A stretch of DNA of 64,000 nt, taken from Bdellovibrionales bacterium (GTDB lineage: Bacteria > Bdellovibrionota > Bdellovibrionia > Bdellovibrionales > UBA1609). The notes under the pieces are model-generated. The model ran no database searches and had not been told where the DNA came from. It saw only the letters and a program-made list of their open reading frames with translations. The position numbers and the translations under genes are program-made. The stretch spans positions 384,525 through 448,524 of the forward strand of contig CBDBIB010000001.1 in the NCBI GenBank assembly GCA_965205945.1. Reading direction: 5' to 3'. The first letter of the stretch is position 1. Each line of letters starts with the position of its first letter. Shown one piece after another: positions 1-64,000 of the stretch.

Positions 1-2361
1 GAACTCTTAGTTCATGAATATACACATATTTTAACCTTTCACAATACAAAAGGCCTATTTACACCTCTTCGTTGGATCTTTGGAAGCACTATCTCCCCTG
101 GGTACTTTATGCCCACATGGTACCAAGAAGGCCTTGCCATTTTTACTGAAACACACCTTTCAAACGGCGGCAGGCTTCGAACTGCCTCTTACAAAGCTTT
201 AAAAGATGAACTTAAAAGTTTAAGTATTTCCATTGCAAATGAGAGCTCTTCTGGTGTATACCCCTTTGGCTTAACTCCTTATGTTTATGGAGGCTGGCTT
301 AATCAGGAGTCATTTTCAAATATTAAAGATGCTGCTAAAGCTCACAAAAAATTTTCAGGCCGTTTCCCATACCTTATTAATGGAGGCTATAAGAAAAGTA
401 GCGGAAAAAATCTTTACTCTTCCTGGAAACTTCTTTTTGGAGCCAACAAAAAAGTAACCTCTTTAAAACACACTTTTATTGGAAGGCTTCCAAAATGGGA
501 TAAAACAACAAACAGTCTTTATTTTATCAAAAAAGATGCTTATCTTTTTGATGAACTCACTGTTCAAAATAAAAAGAACAAACCTAAAACCTTATTTACA
601 GCTCACAATATCCTAGATTTTAAAGTTCATAAGGAAAATATTTACTACTTAAGCCTTAATCTTCAAAATCAAGATCATCAAATTTACTCCCTTTTTTCAT
701 TTAACCTTAAAACCAAAAAAATCACTCGCTTAAGCAAAAAACAAAATATTCAAAGCTTTGATATCTTTGAAAATGGAAGCATTGCCTTTATTGATGCTAA
801 AATAAACACACAATCCCTTTATTTTGGAGTTTTAACAAAACTTAATAAAGCCACACAAATCTTTATAGTCTCTGCAGAAAAACGTCTTTCTTTCCCAAGA
901 ATTAAAAATAACTCAACAATTTTATTTGCATTAAAGAAAAACCATTCTAAAGAAACCGTAATCTCCATAAATATCAATACATTAAATCAAACCCCTCTTT
1001 TCTCAGTAGATCACCTTATTGGGCTTGAAAGAAATAAAGATACTTTTTATGCCCTACATGAGTCTAAGGGAATAAAATACCTACAAAACATTAACCTTAA
1101 TAAAAGTACACAAGTCCACTCCGGCATAACATCCTTAAACTTTAAAGATGACAATCATATTTTTTCATCTCGAATTTTATCCAAAGGGCCTCATATTTTA
1201 TCTAGCGATTTAAACAGTCTAAAAAGCAATGAAAAACCCATAAAAATTCTAAATCAATCCAAACCCTCTACTTTGATTAAAAAATCAGATCTAAAACATT
1301 CTTTATACTCATCTTTTTCTAAACTTAATCCCCACTACATTATCCCCAATGTTTTAGTCAGTCCCTATGGGTTTTCTGAAGAGTTCTTATACAGCATAAA
1401 TATTGGCAGCCAGGACCCTCTTAAGTTTAACTCATACTCTTTAAACATTTCCACTGATACTATTACCAAAAAAGCTTCCACAAATATAAATTACACTTCT
1501 CACCACTTCAGGTTACCCATTTCATTTTCAGCAGGCTTATTTAACAAACCCCTTTCCTTAAATTTATTTAAAAAGTCAACTTTTGCTACCCTTGGAACTG
1601 CTTATACCTTAAAAAGTGGTTTTGGAAAAAAACTAGATTTATTTCTAAGTACTTTGTGGAACCTTACAAATTTTAAAGCAAATGAAAAAATCAACCGCCT
1701 TGGCTTATCTTTAAACCTTTTTTACAATAATTCTGTTCTACGCTCTAGAGAACTTTCCCCCCGAAAAGGCTACAACTTAAATCTTGAGCTCAAACACTAT
1801 CTTCCAGGAACTACATACTTTAATTACACTCAAGCAAGCCTTAACTTAAAGCTTTTTACTGCTTCCCCTTTTATCAAAACCCATCGTTTAATCTTTGGAT
1901 TTAATTTTAAGATAAATAATAAAACTCTTCCATTTATTTTCTCATCAAATTCTTTAAACCAACCCTATAGATACACTTCACCTGGATCCTTTGCACTTAG
2001 AGGACTTCCTACAGGAGCGCTCTTTGCAACTGACTCCTTTGCCATTACACATTTTGAATACCGTTTACCCATTTTAAGTATCAATTGGGGACCTGGACTT
2101 TTGCCTTGTTTTTTAAATCGTATCACTGGTGCACTTACCGCCGACTATGGCTCAGCAAAAGGTGCTAGCTTTATAAACAAGCGCCTTATCAACCACTCAA
2201 TCCCGCTATATTCTGCTGGAGGCGAGCTCATTTTTGAAGGAAAACTCTTTTATCACCTTCCTATAAGCTTACAAATTGGAGCATATAAATTTTTAAACTC
2301 TGATATTTACTCAGGTCCACCTGAACTTTTTATAGGCTTTAACTTAAACCAATCTAGCTGA
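1..2361 (+). CDS. 5'-truncated (window edge) HExxH metallopeptidase-like protein with C-terminal Omp85/surface-antigen-like beta-barrel region
   Basis: Frame 1 is open from nt 1, upstream of the listed Met at 109. Nt 13-27 encode HEYTH (HExxH zinc signature). The C-terminal part has alternating-hydrophobic strands and 'SFALRGLPTG...FEYRLPI', resembling Omp85/D15 barrel motifs. Confidence 0.6.
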   Translation, partial: ELLVHEYTHILTFHNTKGLFTPLRWIFGSTISPGYFMPTWYQEGLAIFTETHLSNGGRLRTASYKALKDELKSLSISIANESSSGVYPFGLTPYVYGGWLNQESFSNIKDAAKAHKKFSGRFPYLINGGYKKSSGKNLYSSWKLLFGANKKVTSLKHTFIGRLPKWDKTTNSLYFIKKDAYLFDELTVQNKKNKPKTLFTAHNILDFKVHKENIYYLSLNLQNQDHQIYSLFSFNLKTKKITRLSKKQNIQSFDIFENGSIAFIDAKINTQSLYFGVLTKLNKATQIFIVSAEKRLSFPRIKNNSTILFALKKNHSKETVISININTLNQTPLFSVDHLIGLERNKDTFYALHESKGIKYLQNINLNKSTQVHSGITSLNFKDDNHIFSSRILSKGPHILSSDLNSLKSNEKPIKILNQSKPSTLIKKSDLKHSLYSSFSKLNPHYIIPNVLVSPYGFSEEFLYSINIGSQDPLKFNSYSLNISTDTITKKASTNINYTSHHFRLPISFSAGLFNKPLSLNLFKKSTFATLGTAYTLKSGFGKKLDLFLSTLWNLTNFKANEKINRLGLSLNLFYNNSVLRSRELSPRKGYNLNLELKHYLPGTTYFNYTQASLNLKLFTASPFIKTHRLIFGFNFKINNKTLPFIFSSNSLNQPYRYTSPGSFALRGLPTGALFATDSFAITHFEYRLPILSINWGPGLLPCFLNRITGALTADYGSAKGASFINKRLINHSIPLYSAGGELIFEGKLFYHLPISLQIGAYKFLNSDIYSGPPELFIGFNLNQSS

Positions 2362-2439
2362 TTAAACCTTTACCCTTCTTGACTTTGGGGTAACATAATT
2401 AAATGATTTAAGAGATGGTTTGCTACACTGGGGGATTTA

Positions 2440-2949
2440 ATGAAGATAGAACAAAATATCGAATGGATACAAGAACTCATTCGCAATGAGCAGCAAATGG
2501 AAACATCAGGACTTATTGATTTTTCTCCCATCATAAATAAGGACCACATTATTTTATCTTCTTCCATTGAGTTTTTAAAAAACTTAAAATCTGAATTTAT
2601 AAAAAACGCTGATATTTTTAATCAATTAAAAGGAAATTCAAATGGAACCATTAAAATTTATGGAATTGCAAAAACTCATGCTGATTTTATGATTTTTAGA
2701 AACGGCTATAAACTTGTTTTTAATATGCTCCACCCTGGAAAAATTCAAATTACATTTCACCACATGTCTTCACCATTTTTAGCATCGACCTCACCCCAAT
2801 CAACCCCCCCAAGTATTCCAAATGGAATTCTTGAAGCTACATGGGGGGCTTTTAATGAGGTTAGATGGGTAAGTGATAAAAAGCCTGTAAATCAAAATCA
2901 CTTAGTTAGGTTTTACTTAAGAAGTTTTGTACAAAATTCAACAAAGTAA
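2440..2949 (+). CDS. hypothetical protein
   Basis: 169-aa ORF with no overlapping better ORF; no recognisable motif. Confidence 0.5.
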   Translation: MKIEQNIEWIQELIRNEQQMETSGLIDFSPIINKDHIILSSSIEFLKNLKSEFIKNADIFNQLKGNSNGTIKIYGIAKTHADFMIFRNGYKLVFNMLHPGKIQITFHHMSSPFLASTSPQSTPPSIPNGILEATWGAFNEVRWVSDKKPVNQNHLVRFYLRSFVQNSTK

Positions 2950-2953
2950 GCTG

Positions 2954-3343
2954 CTACTTAATTGCTTTTAACACTTTTTCTAAAGCCTCAAGTTCATTAA
3001 GATTTATATTTACTTCCTGTGCAATTTGAAATGCCTTTTCACCTTTTTTTAAACGAGCAACAATATCTTGATATGTCACAACATCTATTCCTTTTTTAAT
3101 AGATGAGACTCTATCCCCTGTAGCCTCTAACAAACTTTCTAGGCCTATTATTTTAACCGCAGAGTTTTTATTAAGTTTATACAGTATGAAAACCAACACA
3201 AATTGAATTAAAAATATAATTAAAAATATAATTAAAAATAAGGTGACCTGATCGCCTCTAATTATAAAATCTAATAAAACCTGCTTTAAAGGCTGGCTAA
3301 TCGTTTCACTAGCTAAATTACTCATAAATAAATTATGAAGCAC
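2954..3343 (-). CDS. hypothetical membrane protein with in-frame 12-bp tandem repeat
   Basis: 129-aa ORF with one hydrophobic segment 'LFLIIFLIIFLIQFVLVFILY' encoded by the repeat at 3206-3241. Confidence 0.45.
   Translation of the reverse strand: MLHNLFMSNLASETISQPLKQVLLDFIIRGDQVTLFLIIFLIIFLIQFVLVFILYKLNKNSAVKIIGLESLLEATGDRVSSIKKGIDVVTYQDIVARLKKGEKAFQIAQEVNINLNELEALEKVLKAIK
3206..3241. repeat. 3 x 12-bp tandem repeat (AATTAAAAATAT)
   Basis: Read directly: aattaaaaatat aattaaaaatat aattaaaaataa. In frame (4 codons per unit) in the minus-strand ORF, giving IIFL repeats. Confidence 0.8.
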
Positions 3344-3357
3344 TTTAAAGCCTACGC

Positions 3358-4536
3358 CTAGGCCAGTTCTTTAATAAATTCTTTAATTCTTACTACACCT
3401 TTTATAAAAACCTCTTCACTTACAACAAAACTCATTCTTATAAAGCCTGGACAACCAAATTCAAAGCCAGGAACAACAACAACTGCTTTTTTCTCCAAAA
3501 GAAGCTTACAAAATTCTGAATCTGTCATTTTAAACTTTTCTAAGACACCTAATATATTCACCCAAAAATAAAAGGCTCCTTTAGGTTTTTGCAAGCTTAC
3601 ACCATCAATGGACAACAAAAGATCATAGCCTTTTTTTGCACGAGTCTTAAGTATTGCAACGGATTTTGCTATATCCGCATGAGCCCCTCTTACTCCCGCC
3701 TCTGTGGCAACTTGTGCCATAGCATTTGGACAGCCTGTTGTTTGACTCTGATATTTTGAAATCACTCCTATAATATCAGTTCCGCCAATAGCCCAACCAA
3801 TTCGCCAGCCTGTCATGGAGTAAGCTTTTGAAGCTCCGTTAATAACCACTGTTCTTTTAAAAAAAGATGGTTCTACATCAAATAAATGGGGACACTCACC
3901 TTCTTTGCCCCAATAAAGATCAGCATAAATATCGTCTAAAATAATTTGAACATCAGGATATGATTTTAAACAGTCTACTAAAATTTCATAATCTTTTTTG
4001 TCAAATATATTACCCGAAGGATTATTCGGAGAATTTATCAATAAAACCTTAACTCCAGAGGCTAGAGCTTTTTTAAGATTAGTTTTTGAAAGAGAAAGAT
4101 CAGGATTTAAAGAAATCAACTCTGAGACTCCATTAGAAATTTTAACCATTGTTGTGTAGCTGGCCCAAAAAGGAACAAAAATTCCAACCTTATCCCCTGG
4201 ATTCAATAAACCCCACAGGGCTTCTTGAATTGCATATTTAGCTCCTGGAGTGATCACTATATTTTTATTACTAACTTTAAGTCCATAGCGTTTTGAAAAT
4301 TTATTAACCAAAGCATTCTTAAGTTCTGCTGTGCCTGAGGCTGGAGTATACTTAGTTCTACCGTCTGTAATCGCTTTAAGACCAGCGGCCTTACACACTC
4401 CAAATGTTTCCCAGTCGGGCTCTCCCACAGACAAGGACACTACATCAACACCTTTAGATTTAAGTTCCATGGCTTTTGTTGCCAGTGCTAATGTTGGTGA
4501 ATCCTTAATTTCATCAGATCTTTTTGACAACTTCAC
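3358..4536 (-). CDS. aspC: class I/II PLP-dependent (aspartate-type) aminotransferase
   Basis: 392 aa; 'LSVGEPDW', 'NSPNNPSG' and PLP-lysine context 'NGASKAYSMTGWRIGW' are typical of AspC/AspB-type aminotransferases. Confidence 0.85.
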   Translation of the reverse strand: MKLSKRSDEIKDSPTLALATKAMELKSKGVDVVSLSVGEPDWETFGVCKAAGLKAITDGRTKYTPASGTAELKNALVNKFSKRYGLKVSNKNIVITPGAKYAIQEALWGLLNPGDKVGIFVPFWASYTTMVKISNGVSELISLNPDLSLSKTNLKKALASGVKVLLINSPNNPSGNIFDKKDYEILVDCLKSYPDVQIILDDIYADLYWGKEGECPHLFDVEPSFFKRTVVINGASKAYSMTGWRIGWAIGGTDIIGVISKYQSQTTGCPNAMAQVATEAGVRGAHADIAKSVAILKTRAKKGYDLLLSIDGVSLQKPKGAFYFWVNILGVLEKFKMTDSEFCKLLLEKKAVVVVPGFEFGCPGFIRMSFVVSEEVFIKGVVRIKEFIKELA

Positions 4537-5045
4537 TTTTTATCACCTCTTAATTCTTTTATTTTCAACACCAGTGCATCTTCAATATGCTCAGGAACAA
4601 ATTTTAAAACACTTCCTTTATACATTGCAATTTCCTTAACCAGCCTTGACGATAAGTCTCTAAATTGAGGCCTGCAACACAACAATAAAGTTTCACAGTC
4701 AGAAAACATTTCATAATTTACATTGGCCAACGCCTGCTCTGCCCTAAAATCAACAGAGGATCGTGCTCCACGCACAATACAGTTTACTTTATATTCTTTT
4801 ACAAAATCTATAGTTAAACCCGGCCATCCTATCACATCAACCTTATTTTTATCTAAAAGATCCAACTTAGCTACAGTTTCTTGAATTAATTTAACACGTT
4901 CTTTTACTGTAAATATTAAATTTTTATTAAATGGTTGGGCCACAAGTATATATAATTTATCAAAAAATCTATGAGCACGCTCTATTATATCAATATGACC
5001 ATTTGTTAACGGATCAAAACTTCCAGGGTACACCGCTCTTTTCAT
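4533..5045 (-). CDS. coaD: phosphopantetheine adenylyltransferase
   Basis: N-terminus 'AVYPGSFDPLTNGHIDIIERA' is the CoaD nucleotidyltransferase signature; size 170 aa; 4-nt overlap with the downstream gene. Confidence 0.93.
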   Translation of the reverse strand: MKRAVYPGSFDPLTNGHIDIIERAHRFFDKLYILVAQPFNKNLIFTVKERVKLIQETVAKLDLLDKNKVDVIGWPGLTIDFVKEYKVNCIVRGARSSVDFRAEQALANVNYEMFSDCETLLLCCRPQFRDLSSRLVKEIAMYKGSVLKFVPEHIEDALVLKIKELRGDKK

Positions 5046-5055
5046 AAATCCTCCT

Positions 5056-5604
5056 TTATATGTTTTTTACTACATAAGTATATAAAGATTTATCTCCATA
5101 ATTCTTCATCTTTTCTACAATTAAACTCCCGCATTCATCCACAATCTCCTCACCCTTAACATATTCAATAAAAACCTGAGAGCCTTGATTAAAAGCTTTT
5201 GATTCAGCCAAAGCTTTTAATACTTTAGCACCGATTTTTTGGGTAAAAGGTGGATCAATTAAAATATAATCAAAACTCTCATTAACTTTAGTTAAAAATA
5301 AAAAAATATCTTGTGATCTGTATATAGATGCAAATCCTGCAGATAAGAGCGTCTTATTTTTTAAAAAAATTTTCCTTGAGTCATCTCCACTATCAACAGA
5401 CCAAACCACCTTAGCACCTCTAGATATAGCTTCAAAACTAAGACTCCCCGTACCTGTAAATAAATCTAATACTCTAGCCCCTACAATATCAGACCCAATC
5501 ATATTAAATATTGTCTCCTTTACTCTATCCGTTGTAGGACGAATCTGATTTGACATAAACTTTATAAGCTTTCGTCCACCCCATTTTCCAGAAATAATTC
5601 TCAC
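5056..5604 (-). CDS. rsmD: 16S rRNA (guanine966-N2)-methyltransferase RsmD family
   Basis: 'MRIISGKWGGRKL...RPTTDRVKE..FN', 'DLFTGTGSLSFEA' and 'DPPF' motifs; conserved rsmD-coaD adjacency. Confidence 0.88.
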   Translation of the reverse strand: MRIISGKWGGRKLIKFMSNQIRPTTDRVKETIFNMIGSDIVGARVLDLFTGTGSLSFEAISRGAKVVWSVDSGDDSRKIFLKNKTLLSAGFASIYRSQDIFLFLTKVNESFDYILIDPPFTQKIGAKVLKALAESKAFNQGSQVFIEYVKGEEIVDECGSLIVEKMKNYGDKSLYTYVVKNI

Positions 5605-5948
5605 AACAAATTCTCCACTTTAGATAAGATTGCAGCAAAATCTTTAAATGGTTTTTTTAAAAAAGTTACATTAAATTTTGAAAAATCTTTTTTTTCAAGG
5701 TCATCCATAAATGCCGACATAAGATAAAGGTGAGAAACATCATTAAGATACCCTTCAAGAGCCAGTTCCTTTGAACTTCCATCTACTAAAACATAATCTA
5801 AGAAAACAACATCTATTTTTTGATTCTTTAAAATTTCTTTAGTTTCAATAATACTCTTGGTTGCTACACATTCAAATCCTATTTGTTTTAACTTTCTCAT
5901 TAAAATTCTAGAAATTGCAGGCTCATCCTCTACAACTAAAGCTTTCAC
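5601..5948 (-). CDS. single-domain response regulator (receiver only); start revised to GTG at 5948
   Basis: 'KALVVEDEP...DVVFLDYVLVDGSS...KKPF' receiver motifs. The listed Met at 6020 would overlap the kinase gene by 56 nt. GTG at 5948 is preceded by GGAGAG with a 6-nt spacer and lies 17 nt after the kinase stop. Confidence 0.8.
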   Translation of the reverse strand: MKALVVEDEPAISRILMRKLKQIGFECVATKSIIETKEILKNQKIDVVFLDYVLVDGSSKELALEGYLNDVSHLYLMSAFMDDLEKKDFSKFNVTFLKKPFKDFAAILSKVENLL

Positions 5949-5964
5949 TATAGACTCTCCAATT

Positions 5965-7725
5965 TTACATAAGTGGAATATTAATACTAAAGTAAGCTCC
6001 CTTATCCTGCAAGCTTCCAAAAGAAAGATTTCCTTTATGCAACTTTACAAACTCATTTACTAAGAATAAACCAAACCCACTACCTTTTTCCTTATTCTTA
6101 GTTCCAAATAAAGACACATTATTCATATCATCAGGAATTCCTGGCCCTGTATCTTTAAATAACAATACAGCCTCACATTCATTCTTTTTAAGAGAAATTC
6201 TAATAATACCTTTTCCATTCATAGCCTCAACAGAATTTTTAATAACATTAAAAATTAACTGACTCAAAAGCGTATTAGATCCAAAAATCCAAATATCTTC
6301 ATCTAAATCCATAAAAATCGATGTATTTCTCGTCAACACCTTTGTTAAAATCAATGAACTTTTCACAACTTTTGAAAAATTTATTCTAACGAATTTAATT
6401 TTTTTAGATGAGAACTTCTTTAAATCCTCAATAATGGAAAGACACCTTCCTGCTGCAGATGAAATTTCTAATAAATCCTCAGTTGTTTTCCCTTTAAAAT
6501 CACGACTCATTTCATAAGAAAGTTCTAATATTCCAGTTAAAGGATTATTAAGTTCATGGGTTAGAGTTTGAGTAACAAGCCCTAAACTTTGAAGCTTGCC
6601 TCTTTGAATTTTTATAGATTCTCTTTTTTTAGAATTATCTTCGGTTTCATAAATATGAAGATAAAAACTATTACTCAAGCTCTTCACCTTAGAAGAGTGC
6701 ACTACATATGCTTCGTCTGATAAAATAACTTCTCTAACAAAAGATTCTTCTTGATTTTCGTTTACTATAGGGCAGCCCTTACATGGAGCATCTTTATTAA
6801 ACATATATTTATAACATTTTAAATTAAGACTATCTCTATGGTTTGAAAAAAGAATTTTAAAATCAGAACTAATCAAAAGAGAAGTGCTCTGAATTTGTTG
6901 AAATGCTTGTGAAAGAAAATATGAATTTTTAGATAGGCGCTCACTTTGAAGAACTCGAATAAAATTTGTGAAGAGAAGTTTTTTTAGCATCATTAAAAAA
7001 TAATCTTTTTCAAAAAATTCTTCTTGAGACTCAAAAAGAGCGTACAAATTATCTCCTGTATCTAAGGACTCTGAATAAATCTTAAAATAATTTAAAACTG
7101 GCCTTGATAGTAAGTTTGCAAAATTTTTCCTGTCTTTTATAAATGTAAGCCAATTTGTAACATTCTTTATTCCATTAATTTTTCTAGCAGCGTTTCTTGT
7201 ACATAAGAATCCCTCCTCAGCATTAATATAAATTAATGATACTTTTATACCTTTGCGCTTTAAGAGCCTTAGATTTTCTGTTTCATAAACAAGCTGCTCA
7301 ATAGTATTTACACCCAACAAACGTATAACATACTCACCAAGCCCTTTAACATTAACAGACTCTTTTTTATAAACATTTGATTCTTCCTTTAATAACGATG
7401 TCAATTTTACTGTATCATGAATCTGATCATCTATTGCACTCATTGCCAGTTTATTTTGATCTATCTGATCTATTTTAAAATTTTCTTCCAAAACCTCTTT
7501 AATCTTTTTAAACGATTCATTCTTTGAAAAAAAGAAATTAAATATATTAAAAGAGCCTAAAGTATTAATATCACCCCAAAAAACTTTTTTAGTTCTCCTA
7601 AGAAAGTTATAGGCTTCTTCATCTTTATCTAATAAAACATAATCATACAATGCTATCTTTTCTTTTGTATTTTCAAAGAAAACACTTTCATTTACAAGAT
7701 TCTTATATGGCGTGCACAACTTCAC
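5965..7725 (-). CDS. cytoplasmic sensor histidine kinase
   Basis: H-box 'LTHELNNPLTGI', N-box 'IFNVIKNSVEAM', G-boxes 'DTGPGI' and 'GSGFGLFLV'. No obvious TM segment. Cys cluster 'CYKYMFNKDAPCKGCP' lies upstream of HisKA. Confidence 0.88.
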   Translation of the reverse strand: MKLCTPYKNLVNESVFFENTKEKIALYDYVLLDKDEEAYNFLRRTKKVFWGDINTLGSFNIFNFFFSKNESFKKIKEVLEENFKIDQIDQNKLAMSAIDDQIHDTVKLTSLLKEESNVYKKESVNVKGLGEYVIRLLGVNTIEQLVYETENLRLLKRKGIKVSLIYINAEEGFLCTRNAARKINGIKNVTNWLTFIKDRKNFANLLSRPVLNYFKIYSESLDTGDNLYALFESQEEFFEKDYFLMMLKKLLFTNFIRVLQSERLSKNSYFLSQAFQQIQSTSLLISSDFKILFSNHRDSLNLKCYKYMFNKDAPCKGCPIVNENQEESFVREVILSDEAYVVHSSKVKSLSNSFYLHIYETEDNSKKRESIKIQRGKLQSLGLVTQTLTHELNNPLTGILELSYEMSRDFKGKTTEDLLEISSAAGRCLSIIEDLKKFSSKKIKFVRINFSKVVKSSLILTKVLTRNTSIFMDLDEDIWIFGSNTLLSQLIFNVIKNSVEAMNGKGIIRISLKKNECEAVLLFKDTGPGIPDDMNNVSLFGTKNKEKGSGFGLFLVNEFVKLHKGNLSFGSLQDKGAYFSINIPLM

Positions 7726-8066
7726 GAGATTTTTTCTAAAACCTCTTTTTCAACTAAAATACTTAAGTTTTTATCCTGATTGATTATTGTGATTACATAA
7801 TCATCTTTTTCTTTACTTAAAGTAAGGTACTCATTACGATAACTCATATCTAAGTTAAAAGTTTTCCAGTCTATCATAGAGTATGTAATAATTTTATTCT
7901 CTGATTCTATTAAAGCTTCAATCAGATACTTTCGTGTTAAAAAAAAATGCTTTATATCAACTGCATCAAGACGTTTAAATTCTAAGATAGCTAAGTCATT
8001 CAAACGAATAATCTCCTCTAAGATTTTATTCCTTTCAACAACAAAACTAAGTATTTTCTTTTCCAA
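7722..8066 (-). CDS. hypothetical protein, first gene of the two-component operon
   Basis: 114-aa ORF overlapping the kinase start by 4 nt (translational coupling); helical, no diagnostic motif. Confidence 0.5.
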   Translation of the reverse strand: MEKKILSFVVERNKILEEIIRLNDLAILEFKRLDAVDIKHFFLTRKYLIEALIESENKIITYSMIDWKTFNLDMSYRNEYLTLSKEKDDYVITIINQDKNLSILVEKEVLEKIS

Positions 8067-8326
8067 TTAAACCCCCATAAGATTATTCCTAGTAAATATT
8101 ATAAATGATGATTCATATAAGCTGTTAGCCAATAATTTGGCTTGCATCACTAAGTCTAGTGTTAGCACCAGCTTAATTATAATTCTTAAAAATTATAATA
8201 GTTTATAACAGCTGGCCAAAAGTTTAACAGACTAGTTTTGTTTCATTACAATACAATTTTTCTTTCTATATTCATCTTTTTGACTCTAAAAGCAGTTACC
8301 TTGGCTAAGAAAAAATGCCCCTGCTT

Positions 8327-8341
8327 TGGCACAGATTATGC
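8327..8341 (+). promoter_or_regulatory. candidate sigma54 (-24/-12) promoter
   Basis: TGGCAC-agatt-ATGC: perfect TGGCAC, GG-N10-GC spacing, 4/5 match to TTGCW. Lies 38 nt upstream of the ATG at 8379. Confidence 0.4.
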
Positions 8342-8365
8342 TCCTTTAAAAACAAAAGATCGCTC

Positions 8366-8374
8366 GGGGGGGGG
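8366..8374. repeat. homopolymeric G9 tract
   Basis: Nine consecutive G in an AT-rich genome, 4 nt upstream of the ATG at 8379. It would also lie in frame (GGG) if the upstream TTG at 8238 is used. Confidence 0.8.
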
Positions 8375-8378
8375 CTTT

Positions 8379-9488
8379 ATGATTAAAACAAAGATTCTTT
8401 ATATCCTGCCTATTTTAGCATTAAGTTTTTTTGTGTTTGTGAACTCAAATTTTAACCCTAGTACAAATAAAGCTCAAAACTCTACTAACACTCAAATTTT
8501 CAACCTTCACAATACAAATATAAATCAAAACACTAAATCGATTAAAAACAAGAAGCACTCTCTTGCTTTAATCAATACTTATAAACACCGTTTAGCTAAA
8601 AGTAATTTAGCTAAAAGGCGCTCTAATGCAAGCCAAAACACTCAAGTAAAGCAAGATTTTCTTAAAAAAAATCCTAAATCTTTAAATAATAAAGTTAAAG
8701 CCCAAGCCTCTTATAAAAATTCAAAAGAAGAAAAAGAGAAAAAAGAAAAAAAAGATGCTAAGCAAATAGCAGAAAAAACTAAAGGCAGTAAGGGAGAAAA
8801 AAAACCTGTTTCAAACAAAATTCTCTTTGAAAAAACAAATAGCTCATCTACATTTTCTAACAATAACTCTTCTATATTTTTTAATTCCATTAATTTAAAG
8901 AAAAAAAATAGCTCTAAAAATGAAGTTAAAGACCCTTTTAAAAAGAAAAACGACTTCATTATAACGTTTAACCAAAATCCTTTAACTTTAGAGGCTGAAT
9001 ATTTTAAAGCTTTTTCTATATCTTATTTTAATAATCTTTTAATAAACGAGCAACTTCAAGAGTTTAGTCAAGATTTAAAATTAATTTTAAAAACAAAGAA
9101 CAACTCCACTAAATTAAGCCATGCTTATACAGCAGCTCTAAATTTTTTATTTACCAAAGAAAATGAAGATTTTATTTTATATGATAATTTTTTGCGCACA
9201 CAGTTTTTAAAACATTCTTTAGCTGTTAGCATCTCAAAAACTTTTTCTGACAAAACTCTATCCTTAGAGCAAATTGAATACTCTGCAGAATTATTAAACG
9301 ATTTAGTTTTATCTTGGGATTCTAGTAAGGATGAGAATAATCAGTTTATCCAAATATATGAACTTTCTGTTTTAAACGCCATTAACCCAGATATAGCCAA
9401 CAATGAAGCCTTATTAACTTTACAAAGTTCTATCACTACAACTTTATTTAATATTTCTAATAGCAGTGTTGAAATTTCTGCAAATTAA
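8379..9488 (+). CDS. secreted Lys/Asn/Ser-rich low-complexity protein (start probably ATG 8379, not TTG 8238)
   Basis: From 8379 the product starts 'MIKTKILYILPILALSFFVFVNS' (signal-peptide-like), followed by a K/E/N-rich region. The G-rich stretch can act as the ribosome-binding site. Confidence 0.6.
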   Translation: MIKTKILYILPILALSFFVFVNSNFNPSTNKAQNSTNTQIFNLHNTNINQNTKSIKNKKHSLALINTYKHRLAKSNLAKRRSNASQNTQVKQDFLKKNPKSLNNKVKAQASYKNSKEEKEKKEKKDAKQIAEKTKGSKGEKKPVSNKILFEKTNSSSTFSNNNSSIFFNSINLKKKNSSKNEVKDPFKKKNDFIITFNQNPLTLEAEYFKAFSISYFNNLLINEQLQEFSQDLKLILKTKNNSTKLSHAYTAALNFLFTKENEDFILYDNFLRTQFLKHSLAVSISKTFSDKTLSLEQIEYSAELLNDLVLSWDSSKDENNQFIQIYELSVLNAINPDIANNEALLTLQSSITTTLFNISNSSVEISAN

Positions 9489-9504
9489 AGCTAATTTAAT
9501 GTAA

Positions 9505-10203
9505 ATGAAAATACTATTTCTTGTATTTCTTATGGCCCCTTACTTAAGCTTTGCTGGCGTAATTCCTACCGGTATTTCTACAGATCAAATTAAGCATGTT
9601 AGTGAAAAATTTGCAGGACTTTTTTCTTTAAACACCTCAAATTCACCTTTTGCTCTTGGAGAAGATCTTGAAGTCGAATTAACCGTAATTTATCAAAATC
9701 TTAAACTAAACAATATTAACAATATCGCCGCTATATCAAGCAAAAGTATTATTGAACCTATGGCTTCAATAAGAAAAGGACTTTATTGGAATTTTGATGT
9801 AAGTTTTACTTTTATCCTCCCCGTTAAAAGTCAGTTCTCGTCTGGATACGCTTTTAATCTAAATCATTCAAGTAAGCTTGGTTTATTTTATATTAAACCT
9901 GAACTTTTCATATCAAATTATAATTTAAATGATATATTAAACCTAAACTCATCAGGATTAAGTATTGTTACTTTTAAAAAAATTAATTTTTTCTATTTAG
10001 GGCTTGGGCTACGAAGCGAGTTTATTAAAGGAACCTATGAAAAAAAAATCCTTAACAGCAAAACTAATAAAACTAATTTCATATCAACTTCTGTTGTTAC
10101 AAAACTTTTTTTTAAATCTACTAACCTGCGCCTAACCCTAACTTATAGCTTTTTAAATACTTATAAATCTGAATCTGGACTATCTTTAAGCTTTAGGCTT
10201 TAA
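9505..10203 (+). CDS. putative outer-membrane beta-barrel protein
   Basis: Signal peptide '[17 protein letters not shown]'; alternating hydrophobic strands to the C-terminus ('LTLTYSF...GLSLSFRL'). Confidence 0.5.
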
Positions 10204-10610
10204 ATTCTTTTTATTAAATCTGTTGAAGAAAATCCCTCATAAAACTTTAAAGACTTCACCTCCCCACCCCAGGATAAAACTTGCTTTGCCCCAACAATAT
10301 TAGAAATTTTATAATCTCCACCTTTTACCAAAATATCTGGATGAACTTTCAGTATTAAATTTAAAGGCGTGTCTTCTTTAAAAAGATAAACTTCATCAAC
10401 GCATGAAAGGGCTAAAAGAACCTCTAGCCTATTATTTTCAGAAACAACAGGTCTTCTCTCACCTTTTAATCTTTTAACACTTTCATCTGAGTTTAGGCCA
10501 ATAACTAATTTTGATCCAAGATTTCTTGCTTGTTGCAAATGTCTAATATGACCAACGTGAAGAAGGTCAAAACAACCATTTGTAAATACTACCTTCTCTT
10601 TTTTTTTCAT
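10200..10610 (-). CDS. hldC: D-glycero-beta-D-manno-heptose 1-phosphate adenylyltransferase (RfaE domain II type)
   Basis: '[48 protein letters not shown]...DILVKGGDY' closely follows the HldE C-terminal domain. Confidence 0.82.
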
Positions 10611-10617
10611 ACTAGAA

Positions 10618-11361
10618 TTATTTCTTATGCTCTACATATGTTTGTAATCCTGAAAAATAATAACCCACATCTTTTTTAAGTATTGAAGATAAAAACGGGA
10701 GCAAAAACACTCCCGTACTTAAACAGGCTACTTCACGAGCCAGTACTTGCACGGGATAAACTATTTTAAAGCGCTGAACAAATAAACCTAGCTGGTGTCT
10801 ACTTGACCACTCACCTAAAGTCTTTCCAAAAAACACTCTTGTAAAGAGTTTATATGATAAAAAATACGCTGCAAAAACCACAAAAACTTTTCCAAATTGA
10901 AAAAAATTTAAACTTAATTTTTTTTCAAAATCAAAAAAATATTTCCTAAACTCCACTAAAATTGCCACTGTTAAAATTGTTGCAGCTAAGATTAAAAGAG
11001 TATCAATAAACGCTCCTAATAAAGATTCACTTGATTTTTTAGCAGTTTTTTTAATTAAACCATCATGGCCTGAGTGAAATAAAATTGGCTGTATAGCTTT
11101 AGAAGTTTGAAGCCTTAATTCACCATCACTTTCCACATCTAAGACTCCATCATCAAAATCCTCATGTCCGATATCCAGTGTCCCACCATCTGAATAAACC
11201 GTATCTGTATGATTCACCTCAACGGTATAATTCCCCTTAGAAACTCTATCCTTAAAACCTAAACCTTTAGTTAATGGTTTGGTTTCTAAAAGATTCTCAT
11301 CAATATCATCAAATATATTCCCTATTTTATCTTCACCATTAAAACCGCTATTCTTATCCAT
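10618..11361 (-). CDS. RDD-family-like membrane protein with acidic N-terminal region
   Basis: Three predicted TM segments; '[14 protein letters not shown]' and '[13 protein letters not shown]' resemble RDD-domain motifs. Confidence 0.45.
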
Positions 11362-11389
11362 AATATTTTTTCCTTAACTACCTTGTATA

Positions 11390-12139
11390 TCACCAGATTT
11401 TAAATTTAGATTTTAAAATGGATATGCCAGCTACGCAAGCAGTTTCAACCTTTAGAATTTGCTTGCCCAACAAAAGGGCCTGAAAACCTACTAAGGTTGC
11501 ACTAAAAACTTCTTTTTCTAAAAAACCACCCTCACCACCAATAAGAATAAAAATATTTTCACATTTTTCACATAGATCTTCAGAATGAAACTCTAGTGGT
11601 TTAGCATCTAATGCTTCATAAAATATAAAGCCTTTAGCTTGGCCATCATCAAAAAAACGCTTAAATTCTTTTAAAAAAGATTCTAAATCAAATGCCTTAT
11701 GCACTTTTAAATCTTCACACCGCCCTGTCTGCTGCATGGCCTGTGTAATTATTTTTTGAATTCTATTATCTTTTAACTTTAATTTTTCAATGTTTTTAAA
11801 AAATGATTTTTTAGTAGTTATAGGATACACACTTTTAACTCCAAGTTCTACGGCTTTTTCAATTACATTTTCAAAAACAGCAGGACGTGGATTAGCAAGC
11901 ACTAAATGAATATATGGTTTTTTTATTTTAATAACCTTTCTTCTTGATTTAATAAAAACCTTTGCACAGTTTTTATCAATAAGCTTAACTTGAACTAAAT
12001 AAGCAAAACCTTTAGATAAAAGCTCAAAGCCATCTCCCTCACTTCTTCTACAAACCTTAAAGATATGTTTGAATAGATCTTGTTTAATAGTGACTATATC
12101 ACCAACTGATATTTTTTGATTTAAAGTGTATCTACGCAT
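11390..12139 (-). CDS. rsmE: 16S rRNA (uracil1498-N3)-methyltransferase RsmE family
   Basis: 249 aa; PUA-like N-terminus and 'LIGGEGGF...E' SPOUT C-terminal motif; overlaps prmA by 8 nt (conserved prmA-rsmE pair). Confidence 0.8.
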   Translation of the reverse strand: MRRYTLNQKISVGDIVTIKQDLFKHIFKVCRRSEGDGFELLSKGFAYLVQVKLIDKNCAKVFIKSRRKVIKIKKPYIHLVLANPRPAVFENVIEKAVELGVKSVYPITTKKSFFKNIEKLKLKDNRIQKIITQAMQQTGRCEDLKVHKAFDLESFLKEFKRFFDDGQAKGFIFYEALDAKPLEFHSEDLCEKCENIFILIGGEGGFLEKEVFSATLVGFQALLLGKQILKVETACVAGISILKSKFKIW

Positions 12140-13019
12140 TTTTAATAAACTCTAAGCAGGCCCATTCATCTTTTACAGTTCTTTTAAAAAGTTTAAGTCC
12201 TTCTTGTAAAAATTCATTTCGTATGTTTTCTTCATTTTCTAATAAAATACCTGAAAGGATAAGTTTTTTCTTTGTTCTAGACACCAAGTCCTTTTTAATT
12301 CGTAAAAGAACGCCATCAATAATATTAGCAACAACTAAATCATACACCTGTGTACCTAAAAGGTCTGGGGCTACTACTAAAACTTTAGAACAATTATTGA
12401 GCTTAAGATTTTGTCTACACTTACTTCTTGCCATTTTATCTATTTCACAAGCTGTAACTTTTAAAACACCTTGTTTAAACATAAGGCAAGACAATATTCC
12501 CGTTCCAGATCCCATATCTAAGGCGCTGTTATAGCCATGATTTTTTAAATTAAGACTATTTGATAACGCTATTAAACACAGTTTTGTTGTAGGATGTGTT
12601 CCCGTACCAAATGCTAAACCTGGATCAACTAAAATCACTTCTTGATTATTTTTAATATTTTCTTTTTCCCATGAAGGATAAACCCATAAATTTTTAATAA
12701 CACAAAAAGGTTTATAATGTTTTTTCCATTCCACTAGCCAATCTTTATCAGGCTCTAAAAAAAAGGTTGCTCCTAATTGTTTATACTTTTTAAGTTTAAC
12801 AAGAGATTCAATCTTTTCTTTATCTTTTAATAAAAAAAAAGCCTTAAGCACTGTGTATTCACGTGGGATAATTTCAGGTTCATATTTTTTATTTGTTTGA
12901 ATAAAATCTAGTTCTTCTAACACCCCTAGTGCACCAAGTTTAAATAAGTTATAACAAATCTCTTCACTATTTTTTTGAAAAACTTTATTTAAATTAAGCT
13001 TAACATAAGAAGAACTCAT
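12132..13019 (-). CDS. prmA: ribosomal protein L11 methyltransferase
   Basis: 'DPGLAFGTGTHPTTKLCL' and 'LDMGSGTGILS' are PrmA signatures. Confidence 0.9.
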   Translation of the reverse strand: MSSSYVKLNLNKVFQKNSEEICYNLFKLGALGVLEELDFIQTNKKYEPEIIPREYTVLKAFFLLKDKEKIESLVKLKKYKQLGATFFLEPDKDWLVEWKKHYKPFCVIKNLWVYPSWEKENIKNNQEVILVDPGLAFGTGTHPTTKLCLIALSNSLNLKNHGYNSALDMGSGTGILSCLMFKQGVLKVTACEIDKMARSKCRQNLKLNNCSKVLVVAPDLLGTQVYDLVVANIIDGVLLRIKKDLVSRTKKKLILSGILLENEENIRNEFLQEGLKLFKRTVKDEWACLEFIKNA

Positions 13020-13023
13020 AAAT

Positions 13024-13236
13024 TCATAAGAGGTCGGCTGTTACTTGAATTTTTGATTCACTAGATGACGCTAGAATTTCACCATTTTTTTTACTCAACT
13101 CTTCTCTTTGAACACGTTTTTCTTTTGGAGCTTCAATCCCAATTCTAACTTGTTTACCTTTAACTTGAATAACTCGAATAAGGATATCCTCATCAATTTT
13201 TATACCTTCCCCAACCTTCCTAGTAAGGACTAACAT
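13024..13236 (-). CDS. csrA: carbon storage regulator CsrA; start revised to ATG 13236
   Basis: '[47 protein letters not shown]' is canonical CsrA. GGAGGAGG precedes the ATG at 13236; the listed Met (13263) adds 9 non-homologous residues. Confidence 0.92.
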
Positions 13237-13362
13237 ATTCCTCCTCCACAAAACTTTAAACACTTTTATGAGAAAGTCATATTTATGTCAAAAAATTTGA
13301 AAATAAAGGTTCCATATTATATAGATACTTCCAAAGGATTGTATTAATTATAGTGTTTAGGG

Positions 13363-13584
13363 CTATTTTCTAGAGTTTTTCTCCCTTTCTACCTCCAGTT
13401 TAGTTATAAGGGCTTCTGCAATATCTTTAGAATCAGGGTTGTAAAGACCTTGCTCAAACAAAGCTTTTAGCCTTAAAAGCTTTTCTTCTTTAGATTCTGG
13501 ACAAGGAGTATTTATAGCCTTCTCTTTTTTCTTAGCTTTTTTATACCTAAGTCCTTGTAAAGGCGTTACTTCTTTTGAGTTCAT
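13363..13584 (-). CDS. FlgM-like (anti-sigma-28 family) small protein
   Basis: The C-terminal 'LLRLKALFEQGLYNPDSKDIAEALITKL' matches the FlgM pattern (Salmonella '[25 protein letters not shown]'). ATGA overlap with the upstream SPFH gene. Confidence 0.5.
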   Translation of the reverse strand: MNSKEVTPLQGLRYKKAKKKEKAINTPCPESKEEKLLRLKALFEQGLYNPDSKDIAEALITKLEVEREKNSRK

Positions 13585-14528
13585 TTACTTAAAAGTTCTT
13601 TAATAGACCCTAGAGCTCCAAGTGATGTTGAGGCCTCATAAGGAATAAAAACTTTATCACCTTCTTTTTGAGTGAATTTACCAAATTCCTCCAGATAATT
13701 AGTAGCTATTAGAAATTGAGTCGCAAGTTCAGGGTTTCCTATTGCTGATTTAATTTCTTCTATAGCCGTTCTTTTAGCCCCAGCAACACTTTTAATCGCT
13801 TCAGCTTCACCTTCAGCTCTACGAACTCTAGCCTCTTTATCACCTTCAGAAATATTTATTTGCTCCTGACGAATACCTTCAGATCTTTGAATTCTAGATT
13901 GCTTATCGCCTTCAGCTTCAAGTACTTTAGCTCTTCTTTCACGTTCTGCCTGCATCTGTTTTTCCATAGCATTTTGAATATCTCTTGGAGGATTGATGTT
14001 TTTAAGCTCAACTCTATTAACCTTTGTGCCCCATTTATCTGTAGCTTCATCTAAAATTTCTTTTAATTTTGTATTGATTATATCTCTTGATGCTAAAGTT
14101 TCATCTAAATCCATTTCACCAATAACATTTCTTAAAGATGTCTGAGCAAGCTGGCTAACTGCAATTGGTAGGTTTGCAATTTCATATGTTGCCTTTAAAG
14201 GATCCATAACTTGAATATATAAAAGAGCATCAATATCAATAGTTACATTGTCTTTTGTAATGACTGCTTGTTGTGGCACATCTAAAACAGTTTCCCGAAG
14301 ATCAATCCTTATTGTTGAAAATATACCGGCCTGATCAATCCAATACATATCTCTTGGCTTTTCAACAAATGGAATTAAAAAATTTAAACCGCTCTTTAAG
14401 GTTCTATTATAACTCCCCAAACTTTCAATAATCATACATTCACTTTGACGAATGACCTTAACCCCTGCAGAAATTGTAAATAACGCAAGCACAATTACTG
14501 CAACTGTTAATAAAACCCCTATACTCAT
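13581..14528 (-). CDS. SPFH/band-7 (stomatin/QmcA-like) membrane protein
   Basis: N-terminal TM, 'VKVIRQSE..IIESLGSY', 'TKDNVTIDIDALLYIQV' and a coiled-coil 'ERERRAKVLEAEG...' tail; paired with NfeD. Confidence 0.88.
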   Translation of the reverse strand: MSIGVLLTVAVIVLALFTISAGVKVIRQSECMIIESLGSYNRTLKSGLNFLIPFVEKPRDMYWIDQAGIFSTIRIDLRETVLDVPQQAVITKDNVTIDIDALLYIQVMDPLKATYEIANLPIAVSQLAQTSLRNVIGEMDLDETLASRDIINTKLKEILDEATDKWGTKVNRVELKNINPPRDIQNAMEKQMQAERERRAKVLEAEGDKQSRIQRSEGIRQEQINISEGDKEARVRRAEGEAEAIKSVAGAKRTAIEEIKSAIGNPELATQFLIATNYLEEFGKFTQKEGDKVFIPYEASTSLGALGSIKELLSK

Positions 14529-14554
14529 AAAATATCTCCTTTATGTTTAAACTT

Positions 14555-15007
14555 TTATTCTAATACTAATTTGTTTCCATCTACCTTTATAACCAAAGCA
14601 TATTCCCCAACGTCATAAGTTCTTTTAGACATTGAATACACTCTCCATCTATCTCCATAAAGTTTGGCCTCTCCAAACTTTGAGCCTTTGATTTTTTGAG
14701 TAATAAAAACTTTCTGACCCTTTATTCCCTCTACATTTGTATCAATAGCAAAGCGGCTCTTACTAGTAAATTTTAATTGAAATTGAAAAAGCCAAATTAA
14801 AAAAGCCAAACTTATTGCAAGGGCAATTAAAATAGCTAAAGAAGTCGTAAGAAAGATCGCTGCCATAGAGGCCCCTATAAACGCTAAACCAATAGGTAGT
14901 AAAATAAACCCCGGAGCAAAAATCTCTAGTGCAGAAAGAAGTACACCTAAAACAGCCAGAGCTTCCCAGACTTTAATCGAGTAATTAAATATAAAAAACT
15001 CTACCAA
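14555..15007 (-). CDS. NfeD-family membrane protein
   Basis: Multi-TM N-terminus plus C-terminal OB-like 'G.AKLYGDRWRV...G..V.V..VDGN.L.L'; canonical NfeD-SPFH operon. Confidence 0.8.
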   Translation of the reverse strand: MVEFFIFNYSIKVWEALAVLGVLLSALEIFAPGFILLPIGLAFIGASMAAIFLTTSLAILIALAISLAFLIWLFQFQLKFTSKSRFAIDTNVEGIKGQKVFITQKIKGSKFGEAKLYGDRWRVYSMSKRTYDVGEYALVIKVDGNKLVLE

Positions 15008-15116
15008 AACACCTCCCCCTCTTTTAAATAAAATACCATCATACTAAAGGATTGTGTTTAGGTGGAGTTTTAAAAAAAAATAGACCCATTCCTACAAATA
15101 AGGATAGACTTAAACA

Positions 15117-15952
15117 ATGAAAAAATATTTAGCTACATTCTTTTTTATAACATGCTGCGCAGCTCCATCATATGGGACCCTAAAACCTTCTCAAAACCCA
15201 AAAGTTTTAAAATGGATTAAAATATTTCAAAAAACAGTGATACCTATTTTAACAATTGGCTAGTAAAGTCAAAAAAAAAACTTCCAAAAATAAAATCCCT
15301 TTTAAAAAAACAAGGGTTACCTACTGACCTAGCATACCTTCCTCTAATTGAAAGCGGATTAAACCCAAAAGCTGTAAGTTCAGCAAGCGCTACAGGGTAC
15401 TGGCAATTTATGAAACCCACAGCACTGCAATACGGACTTCATATAAGCTGGTGGCTTGACGAACGCAGAGATCTTATTAAAAGCACTTGGGCTGCAGGAC
15501 GCTACCTTAGCGTTCTTTATCGTATATTTAATGATTGGCATTTAGCTCTTTCAGCATATAACATGGGAGAAAATAGGCTTAAAAAACTTATACAACAACA
15601 CAGAACTCGTGATTTTTGGACCTTATCTGAAAAAAAAAACTTTCCTAAAGAAACTAAGGAATATATTCCAAAGTTCTTAGCCGCAGCACTTATTGCCAAA
15701 AACCCTAAATACTACGGCTTTAATATAACCTACTCTTTAAAACCCTATTCCTACACTTACCAATTCGTTCCAGGTGGTACCGACCTTATACGAATTGCAC
15801 AACAACTAGATATCTCACCACTAGAAATAAAAGAACTCAACCCTGAGTTAAAAAGATCTTTTGTTCCTAAAGAAGTCTCTTCCCATCGAATTCGAGTTCC
15901 TAATGATTTTAGAAAAAAAGTTGCGCTTTATTTTACAGAAAATATCCGCTAG
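15117..15952 (+). pseudogene. mltD: MltD-like lytic murein transglycosylase lipoprotein, split by a frameshift in an A6 run (15229-15234)
   Basis: ATG 15117 gives 'MKKYLATFFFITCCAAP...NPKVLKWIKIFQK', then a stop at 15261. The next frame, open from 15221, continues 'NSDTYFNNWLVKS...LPTDLAYLPLIESGLNPKAVSSASATGYWQFM...AYNMGENR' (SLT catalytic motifs) plus a LysM-like C-terminus. One extra A would restore a single ORF. Confidence 0.75.
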
Positions 15953-15962
15953 AAACAATAAA

Positions 15963-17138
15963 ATGAGGGTTTTAAAATTTGGCGGAAAAAGCTTAAGTTC
16001 CATAGAGAAAATAAACTTAATAGCCTTAAAGATATCAAAACAAATTAAAACTAACCAAGATGAGCAACTCATTATTGTTGTTAGCGCTATGGGAGACACC
16101 ACTTGCCAACTTCTTAAGCTGGCCTTAAAAGTAAAACCTTTTTCTTCAAATACAAATTCTAATAGAGAGCTTGATATGCTTCTAGCCTCAGGTGAACGAG
16201 TAAGTGCAGCCCTTCTTTCACTAGCACTTCAAAAGCACAATATCCCATCAATAAGCTTTACTGGAAGCCAAGCCGGAATACTCACCCAAGGAAAACACAG
16301 CAATTCCTCCATTAAGGAGATTAAACCTTATCGTATAAATGAGACCTTACAAAAAGGTGTTATACCCATTATCGCAGGTTTTCAGGGAGTCAATCCCATT
16401 ACAAAAGATGTTACAACACTTGGTCGTGGAGGGTCTGACCTTACAGCCTGTGCATTAGCACACCATTATAAATGCACTGCAGAGCTTTATAAAGCTGTTG
16501 ATGGAATACATACATGTGACCCTAATATTGTAAATGATACTAAACTTATAGTAGAGCTTGATTACAATTTTTTACAATCTTTAAGCTCTTTAGGTAGTCA
16601 AATTTTACATGATAAAGCCGCTGATTTTATAAAAAAAAATCAAACTCTCCTATGCTTTTTATCTGATCAAACGTTTAAACCTCTAACTTACGTTAAAACC
16701 CATACTAATATAGACAGTTTTTCAGTAACCTGCTTAGACTATATCTTAGCTCTTAAAATTAATAACTTACAAATACCTAAAGCTTTTTTATTTCTTAAAA
16801 ATGAATTTTCCGACTTAAATTTTAAAATCTTAGCATCAGTTTACGATGACAATGATTCAAGATTTTTAATCAGTACAAACTCAACACATAAAGGTATTTT
16901 TTTAAAAAATAAGAATATAAAAATACTAGACGATTCATTAGTTGCCGTGAGTGCAGTTTTTAGTTCATCAAAAGACAATCATTTCTTGTCTGAAATAACT
17001 TTAAAACTAAATGATTTTAAAATTAAACGTTTTTTAGAAACTTCTAAAAGACTTACTTTTTTTATAGATCAGACAAAAAAAAAGGAGTTTATATTAAAAC
17101 TCCACTCCATTTTATCTTCTTCCCCATCAATTCACTAG
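15963..17138 (+). CDS. lysC: aspartate kinase; start revised to ATG 15963
   Basis: 'MRVLKFGGKSLSS...IIVVSAMGDTT' and 'GRGGSDLTA' aspartokinase motifs. The listed start (15861) lies inside the mltD-like gene. Confidence 0.85.
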   Translation: MRVLKFGGKSLSSIEKINLIALKISKQIKTNQDEQLIIVVSAMGDTTCQLLKLALKVKPFSSNTNSNRELDMLLASGERVSAALLSLALQKHNIPSISFTGSQAGILTQGKHSNSSIKEIKPYRINETLQKGVIPIIAGFQGVNPITKDVTTLGRGGSDLTACALAHHYKCTAELYKAVDGIHTCDPNIVNDTKLIVELDYNFLQSLSSLGSQILHDKAADFIKKNQTLLCFLSDQTFKPLTYVKTHTNIDSFSVTCLDYILALKINNLQIPKAFLFLKNEFSDLNFKILASVYDDNDSRFLISTNSTHKGIFLKNKNIKILDDSLVAVSAVFSSSKDNHFLSEITLKLNDFKIKRFLETSKRLTFFIDQTKKKEFILKLHSILSSSPSIH

Positions 17139-17271
17139 CATGATAAATTTGTGTATGGCATAAGAAAATTTTTTAAAATAGGTACGAGCCATAGCTCTTT
17201 AAATTAATTAAAGCTGGAGCTGATAAATAAAAATCCCCTAATTTAAGAGCTTTTACATGGACTTTATTCGA

Positions 17272-18546
17272 CTAAAAGTAACTTAATGACTTAAGCCATG
17301 TGTCTAAGGGCAAGCTTTCAGCAATGCGTATAAGTTCGTTATACTTTGCCGTTCTCTCTCCCCTACACAAGCTTCCCGTCTTAATTTGACTACAGTTAAG
17401 CCCCACGCAAAGATGTGAAATTGATACATCTTCAGTTTCACCACTTCTATGAGACATAACTGTTTTAAGGCCATTTTCATGCATTAAAGCTACAGCCTGA
17501 ATCGTTTCTGTAACTGTTCCTATTTGATTAGGTTTCACTAAAAGGGCATTTGCTGATTTTTCCTCTAACCCACGCTTAATACGCTCAACATTAGTTACAA
17601 ATAGATCATCCCCAACAAGTTGAACCCTATCTCCGTAAGCAGCTTGTGCGTAAGCCCAGCCAGACCAATCCTCTTCAGAAAAACCATCTTCAATACTAAT
17701 AATTGGATATTTTTCAATCATCCCTTCATAAACCTTAGACATCTCTTTAAAGCTTAGGTTTTTTCCTTCAAACTCATATTTTTTAGTGGATTTATCGTAA
17801 AACTCAGTGGCTGCCACATCTATAGCCAAAAAAATTTCTTTTCCAGTAGTATAGCCCGCCTCTTTTATAGCTTCCATTAATAAATCTAAAGCTTGCATAT
17901 TATTTTTAAGTTCAGGGGCAAAGCCACCCTCATCACCAACAGCTGTAGACTTTCCCTTAATCTCTAGTATTTTTTTAAGACTTTGGAAAATCTCAGCACC
18001 AGCTCTAATAGCATCAAAAAACGTCTGACCACACCTTGGAATAATCATAAACTCTTGAATATCTAAACCATTGTTTGAGTGCACCCCTCCATTTAAAACA
18101 TTCATAAGGGGGATTGGCAGTTTATAAGGTTTTGCCTTATTATAAAAAAGTTTATAATATGGAATATTTTTTTCCATGGCTTCTAATTTTGAAAATGCTA
18201 AAGATAAACCCAAAAGAGTGTTAGCCCCATAATTTGATTTATTCTTAGTTTCTTCAGCATTTAAAAGCCATGAATCAAATTCACCAAAGTTATTAAACCC
18301 TTGCCCTTTAAATTTTTCAAATAATTTAAGAACGTTGTTTCTAGCCTGTAAAACACCTTTTCCTGAAAACTTAGTCTTATCCCCATCTCGAAGCTCATAG
18401 GCTTCAAAAGCACCCGTTGAAGCACCTGATGGAACAGCTGCTCTAGAGGCTAGCCCATTTTTTGACATCATTTCAACTTCTAATGTCGGGTTCCCTCTTG
18501 AGTCTAATATTTGCCTTGCCTTTATAGCAGTTATAACCGTTTCCAT
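17272..18546 (-). CDS. eno: enolase
   Basis: 'ARQILDSRGNPTLEVE', 'SHRSGETED' and 'IKTGSLCRGERTAKYN'. Confidence 0.97.
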   Translation of the reverse strand: METVITAIKARQILDSRGNPTLEVEMMSKNGLASRAAVPSGASTGAFEAYELRDGDKTKFSGKGVLQARNNVLKLFEKFKGQGFNNFGEFDSWLLNAEETKNKSNYGANTLLGLSLAFSKLEAMEKNIPYYKLFYNKAKPYKLPIPLMNVLNGGVHSNNGLDIQEFMIIPRCGQTFFDAIRAGAEIFQSLKKILEIKGKSTAVGDEGGFAPELKNNMQALDLLMEAIKEAGYTTGKEIFLAIDVAATEFYDKSTKKYEFEGKNLSFKEMSKVYEGMIEKYPIISIEDGFSEEDWSGWAYAQAAYGDRVQLVGDDLFVTNVERIKRGLEEKSANALLVKPNQIGTVTETIQAVALMHENGLKTVMSHRSGETEDVSISHLCVGLNCSQIKTGSLCRGERTAKYNELIRIAESLPLDTWLKSLSYF

Positions 18547-18564
18547 AAAACCTTCTCCTAATTT

Positions 18565-19509
18565 CTAATGATCTAAGCTTAGACCTATCTGCTCGCCCTT
18601 ATATAAAGGAGGAGGTAGAGTAGTTGGCAAGATAGTGGGACTCGTTAATTTATTTTTTATATCTTCAACTTTTTTATTATGAAGGCCTTTAAGTTGATGC
18701 CAATTAAGCTTTTTAATCGCCTCTTTAAACCACTTTTTTTGATCAAACTCAGCTCTTAAAAGAACTATCAATTGGTATGACCTTAAGAAATAATCATTTA
18801 AAATCTCTACATCTTGAATGATTTTTTCAATGTCAATATTAACTGATTTTAAATTTTTAGCTTTATATTTAAGGTCTAAAATTTCGCTCTGTTGTCTTTG
18901 AATAATCTTAACCGCTTCTTTATAAATTTCAGGTTTAAAGTTTAAAGGCTCTTTTTTTTCTTCAAAAAACGAATCTTGTTTTTTTGACCAATCAATAGAA
19001 ACAAAAGTTTCTGCCCAATTTACTAAAGACACCTCTACCCCTACATACTTTGAAACAACCTCTAAAGCTCCTGCTAAATAATCCGTAACCAACGGCATCT
19101 CATCTGAGGATAAAGAAACCTTAAACTTTGACAGCTTTTTAGAACGTTTAATCCAAGAAAAATTTAAATCCGGCCTTACAAAATATGATAAAAACTTTTC
19201 AGGATACTCAAAAATTTCAGATGGTGATTGTAAAATTCTTAAGACCTGATCTAAAAGACCCCAGCCCCTAATATCTAAAGCTTTTAAAGCAACTTCTTTA
19301 GGACAAAAGTCAAGAAAATCCCTACTCACTAAATCTAAAAATAGTTCAACTTGATCTGCCTTAATCCACGCCTCAGAATCAAAAGCTTTGTATGCTAACA
19401 AATCTGCTTGCTCAAGATAGTTACCAACAGCAACCCCTTTAGCCTCAAGATCCATACATACTGATTTAGTTATCTTAGCACTTAGCTCTAAAGTAGTTAA
19501 TGGCTCCAC
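18565..19509 (-). CDS. hypothetical protein
   Basis: 314-aa ORF between the CpaF-like ATPase gene and eno; no diagnostic motif recognised. Confidence 0.5.
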   Translation of the reverse strand: MEPLTTLELSAKITKSVCMDLEAKGVAVGNYLEQADLLAYKAFDSEAWIKADQVELFLDLVSRDFLDFCPKEVALKALDIRGWGLLDQVLRILQSPSEIFEYPEKFLSYFVRPDLNFSWIKRSKKLSKFKVSLSSDEMPLVTDYLAGALEVVSKYVGVEVSLVNWAETFVSIDWSKKQDSFFEEKKEPLNFKPEIYKEAVKIIQRQQSEILDLKYKAKNLKSVNIDIEKIIQDVEILNDYFLRSYQLIVLLRAEFDQKKWFKEAIKKLNWHQLKGLHNKKVEDIKNKLTSPTILPTTLPPPLYKGEQIGLSLDH

Positions 19510-19566
19510 ACAGATTTGTTATCCATTTTTTTAAAAAGAGTCATCTTTAATAATATTAAGGCTAAT

Positions 19567-20688
19567 TCAAGCTGCCTTTTTATTAAACAAAGACCTTGAA
19601 AACGGTATGGCATTATCTTCAATTTCACCCATAAAAGTTGGTGTGTTTACAGGCTCTAATCTACCCTTAAGCTTTCCATCAGACTGCTTGATTAATCTAC
19701 TCATTCTAAACACATCCATATACTCATAGTTTCCCTTAGTATCCATTCCTAAAACTTCAGTAATACCAGAAATTCTTCTACTGCCATCTGAAAACCTTGA
19801 GACTTGAACAATAAGGTCTACTGCTGCAGAAATTTGTTGTAATAATGCTGTTTCAGAAATTTTAACATTGCCACTCTGCGCCAGAGCCTGAAGGCGAGTT
19901 AAAGATTCAGATGCTGCATTAGCATGCACAGTTCCCATACAACCTTTATGCCCTGTACTCATAGCTTGAATCAATTCTAAAGCTTCTGGCCCGCGCACTT
20001 CTCCCACAATAATCCTATCTGGACGTAAACGAAGGCTTGAAACCACAAGATCTCTAATACTTACTTCAGTATCACCGCGCTCATTAGCCATTCTAGTTTC
20101 AAAAAACACAACATGCTCATACTCAACTTTTAATTCTGTTGAATCTTCAATAACAATAATTCTCTCACCTGAAGGAATTCGGGAAGTTAAAAGACCTAAT
20201 AAAGTTGTCTTACCTGAGCCTGTTCCTCCACTTACTAAAATATTTTTACCTAATCTCATAGCTGCATCTAAAAACTGTGCACCTTCAACAGTAATGGCAC
20301 CTAATTGTACATATTTTTTAAATGTCATATCTGACTTAAAAAATTTTCGAATAGCAACTGTTGTTCCTTTACGTGACATTGGTGGAAGTACTGCATGTAT
20401 TCTTGAACCGTCAGGAAGTCGCGCATCAAGCCTTGGCTCAATATCAGTAATTCTCCTACCAACCGATTGAGCAATAGCATTTATGGCAGCACGAAGGGCA
20501 TCCTCATCTGGAAATTTTGCATCTGAAAGCACCATCTTACCACCACGTTCAATAAATATTTCATCTGAACCATTAATTAAAATTTCAGAAACCGTATCAT
20601 CTTCTAAAAGAGAATGAATTGGTGCTAAATTATTTTTAATAGCAGCCTGAAAGACCCCTTCTTCTTCATTTTTTTTTTCATCCCTCAT
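19567..20688 (-). CDS. CpaF/TadA/VirB11-family secretion ATPase
   Basis: Walker A 'VSGGTGSGKTTLL', Asp box 'RIIVIEDSTEL', Walker B/His box 'RLRPDRIIVGEVRG.EA...AMSTGHKGCMGTVHA'. Confidence 0.88.
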   Translation of the reverse strand: MRDEKKNEEEGVFQAAIKNNLAPIHSLLEDDTVSEILINGSDEIFIERGGKMVLSDAKFPDEDALRAAINAIAQSVGRRITDIEPRLDARLPDGSRIHAVLPPMSRKGTTVAIRKFFKSDMTFKKYVQLGAITVEGAQFLDAAMRLGKNILVSGGTGSGKTTLLGLLTSRIPSGERIIVIEDSTELKVEYEHVVFFETRMANERGDTEVSIRDLVVSSLRLRPDRIIVGEVRGPEALELIQAMSTGHKGCMGTVHANAASESLTRLQALAQSGNVKISETALLQQISAAVDLIVQVSRFSDGSRRISGITEVLGMDTKGNYEYMDVFRMSRLIKQSDGKLKGRLEPVNTPTFMGEIEDNAIPFSRSLFNKKAA

Positions 20689-20924
20689 ACTAAAGTTATC
20701 GGCATTTTATAGTTTTATGTTAAATCCTAATAGACCTAGGCCTTTATCTATATTATTTTAAACCCTTTGCTTAAAATAGAACGGTTAAATACAAAAACAG
20801 GGTTCTACGATTATAATGTCATAAGTAAAGCTAAAAAAAGAAATTTATTTAAAAACTCTTATAAACTTTCCCAGTAATCAATAGATTAAATACAGGTTAC
20901 AAAAAACAATGGCCAAAGTCTTAG

Positions 20925-21476
20925 TCAAACTGATGTAACTTTAAAAGAGGCTTGATAAATATCTTTAAGTTCTTCTTCAATTTTTTTTAAACACAAGGTT
21001 ATAAACGCTACAGGATCAACATTTAAGTCTTTAAGTCCAATTGCTCTTACTGGAGCCCCTTTAAAGTCTACATTCACACCAAAATGAATTAAGCTTGATA
21101 ATGGGCTTACCGTTGCAATAGAAACATTAAGTTTTTTACCATCACAATAAATATCATCACCTTTTCTCACAAAACTCCTATCTGTAAGCGACACTAAAAC
21201 ATCAATCACTATTTCAGCCATTATTCTTTGAACACAAATACCAAAAAAAATATCCTTATGAAAAAATTCACATAAAAAATGAATCATTTTTTTTGACTTT
21301 ATAAAATCATTTTTTATACGCTCTTTTGCATCAACTAAATCAGTTGTTTTAACATCACAAGGCCCTATCCACGATAAGATTCCATCACCTTTTAATCCAT
21401 GCTCATATAAAAACAATGACCTTAATTGTGGCCCTGTATAAGTAAACTCTTTAGTTAAAAATTTAGTACTTATCAT
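20925..21476 (-). CDS. uncharacterised protein, possibly DUF366-like, translationally coupled to queC
   Basis: 183-aa ORF overlapping the queC stop by 4 nt. 'KKLNVSIATVSPLSSLIHFGVNV' resembles my recollection of DUF366, from memory only. Confidence 0.45.
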   Translation of the reverse strand: MISTKFLTKEFTYTGPQLRSLFLYEHGLKGDGILSWIGPCDVKTTDLVDAKERIKNDFIKSKKMIHFLCEFFHKDIFFGICVQRIMAEIVIDVLVSLTDRSFVRKGDDIYCDGKKLNVSIATVSPLSSLIHFGVNVDFKGAPVRAIGLKDLNVDPVAFITLCLKKIEEELKDIYQASFKVTSV

Positions 21477-22129
21477 AATCCACTTTCTTTTCTTGCCTTT
21501 AAATACCTTTTACACGATTCACAGGCTCCACAAATCTCTTCATCATTTTTATAGCAGGGCCATAATTTTTGAAAATTCACATCAAGCTTTTTACCAAGTT
21601 TTACAATATCAACTTTGTTAAGATTTACCGTCGGACTAACAACTCTAACACGAGCTCTTGTAGAAGACTCTAACGCTTTGTTAGTATCATCAATAAATTG
21701 CTTAGAGTTATCTAAAAATGTCTGAGCCTCTTCTAAATTAAAACCTAAAACAATATGATCAATTTTCTTAGCTTCAGCAATTGATGCTGCAGCATTGATA
21801 AAAAGACCATTTCTATTAGGAACCCATACAGCTTTTGCTGTTTCTTTTAAAACCTCTATACTATTAATATCTACCAAAGTACCTTGTGGAATCAAATTCT
21901 CAACTTTATTTAAAGCTGAGCTAGACACTTCTCCTAAAAATTTTAAATCAATTTCTAAAAAGCCGGCCTCCACTAAACCAGCAAAGTACCTAGATGCTTT
22001 TCTTTCTTTTTCTAACGCTTTTTGGCCATAATTAAAAAACACAGCATCAACTGATTCGTATTCTTTCTCAGCCCATAAGAGTGACACTGTAGAGTCTAGT
22101 CCACCACTTAAACATACTAAAGCCTTCAT
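21473..22129 (-). CDS. queC: 7-cyano-7-deazaguanine (preQ0) synthase
   Basis: PP-loop 'LSGGLDSTV' and a C-terminal Cys cluster 'CYKNDEEICGACESCKRY'. Confidence 0.92.
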   Translation of the reverse strand: MKALVCLSGGLDSTVSLLWAEKEYESVDAVFFNYGQKALEKERKASRYFAGLVEAGFLEIDLKFLGEVSSSALNKVENLIPQGTLVDINSIEVLKETAKAVWVPNRNGLFINAAASIAEAKKIDHIVLGFNLEEAQTFLDNSKQFIDDTNKALESSTRARVRVVSPTVNLNKVDIVKLGKKLDVNFQKLWPCYKNDEEICGACESCKRYLKARKESGL

Positions 22130-23880
22130 TAAATTTCGCGCCCAAAATGCAATCCACTACTCACTTCAACTTCACTCATTAAAAGCTGTAGTGTTTCTAT
22201 ATTTCTAAAAAAATTAATATTCGGATTCACATAAAAATTAAATTTATAGCTTATATAATTTTGAGATTCGATCATTAGGGCCACTTCATGATCTTTTTGT
22301 GGTGAAAACCAAAGCACATCAAAAGTTTTTCCTTTTTTATCAGACACTAAGAGCTTGTAATGTTTGTCTTTAAGTTTTCTAACCAAGACTATTTCAAGAT
22401 CTGAAATCTTAAAGATAGGCTGTTCAAAATCAACTCCAAAAGGTTCTAAGTGCTTTAACCAATTTAAAAAACTCTGATTAAGCTCTCCTAAATAAACTTC
22501 ACAATCATACTTTACCCCAAATGCAATATTAGCTTCTTTTGTAAAAAAATCCTCTAAATACATATTCAGTTCATTTTTAAACTGAGGAGCTTTTTTAAGC
22601 TCAAGTTCAAAACCTGCCGCCTCAGCATGACCACCAAATTGAATTAAACTTGGACAAAATGACATCATCTCTTTTAACGACAGCCCTGTCTTACCAGGGA
22701 GCCTTGCGCTCCCAATAATTTGTCCGTTCTTTAAAATATTTCCTATAAAAGCTGGAACACCATATTCTTCTACTAGTCTTGTTGCAATAAGCCCTCTTAC
22801 TCCTGGGTGAATATCTTTTGAAATAAAAAAGCAAAGCTTTTTAGGAGGATACTTTCTAAAATAATCCATAGCTTTTTTAAGGTCTTTTTCTAAAGATTGA
22901 ACTCTTTTCTCATTGACTAAAAAAGCTTCTGACACCAATTTCTCAGCCGTCTGCTTATTTTCTTCAATTAAAATCGCCGTTGGTCTTAACTCTGTATCCA
23001 GGCGTGATAATGAATTTAACTTTGGAGCAATTTTAAAACCAATATCGCTTGAACTCATCTGTTTGCCCACTAATTCACATCTAGCTTTTAAGGCTTGTAA
23101 GCCTGGTCTTATCGTATTAGAAAACCTTTTAAGCCCCCTTTTAACCAATACTCTATTTTCTTTAACCAATGGCACCATATCCGTAAGTGTTCCAATAACA
23201 AATAAATCTAGTAACGATTCTAAACTAAACCCTGACTTAATCTCTTCATGTAAATTTTTTAAATACTTTACAAAACCATATACTAAATAAAAAGCAACCC
23301 CTGCACCACACAAATGCCCAAGCCCTGCCCTACATTCTTTTGTATTAGGATTAATAATAGTCAGTGCTTGTGGGAGTGTTGCATCTGGTAAATGGTGATC
23401 TGTTAAAATAACATCTACACTCTTTTTTTTAGCATATAAGCAAGTCTCATGAGCCGTTATACCTACATCAACAGTTATGATTAGACTCACACCCTTTGCT
23501 TTAAGAACGTCCACCCCTACTTTATGAAAACCATACCCCTCTACTAGACGTCTTGGCTGATATATTTGAATATTATTAAAACCAAGCTGCCCAAGGCCAT
23601 GAAATAAAATTGCCGCCGCAGAAGAGCCATCTAAATCATAATCACAATAAATTCCTAATGTCTCATTGTTTTTATAAGCTTTAAAAAGCCTTACACAAGC
23701 CTCATCCATACCATTTAAAGTAAATGGTGATTTAATATCTTTCATAGATGGGTTTAAAAACTCAAGTTGATCTTCTTGATTTAAAAAACCCTTGGTTTTT
23801 AAAAATCTAGATATAAGTTCGGGAATATAGGTTCCAGTTGATTTGTTTGTTTGTATATTTTTTTGAACCTGTTTTCTCAA
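22129..23880 (-). CDS. recJ: single-stranded-DNA-specific exonuclease RecJ
   Basis: DHH-family motifs 'IYCDYDLDGSSAAA', 'ITVDVGI', 'ILTDHHLP' and DHHA1 'GGHAEAAGF'. TAATG stop/start overlap with queC. Confidence 0.92.
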   Translation of the reverse strand: MRKQVQKNIQTNKSTGTYIPELISRFLKTKGFLNQEDQLEFLNPSMKDIKSPFTLNGMDEACVRLFKAYKNNETLGIYCDYDLDGSSAAAILFHGLGQLGFNNIQIYQPRRLVEGYGFHKVGVDVLKAKGVSLIITVDVGITAHETCLYAKKKSVDVILTDHHLPDATLPQALTIINPNTKECRAGLGHLCGAGVAFYLVYGFVKYLKNLHEEIKSGFSLESLLDLFVIGTLTDMVPLVKENRVLVKRGLKRFSNTIRPGLQALKARCELVGKQMSSSDIGFKIAPKLNSLSRLDTELRPTAILIEENKQTAEKLVSEAFLVNEKRVQSLEKDLKKAMDYFRKYPPKKLCFFISKDIHPGVRGLIATRLVEEYGVPAFIGNILKNGQIIGSARLPGKTGLSLKEMMSFCPSLIQFGGHAEAAGFELELKKAPQFKNELNMYLEDFFTKEANIAFGVKYDCEVYLGELNQSFLNWLKHLEPFGVDFEQPIFKISDLEIVLVRKLKDKHYKLLVSDKKGKTFDVLWFSPQKDHEVALMIESQNYISYKFNFYVNPNINFFRNIETLQLLMSEVEVSSGLHFGREI

Positions 23881-23900
23881 TTGCGCCTCTGCTAAAGAAA

Positions 23901-24821
23901 TTAACCTTTAGATGAAATTAATTTATCAAAGAAAATTGTTAAAGGCGATGCTACGTAAATTGAACTATATGTTCCGACAAAAACACCAATAGCTAGCGTA
24001 AACGCTAAATCTTTAATCACTCCAGTTCCTACAAAGTATAAACATGAGATTGCAATTAAAGTTGTAACAGATGTTAAAACTGTTCTAGATAAGACATCAT
24101 TAATTGATCTATTTACTGTAAACTCTAAAGCTTTTTGTTTAAAACGAGGAATATTCTCCCTGATTCTATCAAAATTCACAATTGTATCATTTAAAGAGTA
24201 ACCAATAATTGTTAAAATTGCAGCTAACGTTTGAACGTTAACCTCTTTACCTAAAAGAGAAAATATTCCTAATGTAATAATAGCATCATGAAACAAGCAA
24301 ATCACAGCACCTGGAGCAAACTGATAATCAAACCTAAAACCTACATAAATAAGAATCATAATTAGAGAATAAAAAATTGCAAGCATTCCATTTGTTCTAA
24401 GCTCAGCACCAATTTGTGGGCCAACAGAATTTACTCTCCTTAATTCTACTCCAGGATATTTGTTCTTTAAACCTGCTGTAATTTTTTTAACTGCCTCATT
24501 AACCAAAGCTGTTGTCTTAGCTTGTGTTGCTCCTTTAACTGACTCTGTTCTAATCAAAAACTCATTGTCTTCCCCAAAAGATTGAACTGAAGCTTTCTCA
24601 AGCCCTAAACCCTTTACTAAACTCCTAATATCATCAGCTTTAACCGCTACATCAAACTTCACCTGAACTTCAGTTCCACCAGAAAAATCAATTCCATAAT
24701 TAAAATTTTTTGTAAAGATTAACCCCAATGAAACAAGAACCAGCACTAAAGAAACTCCCCCAAAAACTGGAGCTCTTCTAACAAATTCTATTCTCCCTCT
24801 ATCTAAATCTCTTACACTCAT
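23901..24821 (-). CDS. secF: protein translocase subunit SecF; start revised to ATG 24821
   Basis: 'GIDFSGGTEVQV' and the SecF TM bundle. AAGAGG precedes 24821; the listed start (24884) overlaps secD. Confidence 0.92.
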   Translation of the reverse strand: MSVRDLDRGRIEFVRRAPVFGGVSLVLVLVSLGLIFTKNFNYGIDFSGGTEVQVKFDVAVKADDIRSLVKGLGLEKASVQSFGEDNEFLIRTESVKGATQAKTTALVNEAVKKITAGLKNKYPGVELRRVNSVGPQIGAELRTNGMLAIFYSLIMILIYVGFRFDYQFAPGAVICLFHDAIITLGIFSLLGKEVNVQTLAAILTIIGYSLNDTIVNFDRIRENIPRFKQKALEFTVNRSINDVLSRTVLTSVTTLIAISCLYFVGTGVIKDLAFTLAIGVFVGTYSSIYVASPLTIFFDKLISSKG

Positions 24822-24843
24822 TTTAATATACCTCTTTTTAACC

Positions 24844-26556
24844 TTATAATCTTTTATTAGAAGGAAATAAGCCTGTAACACCATTTAAAACCAACGCCTC
24901 AACAACTGTTCTTGTTAAGAAAATGGCTGTAAACATTGAAGTTGCAACACCCCAAATAAGAGTTACAGCAAAACCTTTGATTGGACCTGTCCCATAAAAC
25001 ATGAGCACTAAACAAACTGCAGCAGTTGTAACATTTGCATCAAAAATTGCTGAAAAAGCCTGAGCAAAACCATCTTTAATTGCCGCTCTTAAGCCACTTC
25101 CTTTTAAAAGCTCTTCTTTAATGCGCTCAAAAATAATAACGTTTGCATCAACTGCCATACCCACTGTTAAAACAATTCCAGCAATACCAGGAAGAGTTAA
25201 TGTTGCTCCTAAAGATGTTAAAATCGTTAGGATTAAAAAGATATTTATTGCTAAAGCAAAACCTGCAACAGCCCCTGCTAATCTATACCAACCAATCATA
25301 AAGATTAAAACAAACAGCAACCCTAAAAGCCCTGCTTGCTTACCCGCCTTAATGCTGTCCGCACCCAGTGTTGGTCCGACAGTTCTTTCCTCTAATTGCT
25401 CTAAAGAAGCAGGCAGTGCTCCTGCTCTTAAGACATTTGTTAAAAACTCAGCTTCTTGCTGTATCTCTTGACCTGTACCTAATGTGATTATACCGCCTTC
25501 TTTTAAACGACCGCCTATATTAGGAGCTGACATCACAACTTTATCTAGAATAATCGCCATTGGTTTATCTATATTCTCACCAGTAAGTTTTGCAAACTCA
25601 GCTCTCCCCTCACTTGCAACAGAGAAATTTACAACTGGTTGACCATATTCACCCACACCAACAAATGCATCTGAAATTTTATCCCCTGAAAAAACCACAT
25701 CATTTTTAACAAGCATTGGACTTTTACCATCAGTGATTTCCGTTACATTACTTAATTTTTGAAAAACCAATTCTGTTTGGGCTGGGAGTTTTTCTTTTAA
25801 ATCTTGATTAAGTCTTCTAACATAATCAATATATTTTAATCCACCCTCTTGCTTAGTTCCAATTGTATAATTACCTGCAGCTTCAGCCTCCTTAACTAAC
25901 ACATTAAGCTGTGTAAGGGTCATTTCACTTGATACAATCATCTTCTCTAAACGTGCAGCTCTATTAATAAGATCTTTTGCCTGTTCGTAGTCTTTTTCGT
26001 TAATACCTGGAAGCTGAACAACAATTCTTTCAGTCCCTTGAGCTGCAATATAGGGCTCAGAAACGCCAAATGAATCAATTCGATTTCTAATAACTTCAAT
26101 TGCTTGAACGACAATTTGTTTTTTAATTGAATTTACATATGTTTCAAAATATTGAAATGTGCTTGTTCCACTAGCGCTTGTTACCGACTGTAATATGCCA
26201 GCATAATACTGGCGAACATATGAGTTTATCACACTTAAATCCCCTGTAAATTGAATTTGTGGATTCACTCCATCTTTTTTAAATGAAATAGCACTAACCA
26301 TTCCTGGGTTTTTATTGTTGATCTCTTCTTTTAAAAGGTCTCCTAAACGATTTAGTTTTTCTCCAATCACACCTGGGGTATCCACACCTAAAACCAAGTG
26401 CAACCCTCCTTGAATATCTAGTCCGTAAACTAACGACTGAGTCGGTAACCACCCCAGTGCTTTCTCCTTAGAAATAAGATTTGGTGCAAAAATATATGCC
26501 GACACCAATATGATTGTTACAATAATTCCTATTCGCGTTGTAAGGCTTTTTATCAT
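24844..26556 (-). CDS. secD: protein translocase subunit SecD
   Basis: 'LGLDIQGGLHLVL' and the C-terminal 6-TM 'LTLPGIAGIVLTVGMAVDANVIIFERIKEE'. Confidence 0.95.
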   Translation of the reverse strand: MIKSLTTRIGIIVTIILVSAYIFAPNLISKEKALGWLPTQSLVYGLDIQGGLHLVLGVDTPGVIGEKLNRLGDLLKEEINNKNPGMVSAISFKKDGVNPQIQFTGDLSVINSYVRQYYAGILQSVTSASGTSTFQYFETYVNSIKKQIVVQAIEVIRNRIDSFGVSEPYIAAQGTERIVVQLPGINEKDYEQAKDLINRAARLEKMIVSSEMTLTQLNVLVKEAEAAGNYTIGTKQEGGLKYIDYVRRLNQDLKEKLPAQTELVFQKLSNVTEITDGKSPMLVKNDVVFSGDKISDAFVGVGEYGQPVVNFSVASEGRAEFAKLTGENIDKPMAIILDKVVMSAPNIGGRLKEGGIITLGTGQEIQQEAEFLTNVLRAGALPASLEQLEERTVGPTLGADSIKAGKQAGLLGLLFVLIFMIGWYRLAGAVAGFALAINIFLILTILTSLGATLTLPGIAGIVLTVGMAVDANVIIFERIKEELLKGSGLRAAIKDGFAQAFSAIFDANVTTAAVCLVLMFYGTGPIKGFAVTLIWGVATSMFTAIFLTRTVVEALVLNGVTGLFPSNKRL

Positions 26557-26614
26557 TTTTTCTCCAAAAAGACTTGCTGTCTTACTCTTTACTTTTTTTA
26601 ACTCTTATAAAAAT

Positions 26615-26959
26615 TTATTTAGTTTTATCTTCAACAGCACTACTCATTACATGAGATTTCATAACTTTAAGACGCATATCTTCTGAAACCTTTAAATCTA
26701 CAAATCTTTCTGTAACCGCTACAATGGTGCCGAAAATACCCCCCGCGGTCAAAACCTGATCACCCTTCTTTAAAGACTGCAAAAAGTCTTTAGATTCTTT
26801 AGCTTTTCTAGCTTGCGGTCGCAAAATTAAAAAATAAAAAACTAAAAACATCAATGCAAAAGGAATCAATCCCATCCAACCTGGACCCTGGCTAGCTTGC
26901 TGGCCTACAGCTTCTTGCCCTTGAGCAGCTGGAATAAAAAAATTAATTAAATTAAACAT
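26615..26959 (-). CDS. yajC: preprotein translocase subunit YajC
   Basis: Single TM followed by 'YFLILRPQ.RK.KE....SLKKGD.V.T.GGI.G.I'. Confidence 0.92.
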   Translation of the reverse strand: MFNLINFFIPAAQGQEAVGQQASQGPGWMGLIPFALMFLVFYFLILRPQARKAKESKDFLQSLKKGDQVLTAGGIFGTIVAVTERFVDLKVSEDMRLKVMKSHVMSSAVEDKTK

Positions 26960-27033
26960 ATATAAAACTCCTAACTTTAAATGTTTTCACTATAAAAACT
27001 AACAGCCTATGCCATACAATAAATTTTTTAATT

Positions 27034-28170
27034 TTATAAGCTAACAACTTGCGTTACTTTTTTAGTATAATACTCAACCCATCTGCCCTCTAATATAGCG
27101 CTTCGACATTCAGCCAATAATTCTAGATAAAAATGTAAGTTATGAATAGTTAATAATTGTGCAGAAAGTATTTCTCCACAAATAAAAAGGTGCCTTAAAT
27201 AACTTTTACTGTGATTTTGACATGTATAGCATCCACAATTTACATCAAGCGGCTTAGAATCTTCCTTATTCTTAGATCTTTTAATATTTATCTCTCCATT
27301 ATGGGTAAAAGCTTTACCATTTCTTGCAACTCGAGTGGGCATCACACAGTCAAACATATCTATTCCTGCATTAATTGAGTGTAAAAGATCAATGGGCTTT
27401 CCAACACCCATTAAATACCTTGGCTTATTAATAGGCATCTTAGGTGTAATCTTTAAAAGCACCTCATACATAAGCTGCATAGGCTCTCCAACAGAAAATC
27501 CACCGAGAGCATAACCAGGAAGGTCAAAAAAAGTAACTTGCCTTAAAGCCTTAAGTCTATGAGGAACACTTAAGCCCCCTTGTACAATTCCAAAAAGAAG
27601 GGAGTCTTTTCTTCTCATCTCTTCTTTACAAATTTTAAGCCATCTATGAGTCCGTCCCATAGCACTCTCTAACTCCTCTTTAGTACAAGGGTATGGAGGA
27701 CATTCATCAAAAGCCATAATAATATCAGACCCTAAGTTCATTTGAATCTGCATACTTTCCTTAGGGCCAATAAAACACTTTCTTCCATCAATATGACTTT
27801 TAAATGCAACACCCTTTTCTGAAATTTTTCTTAGCGCAGCTAATGAAAAAACTTGAAAACCACCACTGTCTGTTAAAATAGGTTTATCCCACCCCATAAA
27901 CTTATGAAGTCCACCCATTCTTTTTATAAGATCATCCCCTGGACGTAAATGAAGATGGTAAGTGTTTCCTAAAATAATTTGTGAACCAATATCCTTTAAA
28001 CCTTGATTCGTCATAGCCTTAACCGTGCCACGCGTTCCAACAGGCATAAAAACTGGAGTCTGAATATCACCATGTGCTGTTGTTAGAGTTGCCGCCCTTG
28101 CCTTTGCGCTAGTAGCTTTAAGTTTAAAATGACCAATTTTTTTCTTAACGCTTTTAGTTATTTCTTCCAT
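27034..28170 (-). CDS. tgt: tRNA-guanine(34) transglycosylase
   Basis: 'TPVFMPVGT.GTVK', 'LTDSGGFQVFSL' and the zinc site 'CGCYTC...H'. Confidence 0.96.
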   Translation of the reverse strand: MEEITKSVKKKIGHFKLKATSAKARAATLTTAHGDIQTPVFMPVGTRGTVKAMTNQGLKDIGSQIILGNTYHLHLRPGDDLIKRMGGLHKFMGWDKPILTDSGGFQVFSLAALRKISEKGVAFKSHIDGRKCFIGPKESMQIQMNLGSDIIMAFDECPPYPCTKEELESAMGRTHRWLKICKEEMRRKDSLLFGIVQGGLSVPHRLKALRQVTFFDLPGYALGGFSVGEPMQLMYEVLLKITPKMPINKPRYLMGVGKPIDLLHSINAGIDMFDCVMPTRVARNGKAFTHNGEINIKRSKNKEDSKPLDVNCGCYTCQNHSKSYLRHLFICGEILSAQLLTIHNLHFYLELLAECRSAILEGRWVEYYTKKVTQVVSL

Positions 28171-29150
28171 ATACTTAAATCTCCATAAGAAAAAAGTCTA
28201 AACTCGTTTTCTACAGCAAACTTATACGCAAGTTTTGTGCCTTTAATACCGTAAAAAGCCATTACCAATGCTAAAAGAGAAGACCCTGGCTGATGAAAAT
28301 TTGTAAAAAGCCCTGACACCCATTTAAACTTATAACCTGGAGTTATAAAAAGCTCCGTCTCCCCAGTTTCATCACCATCATTAAACAAACAAGACTCAAC
28401 AGCTCTTAATGCTGTCGTTCCTAAAGCCCAAATTCTTTTTTTATTTTTCTTAGCACGAATAAGAGCTTCCTTTGTTTTCCCAGAAACAAAAAAACTCTCC
28501 TTATGAAGCTTTCCTTTCTTAATATTTTTCTCCTCTAAAGGTAAAAAAGTCCCTAAACCTATATCTAAACTCACCTCTTCAACAATAACTCCTCTTACTT
28601 TAAGAGCAGCTAAGTCTTTTTCTGAAAAGTGTAGACTTGCAGTAGGTGCCGCTAAAGAGTTTTCGTTCTTTTTCCAATCAAGCTGATACCAGTTTATATC
28701 GTCCTTAATCGCATGACGTGACTTTCTTAACTTTTGAATATATGGAGGAATTGCAAGTTCACCATATTGAGCAAAATATCTTAAATCTAAATCTTGATCC
28801 ACTTTAATTAATTGAGACCGATCTTTTTGCAAAAGCTCCCCTACTACCCCCCCTGGTAAATCAAGCTTATCCCCTACTTTAAATTTTGCAGATTTAAATA
28901 AAACCTCCCATTCATATTCAGATCTCTTATTTAAAAATAAAAACTCTAAATCTTTACAAAAAATACGACATGCCTTAACTCCAGAATTGTTAATAATAAT
29001 TAAATCCTCTGATTCAATACAATCAAAAGCAGCACAAAGCTCAATCTCAATTGGGGCAGCATTGTCCATGAATAAGACACGGCAAGGCTCTGTAGGTTTT
29101 AATGCTACAAGTCTTTGTGGATATGTGTATTCTAAATCTTTTATGTCCAT
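28158..29150 (-). CDS. queA: S-adenosylmethionine:tRNA ribosyltransferase-isomerase
   Basis: 'YTYPQRLVA..P', 'GELAIPPYI', 'SLAAPTASLHFS' and 'LFTNFHQPGSSLL'. Confidence 0.93.
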   Translation of the reverse strand: MDIKDLEYTYPQRLVALKPTEPCRVLFMDNAAPIEIELCAAFDCIESEDLIIINNSGVKACRIFCKDLEFLFLNKRSEYEWEVLFKSAKFKVGDKLDLPGGVVGELLQKDRSQLIKVDQDLDLRYFAQYGELAIPPYIQKLRKSRHAIKDDINWYQLDWKKNENSLAAPTASLHFSEKDLAALKVRGVIVEEVSLDIGLGTFLPLEEKNIKKGKLHKESFFVSGKTKEALIRAKKNKKRIWALGTTALRAVESCLFNDGDETGETELFITPGYKFKWVSGLFTNFHQPGSSLLALVMAFYGIKGTKLAYKFAVENEFRLFSYGDLSIWKK

Positions 29151-29476
29151 AAAACTGTCATAAACTTAAGCTGTATTGATAGCAAGAAAAGGAAGGTTTA
29201 TAGCTTTTTTTCTTGGCTCTCTTGCAGTTATTGTTAATTTTCTAATTCCATTATAATAACTTTAAGAAAATTTAGGAAGATAGAAATCTGTTTTTTCCTT
29301 TAATACTAGGAACTTAGCTTTCAGGATGAGAACTAAATAACAGTTGATAGACAGACTAGTTTAAGGCTTGGTGCAGTGAAAAATAAAAATTAAATACGGT
29401 TAATGACTTAAATATTTTTTAACATACAAGCTCTAGCCTGTTTTAATAAAAATATTACCATTATAAGATAAATTAT

Positions 29477-29525
29477 GTGCCATTACCGGAATTAGTAGAT
29501 AAACATAATTAAGGGTATTGCGTGG
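29477..29525 (+). pseudogene. decayed tRNA-Leu-like 5' fragment (copy A)
   Basis: GTGCCATTACCGGAATTAGTAGATAAAC...TTAAGGGTATTGCGTGG aligns with copy B and with the acceptor-5'/D-arm/anticodon region of the intact tRNA. No T-arm or 3' acceptor strand. Confidence 0.5.
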
Positions 29526-29667
29526 ATAAAAAACAAACTTTTCTGGTAGCAAGCTATTTCTTCAAAGTAAAGTCAAAGACTTTAAATTGTTACAAAGTTT
29601 TTTTATAACTTTATTGTAACAAGCGGGCCTACCATTTATGCTAGACCAAACATACTAAACACGTTCT

Positions 29668-29725
29668 GTGCCGGTGGTGGAATTAATAGACACGCCGGCT
29701 TTGAGGGGAGTATGCGGGGTTCCGC
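29668..29725 (+). pseudogene. truncated tRNA-Leu-like 5' fragment (copy B)
   Basis: GTGCCGG-TG-GTGGAATTAATAGACAC-G-CCGGCTTTGAGGGG...GCGGGGTTCCGC has a Leu-type D-arm (GTG/CAC stem) and a variable-arm-like hairpin. It lacks a pairing anticodon-stem 3' strand, T-arm and acceptor 3' strand. Confidence 0.6.
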
Positions 29726-29817
29726 TAAAGAGTAATGAGGTAAAGGGCTTAGAGTAAAAATTGGTATACGGAAATAACTCGATTTTGGTAACCACAGTAC
29801 CAAGGTCGGGCATTAAT

Positions 29818-29904
29818 GCGCTAGTGCTGGAATTGGTAGACAGGCTGGTTTGAGGGATCAGTGCTCGTAAGGGCGTGGAGGTTCAAGTCCTCTCTGGCGC
29901 ACCA
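29818..29904 (+). tRNA. tRNA-Leu (anticodon GAG), class II with long variable arm, CCA encoded
   Basis: Hand-folded. Acceptor GCGCTAG/CTGGCGC (one U-G pair), D-arm CTG..CAG with GGAATTGGTAGAC. Anticodon stem CTGGT/ATCAG with loop TT-GAG-GG. Variable arm TGCTCGTAAGGGCGT, T-arm GGAGG-TTCAAGT-CCTCT, then A-CCA. Confidence 0.9.
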
Positions 29905-29946
29905 CTTTAGTTCGTAAATATTTGTAATAATTAAGTATCGACATAA

Positions 29947-30010
29947 CTGTCCCCAATTTGTCCCCAGTTTTTTTTAAAATAATTGCTTTCCCCATTTAAT
30001 TCTAGCCCCA
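29947..30010. repeat. four spaced (T)GTCCCCA / CCCCA motifs downstream of the tRNA
   Basis: CTGTCCCCAA (29947-56), TTGTCCCCAG (29958-67), TTTCCCCA (29987-94) and TAGCCCCA (30003-10), in an otherwise AT-rich spacer upstream of the gene at 30096. Confidence 0.6.
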
Positions 30011-30095
30011 TCTGTTATATGAACATACCTCTTAATATATGTAGATTTAATTTAAATCATTAAATATAATAGAGGTTAAAAAGGAGAGGGTACGT

Positions 30096-30869
30096 ATGAC
30101 GTGGTTTTTTAAAATTATAATAGTACTAGCAAGTATTTTACATATTAGTGTTACTCAAGGGGCTTTTTTTTCGACAGAGGATTTTGATGTTGCCCTTGGC
30201 GTTCAGGGAAATTCGTTACTATATAAACGCGGTATTATTACTTATGAAGGTTATCAGATAGTACCTATTTACACAGTTCAACTATTTAATCCAAAACTTT
30301 TTATGGCGGGGGGAGCCCTTTATTATAAGCATGAATTAAGTAAAAATCTATTACTACGAACACGCCTTAACTTTGATTCAACTTTAGATAAGCCGTTATA
30401 TAAAACTTTAGAAGATGAATCAGCAAGACCTCGTCGAGAAAGTACAACAGAGCTAGATATTTACCTAGAGTATACGGTTATAAATGATAGCTTTTTTAGG
30501 TTCTTAATAAGCCAGGACGTAATAGCTCACAAAGGTAATTATTTTGAATTACGTGGAAGACTAGCACTTCTAGATTTATATAAAAAAAATTTAGAAAAGC
30601 CTCTTATTCAATTAGGGATTTTTTCATCCATTGGATACGGCAGTAGTCAGCACAATGATTATTTTTATGGAAAGGGTGCTAATAAAGCAGGTTTTAATAA
30701 CCTTGAATATGGTATATCAATAACAAGTCCAAAAGTAATAGAAAAGTTTTGGCCAACATTTAAAATCACACGCTTTCATGTATTAGGAAGCAATAACAAA
30801 GAGGGCTCTCATATTCAAGAAACTAAAGGTTGGAGCATTGAGGCTCTTATGGCTTTTCAAGTTTGGTAA
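30096..30869 (+). CDS. MipA/OmpV-family outer-membrane protein
   Basis: Signal peptide. 'FDVALGVQG...YEGYQIVPIYTVQ' and 'HNDYFYGKGANKAGFNNLEY' parallel E. coli MipA ('FSLGAGVG...VYPVPVINYEG', 'NEYYYGVS'). Strong RBS AAGGAGAGGG upstream. Confidence 0.62.
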   Translation: MTWFFKIIIVLASILHISVTQGAFFSTEDFDVALGVQGNSLLYKRGIITYEGYQIVPIYTVQLFNPKLFMAGGALYYKHELSKNLLLRTRLNFDSTLDKPLYKTLEDESARPRRESTTELDIYLEYTVINDSFFRFLISQDVIAHKGNYFELRGRLALLDLYKKNLEKPLIQLGIFSSIGYGSSQHNDYFYGKGANKAGFNNLEYGISITSPKVIEKFWPTFKITRFHVLGSNNKEGSHIQETKGWSIEALMAFQVW

Positions 30870-31017
30870 TTATAGCTTCAAACATTTTATTAATCAATTA
30901 ATAGACTACAGGTTAAATATATGAAAAAATTTATTATAAAGAAGATCAAATAAAAAAAGATAACAATATAAACTCTGTAGAAAAGAAGAGCCCTTATGAT
31001 TAAAAAGTTTAATTATT

Positions 31018-32622
31018 GTGTTTAGCAGTAAGCCTTGGATTTTATTTTTTTCAACATTAGCAAGCGAAGATTTAGCCTTTATTTATGGACTGTTTAATGT
31101 ACAAGATCAATCTTTACACCCTTTTAACTTTATAATTTTTTACTTACTCGGAGTTTTTATTGGAGACATCATACTGTATGGTCTAGGAAAAAGTGCTCGC
31201 AAATTATCTAAAACAAAATACTTTTGCTTTATTCATAAATATATTTACAAAACTCAAAGGAAAAAAAAATTTGATGTTACAAAATTTACAGGTTTTGACC
31301 AGTTTTTAGCTTTTACACGGTTCATACCAGGTTCTAGAATTCCAACATATATCTACTGTGGGATTTCAAACTATCCATTTTTTAAATTCTGTGCAGTTTT
31401 ACTTGCAAGTAGCCTATTTTACTCAAGCGTAGGTCTGCTTATTTTAAAAATGTTTTATTTAGGAATTGATAATGAAACATTCTGGAAAACAAAATTATTG
31501 ATTGCTTTTTTATCAGCATTTTTAACTATTTTATTTTTAAATATTTCTATTAAAATACTAAAATTAAAACTAACTTACAGCGAAATAATCCGTCCTTTAA
31601 AAGTATATTTATTACGATATTGTAAATTAGAATTTTGGCCATCTTTTATATTGTATGCTCCTTTTGCTCCATACTTTATATATCTATTTTTAAAATATGG
31701 AGGTACTAAAACAATATTATCAACAAACCCCTCAATAAAAATGAGTGGACTTATTGGTGAATTAAAATCTGATATTGATATATTTTTATCAAAATATATT
31801 AAAAATCAGCGCATAAAAACATTTAAACTTGATGAAAAAACTCTGCCTTTTGCTAAAAAAATTATGAGTGAAAATAAGTTGTCATTCCCAGTTATTATCA
31901 AACCAGATAGCGGAATGCGTGGTGCAGGTGTTAAAATTATAAAAACAGAAAATGAGTTGGAAGAAATTTTAAATAAAACTGAGGAAAAACAAGTTCTACA
32001 AGAATTTTGTGATTTTAAAAATGAGTGGGGAATATATTACTACCGTTTTCCAAATGCTCAGAGTGGAAAAATATTCTCAGTAACGGTTAAAGAAAAACCT
32101 TTAATAACTGGAGATGGAAAATTATCTTTATATAAATTAGTTTTATCGGATCAACGCCTCTGTCAGAGATTTGATATTATTTTTAAAGAATGTAACTTAT
32201 CGCCTCATTATATTCCTAAAGTAAATGAAAAAGTTCAACTTGTTAATAAAGGAAATCACTCTAAAGGCTGTATTTTTTTAGATGGCTCAGAGTGGGTGAA
32301 AAACTCTCAACTTAAAAACGTTCAATGGGTCTTAGATCAATTAGAGGGGTTTTATGTTGGTCGGATAGACATTAAATTTCGTGATTTAGAATCTCTATCT
32401 TGCGGAGAATTTAAAATTATAGAAATTAATGGCGCTGGAGCAGAGTCTTCAAATTTTTATGATCCAAAATTTTCCGTAAAAGAGGCTTATAAAATTATTA
32501 AAGAACAATGGACAATTATTTTTCAAGTTGGTCATATGAATCGTAAACTTGGAAAGGAAACAAAAAAATCAATTTGGAATTTATTTTCTGAAATAATTCA
32601 ATATCGAAGAATGAAGACATAA
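31018..32622 (+). CDS. fusion protein: N-terminal DedA/VTT-like multi-TM domain + C-terminal ATP-grasp ligase domain
   Basis: N-terminus 'LASEDLAFIYG...LLGVFIGDIILYGLGK' and 'FTRFIPGSRIPTYIYCGIS' (DedA-like motifs), then further TM helices. C-terminus 'FPVIIKPDSGMRGAGVKII' and 'FKIIEINGAGAES' (ATP-grasp). GTG start. Confidence 0.6.
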   Translation: MFSSKPWILFFSTLASEDLAFIYGLFNVQDQSLHPFNFIIFYLLGVFIGDIILYGLGKSARKLSKTKYFCFIHKYIYKTQRKKKFDVTKFTGFDQFLAFTRFIPGSRIPTYIYCGISNYPFFKFCAVLLASSLFYSSVGLLILKMFYLGIDNETFWKTKLLIAFLSAFLTILFLNISIKILKLKLTYSEIIRPLKVYLLRYCKLEFWPSFILYAPFAPYFIYLFLKYGGTKTILSTNPSIKMSGLIGELKSDIDIFLSKYIKNQRIKTFKLDEKTLPFAKKIMSENKLSFPVIIKPDSGMRGAGVKIIKTENELEEILNKTEEKQVLQEFCDFKNEWGIYYYRFPNAQSGKIFSVTVKEKPLITGDGKLSLYKLVLSDQRLCQRFDIIFKECNLSPHYIPKVNEKVQLVNKGNHSKGCIFLDGSEWVKNSQLKNVQWVLDQLEGFYVGRIDIKFRDLESLSCGEFKIIEINGAGAESSNFYDPKFSVKEAYKIIKEQWTIIFQVGHMNRKLGKETKKSIWNLFSEIIQYRRMKT

Positions 32623-32740
32623 AAAGCATTTTATTTTAAACTTGACCTTGGTTTTTTGTATGATTGTATATATTCTTTAATATATTTTCTTATATACACA
32701 GAAAGTAATGGTGGTAATTAATAAAAAAAGGAGATTTAAA

Positions 32741-33193
32741 ATGAAAACACTAATAGTTATATGTATATCTTTTATGCTAACAACAGCTTTTGCCAAAAAT
32801 ACTAATTATAATATGGATAACGGTTTATTTATAAACGGATATGACCCTGTAGCCTACCTTACAAGCAATAAGGCTATAAAGGGAAAACAAAATATACAAT
32901 ATTTGTACAATGGAGTAAAAATTCAGTTTAGCTCAGAAGAGAATAAGAAAAAATTTATAAAAGACCCTGAAAAAATGCTCCCAGCTTATAAGGGATGGTG
33001 CGCTTACGCTATGTCTGAAAAAGCTAAACTAGTTGAAGTTGACCCTAAGTCCTTTAAAGTTATCAAGGGTAAAACATATCTTTTTTATGATAGCGTCTGG
33101 GCCGATACTTTAAAAAAGTGGAATAAAAAAAATAACGACAATATACAAGTTAAACGAGCTGATATGAATTGGAAAAAGATTTATTTAAAATAA
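32741..33193 (+). CDS. periplasmic YHS-domain protein; start revised to ATG 32741
   Basis: AGGAGA RBS before 32741; signal peptide 'MKTLIVICISFMLTTAFA'. 'DPVAYL...KG...Y.GVKIQFSSEENKKKFIKDPEKMLPAYKGWCAYAM...DP..F.VIKGKTYLF' is the YHS-type pattern. Confidence 0.7.
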   Translation: MKTLIVICISFMLTTAFAKNTNYNMDNGLFINGYDPVAYLTSNKAIKGKQNIQYLYNGVKIQFSSEENKKKFIKDPEKMLPAYKGWCAYAMSEKAKLVEVDPKSFKVIKGKTYLFYDSVWADTLKKWNKKNNDNIQVKRADMNWKKIYLK

Positions 33194-33203
33194 GGCATTT
33201 AAA

Positions 33204-35153
33204 ATGACGCTAACCTGGCATAAAGTTGCTAAAGTTAACGAACTTCTAGAAGGGCGTGTAAAAACAGTAACCATTGGAACTAAAAATATTGTTCTAACAA
33301 AATACAAAGGTATTTATGGCGCCTTAGATAATGCTTGCCCTCATCAGGGTGGACCTTTAGGAGAGGGATCTATTGAAAATGGTTTTTTACGTTGCCCCTG
33401 GCATGGTTGGGATTTTTGTCCTCACTCAGGTAAACCTCCAGGCGGCTACGACGATGGTGTGGCCGTTTACCCTGTAGAAGAAAGAACTGATGGAATTTAT
33501 ATTCAGATAAAATCTATAAAAGACAATAAAACTACAGTAAGTGATAAAATGGTGGAGACCATGATTAATTGGGGCGTAGACACTGTTTTTGGAATGGTTG
33601 GACATTCTAACTTAGGTTTTGCTGAAGCACTTAGAAAACAAGAAGAGCTTGGGAAGCTACGTTTTTTTGGAATTCGTCACGAAGGAGCAGCAGCTTTTGC
33701 CTGCTCTGGTTATGCTAAAACAATAGGAACCCCTGCAGCTTGCTTTACTATTGCAGGACCTGGAGCAACCAATTTATTAACAGGTTTATGGGATGCAAAA
33801 GTTGATAGAGCGCCTGTTTTAGCCCTAACAGGGCAGGTGAATACTCAAGTACTTGGACCGGGAGCTTTTCAAGAAATTGATTTAACATCTGCATTTAATG
33901 CTGTAACTAAATTTAGTCAAACTGTATTAAATGAATCTGATCAAGTCGAGTTAATGAGCTTAGCTCTTAAAAATGCTATTGTTCATAGAGATGTTGCTCA
34001 TTTAATTTTACCTGATGAAGTTCAAATATTACCTGCAACAAAGACAATGAAGGCCTTAAGTTGTGTAGGTCGATTAGCTGATATGAAAATAAGACCACCA
34101 CTTCAAGCTTTAGATACTGCATTACAAAAAATCTCTAAAAGCAAAAGACCTGTGATTATTGTTGGGTATGGTGCTAAAAGATCTATGGTTGATATTATTA
34201 AATATGCTCAAGTATTAAACGCTCCTATTATAACAACCTTTAAAGGTAAGGGACAAATTTCAGACGCTCACCCTTTAGCCTGTGGTGTTCTTGGACGTAG
34301 TGGAACACCCGTTGCTAGCTGGTTTATGAACGAATCTGATTTATTAATTGTTTTTGGATCGTCATTTTCTAATCATACAGGAATTACCCCTAAAAAACCC
34401 ATTATTCAAATTGATTTTGATCCAATTCAAATTGGAAAGTTTCATAAAGTAGATATACCCATCTTAGGAGATGTTGGAGTTGTTGCAAACTTACTGCTTG
34501 AAAAAATAAATATTAAAGCAGCAAATATACGAATAAATATTAAAGATGAAGTAGCAAAACGTTGGTCTATTTGGAAAAAAGAAAAATTATCTCGCACAAA
34601 AGATGATTTTAATAAGGGGATTGGATCTGCAGCAATATTTTCTATACTTAAAGATGTTATCCCCAATGATGCTATTATTCCTGTAGACGTAGGTAACAAT
34701 ACTTATTCATTTGGACGGTATTTTGAGTGTAAAGGTCAAAGCATTTTAATGTCTGGTTACTTAGGGTCCATTGGATTTTCTTTCCCTGCTGCTATGGGCG
34801 CTTGGGCTGCAGTTAAAGGACAAAGAAAAATTGTTTCTATTAGCGGCGATGGTGGCTTTGGGCAATATATGAATGAGTTTACTACTGCTGTTAAATATGA
34901 CATGGATATCACTCATATTTTATTAAACAATTCAGAGCTCGGAAAAATTTCAAAAGAACAACTTTCCGGAGAATGGCCAGTTTGGCAAACCTCTTTACAC
35001 AATCCAAATTTTGCAAAATATGCTCAAAATTGTGGTGGCCTAGGAATTCAAGTTAATAAAATTACAGAACTTAAGAGTGCTCTAAACAAAGCTATTGCTC
35101 ATAAAAAAGGACCCTCTCTTGTTGAAATTATCACAGATGCAAAACTCATATAG
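33204..35153 (+). CDS. fusion protein: N-terminal Rieske [2Fe-2S] domain + ThDP-dependent pyruvate-oxidase/acetolactate-synthase-like enzyme
   Basis: Rieske ligands 'CPHQGGPL...x16...CPWHGW' (nt 33336-33404). ThDP N-domain 'GVDTVFGMVGHSN...GIRHEGAAAFA..GYAK..G...C.TIAGPGATNL..GL.DA..DR.PVLALTGQ'. ThDP-binding 'ISGDGGFGQYMNE......ILLNN'. Confidence 0.85.
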   Translation: MTLTWHKVAKVNELLEGRVKTVTIGTKNIVLTKYKGIYGALDNACPHQGGPLGEGSIENGFLRCPWHGWDFCPHSGKPPGGYDDGVAVYPVEERTDGIYIQIKSIKDNKTTVSDKMVETMINWGVDTVFGMVGHSNLGFAEALRKQEELGKLRFFGIRHEGAAAFACSGYAKTIGTPAACFTIAGPGATNLLTGLWDAKVDRAPVLALTGQVNTQVLGPGAFQEIDLTSAFNAVTKFSQTVLNESDQVELMSLALKNAIVHRDVAHLILPDEVQILPATKTMKALSCVGRLADMKIRPPLQALDTALQKISKSKRPVIIVGYGAKRSMVDIIKYAQVLNAPIITTFKGKGQISDAHPLACGVLGRSGTPVASWFMNESDLLIVFGSSFSNHTGITPKKPIIQIDFDPIQIGKFHKVDIPILGDVGVVANLLLEKINIKAANIRINIKDEVAKRWSIWKKEKLSRTKDDFNKGIGSAAIFSILKDVIPNDAIIPVDVGNNTYSFGRYFECKGQSILMSGYLGSIGFSFPAAMGAWAAVKGQRKIVSISGDGGFGQYMNEFTTAVKYDMDITHILLNNSELGKISKEQLSGEWPVWQTSLHNPNFAKYAQNCGGLGIQVNKITELKSALNKAIAHKKGPSLVEIITDAKLI

Positions 35154-35161
35154 GAGATTCT

Positions 35162-35368
35162 ATGTCAAAAACTATAGCCGAAAATATAATTTTATTAGCT
35201 AATTTATATATTCTAATAGGTTTTATTTATTCAGTATATTTTTTTAAAATACGCATTCTAAAAACTGATTCAGTTTTTACTAAAACATGTTGGAGTGTAA
35301 AAATTTTAATGGTGCCTGCAACAATAATGCTATGGCCACTTATTGCTATTTGTGGAGAAAAAAAATGA
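35162..35368 (+). CDS. small membrane protein (2 predicted TM)
   Basis: 68-aa ORF starting 8 nt after the previous stop; ATGA overlap with the next ORF. Confidence 0.5.
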   Translation: MSKTIAENIILLANLYILIGFIYSVYFFKIRILKTDSVFTKTCWSVKILMVPATIMLWPLIAICGEKK

Positions 35369-35511
35369 TTAAAAAACAACGAAGAGCTCATTTATATATT
35401 TGGCTATTTTTACTTCCAGCATTAATTATTTTATTTTACTTTGTTCAAACTAACCGACAGCTAAATATCAACAAAAACTCTAATAACAAAGGACACCACC
35501 ATGAGCGTTGA
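35365..35511 (+). CDS. small single-TM protein (start ATG 35365)
   Basis: 'MIKKQRRAHLYIWLFLLPALIILFYF...' The ATG overlaps the stop of the previous ORF, and the 3' end overlaps the next ORF by 11 nt. Confidence 0.45.
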   Translation: MIKKQRRAHLYIWLFLLPALIILFYFVQTNRQLNINKNSNNKGHHHER

Positions 35512-36553
35512 TTACGTAAGAGTACAGTGGACAGAGCATAAAAAGTGGTATGATCTAATCTGTGTAGGTTTTTTCTTTTTGTTATTCTTATGTTTTCTAA
35601 TTACAAGTTTAATTTCTTTTGATAAACCGAGTCAGTTTAGTTTTATGACCCTTCTTATACGTGGATTTGGGTTATGTGCTATTACGTTTATACATATTAT
35701 ATTGGCAATTGGTCCTTTAGCACGAATAGATAAAAGGTTTTTACCGTTACTTTATAATAGACGTCATTTAGGTGTGATGACATTTTTTATAGCATTTTTT
35801 CATGTGTTTTTAGTTATGTTATTTTATCATGGTTTTGGAGTAATGAACCCATTAATGTCTCTTTTAATTGGAAATACAGAATACAAGTCTTTATCTGCTT
35901 TTCCCTTTGAATTATTTGGGTTAGGTGCTTTTTTTATTTTATTTATGCTAGCTTCTACGAGTCATGATTTCTGGCAGAAATTTTTTGGTAAAATCTTCTG
36001 GAAATCAATGCATATGTCTATTTACTTAGCCTATTTTTTAATAATAACTCATGTTCTCCTTGGAGTTTATCAATCCGAACAAAGCCTTATTTATACCTTT
36101 CTTATAGTTTTAGGGTTTTTAAGTATAAGTGGATTACACATAGCTGCGGGAATAAAAGCTTATAAACTTGATGCTATAAATGTGTCAAAATTAAACTGGG
36201 TAAAAGTTGCAAAAATTAGTGAGTTTATTCAAGATAGAGCTAAGGTTATTACTACAAAGAATGGAGAGAGTGTTGCCATATTTAAACATAAAAAAGGTTT
36301 TAGTGCTGTAACAAATGTTTGCGCTCATCAAGGTGGCCCTCTTAGTGAAGGTAAAATTATTGATGGTTGTATTACTTGTCCATGGCATGGATGGCAATAT
36401 AAGGTTGAGGATGGTCAGAGCCCTCCGCCTTTTGAAGAAAAAATATGTACATATGAAACTAAAATAACTGATGGTTATGTCTATGTCTTTGCTCAAGCAA
36501 AACCCCCAGGAACCTTTATAACACCCTTAAAAAGTGGAGAATTAAGTGAATAA
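35501..36553 (+). CDS. fusion protein: ferric-reductase/YedZ-type 6-TM (haem b-type) domain + C-terminal Rieske [2Fe-2S] domain
   Basis: Six hydrophobic helices with conserved-looking His ('FIHIILA', 'RRHLGVMTFFIAFFHVF', 'TSHDFW', 'MHMSIYLAYFLIITHVLLG'). C-terminal 'CAHQGGPL...CPWHGWQY' (nt 36320-36388). The positively charged N-terminus suggests N-in, so the Rieske domain is cytoplasmic. Confidence 0.72.
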   Translation: MSVDYVRVQWTEHKKWYDLICVGFFFLLFLCFLITSLISFDKPSQFSFMTLLIRGFGLCAITFIHIILAIGPLARIDKRFLPLLYNRRHLGVMTFFIAFFHVFLVMLFYHGFGVMNPLMSLLIGNTEYKSLSAFPFELFGLGAFFILFMLASTSHDFWQKFFGKIFWKSMHMSIYLAYFLIITHVLLGVYQSEQSLIYTFLIVLGFLSISGLHIAAGIKAYKLDAINVSKLNWVKVAKISEFIQDRAKVITTKNGESVAIFKHKKGFSAVTNVCAHQGGPLSEGKIIDGCITCPWHGWQYKVEDGQSPPPFEEKICTYETKITDGYVYVFAQAKPPGTFITPLKSGELSE

Positions 36554-37307
36554 AGATGAATTTTATGTTGGTTATTTTCCAATGCCGAAAACTTATAAAA
36601 AGTTTTTATTTGTTATTTTAACTATAATAGCTATTTTCTTTACTATATTAGTTTTTATTGTTGCTAAAGAGCAAGTTCAACCTAAAAATGGAGTTGGTTG
36701 GAATCCTAACGGGGATGGAGCTATTATTGTTAAAGGTGTAATATCAAAATTCCCCTATGATTTACTACGCTTTAAAGAGTCAAAAAAAAGTGCTGTTCAA
36801 ACCGCGATATTAACATCTATGACAAAAACATCTATTCAAAATCGTATAAAAGGAAAATATGATAAAGCCTTAGATTTAAAAGGAGTTATGATCCGTCAAA
36901 ATGGCCGATTTGTTTTCTCAGTATTAGACGGTAAAGAAAGCATTAAGATTTCAGATTTTAACCCTTTAGATTTTAGCCCTTTAAAAACTAAGATGATAGG
37001 TATTGTTCATCTACAAGGAGAAATTATTGATCCAAAGTGTTATCTAGGAGCAATGAAGCCAGGAGGGGGCAAGGTTCATAAATCTTGCGCTGTTCTATGC
37101 ATCCGTGGTGGAATTCCTCCTATGTTTGTAACCAAGAATGAACTCTTAAATGAAACTTATTATTTACTAACTGATAAAAATGGTGGTCCAATAGTAGAAG
37201 ATATTATTGCTTATGTTGGTGATCCAGTTTCAATTACAGGGTTTGCTGAAAAACATGATGATATGTTATTTCTTCGTTTAGATGTGGAATCAATAAAAAG
37301 ATTATAA
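36546..37307 (+). CDS. single-pass membrane protein of unknown function
   Basis: GTG start overlapping the previous gene by 8 nt; TM 'FLFVILTIIAIFFTILVFIV'. Cys/His-containing segment 'DPKCYLGAMKPGGGKVHKSCAVLCIRGGIPPMF'. Confidence 0.5.
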   Translation: MNKDEFYVGYFPMPKTYKKFLFVILTIIAIFFTILVFIVAKEQVQPKNGVGWNPNGDGAIIVKGVISKFPYDLLRFKESKKSAVQTAILTSMTKTSIQNRIKGKYDKALDLKGVMIRQNGRFVFSVLDGKESIKISDFNPLDFSPLKTKMIGIVHLQGEIIDPKCYLGAMKPGGGKVHKSCAVLCIRGGIPPMFVTKNELLNETYYLLTDKNGGPIVEDIIAYVGDPVSITGFAEKHDDMLFLRLDVESIKRL

Positions 37308-37319
37308 AGGATACCCATT

Positions 37320-38933
37320 GTGAAAAAAATTAAAGTGTTTGAGTTAAATGAATTAGTTGATCGTAGGCCAAATTATAAATTAATATCCGGTGTTGATTTA
37401 GTTATCATTCGCTATGATGATCAGGTTTCAGTAATGTATGGGCGCTGTTTACATCGTGGTGCGCTAATGTCTGATGGGCATATTGATGGAAATAACCTTA
37501 TTTGTGGAGTTCATGGTTGGGACTACCGTTTAGACACAGGCATAAGTGAGTATAATAATAAAGAGGCTCTGAAAAAATTTAACTCTTGGATTGACAATGG
37601 TGTAGTTTTTCTTGATGCCGATGAGGTAAGCGAGTGGGCAAAAAATCACCCACAGCCATTTAATCGTGAAGAGTACCTTGGCTTATATCAAGATGCTCAT
37701 ATAACAGAAGAAGAACCTGAAAATCATTTAATTCAACACCTTGCTAAACACGGTCTAAAAAAATCAGGGCCCCATGGCCCAACGGGTGCTATGGGGGTTG
37801 AAAAATCAAAACTTCCCCATTGGAATGAAATACAAATTACTACAGCTCAATTAAAACGTTTTCCATTATTAGATAATGAGCCTGTTAAAAGTAACGTTGT
37901 CATTGGCCCTAAAGCTCGTAAACCTTTACACCTTAAAATCCCATTATTTGTTTCAGATATGAGTTTTGGTGCCTTATCAGAAGAAGCTAAAATAGCTCTT
38001 GCAAAAGGCGCTGAGCTAGCCGGCACTGGGATTTGTAGTGGAGAAGGGGGTATGTTACCAGAAGAGCAGGCTTGTAACTCAAGATATTTTTATGAGTTAG
38101 CATCCGGACGCTTTGGTTATGACATTAAAAAAGTTAAGCTTTGCCAAGCTTTTCACTTTAAAGGCGGACAAGGCGCAAAAACTGGAACAGGAGGGCATTT
38201 ACCAGGAAGTAAAGTTAGTAAAAAAATTGCTTCTGTTCGAGGTTTACAAGAGGGACAAGCCGCAATATCACCAAGTCGATTTTCTGATTGGGAAAGCCTT
38301 GATGATATAAAAAAATTTGCAGATAAAGTGCGTCAGGCTACAGGGGGAATACCTATAGGGTATAAACTCTCGGCTCAAAGAGTAGAAGAAGATATTGCCG
38401 CAGCTCTTTATATTGGAGTTGACTATGTGATTCTTGATGGGCGAGGTGGCGGTACAGGAGCTGCTCCACTAATTTTTAGAGATCATATTTCTGTTCCAAC
38501 CATACCAGCTTTAGCTAGAGCCCGACGCTATTTAGATGCTCAAAAAGCGTCTCATGTAAGTTTAATAATTACAGGGGGACTACGTGTAGCACCAGATTTT
38601 GTTAAAGCCCTAGCTCTAGGGGCTGATGCTATTGCACTGTCTAATTCAGCACTCCAAGCAATTGGTTGTTTAGGCATGAGGGCTTGCCACACAAACAATT
38701 GCCCAGTGGGTATTGCAACTCAAAAAAAAGATTTACGACGCCGTTTAGTTATTGATGAATCTGCAAAACGATTACATCGTTTTTTTAGCGCCTCAACAGA
38801 ATTAATGCAAGTAATGGCTCGTGCTTGTGGACATAATCATTTATCAAAATTTAACTTAGAAGACTTAGTAACGCTTAACCCCTCTATGTCAAAGCTTAGT
38901 GGTGTTCATTTTGCAGGAGATTCAATTTTTTAA
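37320..38933 (+). CDS. fusion protein: N-terminal Rieske [2Fe-2S] domain + glutamate-synthase-type FMN (GltB domain 2-like) oxidoreductase
   Basis: 'CLHRGALM...x16...CGVHGWDY' (nt 37446-37514). Then 'PLFVSDMSFGALS.EAK.ALA.GA...G....SGEGG', 'KGGQGAKTGTGGHLPG.KV', 'ILDGRGGGTGAAP' and 'ITGGLR...D..KALALGAD' typical of the Glu_synthase FMN domain. GTG start. Confidence 0.85.
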   Translation: MKKIKVFELNELVDRRPNYKLISGVDLVIIRYDDQVSVMYGRCLHRGALMSDGHIDGNNLICGVHGWDYRLDTGISEYNNKEALKKFNSWIDNGVVFLDADEVSEWAKNHPQPFNREEYLGLYQDAHITEEEPENHLIQHLAKHGLKKSGPHGPTGAMGVEKSKLPHWNEIQITTAQLKRFPLLDNEPVKSNVVIGPKARKPLHLKIPLFVSDMSFGALSEEAKIALAKGAELAGTGICSGEGGMLPEEQACNSRYFYELASGRFGYDIKKVKLCQAFHFKGGQGAKTGTGGHLPGSKVSKKIASVRGLQEGQAAISPSRFSDWESLDDIKKFADKVRQATGGIPIGYKLSAQRVEEDIAAALYIGVDYVILDGRGGGTGAAPLIFRDHISVPTIPALARARRYLDAQKASHVSLIITGGLRVAPDFVKALALGADAIALSNSALQAIGCLGMRACHTNNCPVGIATQKKDLRRRLVIDESAKRLHRFFSASTELMQVMARACGHNHLSKFNLEDLVTLNPSMSKLSGVHFAGDSIF

Positions 38934-39143
38934 TACTTAATAGTTTAAGCCTTTAAACTTATAACTTCTCTTAAAAAAACCAAATAAAAAACCTTTACTT
39001 ATATAAAACCCTTCTTTAAGGTTTGATGAATAAAGAACTAATTTAGAGCAAGTGCATACAATTAAATTCAGGCTTAAAAATTTTAGTGTTTTATATAAAA
39101 TACTGATAAGTTTTCTTATGCTACAATACAAAAACTACTTAAT

Positions 39144-39749
39144 TTAAATCTTAAAGCTCCTCATATCTTTTAGTCTAGAATTAATATCATTTTCATTTAT
39201 GGCCCTATCTCCCCCACGCATAGTTTCTGGTTTTGTTAGTGATCCAAACTCAAACTCGTATTTTTCTTTGGGCTCAATAATTGATTTAATATATTTAGAA
39301 AAATACTGCCTTTTGTTAATAAAGAAACAACTAATTAAATCCCCCTTTTTTAATTCAAATTCGTTATAATCCTCTTCAACTTCACATATATAATAGGTTT
39401 GAAAAATACTAAATTCTTTAATAAGAGGACTTGGAGTTATTCCTTTAATTTTAACTCTGATTTCTTTATTATCAGAGCCAGAAACACTTAATCCGATGTT
39501 GTCACAAGTTTCAAATCTAAATACAAAATGCCAATATTTTTTATATTCTGGTTCAATGCTTCTCATCATGCGTAAACCTGCAACATGCATCGATGAATAC
39601 ACTTTAAAAATTAAATTGTTAAAAGTTTCAAGTGTCTTAAACGAATTTTCAACATATTTCTTAAATAATTTTTGATCTTTTTGCTGCTGATAAAAACTAT
39701 AAATTGCGAAACAAAAACTCAAAATTCCGATAATACCAAATATTTCCAT
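39144..39749 (-). CDS. hypothetical protein with N-terminal TM anchor
   Basis: 201-aa ORF, 'MEIFGIIGILSFCFAIYSFY' anchor; no recognisable domain. It is the only minus-strand gene at the right edge of the accessory block. Confidence 0.45.
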   Translation of the reverse strand: MEIFGIIGILSFCFAIYSFYQQQKDQKLFKKYVENSFKTLETFNNLIFKVYSSMHVAGLRMMRSIEPEYKKYWHFVFRFETCDNIGLSVSGSDNKEIRVKIKGITPSPLIKEFSIFQTYYICEVEEDYNEFELKKGDLISCFFINKRQYFSKYIKSIIEPKEKYEFEFGSLTKPETMRGGDRAINENDINSRLKDMRSFKI

Positions 39750-40197
39750 AAACTCTTCCTTTTAAATTCCCGAAAACTTTAACTTTTGCAAAGTTGTTAG
39801 TCCTAAAAGTCGTCATTCCCCATGAACATCCAAGTGTATAACCTCTCCCCTTCCTACGGCTAGCCATCTTATGGTCACTTGGGAAAACCTTTTAGACTCT
39901 GTAGCACCGTTATTCTTATCAAAAGCCTCTCCATAATCTAATTAACAGTGATTATTGATATATACTACCTAAAGAAGAAAATAATTTTTATGGCTAGCGA
40001 CTATACCATAAATAAAAAGCCTGCTGCCAAACTCAATTAAAATTCTTACGAAGAAATTTTGTGATTAAAAATAAGATGCTTAATTTATAGACTTTTTATG
40101 AATTAATTTTTATTCCTTAATAAAATAAAGTTAAATCCGGGGTATCTAAACTCGGCTTTTATTGCTCCTAACGAGACTAACACGTAGTCTAATATTC

Positions 40198-41601
40198 ATG
40201 GATTATAGAATAGAAAAAGACAGTATGGGTGAAGTTAAGGTTGAATCTTGTAAACTTTGGGGGGCTCAAACTCAACGCTCTTTAAAAAATTTTAAAATCG
40301 GTTTTGATAAATTTCCAAGAGAGATGATTCGCGCCTTTGGAATTTTAAAAAAATCCTGTGCAAGAGCAAACATGACCTTAGGCTTATTACCTAAAGAAAA
40401 GACAACAGCAATTTTAAAAGCCGCTGATGAAGTGATTAAAGGAAAATTTGATTTAGAATTTCCCTTAGTTGTTTGGCAAACAGGCAGTGGAACACAGTCT
40501 AATATGAATTCTAATGAGGTTATTGCAAACCGTGCAGCTCAAATCATGGGTTTTACTTTAGACGTTAATAGTAATGAGAAAAAAGTTCATCCCAATGACG
40601 ATATTAATAAAGGACAATCTTCAAACGATGTTTTTCCAACAACTATGCATATTGCAACATCAGAAATGATTGCAAAGAAGATGATTCCAGCTTTAAAAAA
40701 TTTAAAAAAATCTTTAGAAAAAAAACAAGATGAATTCTCTGATATTTTTAAAATTGGAAGAACTCATTTTATGGATGCAACACCACTAACCCTAGGCCAA
40801 GAGTTTTCAGGGTATGTTAGGCAAATTGAGCTTTCTATTAAGCGTATTGAGTTTGCACTAACAGGCACTTTAGAACTTGCAATCGGCGGAACAGCTGTTG
40901 GAACAGGTTTAAATACTCATGAAACTTTTGACCAAACAGTTTCAAAATATATAGCTGAAGAAACAGGTTTAGCTTTCATGTCTGGGAAAAATAAGTTTGA
41001 AGGGCTTGCTGCCCATGACGCTATGGTCTTTTTAAGTGGATCCTTAAAAACTGTAGCTGTAAGTTTAATGAAAATTGGAAATGATATTCGTATGCTTGGC
41101 AGCGGTCCAAGGTGTGGAATTGGAGAGTTAAACCTTCCTGCAAATGAGCCGGGAAGTTCTATTATGCCTGGAAAGGTTAACCCTACGCAGGTAGAAGCTC
41201 TTACAATGGTTTGCGCTCAAGTTATGGGAAATGATGCAGGTGTTGCTATTGCAGGGTCTATGGGGCATTTTGAATTAAATGTTTTTAAGCCAATGATTGT
41301 TCATAATGTTTTACACTCAATCCGTCTTTTATCAGAGGCTTGTAATAGTTTTAGAGTAAATTGTTTAGACGGGATTATAGCGAATAAAGAAAAATGTGCT
41401 AACCATTTAAACAATTCTTTAATGCTAGTAACAGCATTAAACCCACACATTGGTTATGATGCATCAGCAAAAATTGCAAAGAAAGCCTTTAAGGAAGGAA
41501 CTACATTAAAAAAAGCTGCAATCTCTTTAGGCCTTTTAACAGAGACTCAATTTAAAGACTGGGTTAAACCTAGTAATATGATAAGGCCTTTAAAAACATG
41601 A
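40198..41601 (+). CDS. fumC: class II fumarate hydratase; start revised to ATG 40198
   Basis: '[29 protein letters not shown]' aligns with the E. coli FumC N-terminus; signature '[15 protein letters not shown]'. Confidence 0.95.
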
Positions 41602-42467
41602 GTTTACCTAAACAATGCTCTTGGATTAACAATAAAGATATTAGGCCTTATTTTTTTATAAGAAAAGAGAATTGGTTTAAAGAGCCTGGTTCTTTTCTAA
41701 AGAATTGTAATTGGTTTAAAAATTTAAAAGTTTTAAAAAAAGATCCTCTTTCAATGAAAGAAAAAGATTTTACTAAAATTATTCTAGAAATTGAAAGTCG
41801 AGTTTTTCATCAAAGTGGTATGCCTATGCCTGGCTGGGTTTTTTATGACTGTGGGCTTATTCCAGGCATTGTAACAGGTTTTGCACATAAAACATCTCAA
41901 CTTCCAAAAAGTATTAAGGCTATTTTAAATAAAGACTTACTTAAAACAGAATGGACACCGTTATCGCTTTTCATTGCTATTCCTTGCGGAAATAAAAAAG
42001 AATGGGTTGCACATAATTTAAGCTCTATAAACAATCTACTCTCGAAAAAAAATAGATTTTATGGACTAGGATTTTTATCTAAATGCTTTGGTCTTTGGTA
42101 TTCAAATATTAAACAAATTTGTGGAATGACTCAATGGCAAAGCCCCGCACTTAAATTACATGTTAATTACGGGAACTTTGAAATTTTAACTTCCTACACA
42201 CCTATTCACTCACATCCTCAAACATTAACATATAGATGTAGTCTAAATTTTAATTCATGGAAGAGGTTTTTTGATAAAACTACAGATGGTAACTTTTCTA
42301 AAAAATTTGAATTAGTAAATAAATTAAAAATCAATCCGACTGATCAAAAGAGTTTAATTAAAACTCAATCTTTTTTAGAAAAAAATGACGAGTCATTTTA
42401 TTTAAGGCCAGATCAGATTAAGAATGCTAATGTTGGAGACGTTTTAAATATTTATAAACGCGTTTAA
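41598..42467 (+). CDS. hypothetical protein coupled to fumC
   Basis: 289-aa ORF; its ATG overlaps the fumC stop (ATGA). No motif recognised. Confidence 0.5.
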
Positions 42468-42497
42468 TTATATTACTGTAAATATCTTAGGAGGCAT

Positions 42498-43274
42498 ATG
42501 TTGCTTTTAGTTTTATCTGGTTTAGGGGTTGGAGTGGTTTCAGCTCTCTTAGGTTTAGGTGGAGGAGTGTTACTCGTTCCATTTTTACCCAAATTAACTG
42601 ATTGGAGTAGTCACCAAGTTGTAGCAGTGACGCTTTTAATTATCTTAGGAAATTCCTTTGCTAATATGATCTGGTATAATAAAAGAAATATGGTAAATTG
42701 GAGTGTTTTAATTTTTTGGGGCCCTTTTGCAGCTATGGGAGCGTTTACAGGCTCCTATTATGCTTTAAAGCTTGAAGGCCAGAAACTTCGAATGGCTTTG
42801 CTTGTTATTGTAGGCTTAATGATCATTCGATTTAGTCTAGATTTTTTTAAAAACCCAAGAAGTAAAAAGCTCTTTGTTTCTTCAGATTGGAATCCTTTTA
42901 AAGGAATCTTTGGTTTTTTTGTGGGTAGTTTTTCTGGATTTTGCGGCGTTGGAACAGGGCTTATTTCAAATATTATTTTTATGAATCGAAGATGGGTTTT
43001 AAACAATAAAGTTGCTCCAACAGGAAATGGAGTGATGCTTTTTGTTAGCCTTGCTTCAATGATAAGTTTTTTAATTTTTGGAAAAAGTCAAAATATTGAA
43101 CTTTCTTTTTTTCTAGAAAATGGAAAAGAAATTTTAGTTCTAATGGGATCTGTTTTTATAAGTTCATTTTACTTAAGGCCATTTAACCCCCTTATCTCAG
43201 ATAATTTAAGATTTCTTTGCCTAATCATAACACTTTTTTCAGTATTTGGCTGTGTTTTATATGAAATGTTTTAA
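42498..43274 (+). CDS. TauE/SafE (TSUP) family anion exporter-like membrane protein
   Basis: About 8 TM segments, 'LLGLGGGVLLVPFL' and an internal repeat 'GFCGVGTGLI'. Confidence 0.7.
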   Translation: MLLLVLSGLGVGVVSALLGLGGGVLLVPFLPKLTDWSSHQVVAVTLLIILGNSFANMIWYNKRNMVNWSVLIFWGPFAAMGAFTGSYYALKLEGQKLRMALLVIVGLMIIRFSLDFFKNPRSKKLFVSSDWNPFKGIFGFFVGSFSGFCGVGTGLISNIIFMNRRWVLNNKVAPTGNGVMLFVSLASMISFLIFGKSQNIELSFFLENGKEILVLMGSVFISSFYLRPFNPLISDNLRFLCLIITLFSVFGCVLYEMF

Positions 43275-43484
43275 TATTCACCCTTATTTTACTCTAGCTT
43301 TTAAAGAATTTTCTTAATCTAGACAGGCTTTTTTTAGATTTAAAAGTGACCCAGCACCAAATAAAAATATACCTTCTTTAATGTCACATACTAAAACTAA
43401 ACTTACATGCTTAGAGTCTTACAGCTTTAAAAAATAAATAACCTTGCTATTTTTATATTTACTTTTTAAATATTTAAACTAATT

Positions 43485-44315
43485 ATGGATTTTAAAGTAC
43501 TTGATGCGGGTGATTTTTATAAATTAGAACAAGTAGGCCCTTATATTTACCACAGGCCAAGCCCTGCAGCCATTTGGCCTAGGGGAAACCATCCCTTATA
43601 CAATAAAATAGATGCAAAATATGAGCGATTTCAAAATGGTAAAGGTAGGTGGATTTATAACAATAAAAATATGAAAAAAACTTTTATAATTGATGTTTTA
43701 AATCTAAAAATTCAAATGCAGCATAGCTCTTTTGGGCATTTAGGGCTTTTTGCAGAACAACTTATAAATTGGAAGAGGCTTAAGAAAAATGTGTCTAAAG
43801 GAGATAAGGTTTTAAATCTATTTGCTTATACGGGAGTGGCCTCTTTAATTTGTGCCACCAAAGATGCTGAAGTGACCCATGTAGACGCCTCTAAAACAAG
43901 TTTAACTTGGGCAAGAAAAAATCAAGAACTCTCAGGACTTAAAAATAAGAAAATACGATGGCTTGTTGATGACGTTCAAAAGTTTGTTGCTAAAAAAATC
44001 AGACAAGAATCTAAATATGACTGGATTATTTTAGATCCCCCAAGCTTTGGACGAGGTAATAATAACGAAGTTTGGCAAATTAATGAGCATCTTCATGGTT
44101 TAATGCAAAACCTATCTAAGTTAAAATCAGATAATTTTAAAGGAATCCTTTTATCTTCCCACTCTCCAGGATACTCAGCCATAGCTTTAGAAAATCTTTT
44201 AAAAAGAACAAGTTTTAAAGAAAAAATGGGAGTTTGCCATGAAATGTTTATTGATCATGAAAAGTATCCACTTCCAAGCGGAGACTGCGCTTGGCAAACG
44301 AATATAAAATTATAA
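43485..44315 (+). CDS. class I SAM-dependent (RlmI/YwbD-like) methyltransferase
   Basis: 'VLNLFAYTGVASL', 'HVDASK..L.WA..N' and 'DWIILDPPSFGRG'. Confidence 0.7.
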   Translation: MDFKVLDAGDFYKLEQVGPYIYHRPSPAAIWPRGNHPLYNKIDAKYERFQNGKGRWIYNNKNMKKTFIIDVLNLKIQMQHSSFGHLGLFAEQLINWKRLKKNVSKGDKVLNLFAYTGVASLICATKDAEVTHVDASKTSLTWARKNQELSGLKNKKIRWLVDDVQKFVAKKIRQESKYDWIILDPPSFGRGNNNEVWQINEHLHGLMQNLSKLKSDNFKGILLSSHSPGYSAIALENLLKRTSFKEKMGVCHEMFIDHEKYPLPSGDCAWQTNIKL

Positions 44316-45365
44316 ATTAAACTCTAATTGGTTAATTTTGTTAGTATCAAATTTAATACCAAACCCAATAAGGCGAGTTTTCTCAGGCAGACCCTCCCAA
44401 AAAGAAATCATATAAGAAAGTGCAGTATCATAATCTGGTATATCTTTAAAGATCCCAACATCTTTTGATCTACTTTGAAAATCAAAGCTTTTTAATTTAA
44501 AACAAACCCCTTTAATTTTATAACCCTTTACTTTTGAAGTTTTAAATCTGGCAACAAATTCAATATAAACCTGTTTAAAGCCCTCTTGAATTTCATTTTT
44601 AGTAATAAGATCCTGTGGAAAAGTTCTTTCAACAGAAAAAGATTTTCTAACAGAATTAGTTTTTACTTCCCTATCATCAATGCCTTGACAAAGTTTATAC
44701 AAATGTCCCCCCATGCTCCCAAAAAGACGTTGAATCTCTAAAAGACTTAGACGTCTTAAGTCTCCACAAGTTTTAAAACCAAGCTTATGCATGCATTCTT
44801 CTGTTTTTTTCCCAACCCCCCAAAGTTTTCCAACAGGTAAAAACTTTGTAAAGGAAGAGTTTTTATGGGGAGAAACTGTAAACTGTCCATTTGGTTTTCT
44901 TAAATCACTTGATATTTTAGCTAAAAATTTATTATTTGCAATCCCAGCAGAAGCAGTAAGGCCTCTCTTTAATAAAATAGTCTGCCTAATTTTTTTTGCA
45001 AGTAAGGTGGCACTACCTTTAAACTCACGGCTCTTAGTAACATCTAAATACGCTTCATCAAGAGACAGAAGCTCGATTTTATCAGTAAAATTTTTTAAAA
45101 TTTTATGTATCTCTACACTTTCTTCTTTATATAGAGAAAACTTTGGGTGAATTAAAATAAGATCAGGACAAAGCCTTAATGCATGGACCGTAGACATTGC
45201 TGATCTAACACCAAATTTTCTTGCTTCATAGGAAGCCGCAGCAATAACACCTCTTTGATCCCTGCCTCCACCAACAGCTACAGGTTTTTTTAAAAGCCTT
45301 AAATCGTGTTTGACTTCAACAGCAGCAAAAAAACAATCCATATCAATATGGATAATTTTTTTCAT
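44310..45365 (-). CDS. dinB: DNA polymerase IV
   Basis: 'IIHIDMDCFFAAVE', 'SLDEAYLDVT', 'ASAGIA.NKFLAKI.SD..KPNG' and 'LP..K.WGVGKKT'. Confidence 0.95.
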   Translation of the reverse strand: MKKIIHIDMDCFFAAVEVKHDLRLLKKPVAVGGGRDQRGVIAAASYEARKFGVRSAMSTVHALRLCPDLILIHPKFSLYKEESVEIHKILKNFTDKIELLSLDEAYLDVTKSREFKGSATLLAKKIRQTILLKRGLTASAGIANNKFLAKISSDLRKPNGQFTVSPHKNSSFTKFLPVGKLWGVGKKTEECMHKLGFKTCGDLRRLSLLEIQRLFGSMGGHLYKLCQGIDDREVKTNSVRKSFSVERTFPQDLITKNEIQEGFKQVYIEFVARFKTSKVKGYKIKGVCFKLKSFDFQSRSKDVGIFKDIPDYDTALSYMISFWEGLPEKTRLIGFGIKFDTNKINQLEFNL

Positions 45366-45870
45366 TTAGATTCTAAATCTTTTATTTTTTTCATAAATTA
45401 ATTAAAACTCAATAATTTAATTGTATTTTTCCTTATTCCTATAATTTTTATACTCAAAACAATTTTTACTGCTCTCTTTAATATAGCTTTTTTACATTTT
45501 TTAAATCTAGAGTAATAGCAAACTTAACCCTACCTTTTTTATCTAAAAGTACAATGAGCAGTAATGAAAAAAATCACTCTAAACTCCATAGTATATAGGT
45601 TTTCTATATTAAAATTTTATAATATTAGTTTATAAACTTTAAAACTTCTTAGTAAATAGTTTATATAAATTAAACCCTTAATAAAATTAACTTAAAAAAT
45701 TTAGATTTTCAAAAAGATTTAAAAGAATGAGCCAATATTTTGAGCAATCCAGGTGTCAATGAATTACCTTAAAATTCATTTTCCAACTAAGATCTTATTT
45801 TTTGGTATTTCAAGCAATATTTTTTTTTTTGGTTGAGTTTTCAAGCTTCTAAATATTTAATCTTCATCCT

Positions 45871-46485
45871 ATGTCATACGGAAAAATGCCACCACAAGCC
45901 TATACAAAAGAGACTCTACAAAACGCTTTTGAGTGGTGGTCTCAGCAGCCCGAAGACCTAAGAAATCAAATCCAAGACAAAGATGACCTAGTAGGTTATT
46001 ATTTAAGACTCCATAGAGGTATTGAACCTCCAAAGAATGAAGGTGGTTTTACAAAAGCTGCAAAAGAATCCTTTTCTTTAGAACTTAAAGGACTGGTGAA
46101 AAATTTAGATGCCTTTGAAGGATATGAAGAAAAAATGATACAACCACCTACAAAATCCGAAGAAAAGCCAAAACCAAAATTCTGTGAGCAACTTAAAATA
46201 CCACAAGTTAAACACTCAACAACAACACCTGTATTTAACCCTTCAAATCAATTACAGTTTCCAAACATGTCAAAACCATTAATACCCACTAAAGAAGCTG
46301 ACATAATGATAAGCAAACCCTCAACCTTGGCAAATTCAAAAATTCAAGAAAAATTTTTTAAATTGGATGAAAAATCCAAAATATCTGTGGCTAAAACAAA
46401 AAAACTTTTAAACCTGTCTTCAGATGAAGAAGCTCTTCGTGCCCTTATTGCGTTAGGCAAATCTAGAATTAAAGAACTCATTTAG
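45871..46485 (+). CDS. hypothetical protein
   Basis: 204-aa ORF after a 505-nt AT-rich spacer; no motif recognised. Confidence 0.5.
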   Translation: MSYGKMPPQAYTKETLQNAFEWWSQQPEDLRNQIQDKDDLVGYYLRLHRGIEPPKNEGGFTKAAKESFSLELKGLVKNLDAFEGYEEKMIQPPTKSEEKPKPKFCEQLKIPQVKHSTTTPVFNPSNQLQFPNMSKPLIPTKEADIMISKPSTLANSKIQEKFFKLDEKSKISVAKTKKLLNLSSDEEALRALIALGKSRIKELI

Positions 46486-46556
46486 CCAAGACACTTTCCC
46501 AAAAACGTAAATCTTGCTAAGATTCTTATTGTAAAGCACTAGTTAAGGAACATCTT

Positions 46557-49319
46557 ATGAAACTCAAAGACAGTTTAAATTTACCAAAAACAAGCTTTCC
46601 AATGAAAGCCTTGTTACCTGAAAATGAACCTAAAAAAATTAAAACCTGGGACGATATAAATCTTTATCAAAAAATTCAAAATAGAAACAAAAACTCTGAA
46701 AAAATTTTTACAATGCCTGATGGACCCCCTTACGCAAACGGAAACATTCATTTAGGGCATGTTTTAAATAAAGTTTTAAAAGATATCACACTAAAATATA
46801 AAAATTTAAATGGGTTTAAAGCGCCTTTTATACCAGGCTGGGATGGCCATGGTTTACCTATTGAGCTAAAAGTTTCAAAAAACCTTGGCTCTAAAAGACA
46901 AGGCATGACGAAAAAAAAACTTAGACAATTGTGTCGTTTTGAAGTTTATAAGTGGGTTGATATTCAAAAAAAACAATTTAAACGACTCGGAATTTTAGCT
47001 GATTGGGAGAACCCATATATAACAATTGATCCTAAATATGAAGCCGAAGAAGTTAGAGAATTTGCCAGAATTTATGAAAATGGACTCATTTATAAAGGCA
47101 AAAAACCGGTTTATTGGTGCCCTACTTTACAGACCGCTTTAGCAGACACAGAAGTTGAATATATAGAGCGTGAAAGCCCCTCTATTTATGTAAAATTTAA
47201 AATTAAGCCTGAAACCTTGCCTTTAGCTCTTCGTAAATATGTAGATTTATCCGCTGTTATTTGGACAACAACTCCTTGGACGCTTCCTGCAAACCTAGGG
47301 ATTTCGGTACACCCAAAATTTAATTATCAAATTGTAGAAACAAATCATGGCAATCTTTTTTTAGCAAAAAAAATGATCGATAAGGTGGTTATGGAAACTG
47401 GTTTAAAAATCCAATCAAGGGGCGCCCAGATAGAAGGCCTTAAATTAGAAAGTATTGTTGCAAATCATCCATTTTTAAAACAATCTTCAAGGTTTTTACT
47501 TGGTGAACATGTTACTTTAGAGGCTGGCACTGGATTAGTTCATACCGCCCCTGGACATGGTGTAGATGACTACCAGGTAGGTTTAAAGTATGGCCTTAAA
47601 ATTTATAGCCCCGTAGGTCCTGATGGAAAATATACGAGTGACTATCCTCAACGTGAAGGTCAGCATATTTTTAAAGCTAATAATCTAATTGTCCAAGATT
47701 TAAAGGCTTTAGGGGCCTTAATATTTTCAAAAAATTTGAAACATAGTTATCCACACAATTGGAGATCTAAAACCCCACTAATCTATAGAGCAACTCCCCA
47801 ATGGTTTTTAAAGGTGGATGACAACGACTACAGTATTAGAAAAAATGCCCTAAAGCTAACTGAATCCGATATTAAATTCTACCCGGATTGGGGTAGGGCT
47901 AGACTTAAAGGAATGTTAAAAAATAGACCTGATTGGTGCTTAAGTCGCCAAAGAATCTGGGGTGTTCCCATTCCTGTTTTAATCTGTTCTTCATGTGAGA
48001 AAACACATATATCAACTTCATTTATAATGTCAGTTGCTGATAAAATGGAGAAATCAAAAAAAGGAATAGAGGCTTATTTTGAAGATGACTTATCCGATAT
48101 TACACCTTTAAAATGTGATAACTGCAACAATACAACCTTTAATAAAGGCGAAGATATTTTAGATGTTTGGTTTGATAGTGGTGTTTGTCATGCTGCTGTT
48201 CAAAGAAAACATAAAGATATGAAGGCTCAAGCAGATTTGTATCTTGAAGGTTCTGATCAACATAGGGGTTGGTTTCAAACAAGCTTGCTCTCTTCACTTG
48301 CTGCCCATAAAGAGGCTCCATTTAAGGCTTTAGTAACACATGGCTTTGTAAACGATGCTAAAGGCAGAAAAATGTCTAAGAGCCTTGGAAATGTTATTGA
48401 TCCACTAAAAGTTATTCAAAACTCGGGGGCTGAAATCTTAAGGCTTTGGGTTACATACGTAGACTACGGACAGGATATGAATGTTTCACAGGAAGTCTTT
48501 TTAAGGGTGACTGAGACTTATAGAAGAATTCGAAATACCATGCGTTTTATGCTAGGAAATCTTAATGGTTATGAACATAAAAATTTAGACCCTACAGACT
48601 TAAACTCCTTAGATCGCTGGATATTAGCTAAATTAGATAAACTTGTTCAAGATGTGACAACGGCTTTTGAAACGTATAATTATTATAAAGCCTATCATGG
48701 AATAAATTTATTTTTTACAGTTGATTTAAGCTCAAGGTATTTAGATATTTTAAAAGACAGGCTTTATGTAGAAAGTAAACACTCAAAATTAAGGAAATCA
48801 TCACAATTTGCCCTCTATAAAGTTCTTAAAACAACATCTGTTCTCATAGCCCCAATTTTATCTTTTTTATCAGAAGAAGTTTATGAGTATCTTCCTGAGT
48901 CTTTGGAAAAAGAAAAAAAAGAATCTATTTTCTTAGAAAATTACCCTATTTCAAATGAAAAATTTGCAAATAAAGACTTGATAAAAGAGTATGAAGAACT
49001 CTTTGAACTTAGGTCTGTCATTTCAAAATCTTTAGAGAAAATGAGGGATGATAAGAAGCTTAAAGCAAGTTTAGAGGCTAAAATTACAATATCTAAGACA
49101 GTCTTAAGTGCTAAAATGTGGGCGAAATATGGGGATCAACTAGCAGAATTTTTTATTGTTTCAAAAGTAAACTATGATAAAAACGGCAGTGAACTCGACG
49201 TTAGTTTGGCAGAAGGTGAAAAATGTCCCCGCTGCTGGCATATTGAATATTTAAAAGAACATAAATGTGGTAAAAAGATTTGTAATCGCTGCTCAAACGT
49301 AATGGATGAATTTTTATGA
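46557..49319 (+). CDS. ileS: isoleucine--tRNA ligase (type 1, C-terminal zinc finger)
   Basis: 'PPYANGNIHLGH' (HIGH), 'KMSKSLGN' (KMSKS) and C-terminal 'CPRCWH...CNRC'. Confidence 0.97.
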   Translation: MKLKDSLNLPKTSFPMKALLPENEPKKIKTWDDINLYQKIQNRNKNSEKIFTMPDGPPYANGNIHLGHVLNKVLKDITLKYKNLNGFKAPFIPGWDGHGLPIELKVSKNLGSKRQGMTKKKLRQLCRFEVYKWVDIQKKQFKRLGILADWENPYITIDPKYEAEEVREFARIYENGLIYKGKKPVYWCPTLQTALADTEVEYIERESPSIYVKFKIKPETLPLALRKYVDLSAVIWTTTPWTLPANLGISVHPKFNYQIVETNHGNLFLAKKMIDKVVMETGLKIQSRGAQIEGLKLESIVANHPFLKQSSRFLLGEHVTLEAGTGLVHTAPGHGVDDYQVGLKYGLKIYSPVGPDGKYTSDYPQREGQHIFKANNLIVQDLKALGALIFSKNLKHSYPHNWRSKTPLIYRATPQWFLKVDDNDYSIRKNALKLTESDIKFYPDWGRARLKGMLKNRPDWCLSRQRIWGVPIPVLICSSCEKTHISTSFIMSVADKMEKSKKGIEAYFEDDLSDITPLKCDNCNNTTFNKGEDILDVWFDSGVCHAAVQRKHKDMKAQADLYLEGSDQHRGWFQTSLLSSLAAHKEAPFKALVTHGFVNDAKGRKMSKSLGNVIDPLKVIQNSGAEILRLWVTYVDYGQDMNVSQEVFLRVTETYRRIRNTMRFMLGNLNGYEHKNLDPTDLNSLDRWILAKLDKLVQDVTTAFETYNYYKAYHGINLFFTVDLSSRYLDILKDRLYVESKHSKLRKSSQFALYKVLKTTSVLIAPILSFLSEEVYEYLPESLEKEKKESIFLENYPISNEKFANKDLIKEYEELFELRSVISKSLEKMRDDKKLKASLEAKITISKTVLSAKMWAKYGDQLAEFFIVSKVNYDKNGSELDVSLAEGEKCPRCWHIEYLKEHKCGKKICNRCSNVMDEFL

Positions 49320-49807
49320 AAAAAAAACTATTGTATTTAATTTCAATTTGTACACTTATCCTTGTTTTAGATCAAGTTATCAAAATTTATGTGCATACTA
49401 ATTTTAACCTTCATGAATCCAAAACAATTATAGACGGATTTTTTAGTTTTACGTATGTAAGAAATCCAGGTGCCGCCTTTGGTATGCTTAGAAATACTCC
49501 CGAACTGTTTAGACGTGTTTTTTTCCTAAGTGTTACACCCATTGCTATAGTCGTACTTTTTTATTTTTTAGCTACAATAAAACCTCAAGATATTTTTCAA
49601 ATAATAGCAATAAGTCTGATCTTTTCTGGAGCACTAGGAAATTATATCGATAGAGTTCGATTTGAATATGTAATAGATTTTCTAGATTTTTATATTGGAA
49701 ACATACATTACCCTGCATTTAATGTTGCAGATATTGCTATTGTTTGTGGTGTTTTTCTTTGGTTCTACTGTATTCTTAATGAAGATATGAAGAAGGCAAA
49801 GGCCTAG
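49316..49807 (+). CDS. lspA: lipoprotein signal peptidase II
   Basis: 'YVRNPGAAFG', 'GNYIDR' and 'VIDFLDF......FNVADI'; 4-nt overlap with ileS. Confidence 0.93.
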   Translation: MKKKLLYLISICTLILVLDQVIKIYVHTNFNLHESKTIIDGFFSFTYVRNPGAAFGMLRNTPELFRRVFFLSVTPIAIVVLFYFLATIKPQDIFQIIAISLIFSGALGNYIDRVRFEYVIDFLDFYIGNIHYPAFNVADIAIVCGVFLWFYCILNEDMKKAKA

Positions 49808-49810
49808 GCG

Positions 49811-50548
49811 TTGTTTGCGTATCTAAAAATTTTAAACTTTGAAATATCTGTCTATTTTTTATTTTTAAGCTTAACCTTTACATTTGCAGTACCATTGATC
49901 ATACAAAGAGCAAAAGCTTTATCGTTATCAACAATACATGCTCTAGATTTATATCTATTTGTATTGATTGGGTCCTTTTTAGGCTCTCGAGTAATGTATG
50001 TTCTTTATCAAGAGCCCTTTTTTTATTGGTCTAACCCTAAACAGATTTTCTTTTTCTGGAATGGTGGATATATTTTCTTTGGAGGATTTTTGGGCGCTAT
50101 TATTGCCGGGCTCATTTTTTGTCACATCCACAAAGAACCTCTTAAAAAATGGTTGAACTTTTCCATTCCAATTTTATCTTTAAGTTATGCTATTGGAAGA
50201 ATAGCATGTCTACTAAGTGGCTGTTGTTATGGAAAAGAGCTAAATGCTTGGTGGTCTGTATTTATGCATCATTCAAATAGGCATCCAACACAGCTCTATG
50301 CCTCAATAATGGAACTGTTTATTTTTAGTGTTTTAATTCTTGTGGAGAAGAAAAAAGGATTTAAGAGTTTTTTAGTCCTTCCTTGGTGGATGGTTCTTCA
50401 TGGAACAGCTCGTATTGTTATGGAGCAGTTTAGAGCAGATCCAAGGGGCATGAATCTTTTAGGAGTATCTATCTCTACAAACATTTCAGTAATTTTAATT
50501 ATTTTAGGTTTAATTTTATTCATTAAAAAATTAAAACTTAATCCTTAA
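49811..50548 (+). CDS. lgt: prolipoprotein diacylglyceryl transferase (TTG start as listed; exact start uncertain)
   Basis: 'FFFWNGGYIFFGGFLG', 'GRIACLLSGCCYGK' and 'HPTQLYASIMEL', in the ileS-lspA-lgt context. Confidence 0.82.
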   Translation: MFAYLKILNFEISVYFLFLSLTFTFAVPLIIQRAKALSLSTIHALDLYLFVLIGSFLGSRVMYVLYQEPFFYWSNPKQIFFFWNGGYIFFGGFLGAIIAGLIFCHIHKEPLKKWLNFSIPILSLSYAIGRIACLLSGCCYGKELNAWWSVFMHHSNRHPTQLYASIMELFIFSVLILVEKKKGFKSFLVLPWWMVLHGTARIVMEQFRADPRGMNLLGVSISTNISVILIILGLILFIKKLKLNP

Positions 50549-50671
50549 AAAGACAGCTATACTCTTTAACTCTACACCAATTAAACTAAATAACTTTTAA
50601 ATAAAATTTTATAAATATAACTTTAAAAACTTTAGTAAAAGTTAAATCAAAAAGATGTAAAATAGGTTTCA

Positions 50672-50848
50672 TTAATACAAATAAACCGCACCTAATCTAG
50701 CGACTAAATCATTACTCTGATCACCACCAACACCTGTTGCTTCGCTGTACTCACCATATGCCTCCACAATCAAAGTATTACCATCACTACTCAAGCTAAG
50801 GCTACAACCAAATTGATCACCCCCATGATTTAAAAAGTAAAAATTCAT
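50672..50848 (-). pseudogene. 58-aa orphan ORF with a single FG-GAP-like repeat (probable gene remnant)
   Basis: Not in the ORF track (<60 aa). 'GDQFGCSLSLSSDGNTLIVEAYGEYSEATGVGGDQSNDLVARLGAVYLY' resembles one FG-GAP/integrin-alpha-type repeat. No Shine-Dalgarno sequence upstream. Confidence 0.3.
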
Positions 50849-50901
50849 TATTACTTACAGATAAAAAATCTCATAGTCATAGTGAGCTTTTAAAGTTTAA
50901 A

Positions 50902-51924
50902 TTAAATATATAGCTCTGAGGAAGAAGCTGCCTTTAGTTTTTTTTCTATGGAATGTGGCCTAAAAAATTTACAACTAGAAAGCAAATAAAAATTAGCAAG
51001 GATTTTTAAACGACCTTTCTTTATAGCTGGATTAAAAGAACTCATAGCAGATCTGTGTAAAGAAATTTTTTCCTTAGTTTTCTTACTTATTTCCTTAGTA
51101 AAAGGGTTCGGTAGGGTTTTTTGTATGTGTCTTTTTAAAAGTTTTAAATGTTTTCGTATAAAATCATGATCACTAGAAAGAACACTGTCATAAAAACTAA
51201 TGAAAGTCATTTCAGAGTTTGAAAGTGCACACCCCATCCAAGGTGCTTGCTCTTCACCCATAAAAATAAATTTATTGTTTTGAAAATCACCAAGTTTTTC
51301 TTTAGCAATCTTAAATTTTGCAGTAATTACGTCAAAATCTTTTGATTTTTTAATCTTTTTCCTAAAGTCGTTAAAAAAATCTTTTTCTGGTAAAATATCA
51401 TTCAACTCTTGTACCGGGGCTGTCCAAATAACATGTTCAACTTGAATACGTGTTTTTCCATTAAGTTCAAGCAAGTTATAATTAGAGTCTTTAGAGGTTT
51501 TAAAAAGTGCTGTGATTTGACTATGTAAAAAAATATTTTTTACATTTTGAGTTGAAAAACTATTTTTTTTAATTCCTGTTACAATATAAGTTTTCTTAGA
51601 TGTAAAAATATCAATAAGATCAATTGTTGATATCTTTTTATCCCCAAAACCTATAAAAGGTATTAGTCCTTTTTTTCCACTACATAAAGTTTCTAAAAAT
51701 TCAGTATCATATTTAAAAAGATCTAAATTTTTTTCTTGCGTCCAAATTAAAGATTCAAGAGAAAAAAAATTTTCTTCACCCTCCCTCATTAAAGAGCCTC
51801 CAAGTTCACCAGAACTTTCAATCAGAATGGAATCTTTACCTTTAGTTTGAAGTTTTTTAAAAACACTAAGGCCTACAAGGCCTCCTCCAACTACTAAATA
51901 TTCAACCTTATTAGGGACTTTCAT
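50902..51924 (-). CDS. FAD/NAD(P)-binding oxidoreductase-like protein
   Basis: N-terminal Rossmann motif 'YLVVGGGLVGLSVF..L...G....ESS'; the remainder is unassigned. Confidence 0.5.
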   Translation of the reverse strand: MKVPNKVEYLVVGGGLVGLSVFKKLQTKGKDSILIESSGELGGSLMREGEENFFSLESLIWTQEKNLDLFKYDTEFLETLCSGKKGLIPFIGFGDKKISTIDLIDIFTSKKTYIVTGIKKNSFSTQNVKNIFLHSQITALFKTSKDSNYNLLELNGKTRIQVEHVIWTAPVQELNDILPEKDFFNDFRKKIKKSKDFDVITAKFKIAKEKLGDFQNNKFIFMGEEQAPWMGCALSNSEMTFISFYDSVLSSDHDFIRKHLKLLKRHIQKTLPNPFTKEISKKTKEKISLHRSAMSSFNPAIKKGRLKILANFYLLSSCKFFRPHSIEKKLKAASSSELYI

Positions 51925-51937
51925 AATTTTAATAACA

Positions 51938-53938
51938 TTACATCAAATCAACAGGGTCAACATTTATACTGATTCTAGACTGTGGTGGTAACTTTCCTAA
52001 AGCCTTAAGAACCCTCTTTATAAACTGCTGATGTTTTAAATCTTGTGAAAATTTTAAAACCACTTGAAAACGATATTCATTGCGTATTTTTCCTATAGGG
52101 GCTGGACAAGGACCCAAAATGCCTAAGTCTGAAAATTGAGGCCAGGCCGTTTTAAGTTGACTGCTAAGTTGAGCAAGCCTTCTAGCTAATAACTCTCCGG
52201 TTTTTTCAAATTTTGCTTTGATTAAAAAAGCAACCATTTTAGTAAATGGAGGGTAGTTAAAACTTTGTCTTATTTTAAGCTGTTCTAAGGCAAAATCCTC
52301 AAAGTTTTTTTCATTTAAATTTTCAAAAATTTTATGCTCAGGAGATCTTGTTTGAATAATAATTTCAGCCTTTTGTTCCCTCCTTCTACCCACTCGCCCA
52401 ATAACTTGTAGAATCTGTTGCAGACTTTTTTCAGAGGATCTAAAATCTGGAAAAGACAGTGCTTGGTCAGCATCTAAAATACCCATAAGAGTTAAATTCG
52501 TAAAATCTAAACCTTTTGCTATCATTTGAGTTCCAATAATGATCTCAAAATTTTGGTCTTCAATATCTTTAATAGCACATGAAAGCTGATTCTTTGTATG
52601 AATTTCATCACGATCAAATTTTAAAATTCTAACATTTGGAAAAATAATATTTAAATCCCTAAAAACCTGTTCAGTTCCAAGCCCAATCCTTTGAATTCTT
52701 TTATCATTACATTTAAAGCACTTAACAGGAGCCTTCTCACCGTATCCACAGTAATGACAATAAAGATCATTTTTATTATGTAAGGTTAACGATACATCAC
52801 AGTTTAAACATTTAAAGCCCTGACCACAAGAATAACACTGTATACAAGAGGCCCAACCCCGACGATTTAAAAAAAGTGCTACTTGTTTTTTTCTAGACAA
52901 ATGGTTTTCAATGCTATTTTTTAACTCCTTACTTAACCAAAAAGGATCACTTTTTTCTTTTGTCATATCAACAATTTTAGGTATAAAAACCCTTTGATTA
53001 AACACTTTCTCCTTTAAACGAATGTATGAGTATTTGCCTCTTTTAACATTGTTAAGACTTTCAAGGCTTGGTGTTGCCGACCCTAAAACAATCGGGATGT
53101 TTTTAAGTTGTGCTAATTTTAAGGCTGCATCTCTTGCGTGATATAAAAACTTTTCTTCTTGTTTAAAACTAGATTCATGTTCTTCATCTAAAATAATCAA
53201 TCCAATATTTTTAGAAGGGCAAAAGAGTGCTGAACGTGGACCTATTAAAATCTTTGTCTTCCCCTCAATAAAATCATACCAGGAATTAGTTTTTTGTCTT
53301 AAAGTAAGTTGACTATGGTAAACAGAAATCAGACCTCCAAAGCGTTCTATGAATCGCTTTTCAAGTTGTGGAGTTAGTGAGATTTCAGGAAGTAAGAAAA
53401 GTCCTTGTTTATTTTGTTTTAAAATCACTTCTCCAAAAAGCTCCATATAAATTTCAGTTTTACCAGAACTAGTCACACCGTGAAGAAGGTGGGTTTTAAA
53501 ATTATTAAGAGGTTTTATTTTATTTAAAGCATTTTTTTGAGCATCTGTTAGTGTTGCAACTCTTGTTGAATTAAGTGTTTTAGAATTTTTACGCTTTTCT
53601 TTTCGTGGAAGTGGAGGAAATATAGAGTTTATAACCAAGCCTATAGGATAGTGATAGTATTTAGCTATCCATTTTAACCACTCTAAGTGATGAGAATCTA
53701 AAATAAGGCTGTGCTCTTTAAAAATAGTGATTTCTTTGGTTTTAAAATCAGGTTCACCAGTCTTTAAGACAACTACCCCTGTAGTATTTTTCTTCCTTAA
53801 AGGTACAACGACTTGCTCTCCAATACTAAGTTCTTTTACACAGCTGTAAGTTAAACAAGTATCTAAGGGGGCAGGAATTGCGACTTCATAATAATGCACC
53901 CGGTTACTATATGCCTTTGTTTCAATTTGAGACAACAA
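51938..53938 (-). CDS. priA: primosomal replication restart helicase PriA
   Basis: Walker A 'GVTSSGKTE', DExH 'IILDEEHE', Zn-binding Cys clusters 'CYSCG...CLNCD...CHYCG...CFKC', 'GTQMIAKG' and 'GRVGR'. Confidence 0.94.
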   Translation of the reverse strand: MLSQIETKAYSNRVHYYEVAIPAPLDTCLTYSCVKELSIGEQVVVPLRKKNTTGVVVLKTGEPDFKTKEITIFKEHSLILDSHHLEWLKWIAKYYHYPIGLVINSIFPPLPRKEKRKNSKTLNSTRVATLTDAQKNALNKIKPLNNFKTHLLHGVTSSGKTEIYMELFGEVILKQNKQGLFLLPEISLTPQLEKRFIERFGGLISVYHSQLTLRQKTNSWYDFIEGKTKILIGPRSALFCPSKNIGLIILDEEHESSFKQEEKFLYHARDAALKLAQLKNIPIVLGSATPSLESLNNVKRGKYSYIRLKEKVFNQRVFIPKIVDMTKEKSDPFWLSKELKNSIENHLSRKKQVALFLNRRGWASCIQCYSCGQGFKCLNCDVSLTLHNKNDLYCHYCGYGEKAPVKCFKCNDKRIQRIGLGTEQVFRDLNIIFPNVRILKFDRDEIHTKNQLSCAIKDIEDQNFEIIIGTQMIAKGLDFTNLTLMGILDADQALSFPDFRSSEKSLQQILQVIGRVGRRREQKAEIIIQTRSPEHKIFENLNEKNFEDFALEQLKIRQSFNYPPFTKMVAFLIKAKFEKTGELLARRLAQLSSQLKTAWPQFSDLGILGPCPAPIGKIRNEYRFQVVLKFSQDLKHQQFIKRVLKALGKLPPQSRISINVDPVDLM

Positions 53939-53989
53939 GTGACCGTTTTTTTAAAGTCACTTTCTTTTTAATCCGATCCAGTAGATGAA

Positions 53990-55483
53990 ATGAATATAAA
54001 GTCACCAACATCTTTATTTAAAAAACAGGCCCCAATACCAATGCTTTTTACGCTCATGTTGCTGCTCCAAAATTGTGGAACTTCAGAAAATGATATTTCA
54101 GAGTCATTAAAAAATTATGAGCAGAGCCAAGCAGATAAACTACAGTTTGCCTTTGAGGCCACCATTGATCATATAGGTTATATGAGTTGTGATGGCACCC
54201 CTGAATTACAACAATCACCATATTTTACTTTTAAAGTTGGTGCCTATAATAATGGTGAGGGTTTAAAATTTAAAGACAATTTTATATCTTCAGTAGGCAA
54301 ATTATATGAAAATAAGGAAAAACTTTTATCCTATCTTGCTCAGTCAAAAAGAAATCAAGGTGCTGGAGCAGTCATGTCTATTCGTGAATCAGGTCAATTT
54401 AGGGGGCCTTTAACCTTAGAGGAGGGCAGAATAGAGGACTTTGTTGCCCCAATACTTTGGAATCTTGGAGCAAATCAACAGCTAGCAAACCCTAGTTTTT
54501 CATCATTACTTTACGATAATCCTCAAGGAGTCAACTACCTATCAGGTTTTAATGGAGTTTTTCAAAAATCGTTTGAAACAAGCCTATACTTTCCTAATAG
54601 TTCATTTGTCCGTCCTGCCCTTGAAGGGATTAGCTATTTAGCACTTACATTTGCAGTAAATGATCTAGCAGAGAATAATGGGTCAAAAGCAAGATCACCA
54701 TATGATGAAAAAGGGTTAAACCCAGCTGTAGATTCTTCAGTTTTTGGAAAAGGTTATAAAATGAAGTTTGCACAGTTTGATTCAAGAAGAATCAGTTCTC
54801 CTAGAGCTGTCCTTACTGAAGTCACCGGCTATGATTTAGAAAATGAATCAGGTCTTAATGAGAAATGGGTATGCCCCCCCAATGAACGCTACATTATTAT
54901 AAGAAATACTACTGATGCCACACGTAGGTTTGATGACTCTTTAGCGTTAAAAAATAATGGGACCTCAAATAACCCCTGGAATCTAGACTATGACGATGGC
55001 GGAAAAGGTGTTGGTGGCTACTATATGGAACGCATCTATCAAGATAGCGATGATAAAGATAACGATGGCAATAGGACAGAATTAATAAAATTTAGAAATA
55101 AGGTTTTATGTCCAACAATCCCAGATGAAATGCTAAGTGGTCACACAGAGCATACAGATCCAGCATGGAAAAGAATAAGAAATCTTTTAAGCCCCGATGA
55201 GTGGTATGTATATAGAGGAGAGAGGTATAATTGTATAGTTCCTAAAAAAAACAATGGCTCCTGCTATGGGAGACTTGAGCAGCCTTCTAGTGAAAATACC
55301 TTTCTTCAGTATTTTGCAAATGAGGATTTTATTGATCAAAAGTTAGCGGATGAGCGAAACTTTCAAAGTAATACAAGTATACCAAAACCAATTAGACCCT
55401 CTATAATAGACTGTGAAGCTAGCACACCTCCAGCCTCAGCGCGTCTTTGCCCTCATATCCTGTCAGTTTGCTACAAACAATAA
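53990..55483 (+). CDS. putative lipoprotein of unknown function (alternative start ATG 54041)
   Basis: 'MLFTLMLLLQNCGTSEN' is lipobox-like; a Cys-containing soluble domain follows. Confidence 0.5.
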   Translation: MNIKSPTSLFKKQAPIPMLFTLMLLLQNCGTSENDISESLKNYEQSQADKLQFAFEATIDHIGYMSCDGTPELQQSPYFTFKVGAYNNGEGLKFKDNFISSVGKLYENKEKLLSYLAQSKRNQGAGAVMSIRESGQFRGPLTLEEGRIEDFVAPILWNLGANQQLANPSFSSLLYDNPQGVNYLSGFNGVFQKSFETSLYFPNSSFVRPALEGISYLALTFAVNDLAENNGSKARSPYDEKGLNPAVDSSVFGKGYKMKFAQFDSRRISSPRAVLTEVTGYDLENESGLNEKWVCPPNERYIIIRNTTDATRRFDDSLALKNNGTSNNPWNLDYDDGGKGVGGYYMERIYQDSDDKDNDGNRTELIKFRNKVLCPTIPDEMLSGHTEHTDPAWKRIRNLLSPDEWYVYRGERYNCIVPKKNNGSCYGRLEQPSSENTFLQYFANEDFIDQKLADERNFQSNTSIPKPIRPSIIDCEASTPPASARLCPHILSVCYKQ

Positions 55484-55525
55484 ACTTAATTTGCGAAAAA
55501 ATATAATAGACGATAAATTTTAGGA

Positions 55526-56395
55526 ATGAAATTTTCTTTTTTATTTTTTTTGTTTTATTCATCAAATGCCTTATCACAAATTAATACCGCAAAAACTCTC
55601 GGCTTTGCTGGTGTAGGCAGCGTCAATGCTGAGTCTACAAGCTCAAACCTTCTTCAAAACCCTGCAGCTTTGAGTTTAAATGCAGATTTAGAGTTCGGTG
55701 CCGGATATGGACATGGAAAAACTCCTTTGGGCCTGAAACAGAAAAGTTACTATGCATGGAGCAAAGACAGTCTTTCCTCTTCCTTTAAGACCCACAGAAA
55801 CACTAAAGTTAAGAGCTTAATTGATAGTCAGCAAGAGTCATTTCCTTTTGCAGCCGCAATTTATTTTAGTAATTATCAAATAGATTTTAAAAAGTATAAA
55901 TTTTATAAACTTGCTGTTTCACATGTTATTACTAAAAAAATTAGTTTAGGCGGTTGCTTTAGCTATCTTAATGGAAAACCAAAAAGCCTAACCCTTGATA
56001 ATTGGGCTGGTGATTTAGGTTTAGTGTATAGAAGGTCTGAGACGATTCACCTAGGCATTTCATGGCTTAATTTAAATTCTAATGATGACATGATAAAAAA
56101 ACTTAAATTTGGTGGAGCCTTTAGACTCCCTAAGTTGGCTAAAGTATTTCTAGATACTGAGTATAATCTAGGAAATGTAGAGAATAAATGGTCCTTTGGC
56201 ATTGGGTTTGAGGCTAAGGTTAGAAAATTTTTTGCCTTTAGAAGTGGCTTTTTTACTTCAACACAAGAACTTAAGGAGTATTTAGGTTTAGGACTAAGCT
56301 TTATAGGCCCTAAATTTAAAATCCACTATGGTACAAGGACAGAGCTAAAATCTAAGATCGCACTGCACAGCGTTGACTTTTCTTTGCCTTTTTGA
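55526..56395 (+). CDS. outer-membrane beta-barrel protein
   Basis: Signal peptide 'MKFSFLFFLFYSSNALSQ', an N-terminal '...LLQNPAAL' motif as in FadL/TraF-like barrels, and a C-terminal 'FSLPF' with terminal Phe. Confidence 0.55.
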   Translation: MKFSFLFFLFYSSNALSQINTAKTLGFAGVGSVNAESTSSNLLQNPAALSLNADLEFGAGYGHGKTPLGLKQKSYYAWSKDSLSSSFKTHRNTKVKSLIDSQQESFPFAAAIYFSNYQIDFKKYKFYKLAVSHVITKKISLGGCFSYLNGKPKSLTLDNWAGDLGLVYRRSETIHLGISWLNLNSNDDMIKKLKFGGAFRLPKLAKVFLDTEYNLGNVENKWSFGIGFEAKVRKFFAFRSGFFTSTQELKEYLGLGLSFIGPKFKIHYGTRTELKSKIALHSVDFSLPF

Positions 56396-56438
56396 TAACT
56401 AAGGGTGTTTTAAAAGACTTCTTTTAAGGGAGATAAAA

Positions 56439-56570
56439 ATGGCTTCAGCTACAAAAAAAACAAAGCTAAATCGCAGAAATAAGCATAAAAATGCTGGTAA
56501 AGTTAGAAAAACAAAGAATCAAAATAAAGGCACAACAGCTACTAAAGAAGCTCTCTTTGGAAACAACTAG
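56439..56570 (+). CDS. unlisted 43-aa highly basic small protein
   Basis: ATG 56439 is preceded by AAGGGAG with a 6-nt spacer. 'MASATKKTKLNRRNKHKNAGKVRKTKNQNKGTTATKEALFGNN'. A hairpin plus T-run follows. Confidence 0.5.
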   Translation: MASATKKTKLNRRNKHKNAGKVRKTKNQNKGTTATKEALFGNN

Positions 56571-56605
56571 ATCTAAAAGCCTGTAAATTAAATAACAAAA
56601 CACAC

Positions 56606-56636
56606 AAGACTCTTAGTACATATACTGTCTTTTTTT
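56606..56636 (+). terminator. candidate rho-independent terminator
   Basis: AAGAC/GTCTT outer stem, AGTA/TACT inner stem, CATA loop, then a T7 run. Overlaps the stop codon of the convergent gcvH-like gene. Confidence 0.35.
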
Positions 56637-57009
56637 AATCTTCATTGTCATCATCTTGATCAACTTCATTCATTAAATTTTCAAGACTTGTAAGGTCTTT
56701 AGGTCTTATCTTTAACAACCAGCCTTCTTCAGTACTATCATCAAAGAGTAATGTAGGATCATCAATAATTGCAATATTAGCTTCAATTACTTCACCTTCA
56801 AGTGGAGAATATATATTTATTGGTCCCTGATCAGTTTCAACTTCACCACAAATCTCTTCTGGGCCAACTTGACTGCCCTCTTCAGGTAAATCAGCTCCCC
56901 ATACCTCATTTACATCATCAAACATGTCCTGCTTAATCCCAATGATTAAAACATCTTCTTCGGATTTTGCCCATAGCTCATCAGTAAACTCAACTTCAGT
57001 ATCAATCAT
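56635..57009 (-). CDS. GcvH-like protein lacking the lipoyl-lysine
   Basis: Overall GcvH pattern ('ELWAK...IGI....D.....W.ADLPEEG', 'GWLLKIRP'). The 'VESVKA..(x)YAP' lipoylation motif instead reads 'VETDQGPINIYSP', i.e. Lys to Gln. Confidence 0.7.
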   Translation of the reverse strand: MIDTEVEFTDELWAKSEEDVLIIGIKQDMFDDVNEVWGADLPEEGSQVGPEEICGEVETDQGPINIYSPLEGEVIEANIAIIDDPTLLFDDSTEEGWLLKIRPKDLTSLENLMNEVDQDDDNED

Positions 57010-57374
57010 ATGCTCTCCTTTTACTTGTAAATATTATTTACACAAAGCTATTTTACCCAAAACAATAAGTTTTAAGTACATTGGATCACGTCTAAGACTG
57101 TTTTAAAGATTTTATCTTTAAAAGATCTTACTTAGCACCTAGGATTTAAATTGCAAGAGCTTTAGCAGTGAATTTAATATTTTTAATTTTTCCTTGGTTT
57201 TAGACTTTAACTTACAGGCATAGTATAAATAGTTTTTTAAATCCACACTATTTTTTAAAAAAAATTTACATATACAACCTTTTTACAGTCCATTACTTTT
57301 TTCAAAAACAGCAATCCTCCCTACTCTAATCTAAAAAAAAAAGATAAGTCTTATACTCTTAAAGGAGAAAAGAC

Positions 57375-58124
57375 TTGATACACGTTCTTAAAAATAACAA
57401 GACTATTCTTACCAACATTGCTTACGACACCACCACCCAAGCTACTGTTAAATGCCTACATTTTATTAAAACTGTACTCCAACTTGATGTTAAAATGGGA
57501 ATTTATGATTCTTCATCCACAAACTATCAAGCTTTGATCCAAATGACTCAGACAAAATCTTTCATTGAATTAAAAGGAAAAATTTTTCTTCCCATATTTA
57601 AAAAAAATAAATCTATCTGGGGTTTTATAGAAATCAACTATAAATCAAAAAAACCTACTCTTGTTAAAGTCAAAAAAGCTCTTCAAACAATTAAAGATAT
57701 GATTGAGCCCGAACTAGAAACTCCTTTAAATGATTTTTCTAAAAATAATTTAAATTACTCTCTTCTTGTTTTTGGAGGAACCTTTGAAAACAATCATAAA
57801 ATAGCCTCAAATATTTTCCAAAATAAAAAATTCACTTCATTTATTAATTTGACAGAATGGATTCAACAAGATGATTTATTTTCATTAAAGACCTTATGTG
57901 AATTTTCTGACAACCTTCTCTTCGTTCCTGAAGTTCTTAATTTAAATTTAAACCAACGTTCAATCCTAGCCCTCTACTCTATACTCCCTGATCAATTAAA
58001 AAAATCATCTTTAATTGCTTGTACTAAAACTACCTTTAAAAACCTATCCTCTTTAATTAAAGATGAAAAAGGCTTTCTATCAGCATTTTCTAAAAGAAAA
58101 GTACATTTTAATAAATACTTTTAA
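57375..58124 (+). CDS. hypothetical protein (TTG start as listed)
   Basis: 249-aa ORF; no diagnostic motif. Confidence 0.45.
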   Translation: MIHVLKNNKTILTNIAYDTTTQATVKCLHFIKTVLQLDVKMGIYDSSSTNYQALIQMTQTKSFIELKGKIFLPIFKKNKSIWGFIEINYKSKKPTLVKVKKALQTIKDMIEPELETPLNDFSKNNLNYSLLVFGGTFENNHKIASNIFQNKKFTSFINLTEWIQQDDLFSLKTLCEFSDNLLFVPEVLNLNLNQRSILALYSILPDQLKKSSLIACTKTTFKNLSSLIKDEKGFLSAFSKRKVHFNKYF

Positions 58125-58318
58125 AATATTAAAGGTTTGTTAAAAACACTACATAAAAATCAACACTAAATTTTTAATAATTCTATTTATGTAGCCATTC
58201 ATCTATTTTTAAATGCTTTTAACATGCTTGCCAGAGTTTTTAACTCTAATTTTAATGTAAAAACTACCACTCATAGCTTTATTGCTCTAAAATCAAAATA
58301 GCTTACTGGAGAGTTATT

Positions 58319-59284
58319 TTGAATATTGGTGTTGAAAAATTTATTGCTGAAAAATTAAACATTGCTTTTAAAACTACCCCCTTAGCCGGAGATGCTGGAA
58401 CTAGGCAATATTTTAAAATTAAGAGTGAAGTAGGCGACAAATATATCCTCTGCGTCTACAAAAAAAATGAGCTGACCTCTTTTGACTACTTTTTAAACAT
58501 TAATAAAATGTTTAAAGACCACGGTATAAATACTCCTCATATTCTACACACTAGTAAAAACTTAGGTTTAATGATTTTAGAAGATCTTGGAAAAATTACT
58601 TTAGAAGAGGCCTTTAAGAGCAAAGCAAACCTTTTCTTTTATCGCAAGGCCATTAATACTCTTATTAAAATCCAGGGCATTAAAAAACACGAGGGCTCTA
58701 TAGCGCACAGCTACGCATTTAATATTGAAAAATTAAATTGGGAATTTAATTTTTCCTTAAAACACTTAATAAAACTTTATTCTTTTAATATAAAAGACAT
58801 AGATATAATAAAATTAAAGAAAGAATTTAATTTAATTTCAACATACTTATTCTCTTTACCACAAGTAGTAACCCATAGAGATTACCATTCAAGAAACCTC
58901 ATAGTTAAAAATAATAAGGTTTATACAATTGATTTTCAAGATGCTCGCTTAGCAAACCCTTTTTATGATTTAACAAGTTTAATTGAAGATACTTACACAA
59001 ACCTTCTTATTAAAAATAAGAAGGTTTTAATTAAATACTATTTAGATCACTCAAATATTTCTTTTAATCAAAATTTTAATAAAAACTATAACCTTCAAGC
59101 TTTACAACGCTCTTTTAAAGCCTGTGGAAGTTTTGCAAGATTAAAAAATACTATTAAAACAGATAAGTACCTTAAATATCTTGCCCCATCTATTTTAAAT
59201 ATTAAAATTTACTTAAAAGAATTAACAGATTACCCAGAGTTTTTAAAATTTATTAACCTTTGTTCTAAAAAAGAAACTTTATAA
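58319..59284 (+). CDS. amgK: aminoglycoside-phosphotransferase-fold kinase, AmgK-like (anomeric MurNAc/GlcNAc kinase)
   Basis: 'GDAGTRQYFKI', 'THRDYHSRNLIV' and 'IDFQDARL.NPFYDL' kinase motifs. Directly abuts a MurU-like gene (stop 59284, ATG 59285), as in the Pseudomonas amgK-murU pair. Confidence 0.65.
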   Translation: MNIGVEKFIAEKLNIAFKTTPLAGDAGTRQYFKIKSEVGDKYILCVYKKNELTSFDYFLNINKMFKDHGINTPHILHTSKNLGLMILEDLGKITLEEAFKSKANLFFYRKAINTLIKIQGIKKHEGSIAHSYAFNIEKLNWEFNFSLKHLIKLYSFNIKDIDIIKLKKEFNLISTYLFSLPQVVTHRDYHSRNLIVKNNKVYTIDFQDARLANPFYDLTSLIEDTYTNLLIKNKKVLIKYYLDHSNISFNQNFNKNYNLQALQRSFKACGSFARLKNTIKTDKYLKYLAPSILNIKIYLKELTDYPEFLKFINLCSKKETL

Positions 59285-60244
59285 ATGACTAAATCTGCTT
59301 TTCTTTTAACTGCTGGGTTTGGGAGACGATTTCAACCACATACAAATTTCTTGCCGAAACCAGCACTTCCATTCTTTAATCTTCCTCAAGCCCTTTATCC
59401 TTCTGGACTTTTAAAAAATGTAGGTGTTAGCGAGTTTTTTTATAATTCCCACCATTTATCAAAAGAGCTTGATGCCGCTTTAAAGCCTTTCTTTAAAAAG
59501 AATAGCATTTTTGAAAAAAAGATTCTTGATAGTGCAGGAGGTATTGCAAATGCTAAAAAATATTTAATTTCTGATGAACATTTTTGGGTTGTTAATGGAG
59601 ATTCTTTTATTACAGCTTTAAATAACGAGATTATCTTAGAGGCCTACGATTTTCATTTAAAAACAAATTCAATAGCAACTCTTATTGGTATTAAAAAAAC
59701 AAACCCCTCTTTAATTGGCCTTGGTGTCAACTCCAATAATATTCTTACTCATATTGGAAGAGGCCCTAAAACACTACACTTTGTAGGGCTTTATATTTTT
59801 AGCAAAGAAATATTTATTTTTTTAAAGCTTAAAAAATCACATATTTTAAAAGATATTTTATTAAAAAACTTTAAAGGAAAAGTTTCTGTGTTTAATGCCA
59901 GTAAAGGTCTAACATGGTTTGAAACAGGGAATGAGCTAGATTTTATAAATTGTCATAAAATTGAGGCTAAAAAAATCCTAATAGAACAAGAAGCTTCTTT
60001 TGTTTATAAAACACATAAAATCTGGAATAAAAACCCAGAAGCTCTTCTTGAACAATTTTTGCAAAATAAAATTTGGGGTAAGAAAAGTGTTAATCCACAC
60101 AAGTCTGATTTTTTAATTCTTCCAGAGAATCTTAAAGATGATTCTGGAAATTTTAAAACTTGTGTAATCACTAAAGATCTTGTTTTTCCAAAAGATCAAC
60201 TTTTTAAAAACAAAGTACTAATCAATGCGTCCCAGTGGACTTAA
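59285..60244 (+). CDS. murU: sugar-1-phosphate nucleotidyltransferase, MurU-like
   Basis: N-terminal 'AFLLTAGFGRRFQPHTNFLPKPALPF' nucleotidyltransferase signature and 'GGIANA', next to the AmgK-like kinase. Confidence 0.6.
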   Translation: MTKSAFLLTAGFGRRFQPHTNFLPKPALPFFNLPQALYPSGLLKNVGVSEFFYNSHHLSKELDAALKPFFKKNSIFEKKILDSAGGIANAKKYLISDEHFWVVNGDSFITALNNEIILEAYDFHLKTNSIATLIGIKKTNPSLIGLGVNSNNILTHIGRGPKTLHFVGLYIFSKEIFIFLKLKKSHILKDILLKNFKGKVSVFNASKGLTWFETGNELDFINCHKIEAKKILIEQEASFVYKTHKIWNKNPEALLEQFLQNKIWGKKSVNPHKSDFLILPENLKDDSGNFKTCVITKDLVFPKDQLFKNKVLINASQWT

Positions 60245-61285
60245 AATTTTATCAACCCCCATATAAGATAAATCTAATTTAAAATCTAAAATTTTATTCG
60301 CAGCTAAAAAAGCAAAGGCCCCACCTTCTACAGCCTGAATAGGCCAACCAATACTTTCACTTGTTAAAACTTTAACTCCTTTTAAAGATTCCTCTAATCT
60401 TTTTAAAAGATAACAGTTGTATGCCCCTCCCCCAGATACAATAAGCAGTTTAATTTTTCTATTTTTTATTTTATCAATTATAGGAAGTATTGTTATTTCC
60501 GAAAGAGTTGCTAGAATATCTTGAGAAGATAAGTTTTTCATTCTTTTTAAGATTGTATTTAATTCAACTTCAGAAAAATCCTTTCTTCCACAACTTTTTA
60601 GAGTTTTCTTTTTTAGAAAGCTATTTGTAACAATATACTCTTTAGCTAATTTTATATGAGGCACACCTCTTAGTGCTGTCTTGCCACCACGATCAAAATC
60701 TTTAAAGAAAAGTTTTCTCATTGCTCCATCTAAAAAAATATTTCCAGGACCAACATCCGTTGCATTTAATTTCTTACCCTCTTTAAAGGTAATATTAGAT
60801 ATACCCCCTATATTTAAAAACCCCCAATTTTTTTTATGTCCCATTATAGCATTGTGAAACAAAGGAGCTAAAGGTGCTCCCTGCCCCCCAATGCTTAGAA
60901 TTTTAGCTCTAAAATCACTCACTACAGGAACATTAAAACGTTTTAAATACGAGGGCTCACCTATTTGCACTGTTGCTTTTGGAGCTTGATGAAAAACCGT
61001 TTGCCCATGAAGGCCAATTAAATCTATTTTCCATTTTTTTATTCTTTGAATTTTATCAAGAGAATCAGCATAAAACTTGCCTAGTTTAAAATGTAAAAGC
61101 TGGGAATCTCTAAAACTCATTCTACCTTCAGCCAAATTAAATAAAGCCTTCTTCATATGCTTAGAGTACACAACAGATCCCATATCTTTGTATTTAAATT
61201 TTTTTATATTTTGTTCTACCAATACAAAATCAACACCATCTAAACTCGTACCACTCATGATCCCAACAATATTTAATTTTGTCAT
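60218..61285 (-). CDS. anmK: anhydro-N-acetylmuramic acid kinase (start probably ATG 61285)
   Basis: 'IVGIMSGTSLDGVD', 'GLHGQTV.H', 'SDFR..D...GGQGAPL' and 'NIGGISN'. AGGA lies upstream of 61285; the listed Met is at 61306. Confidence 0.9.
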   Translation of the reverse strand: MTKLNIVGIMSGTSLDGVDFVLVEQNIKKFKYKDMGSVVYSKHMKKALFNLAEGRMSFRDSQLLHFKLGKFYADSLDKIQRIKKWKIDLIGLHGQTVFHQAPKATVQIGEPSYLKRFNVPVVSDFRAKILSIGGQGAPLAPLFHNAIMGHKKNWGFLNIGGISNITFKEGKKLNATDVGPGNIFLDGAMRKLFFKDFDRGGKTALRGVPHIKLAKEYIVTNSFLKKKTLKSCGRKDFSEVELNTILKRMKNLSSQDILATLSEITILPIIDKIKNRKIKLLIVSGGGAYNCYLLKRLEESLKGVKVLTSESIGWPIQAVEGGAFAFLAANKILDFKLDLSYMGVDKILSPLGRID

Positions 61286-61438
61286 TTTTTTTATCCTATA
61301 TATCATGCTTTATTTTTACCATACTTTCTTTAAACCCTCATAGACAATTTTTTCCTTTCTCTTAATCTATTATTCTCATACTATTAAGAACTAATAGCTT
61401 TTTAATAAACATTAAGCTATTTAACTAATGGAGTTTAA

Positions 61439-62359
61439 ATGGTTAAGGCCCTAATCTATAGATTGCTTTTACTTACTCCTCTTATCTTTATCATTTCGTC
61501 TATAACGTTTTTAATTATTCATTTCATCCCCGGCGATCCTGTTGATCTCATGCTTGGAGACTATGCTCTTGAATCCGAACGCGAGAGCCTACGCCTATCC
61601 TTAGGGCTTTCAGGAAATCTTTGGGATCAGTACCTTTATTTCATTTCCAATCTTTTTAAATTCAATTTAGGAAATTCTATCTTTTCAGATTCCTCTGTAA
61701 CAAAACTTATAATACAAAGAGTTCCGGCTACCTTAGAGCTGACTTTAGTCTCGATTCTTATGTCTTGCCTATGGGGAATTCCTTTAGGTGTTCTTACCGC
61801 AAGTACAAAATCTAGCAGCCTTGATTTTATAGGAACCTCTTTAGGTGTTTTAGGAATGTCTGTTCCTGGCTATTTTCTTGGACCTATTCTTATATGGATT
61901 TTTTCAGTTAATCTAGGCATATTGCCTGTTGGGGGCAGAGAAGGCCTTTTAAATCTAGTTCTTCCAAGCTTAAGCCTAGCTCTTCCTCTTGGCGCCATAT
62001 TAATGCGTATGACAAGAGCGGCAATGCAAGAGGTGCTTACTCAAGAATATATTCAAGTTGCTTATGCAAAAGGAATTACAAAAAAAACACTCTATTTCAA
62101 ACATGCCCTTAAAAATGCACTTATTCCCATCATTACTATTATAGGCCTTCAAATAGGAACTCTTCTAACAGGAACGGTCATCACAGAAACTATCTTTAGT
62201 TGGCCTGGCTTAGGCACTCTGCTTTTTGATGCTATAAACCAAAGAGATTACCCCATTGTTCAAGGCTGCATCATCATTATTGCTTGTATCTATGTTATTG
62301 TAAATTTTTTGACTGATGTTTTATATACCATTGTAAATCCAAAGGTTACCAATATATGA
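61439..62359 (+). CDS. ABC peptide/nickel-type transporter permease (DppB/OppB family)
   Basis: 'FLIIHFIPGDPV' N-terminal motif and an EAA-like loop 'YIQVAYAKGI.K......HALKNALIP'. Confidence 0.88.
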   Translation: MVKALIYRLLLLTPLIFIISSITFLIIHFIPGDPVDLMLGDYALESERESLRLSLGLSGNLWDQYLYFISNLFKFNLGNSIFSDSSVTKLIIQRVPATLELTLVSILMSCLWGIPLGVLTASTKSSSLDFIGTSLGVLGMSVPGYFLGPILIWIFSVNLGILPVGGREGLLNLVLPSLSLALPLGAILMRMTRAAMQEVLTQEYIQVAYAKGITKKTLYFKHALKNALIPIITIIGLQIGTLLTGTVITETIFSWPGLGTLLFDAINQRDYPIVQGCIIIIACIYVIVNFLTDVLYTIVNPKVTNI

Positions 62360-63174
62360 AAAAACTAAATATGTTTTTCATAACTGGAGTGTTTTTGATT
62401 ACAAGCTTTTTACTCCTTGGCATCTACAGCTTTGGAATTTCTTATGAAGAGGCCAACAGCATTTCTTTAAACTACAAGTTCCAAACACCTTCTTTAAATT
62501 TTTTAATGGGAACTGATGAAACTGGAGCCGATCTTTTTAAAAAAATTGCCGTTGGAACAAGGATTAGTTTAACAATTGCTTTTTCAGTAGTTTTTATAAG
62601 TTTAATTGTTGGTCTTATTTATGGTTCAATTTCAGGTTATATCGGTGGTAGAACAGATTCTTTTTTAATGCGAACTCTGGATCTATTTTACTCTTTTCCA
62701 GGTTTCTTATTAGCTCTAGCACTCGTTTGTGTATTAGGCCCCTCTATTCAAAATCTTATTCTTGCGCTCTCGCTTACTAGTTGGACTGGCTTTGCAAGAC
62801 TTGTTAGAGGGGAAATTCTACATATTAAAGAACAAGATTTTATACAAGCAGCTCGATCAATAGGAGCTTCACCAATAAGGATTATAGTTTTTTATTTCTG
62901 GCCTAACTTAGCTGGTGTTTTGCTTGTACAAAGCACTTTTTCTCTAGCAGGAACTCTTATTGTTGAATCCGGTTTAAGCTTTCTAGGCTTAGGAGCTCCA
63001 GCACACATTCCCACCTGGGGCTCTATACTGAATACAGGAAAATTTTACCTTGTTGAAGCCTTACATATCTCATTTTTTCCTGGAATTTGCATAGTTTTAC
63101 TTGTCCTCGGCTTTAATCTTTTAGGTGATGGATTAAAACAAATCCTTGACCCTAAAAAAACTTCTATCATTTAA
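62356..63174 (+). CDS. ABC peptide/nickel-type transporter permease (DppC/OppC family)
   Basis: 'LMGTDE.GADLF', 'GY.GGR.D' and 'DFIQAARSIGASP.RII..Y.WPN'; 4-nt overlap with the B-type permease gene. Confidence 0.88.
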   Translation: MKKLNMFFITGVFLITSFLLLGIYSFGISYEEANSISLNYKFQTPSLNFLMGTDETGADLFKKIAVGTRISLTIAFSVVFISLIVGLIYGSISGYIGGRTDSFLMRTLDLFYSFPGFLLALALVCVLGPSIQNLILALSLTSWTGFARLVRGEILHIKEQDFIQAARSIGASPIRIIVFYFWPNLAGVLLVQSTFSLAGTLIVESGLSFLGLGAPAHIPTWGSILNTGKFYLVEALHISFFPGICIVLLVLGFNLLGDGLKQILDPKKTSII

Positions 63175-63181
63175 TACGTAA

Positions 63182-64000
63182 ATGAATAAAAAAATAAAAT
63201 TAGCTCAGTTTTTATGGACAGGATTAAAAGGAACAACAGTTTCAAAGGAAGAAGAAGAATTTTTAACAAAAACTCCTCCCGGAGCAATTATCTTATTTAC
63301 TAGAAATTATAAATCTTTAAATCAACTTTGGAAACTTACTAAAAACCTTCAAAAGATTGCCGCAAACAACGGTTTAAAAAAACCTTTTATAATTGGAATT
63401 GATATGGAGGGGGGAAGAGTGCAGAGGCTAAAAACACCTTTTACCATTTGGCCTTCAATGAAAAAGCTTGGAGATATTAACTCAACAACTCTAGCCTTTA
63501 ATTTTGCAAAATCCATGGGCAAAGAACTTAGAGCTGTTGGAATCAATTTTAACTTTTCTCCTTGCACAGATACTTTACTAAATAACAAGAATAACGTTAT
63601 TGGTGACAGGGCTTTTTCCAACAATCATCATATTGTTGGAAAGCTAGCTTCTTGTATAATTCGTGGCTTTAAAAAAGAAAATATTCTTACCTGCATTAAA
63701 CATTTTCCAGGACACGGATACTCCGCTCTTGATAGCCATAATGAGTTACCTATTGATGACCGCAGGCTAGAAGACATTCATGAAATTAACGCTTTTAAAA
63801 AAACTCTTAAAACTAAACCTGAATTTATCATGCCTGCACACATTATATTCCCAAAAATTGATCCCTATTTTCCAGTTACTCTTTCTAAAACATGGATAAA
63901 AAATGTTTTAATTGATCAATTTAATTGCAGGTCATTTCTAATTTCAGATGATTTAGATATGGGGGCTCTTAATAATTATGACTTTGATATGATGGTTAAG
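63182..64000 (+). CDS. nagZ: beta-N-acetylhexosaminidase NagZ (GH3), 3'-truncated by window edge; absent from the ORF track
   Basis: Open frame from ATG 63182 to the window end (273 codons, no stop). 'IGIDMEGGRVQRL', 'KHFPGHGYSALDSHNELP' and 'ISDDLDMGA' match NagZ motifs. Confidence 0.88.
   Translation, partial: MNKKIKLAQFLWTGLKGTTVSKEEEEFLTKTPPGAIILFTRNYKSLNQLWKLTKNLQKIAANNGLKKPFIIGIDMEGGRVQRLKTPFTIWPSMKKLGDINSTTLAFNFAKSMGKELRAVGINFNFSPCTDTLLNNKNNVIGDRAFSNNHHIVGKLASCIIRGFKKENILTCIKHFPGHGYSALDSHNELPIDDRRLEDIHEINAFKKTLKTKPEFIMPAHIIFPKIDPYFPVTLSKTWIKNVLIDQFNCRSFLISDDLDMGALNNYDFDMMVK

Follow-up and report, generated by a model that had tools for sequence, protein, structure and literature searches.

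The locus studied here raises the question of whether three proteins that each carry a Rieske domain fused to a different redox module belong to a single membrane-linked electron-transfer system, as the original prediction proposed. The window, i.e. the whole stretch of 64,000 nucleotides analysed from a Bdellovibrionales bacterium (contig CBDBIB010000001.1, positions 384,525 to 448,524), contains the following features, and a check of the sequence placed all their open reading frames (ORFs) on the + strand, as initially listed.

31018..32622, + strand: fusion of a DedA/VTT membrane domain and an ATP-grasp ligase (Pfam/NCBIfam, recurrent neighbour)
32741..33193, + strand: YHS protein (NF041384, conserved Cys column, start with ribosome-binding site)
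33204..35153, + strand: Rieske-ThDP, PoxB-like (Pfam, 3EYA match, conserved columns)
35162..35368, + strand: mini1, two-helix membrane protein of 68 aa (recurrence in P253 loci)
35365..35511, + strand: mini2, single-helix membrane protein of 48 aa (ORF and ATGA overlap)
35501..36553, + strand: FRD-Rieske, six-helix protein (Pfam, NCBIfam, invariant ligands, topology, AF2)
36546..37307, + strand: P253, single-pass protein of 253 aa (homologues, AF2, adjacency to FRD-Rieske)
37320..38933, + strand: Rieske-GltS, with an FMN/3Fe-4S domain (PF01645, alignment to GltS alpha)

The tight operon structure was borne out by the junctions read from the sequence. The stop of the YHS gene (33193) lies, as had been noted, 10 nt before the ATG of the Rieske-ThDP gene (33204), which is itself followed by mini1 after a gap of 8 nt. 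The genes mini1 and mini2 are joined by an ATGA overlap at 35365-35368, mini2 overlaps FRD-Rieske by 11 nt, FRD-Rieske overlaps P253 by 8 nt, and 12 nt separate P253 from the Rieske-GltS gene. In the window, the membrane genes are thereby interleaved with the genes of the two Rieske-tagged flavoenzymes, as overlapping or near-touching genes. Shine-Dalgarno sequences (GGAG/AGGA-like) were found 5' of six of the seven starts, that of the Rieske-ThDP gene being weak (AAGG). Translation of the YHS protein likely starts at the position first given (32741), with GGAG 8 nt upstream, inside a longer ORF that begins at 32708.

Profile searches backed all the domain assignments (Rieske, TPP, Ferric_reduct, Glu_synthase and YHS). 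PF00355 matches all three fusions (E = 2.5e-17, 2.3e-16 and 3.3e-12), and the three predicted ligand sets correspond to C45/H47/C64/H67 of Rieske-ThDP (33336-33404), C274/H276/C293/H296 of FRD-Rieske (36320-36388) and C43/H45/C62/H65 of Rieske-GltS (37446-37514), all of them invariant or at least 97% conserved among homologues. The domains are of the ferredoxin type and mutually related (35% identity between those of Rieske-ThDP and FRD-Rieske). They share with the Rieske ferredoxins T4moC, CarAc and BphA3 the fold (foldseek TM-score 0.8-0.9) and the CxH-x16-CxxH ligand spacing, and those ferredoxins carry electrons one at a time between a flavoprotein and the terminal component. In contrast to these oxygenase ferredoxins, the ferredoxin is here fused to the presumed donors and to the membrane acceptor, and the oxygenase component of multicomponent oxygenases is absent.

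In Rieske-ThDP, the Rieske domain (residues 1-105) precedes the N, M and C domains of ThDP enzymes (TPP_enzyme_N/M/C, E = 1e-30 to 1e-33). Among solved structures, E. coli PoxB (3EYA, 224 bits) comes closest; like the Lactobacillus pyruvate oxidase, it has the same three ThDP domains, ThDP motif and catalytic Glu. Compared with PoxB, however, Rieske-ThDP has gained the N-terminal Rieske domain and lost the C-terminal lipid-binding membrane peptide, its end aligning at chain residue 527 of 572; it would therefore need another route to the membrane. The protein scores below the NCBIfam equivalog cut-offs (408 versus 742). Among 83 sequences, 220 of its 649 positions are at least 97% identical, including C45/H47/C64/H67, H159-E160 and GDG548-550, and full-length homologues form only three clusters at 50% identity among 1.8 billion representatives. 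By family resemblance, the enzyme would bind FAD and use a 2-oxo acid.

Rieske-GltS joins an N-terminal Rieske domain to the FMN/3Fe-4S domain of glutamate synthase (PF01645, 309 bits; aligned to GltS alpha residues ~854-1151). It shares with GltB/Fd-GltS the C-x5-C-x4-C cluster motif and the QGAK...LPG...R active-site stretch, with GTGGH where GltS reads GEGGQ. Unlike them, it retains one domain only, without the amidotransferase (glutaminase), central, GXGXG and C-terminal domains, without GltD and without the parts that take in electrons from NADPH or ferredoxin, and its Rieske domain stands in place of an external ferredoxin. C43/H45/C62/H65, C450/C456/C461 and QGAK287...R307 are invariant, mean column identity reaches 80% across phyla, and the substrate is presumed from the same kind of family resemblance.

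FRD-Rieske matches Ferric_reduct (36.4 bits versus a cut-off of 28) and, over residues 49-202, the NCBIfam MsrQ model (44.9, far below the cut-off of 130). Four candidate haem-ligand His are invariant (H89 and H101 in TM3, H171 and H184 in TM5), as are C274/H276/C293/H296. With six hydrophobic segments and loop K+R counts of 2.7/0.4/4.4/0.5/2.5/0.6/3.4, the protein is predicted to be N-in/C-in and its Rieske domain hence to be cytoplasmic, as anticipated; in the AF2 model (pLDDT 83) this domain reaches target-normalised TM-scores of 0.8-0.9 to T4moC/CarAc ferredoxins. From these features, FRD-Rieske is predicted to be an MsrQ/NOX-type FRD with two b haems and a C-terminal cytoplasmic Rieske ferredoxin domain. 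The NOX/FRE/STEAP superfamily shares the six helices, the four His in TM3 and TM5 and electron transfer from the cytoplasm to the outside, but FRD-Rieske has no fused FAD/NADPH dehydrogenase domain. In E. coli MsrQ (YedZ), which has the FRD-type di-haem b membrane domain in common with FRD-Rieske, a separate cytoplasmic flavoprotein (Fre) supplies the electrons, which go to a periplasmic partner encoded next door (PMC5676040; PMC5449189). FRD-Rieske differs from MsrQ by the added C-terminal Rieske domain, by its partner, the Cys3His beta-barrel protein P253 instead of the molybdoenzyme MsrP, and by its putative donors, the Rieske-tagged ThDP and GltS-domain enzymes instead of Fre. The FRD+Rieske combination was catalogued as bacterial architecture 'M4' by Zhang et al. 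2013 (PMC3591440), a survey which gives neither partner genes nor function and does not describe P253, the mini proteins or the Rieske-tagged enzymes. It was the only relevant entry in our literature search, which found no paper describing the system, its function or the gene set as a characterised pathway.

P253 is predicted to be a single-pass N-in/C-out protein, and its periplasmic domain is beta-rich with two OB-like barrels (AF2, pLDDT 88). The Cys/His segment seen originally lies in a helix-loop-helix (K-C-Y-x-G-A-M-K-P-G...H-K-x-C-A-x-L-C, including a CxxxC+His pattern) in which C165, M170, H178, C181 and C185 each reach 97% conservation or more across 121 sequences. No Pfam family covers the protein, which gave only faint DUF5818 matches and, in a PDB structure search with the model, weak OB-fold matches; 755 homologues were found, as well as 413 species genomes. 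P253 has no twin-arginine (Tat) motif and therefore cannot carry a cytoplasmically assembled Fe-S cluster; any cofactor must be acquired in the periplasm.

The exported YHS protein carries a signal peptide and matches YHS_seleno_dom (NF041384, 112 bits versus a cut-off of 70). Its only conserved Cys is C98 (counted from the ORF start at 32708; motif GGWCAxAM). A YHS protein is encoded no more than 10 kb from P253 in 23 of 80 loci, 19 of these YHS proteins being fusions with an exported CPxC domain of thioredoxin-like type, and exported YHS or Trx-like(CPxC)-YHS proteins were counted within the same distance in 26 of 80 loci. The earlier idea of a periplasmic acceptor gains support from this recurrence and from the obligate pairing of FRD-Rieske with P253 and its periplasmic domain, and the YHS protein is a candidate for this acceptor.

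The output of the membrane proteins could instead of thiol/selenol protein reduction be metal reduction or copper handling, the Cys3-His-Met site of P253 binding Cu (or Fe), the YHS protein acting as a metal chaperone and the FRD haems reducing Cu(II)/Fe(III) like eukaryotic FRE/STEAP. This appears improbable to us. The invariant Cys, His and Met of P253 would suit it, with a CxxxC+His pattern that we take to resemble Sco-type copper sites, as would cofactor acquisition in the periplasm and the presence of YHS domains in copper ATPases and metal-trafficking proteins. However, no copper/iron transporter, multicopper oxidase or siderophore gene recurs among the neighbours, which are instead thiol- or stress-related (Trx-like CPxC, DoxX, DinB_2 and ECF/ZAS genes). 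Metalloreductases do exist within the FRD superfamily (PMC3591440), but members of the YHS family concerned can contain selenocysteine (PMC1976440), which points to redox chemistry.

We tentatively favour, with somewhat less than even confidence, the reading that this is the locus of a conserved redox complex of the membrane with plug-in electron donors, in which electrons would pass from Rieske-tagged cytoplasmic flavoenzymes through Rieske centres and two b haems to the periplasmic Cys3His protein and the YHS (seleno)protein. The ThDP enzyme would oxidatively decarboxylate a 2-oxo acid, and the GltS-domain enzyme would oxidise glutamate or a related amino dicarboxylate. Flavin electrons would reach each enzyme's own Rieske domain (via the 3Fe-4S cluster in the GltS-domain enzyme), then by a putative Rieske-to-Rieske relay that of the membrane protein, the inner and the outer haem b and, in the periplasm, the Cys/His site of P253. 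The last acceptor would be an exported protein, for which the YHS (seleno)protein from the first gene of the operon is the most likely candidate. A periplasmic output is suggested by the topology of P253, the YHS neighbours and the ECF sigma, zf-HC2 anti-sigma and SpoIIE genes found directly upstream in two loci (L002, L169). If so, reducing power would be exported to the cell envelope as by MsrQ with Fre or a split NADPH oxidase, the Rieske domains being a common adaptor in a variant of the MsrQ/NOX principle. Against this reading, we know of no established precedent for direct Rieske-to-Rieske electron transfer, and the potential of the glutamate/2-oxoglutarate couple is only about equal to that of a low-potential Rieske centre.

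Some planctomycete operons have a fusion of a Rieske domain and an NADPH-FMN reductase, which would replace the two enzymes; this third kind of Rieske-tagged flavoprotein with the same core supports the favoured reading. Thioredoxin-like-YHS fusions that are exported, and genes for ECF sigma and anti-sigma factors, also occur in some planctomycete versions.

Electrons might also flow the opposite way, with the quinol pool or a donor in the periplasm supplying the FRD haems, and the Rieske domain passing the electrons into the cytoplasm for glutamate synthesis by Rieske-GltS. MsrQ is thought to take electrons from quinol and the physiological direction of GltS is reductive, but PoxB-type oxidative decarboxylation is effectively irreversible, which leaves Rieske-ThDP only the role of donor. 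The partner found in planctomycetes, of the NAD(P)H-FMN reductase type, is again a donor, and quinol (~+100 mV) is poorly suited to reducing a Rieske centre of the ferredoxin type. We consider this flow very unlikely.

The architecture, topology and operon structure of the original interpretation stood, but across genomes the three fusions do not form the conserved unit. This unit is module A, i.e. mini1, FRD-Rieske and P253: P253 is directly preceded by FRD-Rieske in 70/70 loci, usually with the 8-nt overlap of the window, in Planctomycetota, Bdellovibrionales and Alphaproteobacteria. Rieske-GltS and Rieske-ThDP constitute module B, an extremely conserved pair with a separate distribution. 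The two modules occur together with shuffled gene orders in Bdellovibrionales (L004, L006, L088), Roseovarius (L084), Roseibium (L167) and metagenome contigs (L125, L158); the genes are thus co-located in other genomes of at least two phyla.

This distribution bears on the rather unlikely alternative of two independent systems merely sharing an operon. The soluble pair would then be a closed cytoplasmic couple, an ammonia-dependent, 2-oxoacid-driven glutamate synthase in which decarboxylation of pyruvate or another 2-oxo acid drives, from Rieske to Rieske, the reductive amination of 2-oxoglutarate, while FRD-Rieske/P253 would work on its own as an envelope reductase that receives electrons from quinol or other donors. 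Of 15 well-flanked loci, 11 have the two soluble fusions side by side and only 3 have FRD-Rieske near Rieske-ThDP; the absence of the membrane module in the other 12 counts against the favoured reading, as does the presence of a Rieske-tagged enzyme within 10 kb of module A in only ~11 of 80 loci. At 70 FRD-Rieske loci module B does not occur within 10 kb, Rieske-GltS can stand by itself (L085) or together with a Fer4_19/CDGSH protein (L168), and GltS is normally reductive, with the 3Fe-4S/FMN site fully conserved here. Two separate systems are nevertheless difficult to reconcile with membrane genes that lie between those of the two enzymes and either overlap their neighbours or leave gaps of 8-12 nt, and with the combination of both modules in at least three lineages and differing gene orders. 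Furthermore, module B was found with the FRD-Rieske module in 11 loci and with DUF5996, usually present where module A is not, in 45, and none of these 56 loci holds both, which fits alternative partners and suggests that module B needs a third partner, a role that module A can fill.

Within module A, mini1 has a conserved motif (R.D...F(R/K).L..P....LWP) and accompanies P253 in 70 of 80 loci, besides occurring in the alphaproteobacterial clusters. Sequence conservation of mini2 is weak, and small ORFs occupy its position in L001 (31 aa), L167 (53 aa) and L170 (67 aa). Finally, 35 of 80 loci have the DedA/VTT-ATP-grasp gene no more than 10 kb from P253; in the window this gene is probably a separate transcription unit, because it is followed by a 118-nt gap with a promoter-like site at 32635-32664.

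Seven ORFs follow one another on the + strand of the window, from 32.7 to 38.9 kb:

32708/32741-33193, + strand: ORF encoding a YHS protein
33204-35153, + strand: ORF encoding Rieske-ThDP, a Rieske domain fused to a PoxB-like enzyme
35162-35368, + strand: ORF encoding mini1, a small membrane protein
35365-35511, + strand: ORF encoding mini2, a second small membrane protein
35501-36553, + strand: ORF encoding FRD-Rieske, a six-helix ferric reductase domain (FRD) protein with a C-terminal Rieske domain
36546-37307, + strand: ORF encoding P253, a single-pass protein of 253 aa
37320-38933, + strand: ORF encoding Rieske-GltS, a Rieske domain fused to a glutamate-synthase FMN/3Fe-4S domain

The gene junctions of the original prediction agreed exactly with the window sequence: three gaps (10, 8 and 12 nt) and three overlaps (ATGA, 11 nt and 8 nt). 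Ribosome-binding sites of the GGAG/AGGA type precede six of the seven starts, the site of the ThDP gene being weak (AAGG), and a promoter and terminator scan gave fewer promoter-like sites than shuffled sequences. Downstream, a 201-aa ORF (39144-39749, - strand), which has only a sub-threshold LANC_like match and no conserved neighbours, is the end marker of the operon; it is followed by fumarase C (40162-41601) and a TauE/SafE exporter (42498-43274).

All the predicted domains were recovered by profile searches (Pfam, NCBIfam), and the three predicted Rieske ligand sets translate to C45/H47/C64/H67 in Rieske-ThDP, C274/H276/C293/H296 in FRD-Rieske and C43/H45/C62/H65 in Rieske-GltS. The Rieske family PF00355 matches the three proteins with E = 2.5e-17, 2.3e-16 and 3.3e-12, and each ligand set is invariant or at least 97% conserved among homologues. 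The three fusion proteins thus combine the CxH...CxxH motif, the Pfam match and the conservation that characterise Rieske [2Fe-2S] ferredoxins. A Rieske non-haem oxygenase was rejected because the catalytic mononuclear-iron domain is absent.

FRD-Rieske has six hydrophobic segments and matches Ferric_reduct (PF01794) over residues 57-181 with 36.4 bits for a threshold of 28. The mean K+R counts of its successive loops among 21 family members (2.7/0.4/4.4/0.5/2.5/0.6/3.4) indicate an N-in/C-in topology, which places the Rieske domain in the cytoplasm. Two pairs of histidines, H89/H101 in TM3 and H171/H184 in TM5, are invariant in 21-25 sequences; in the FRD superfamily, such pairs in these two helices are the signature of two haems (PMC3591440), and the protein has both the six helices and the spacing of about 12-13 residues that define the superfamily. 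In the AlphaFold model (pLDDT 83), the Rieske part superposes on T4moC and CarAc, ferredoxins of oxygenase systems, with TM-scores of 0.8-0.9, and its centre is therefore of the ferredoxin type and not of the bc1 type. Membrane proteins that use the dual Sec/Tat route to export a cofactor domain are recognised by an uneven count of TM helices, the last of which is preceded by a twin-arginine motif (PMC5449189). FRD-Rieske has six helices, a mean K+R of 0.6 in the loop preceding TM6, and a sole conserved RR (R87-R88) that precedes TM3. An exported Rieske protein of the bc1/b6f type or a dual Sec/Tat protein was consequently rejected: the helices are even in number, no RR motif precedes the last of them, and the fold is that of a ferredoxin.

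P253 is the universal, periplasm-facing partner of FRD-Rieske. It consists of a conserved N-terminal cytoplasmic motif (D-x-F-Y-V-G-Y-x-P-x-P), one TM helix and a periplasmic domain, the N-in orientation being indicated by the charge asymmetry around the helix (K+R of 2.4 in the 12 residues preceding it and 0.65 following it). The periplasmic domain is modelled as two beta-barrels (AlphaFold, pLDDT 88) with a helix-loop-helix bearing C165, M170, H178, C181 and C185, all conserved to 97% or more among 121 sequences. Sequence searches with this domain found no Pfam family and no solved protein, only faint DUF5818 matches, and a fold search gave weak OB-fold resemblances only; P253 is a new protein family. 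An Fe-S cluster was rejected for this periplasmic protein, which lacks a Tat signal; indeed, no consistent twin-arginine motif was found in the family.

The distribution of these genes was surveyed by scanning one genome per species with P253 and examining the 80 best loci with 10-kb flanks. Relatives of P253 occur in 413 genomes, mostly of Phycisphaerae and other Planctomycetota, together with Bdellovibrionales and some Alphaproteobacteria. In each of the 70 loci whose upstream sequence is long enough, FRD-Rieske immediately precedes P253 (two of these loci have separate FRD and Rieske ORFs), mini1 relatives occur in 70 of the 80 loci, and look-ups starting from FRD-Rieske proteins returned the same order of small TM protein, FRD-Rieske and a protein of about 260 aa. 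Rieske-GltS and Rieske-ThDP are found near P253 in 6/80 and 2/80 loci only, and five planctomycete loci contain instead a fusion of Rieske with an NADPH-FMN reductase. The original description of the unit by its three Rieske fusions is to be amended: the genes are indeed co-located in other genomes, but the conserved core is mini1, FRD-Rieske and P253 (hereafter module A), and the donor enzymes are interchangeable. In alphaproteobacterial clusters, an extra ORF of 80-89 aa directly follows the P253 homologue (Roseovarius rhodophyticola L084, 11774-12043; Roseibium sediminis L167, 13909-14151) and has no counterpart in the window.

The full-length Rieske-ThDP fusion was detected on at least 579 contigs in a metagenome scan. 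In the 15 loci flanked by 5 kb or more on each side, Rieske-GltS is adjacent in 11 and FRD-Rieske with P253 is present in 3, so that the two soluble fusions constitute a unit of their own (module B). A DUF5996 gene usually lies between the two genes of module B and a Na+/H+ exchanger is often found upstream. The DUF5996 proteins, about 285 aa long with a conserved WPHHFD motif, are exemplified by L100 (9109-9960), L105 (457-1323) and L086 (11663-12514).

Rieske-ThDP contains the three TPP_enzyme domains (N, M and C) as well as the GDG...NN ThDP motif and the catalytic Glu that define PoxB/pyruvate oxidases. Among solved proteins it is most closely related to E. coli PoxB (224 bits), from which it differs at the C-terminus: the alignment stops at residue 527 of 572 in PoxB and at residue 644 of 649 in the query, and the C-terminal membrane-binding (alpha) peptide of PoxB is thus missing. 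PoxB, POX and ALS, its nearest relatives, bind FAD, which makes FAD a putative cofactor of Rieske-ThDP. Scores remain far below the equivalog cut-offs (408 versus 742 bits for the best, PRK08611; 295 versus 792 for PoxB, PRK09124), and a canonical acetolactate synthase was rejected on this ground. The full-length fusion forms a very tight clade, with only three 50%-identity clusters among 1.8 billion representatives and 220 of 649 positions at least 97% identical in 83 sequences; the next relatives are 41-49% identical and have no Rieske domain.

In Rieske-GltS, the Glu_synthase match (PF01645, 309 bits) is limited to residues ~184-505, corresponding to the FMN/3Fe-4S domain alone, in which the cluster cysteines C450/C456/C461 and a QGAK...LPG...R stretch are invariant. 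Neither the amidotransferase, central and C-terminal GXGXG domains nor a GltD or ferredoxin partner accompanies it. Since three of the four alpha-subunit domains are absent, Rieske-GltS is not a glutamate synthase as defined, and the canonical enzyme was rejected on these missing domains and on scores far under the equivalog cut-offs (153 bits against NF008730, cut-off 1047). Across Alphaproteobacteria, Nitrospinota, Lentisphaeria, Zetaproteobacteria and Bdellovibrionota, the protein keeps an identity of about 70%, with a mean column identity across phyla of 80%. In a Mariprofundaceae MAG (L168, 9698-10339), where the other partners are absent, Rieske-GltS is followed by a Fer4_19 and zf-CDGSH iron-sulfur protein that may be a further alternative redox partner.

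Judging from genome context, modules A and B are probably functionally linked, because the complete set recurs with shuffled gene order in distant lineages, because DUF5996 and module A are mutually exclusive beside module B, and because the Rieske-tagged enzyme varies while the tag and the membrane core remain constant. The complete set is found in the following arrangements:

Window and L004 (Bdellovibrionales): YHS, ThDP, mini1, mini2, FRD-Rieske, P253, GltS
L006/L088 (Bdellovibrionales): complete set, with ThDP on the opposite strand
L084 (Roseovarius rhodophyticola): GltS, mini1, FRD-Rieske, P253, 89-aa ORF, ThDP
L167 (Roseibium sediminis): GltS, ThDP, 77-aa ORF, 53-aa ORF, FRD-Rieske, P253, 80-aa ORF
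L125 and L158 (metagenome contigs): complete set present

Module B is accompanied by module A in 11 loci, by DUF5996 (between or after its two genes, and not in the window) in 45 and by both in none, a pattern which, in phylogenetically non-independent loci, is suggestive of alternative third partners. Depending on the lineage, the tagged enzyme is of the ThDP/FAD type, of the FMN/3Fe-4S type or an FMN reductase. The loss of PoxB's own membrane anchor from the PoxB-like enzyme is an additional point for the link. Against it, locus neighbourhoods show that module B is common without module A nearby and module A without module B; a closed cytoplasmic couple from ThDP to GltS enzyme, with an unrelated membrane module, is for us an unlikely explanation of the operon.

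The best available reading of these sequences is the one originally proposed, now backed by comparison of genomes: the Rieske domains would link cytoplasmic oxidoreductases to a transmembrane cytochrome and a periplasmic acceptor. Cofactor ligands, topology, gene linkage and conservation of the operon proteins are firm, and on them we build a tentative scheme of electron export, slightly short of an even chance of being right, in which carrier order, direction, substrates and acceptor are all inferred. Briefly, the two Rieske-tagged enzymes would oxidise their substrates at the flavin: the ThDP enzyme would act on a 2-oxo acid, and the enzyme with the GltS domain, using FMN and 3Fe-4S, on glutamate or a similar compound. 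Electrons would then move to the N-terminal Rieske centre of the respective enzyme and on to that of the membrane protein; the two b haems would carry them across the membrane to the Cys3His site of P253 and finally to the periplasmic YHS protein. More broadly, the Rieske domain could be a universal plug docking at least three unrelated flavoenzymes (PoxB-like ThDP/FAD, GltS FMN/3Fe-4S and NAD(P)H-FMN reductase) on one di-haem/Rieske conduit with P253, exporting electrons from 2-oxo acids and glutamate to a YHS (seleno)protein. This generalisation is rather doubtful; if true, Planctomycetota, Bdellovibrionota and marine Alphaproteobacteria would have a branch of respiration or envelope reduction that has so far gone unrecognised.

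Concerning the acceptor, the window YHS protein belongs to the 'YHS domain-containing (seleno)protein' family (NF041384, 112 bits against a cut-off of 70), whose YHS domain has a single conserved Cys in a GGWCAxAM motif (C98 in the window protein). Together with the selenoproteins known in the family (PMC1976440, PMC9312934), this Cys points to a putative redox-active residue. Exported YHS-family or thioredoxin-like proteins are encoded within 10 kb of P253 in 26 of the 80 loci, 19 of them combining a signal peptide, a thioredoxin-like domain (mostly CPxC) and a YHS domain. The gene preceding the operon by 118 nt (31018-32622, + strand) encodes a DedA/VTT membrane domain fused to an ATP-grasp ligase. 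Homologues, some of which carry an extra alpha/beta-hydrolase domain (L020), are found no further than 10 kb from P253 in 35 of the 80 loci; the fusion might synthesise or transport a small peptide or thiol. Planctomycete module A operons add DoxX-like, DinB_2 and TANGO2-like genes, as in this one:

L064, 8414-17041, + strand: mini1, FRD-Rieske, P253, exported Trx-like(CPLC)-YHS, DoxX_2, DinB_2, TANGO2-like, DedA-ATP-grasp, Rieske-FMN_red, 154-aa unknown

This larger context, with its thiol/stress flavour, also occurs in L031, L033 and L079. In Phycisphaerales, module A is directly preceded by genes for an ECF sigma factor, a zf-HC2 (ZAS-type) anti-sigma factor and a SpoIIE phosphatase (L002, 8076-9597; L169, 4323-5539 and 10502-11170), which suggests stress-responsive regulation.

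The neighbouring genes, the YHS evidence and the homology to MsrQ favour an exported thiol/selenol protein as the recipient of the electrons, the output being envelope redox maintenance or stress defence. A role as copper or iron reductase, with which the Cys/His/Met site in P253 and the links between YHS domains and metals would be compatible, appears improbable, and a reversed flow bringing electrons into the cytoplasm more improbable still. Export to a thiol/selenol protein would by analogy resemble MsrQ with Fre and MsrP, or a split NOX. FRD-Rieske itself falls outside the MsrQ family (NF003831, 44.9 bits for a cut-off of 130), and no MsrP or Mo-enzyme domain was found in any operon ORF or among recurrent neighbours.

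To our knowledge, only few routes supply the Gram-negative periplasm with reducing power (DsbD-type thiol relays, MsrQ). If confirmed, the system would be a haem/Rieske envelope route whose donors are enzymes of central metabolism and not NAD(P)H or thioredoxin, and would give a role to two highly conserved orphan enzymes, Rieske-GltS and Rieske-ThDP, which abound in marine metagenomes under no more specific annotation than 'glutamate synthase-related' and 'ThDP-binding'. The FRD plus Rieske architecture was catalogued in a 2013 survey that gave neither partners nor function (PMC3591440). Our literature search, with subscription journals outside its scope, found nothing on the gene set, P253 or DUF5996, and no functional study of Rieske combined with FRD/MsrQ, glutamate synthase, ThDP or DUF5996. 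The finding is real and widespread, and apparently uncharacterised: a putative electron exporter of the FRD-based kind that includes two families of orphan enzymes and a new protein family, experimentally tractable in the cultured hosts Roseovarius rhodophyticola and Roseibium sediminis.

Finally, upstream of the operon, a MipA-like outer-membrane protein (30096-30869, + strand; weak Pfam match) is conserved beside the cluster in Bdellovibrionales L004 and L005. The cumulative GC skew reaches a minimum near 30 kb (~29000-30500), where gene orientation flips, queA, tgt and secD lying on the - strand before 29150 and + strand genes starting from 30096; the change in skew may be linked to replication or be no more than gene-strand bias.
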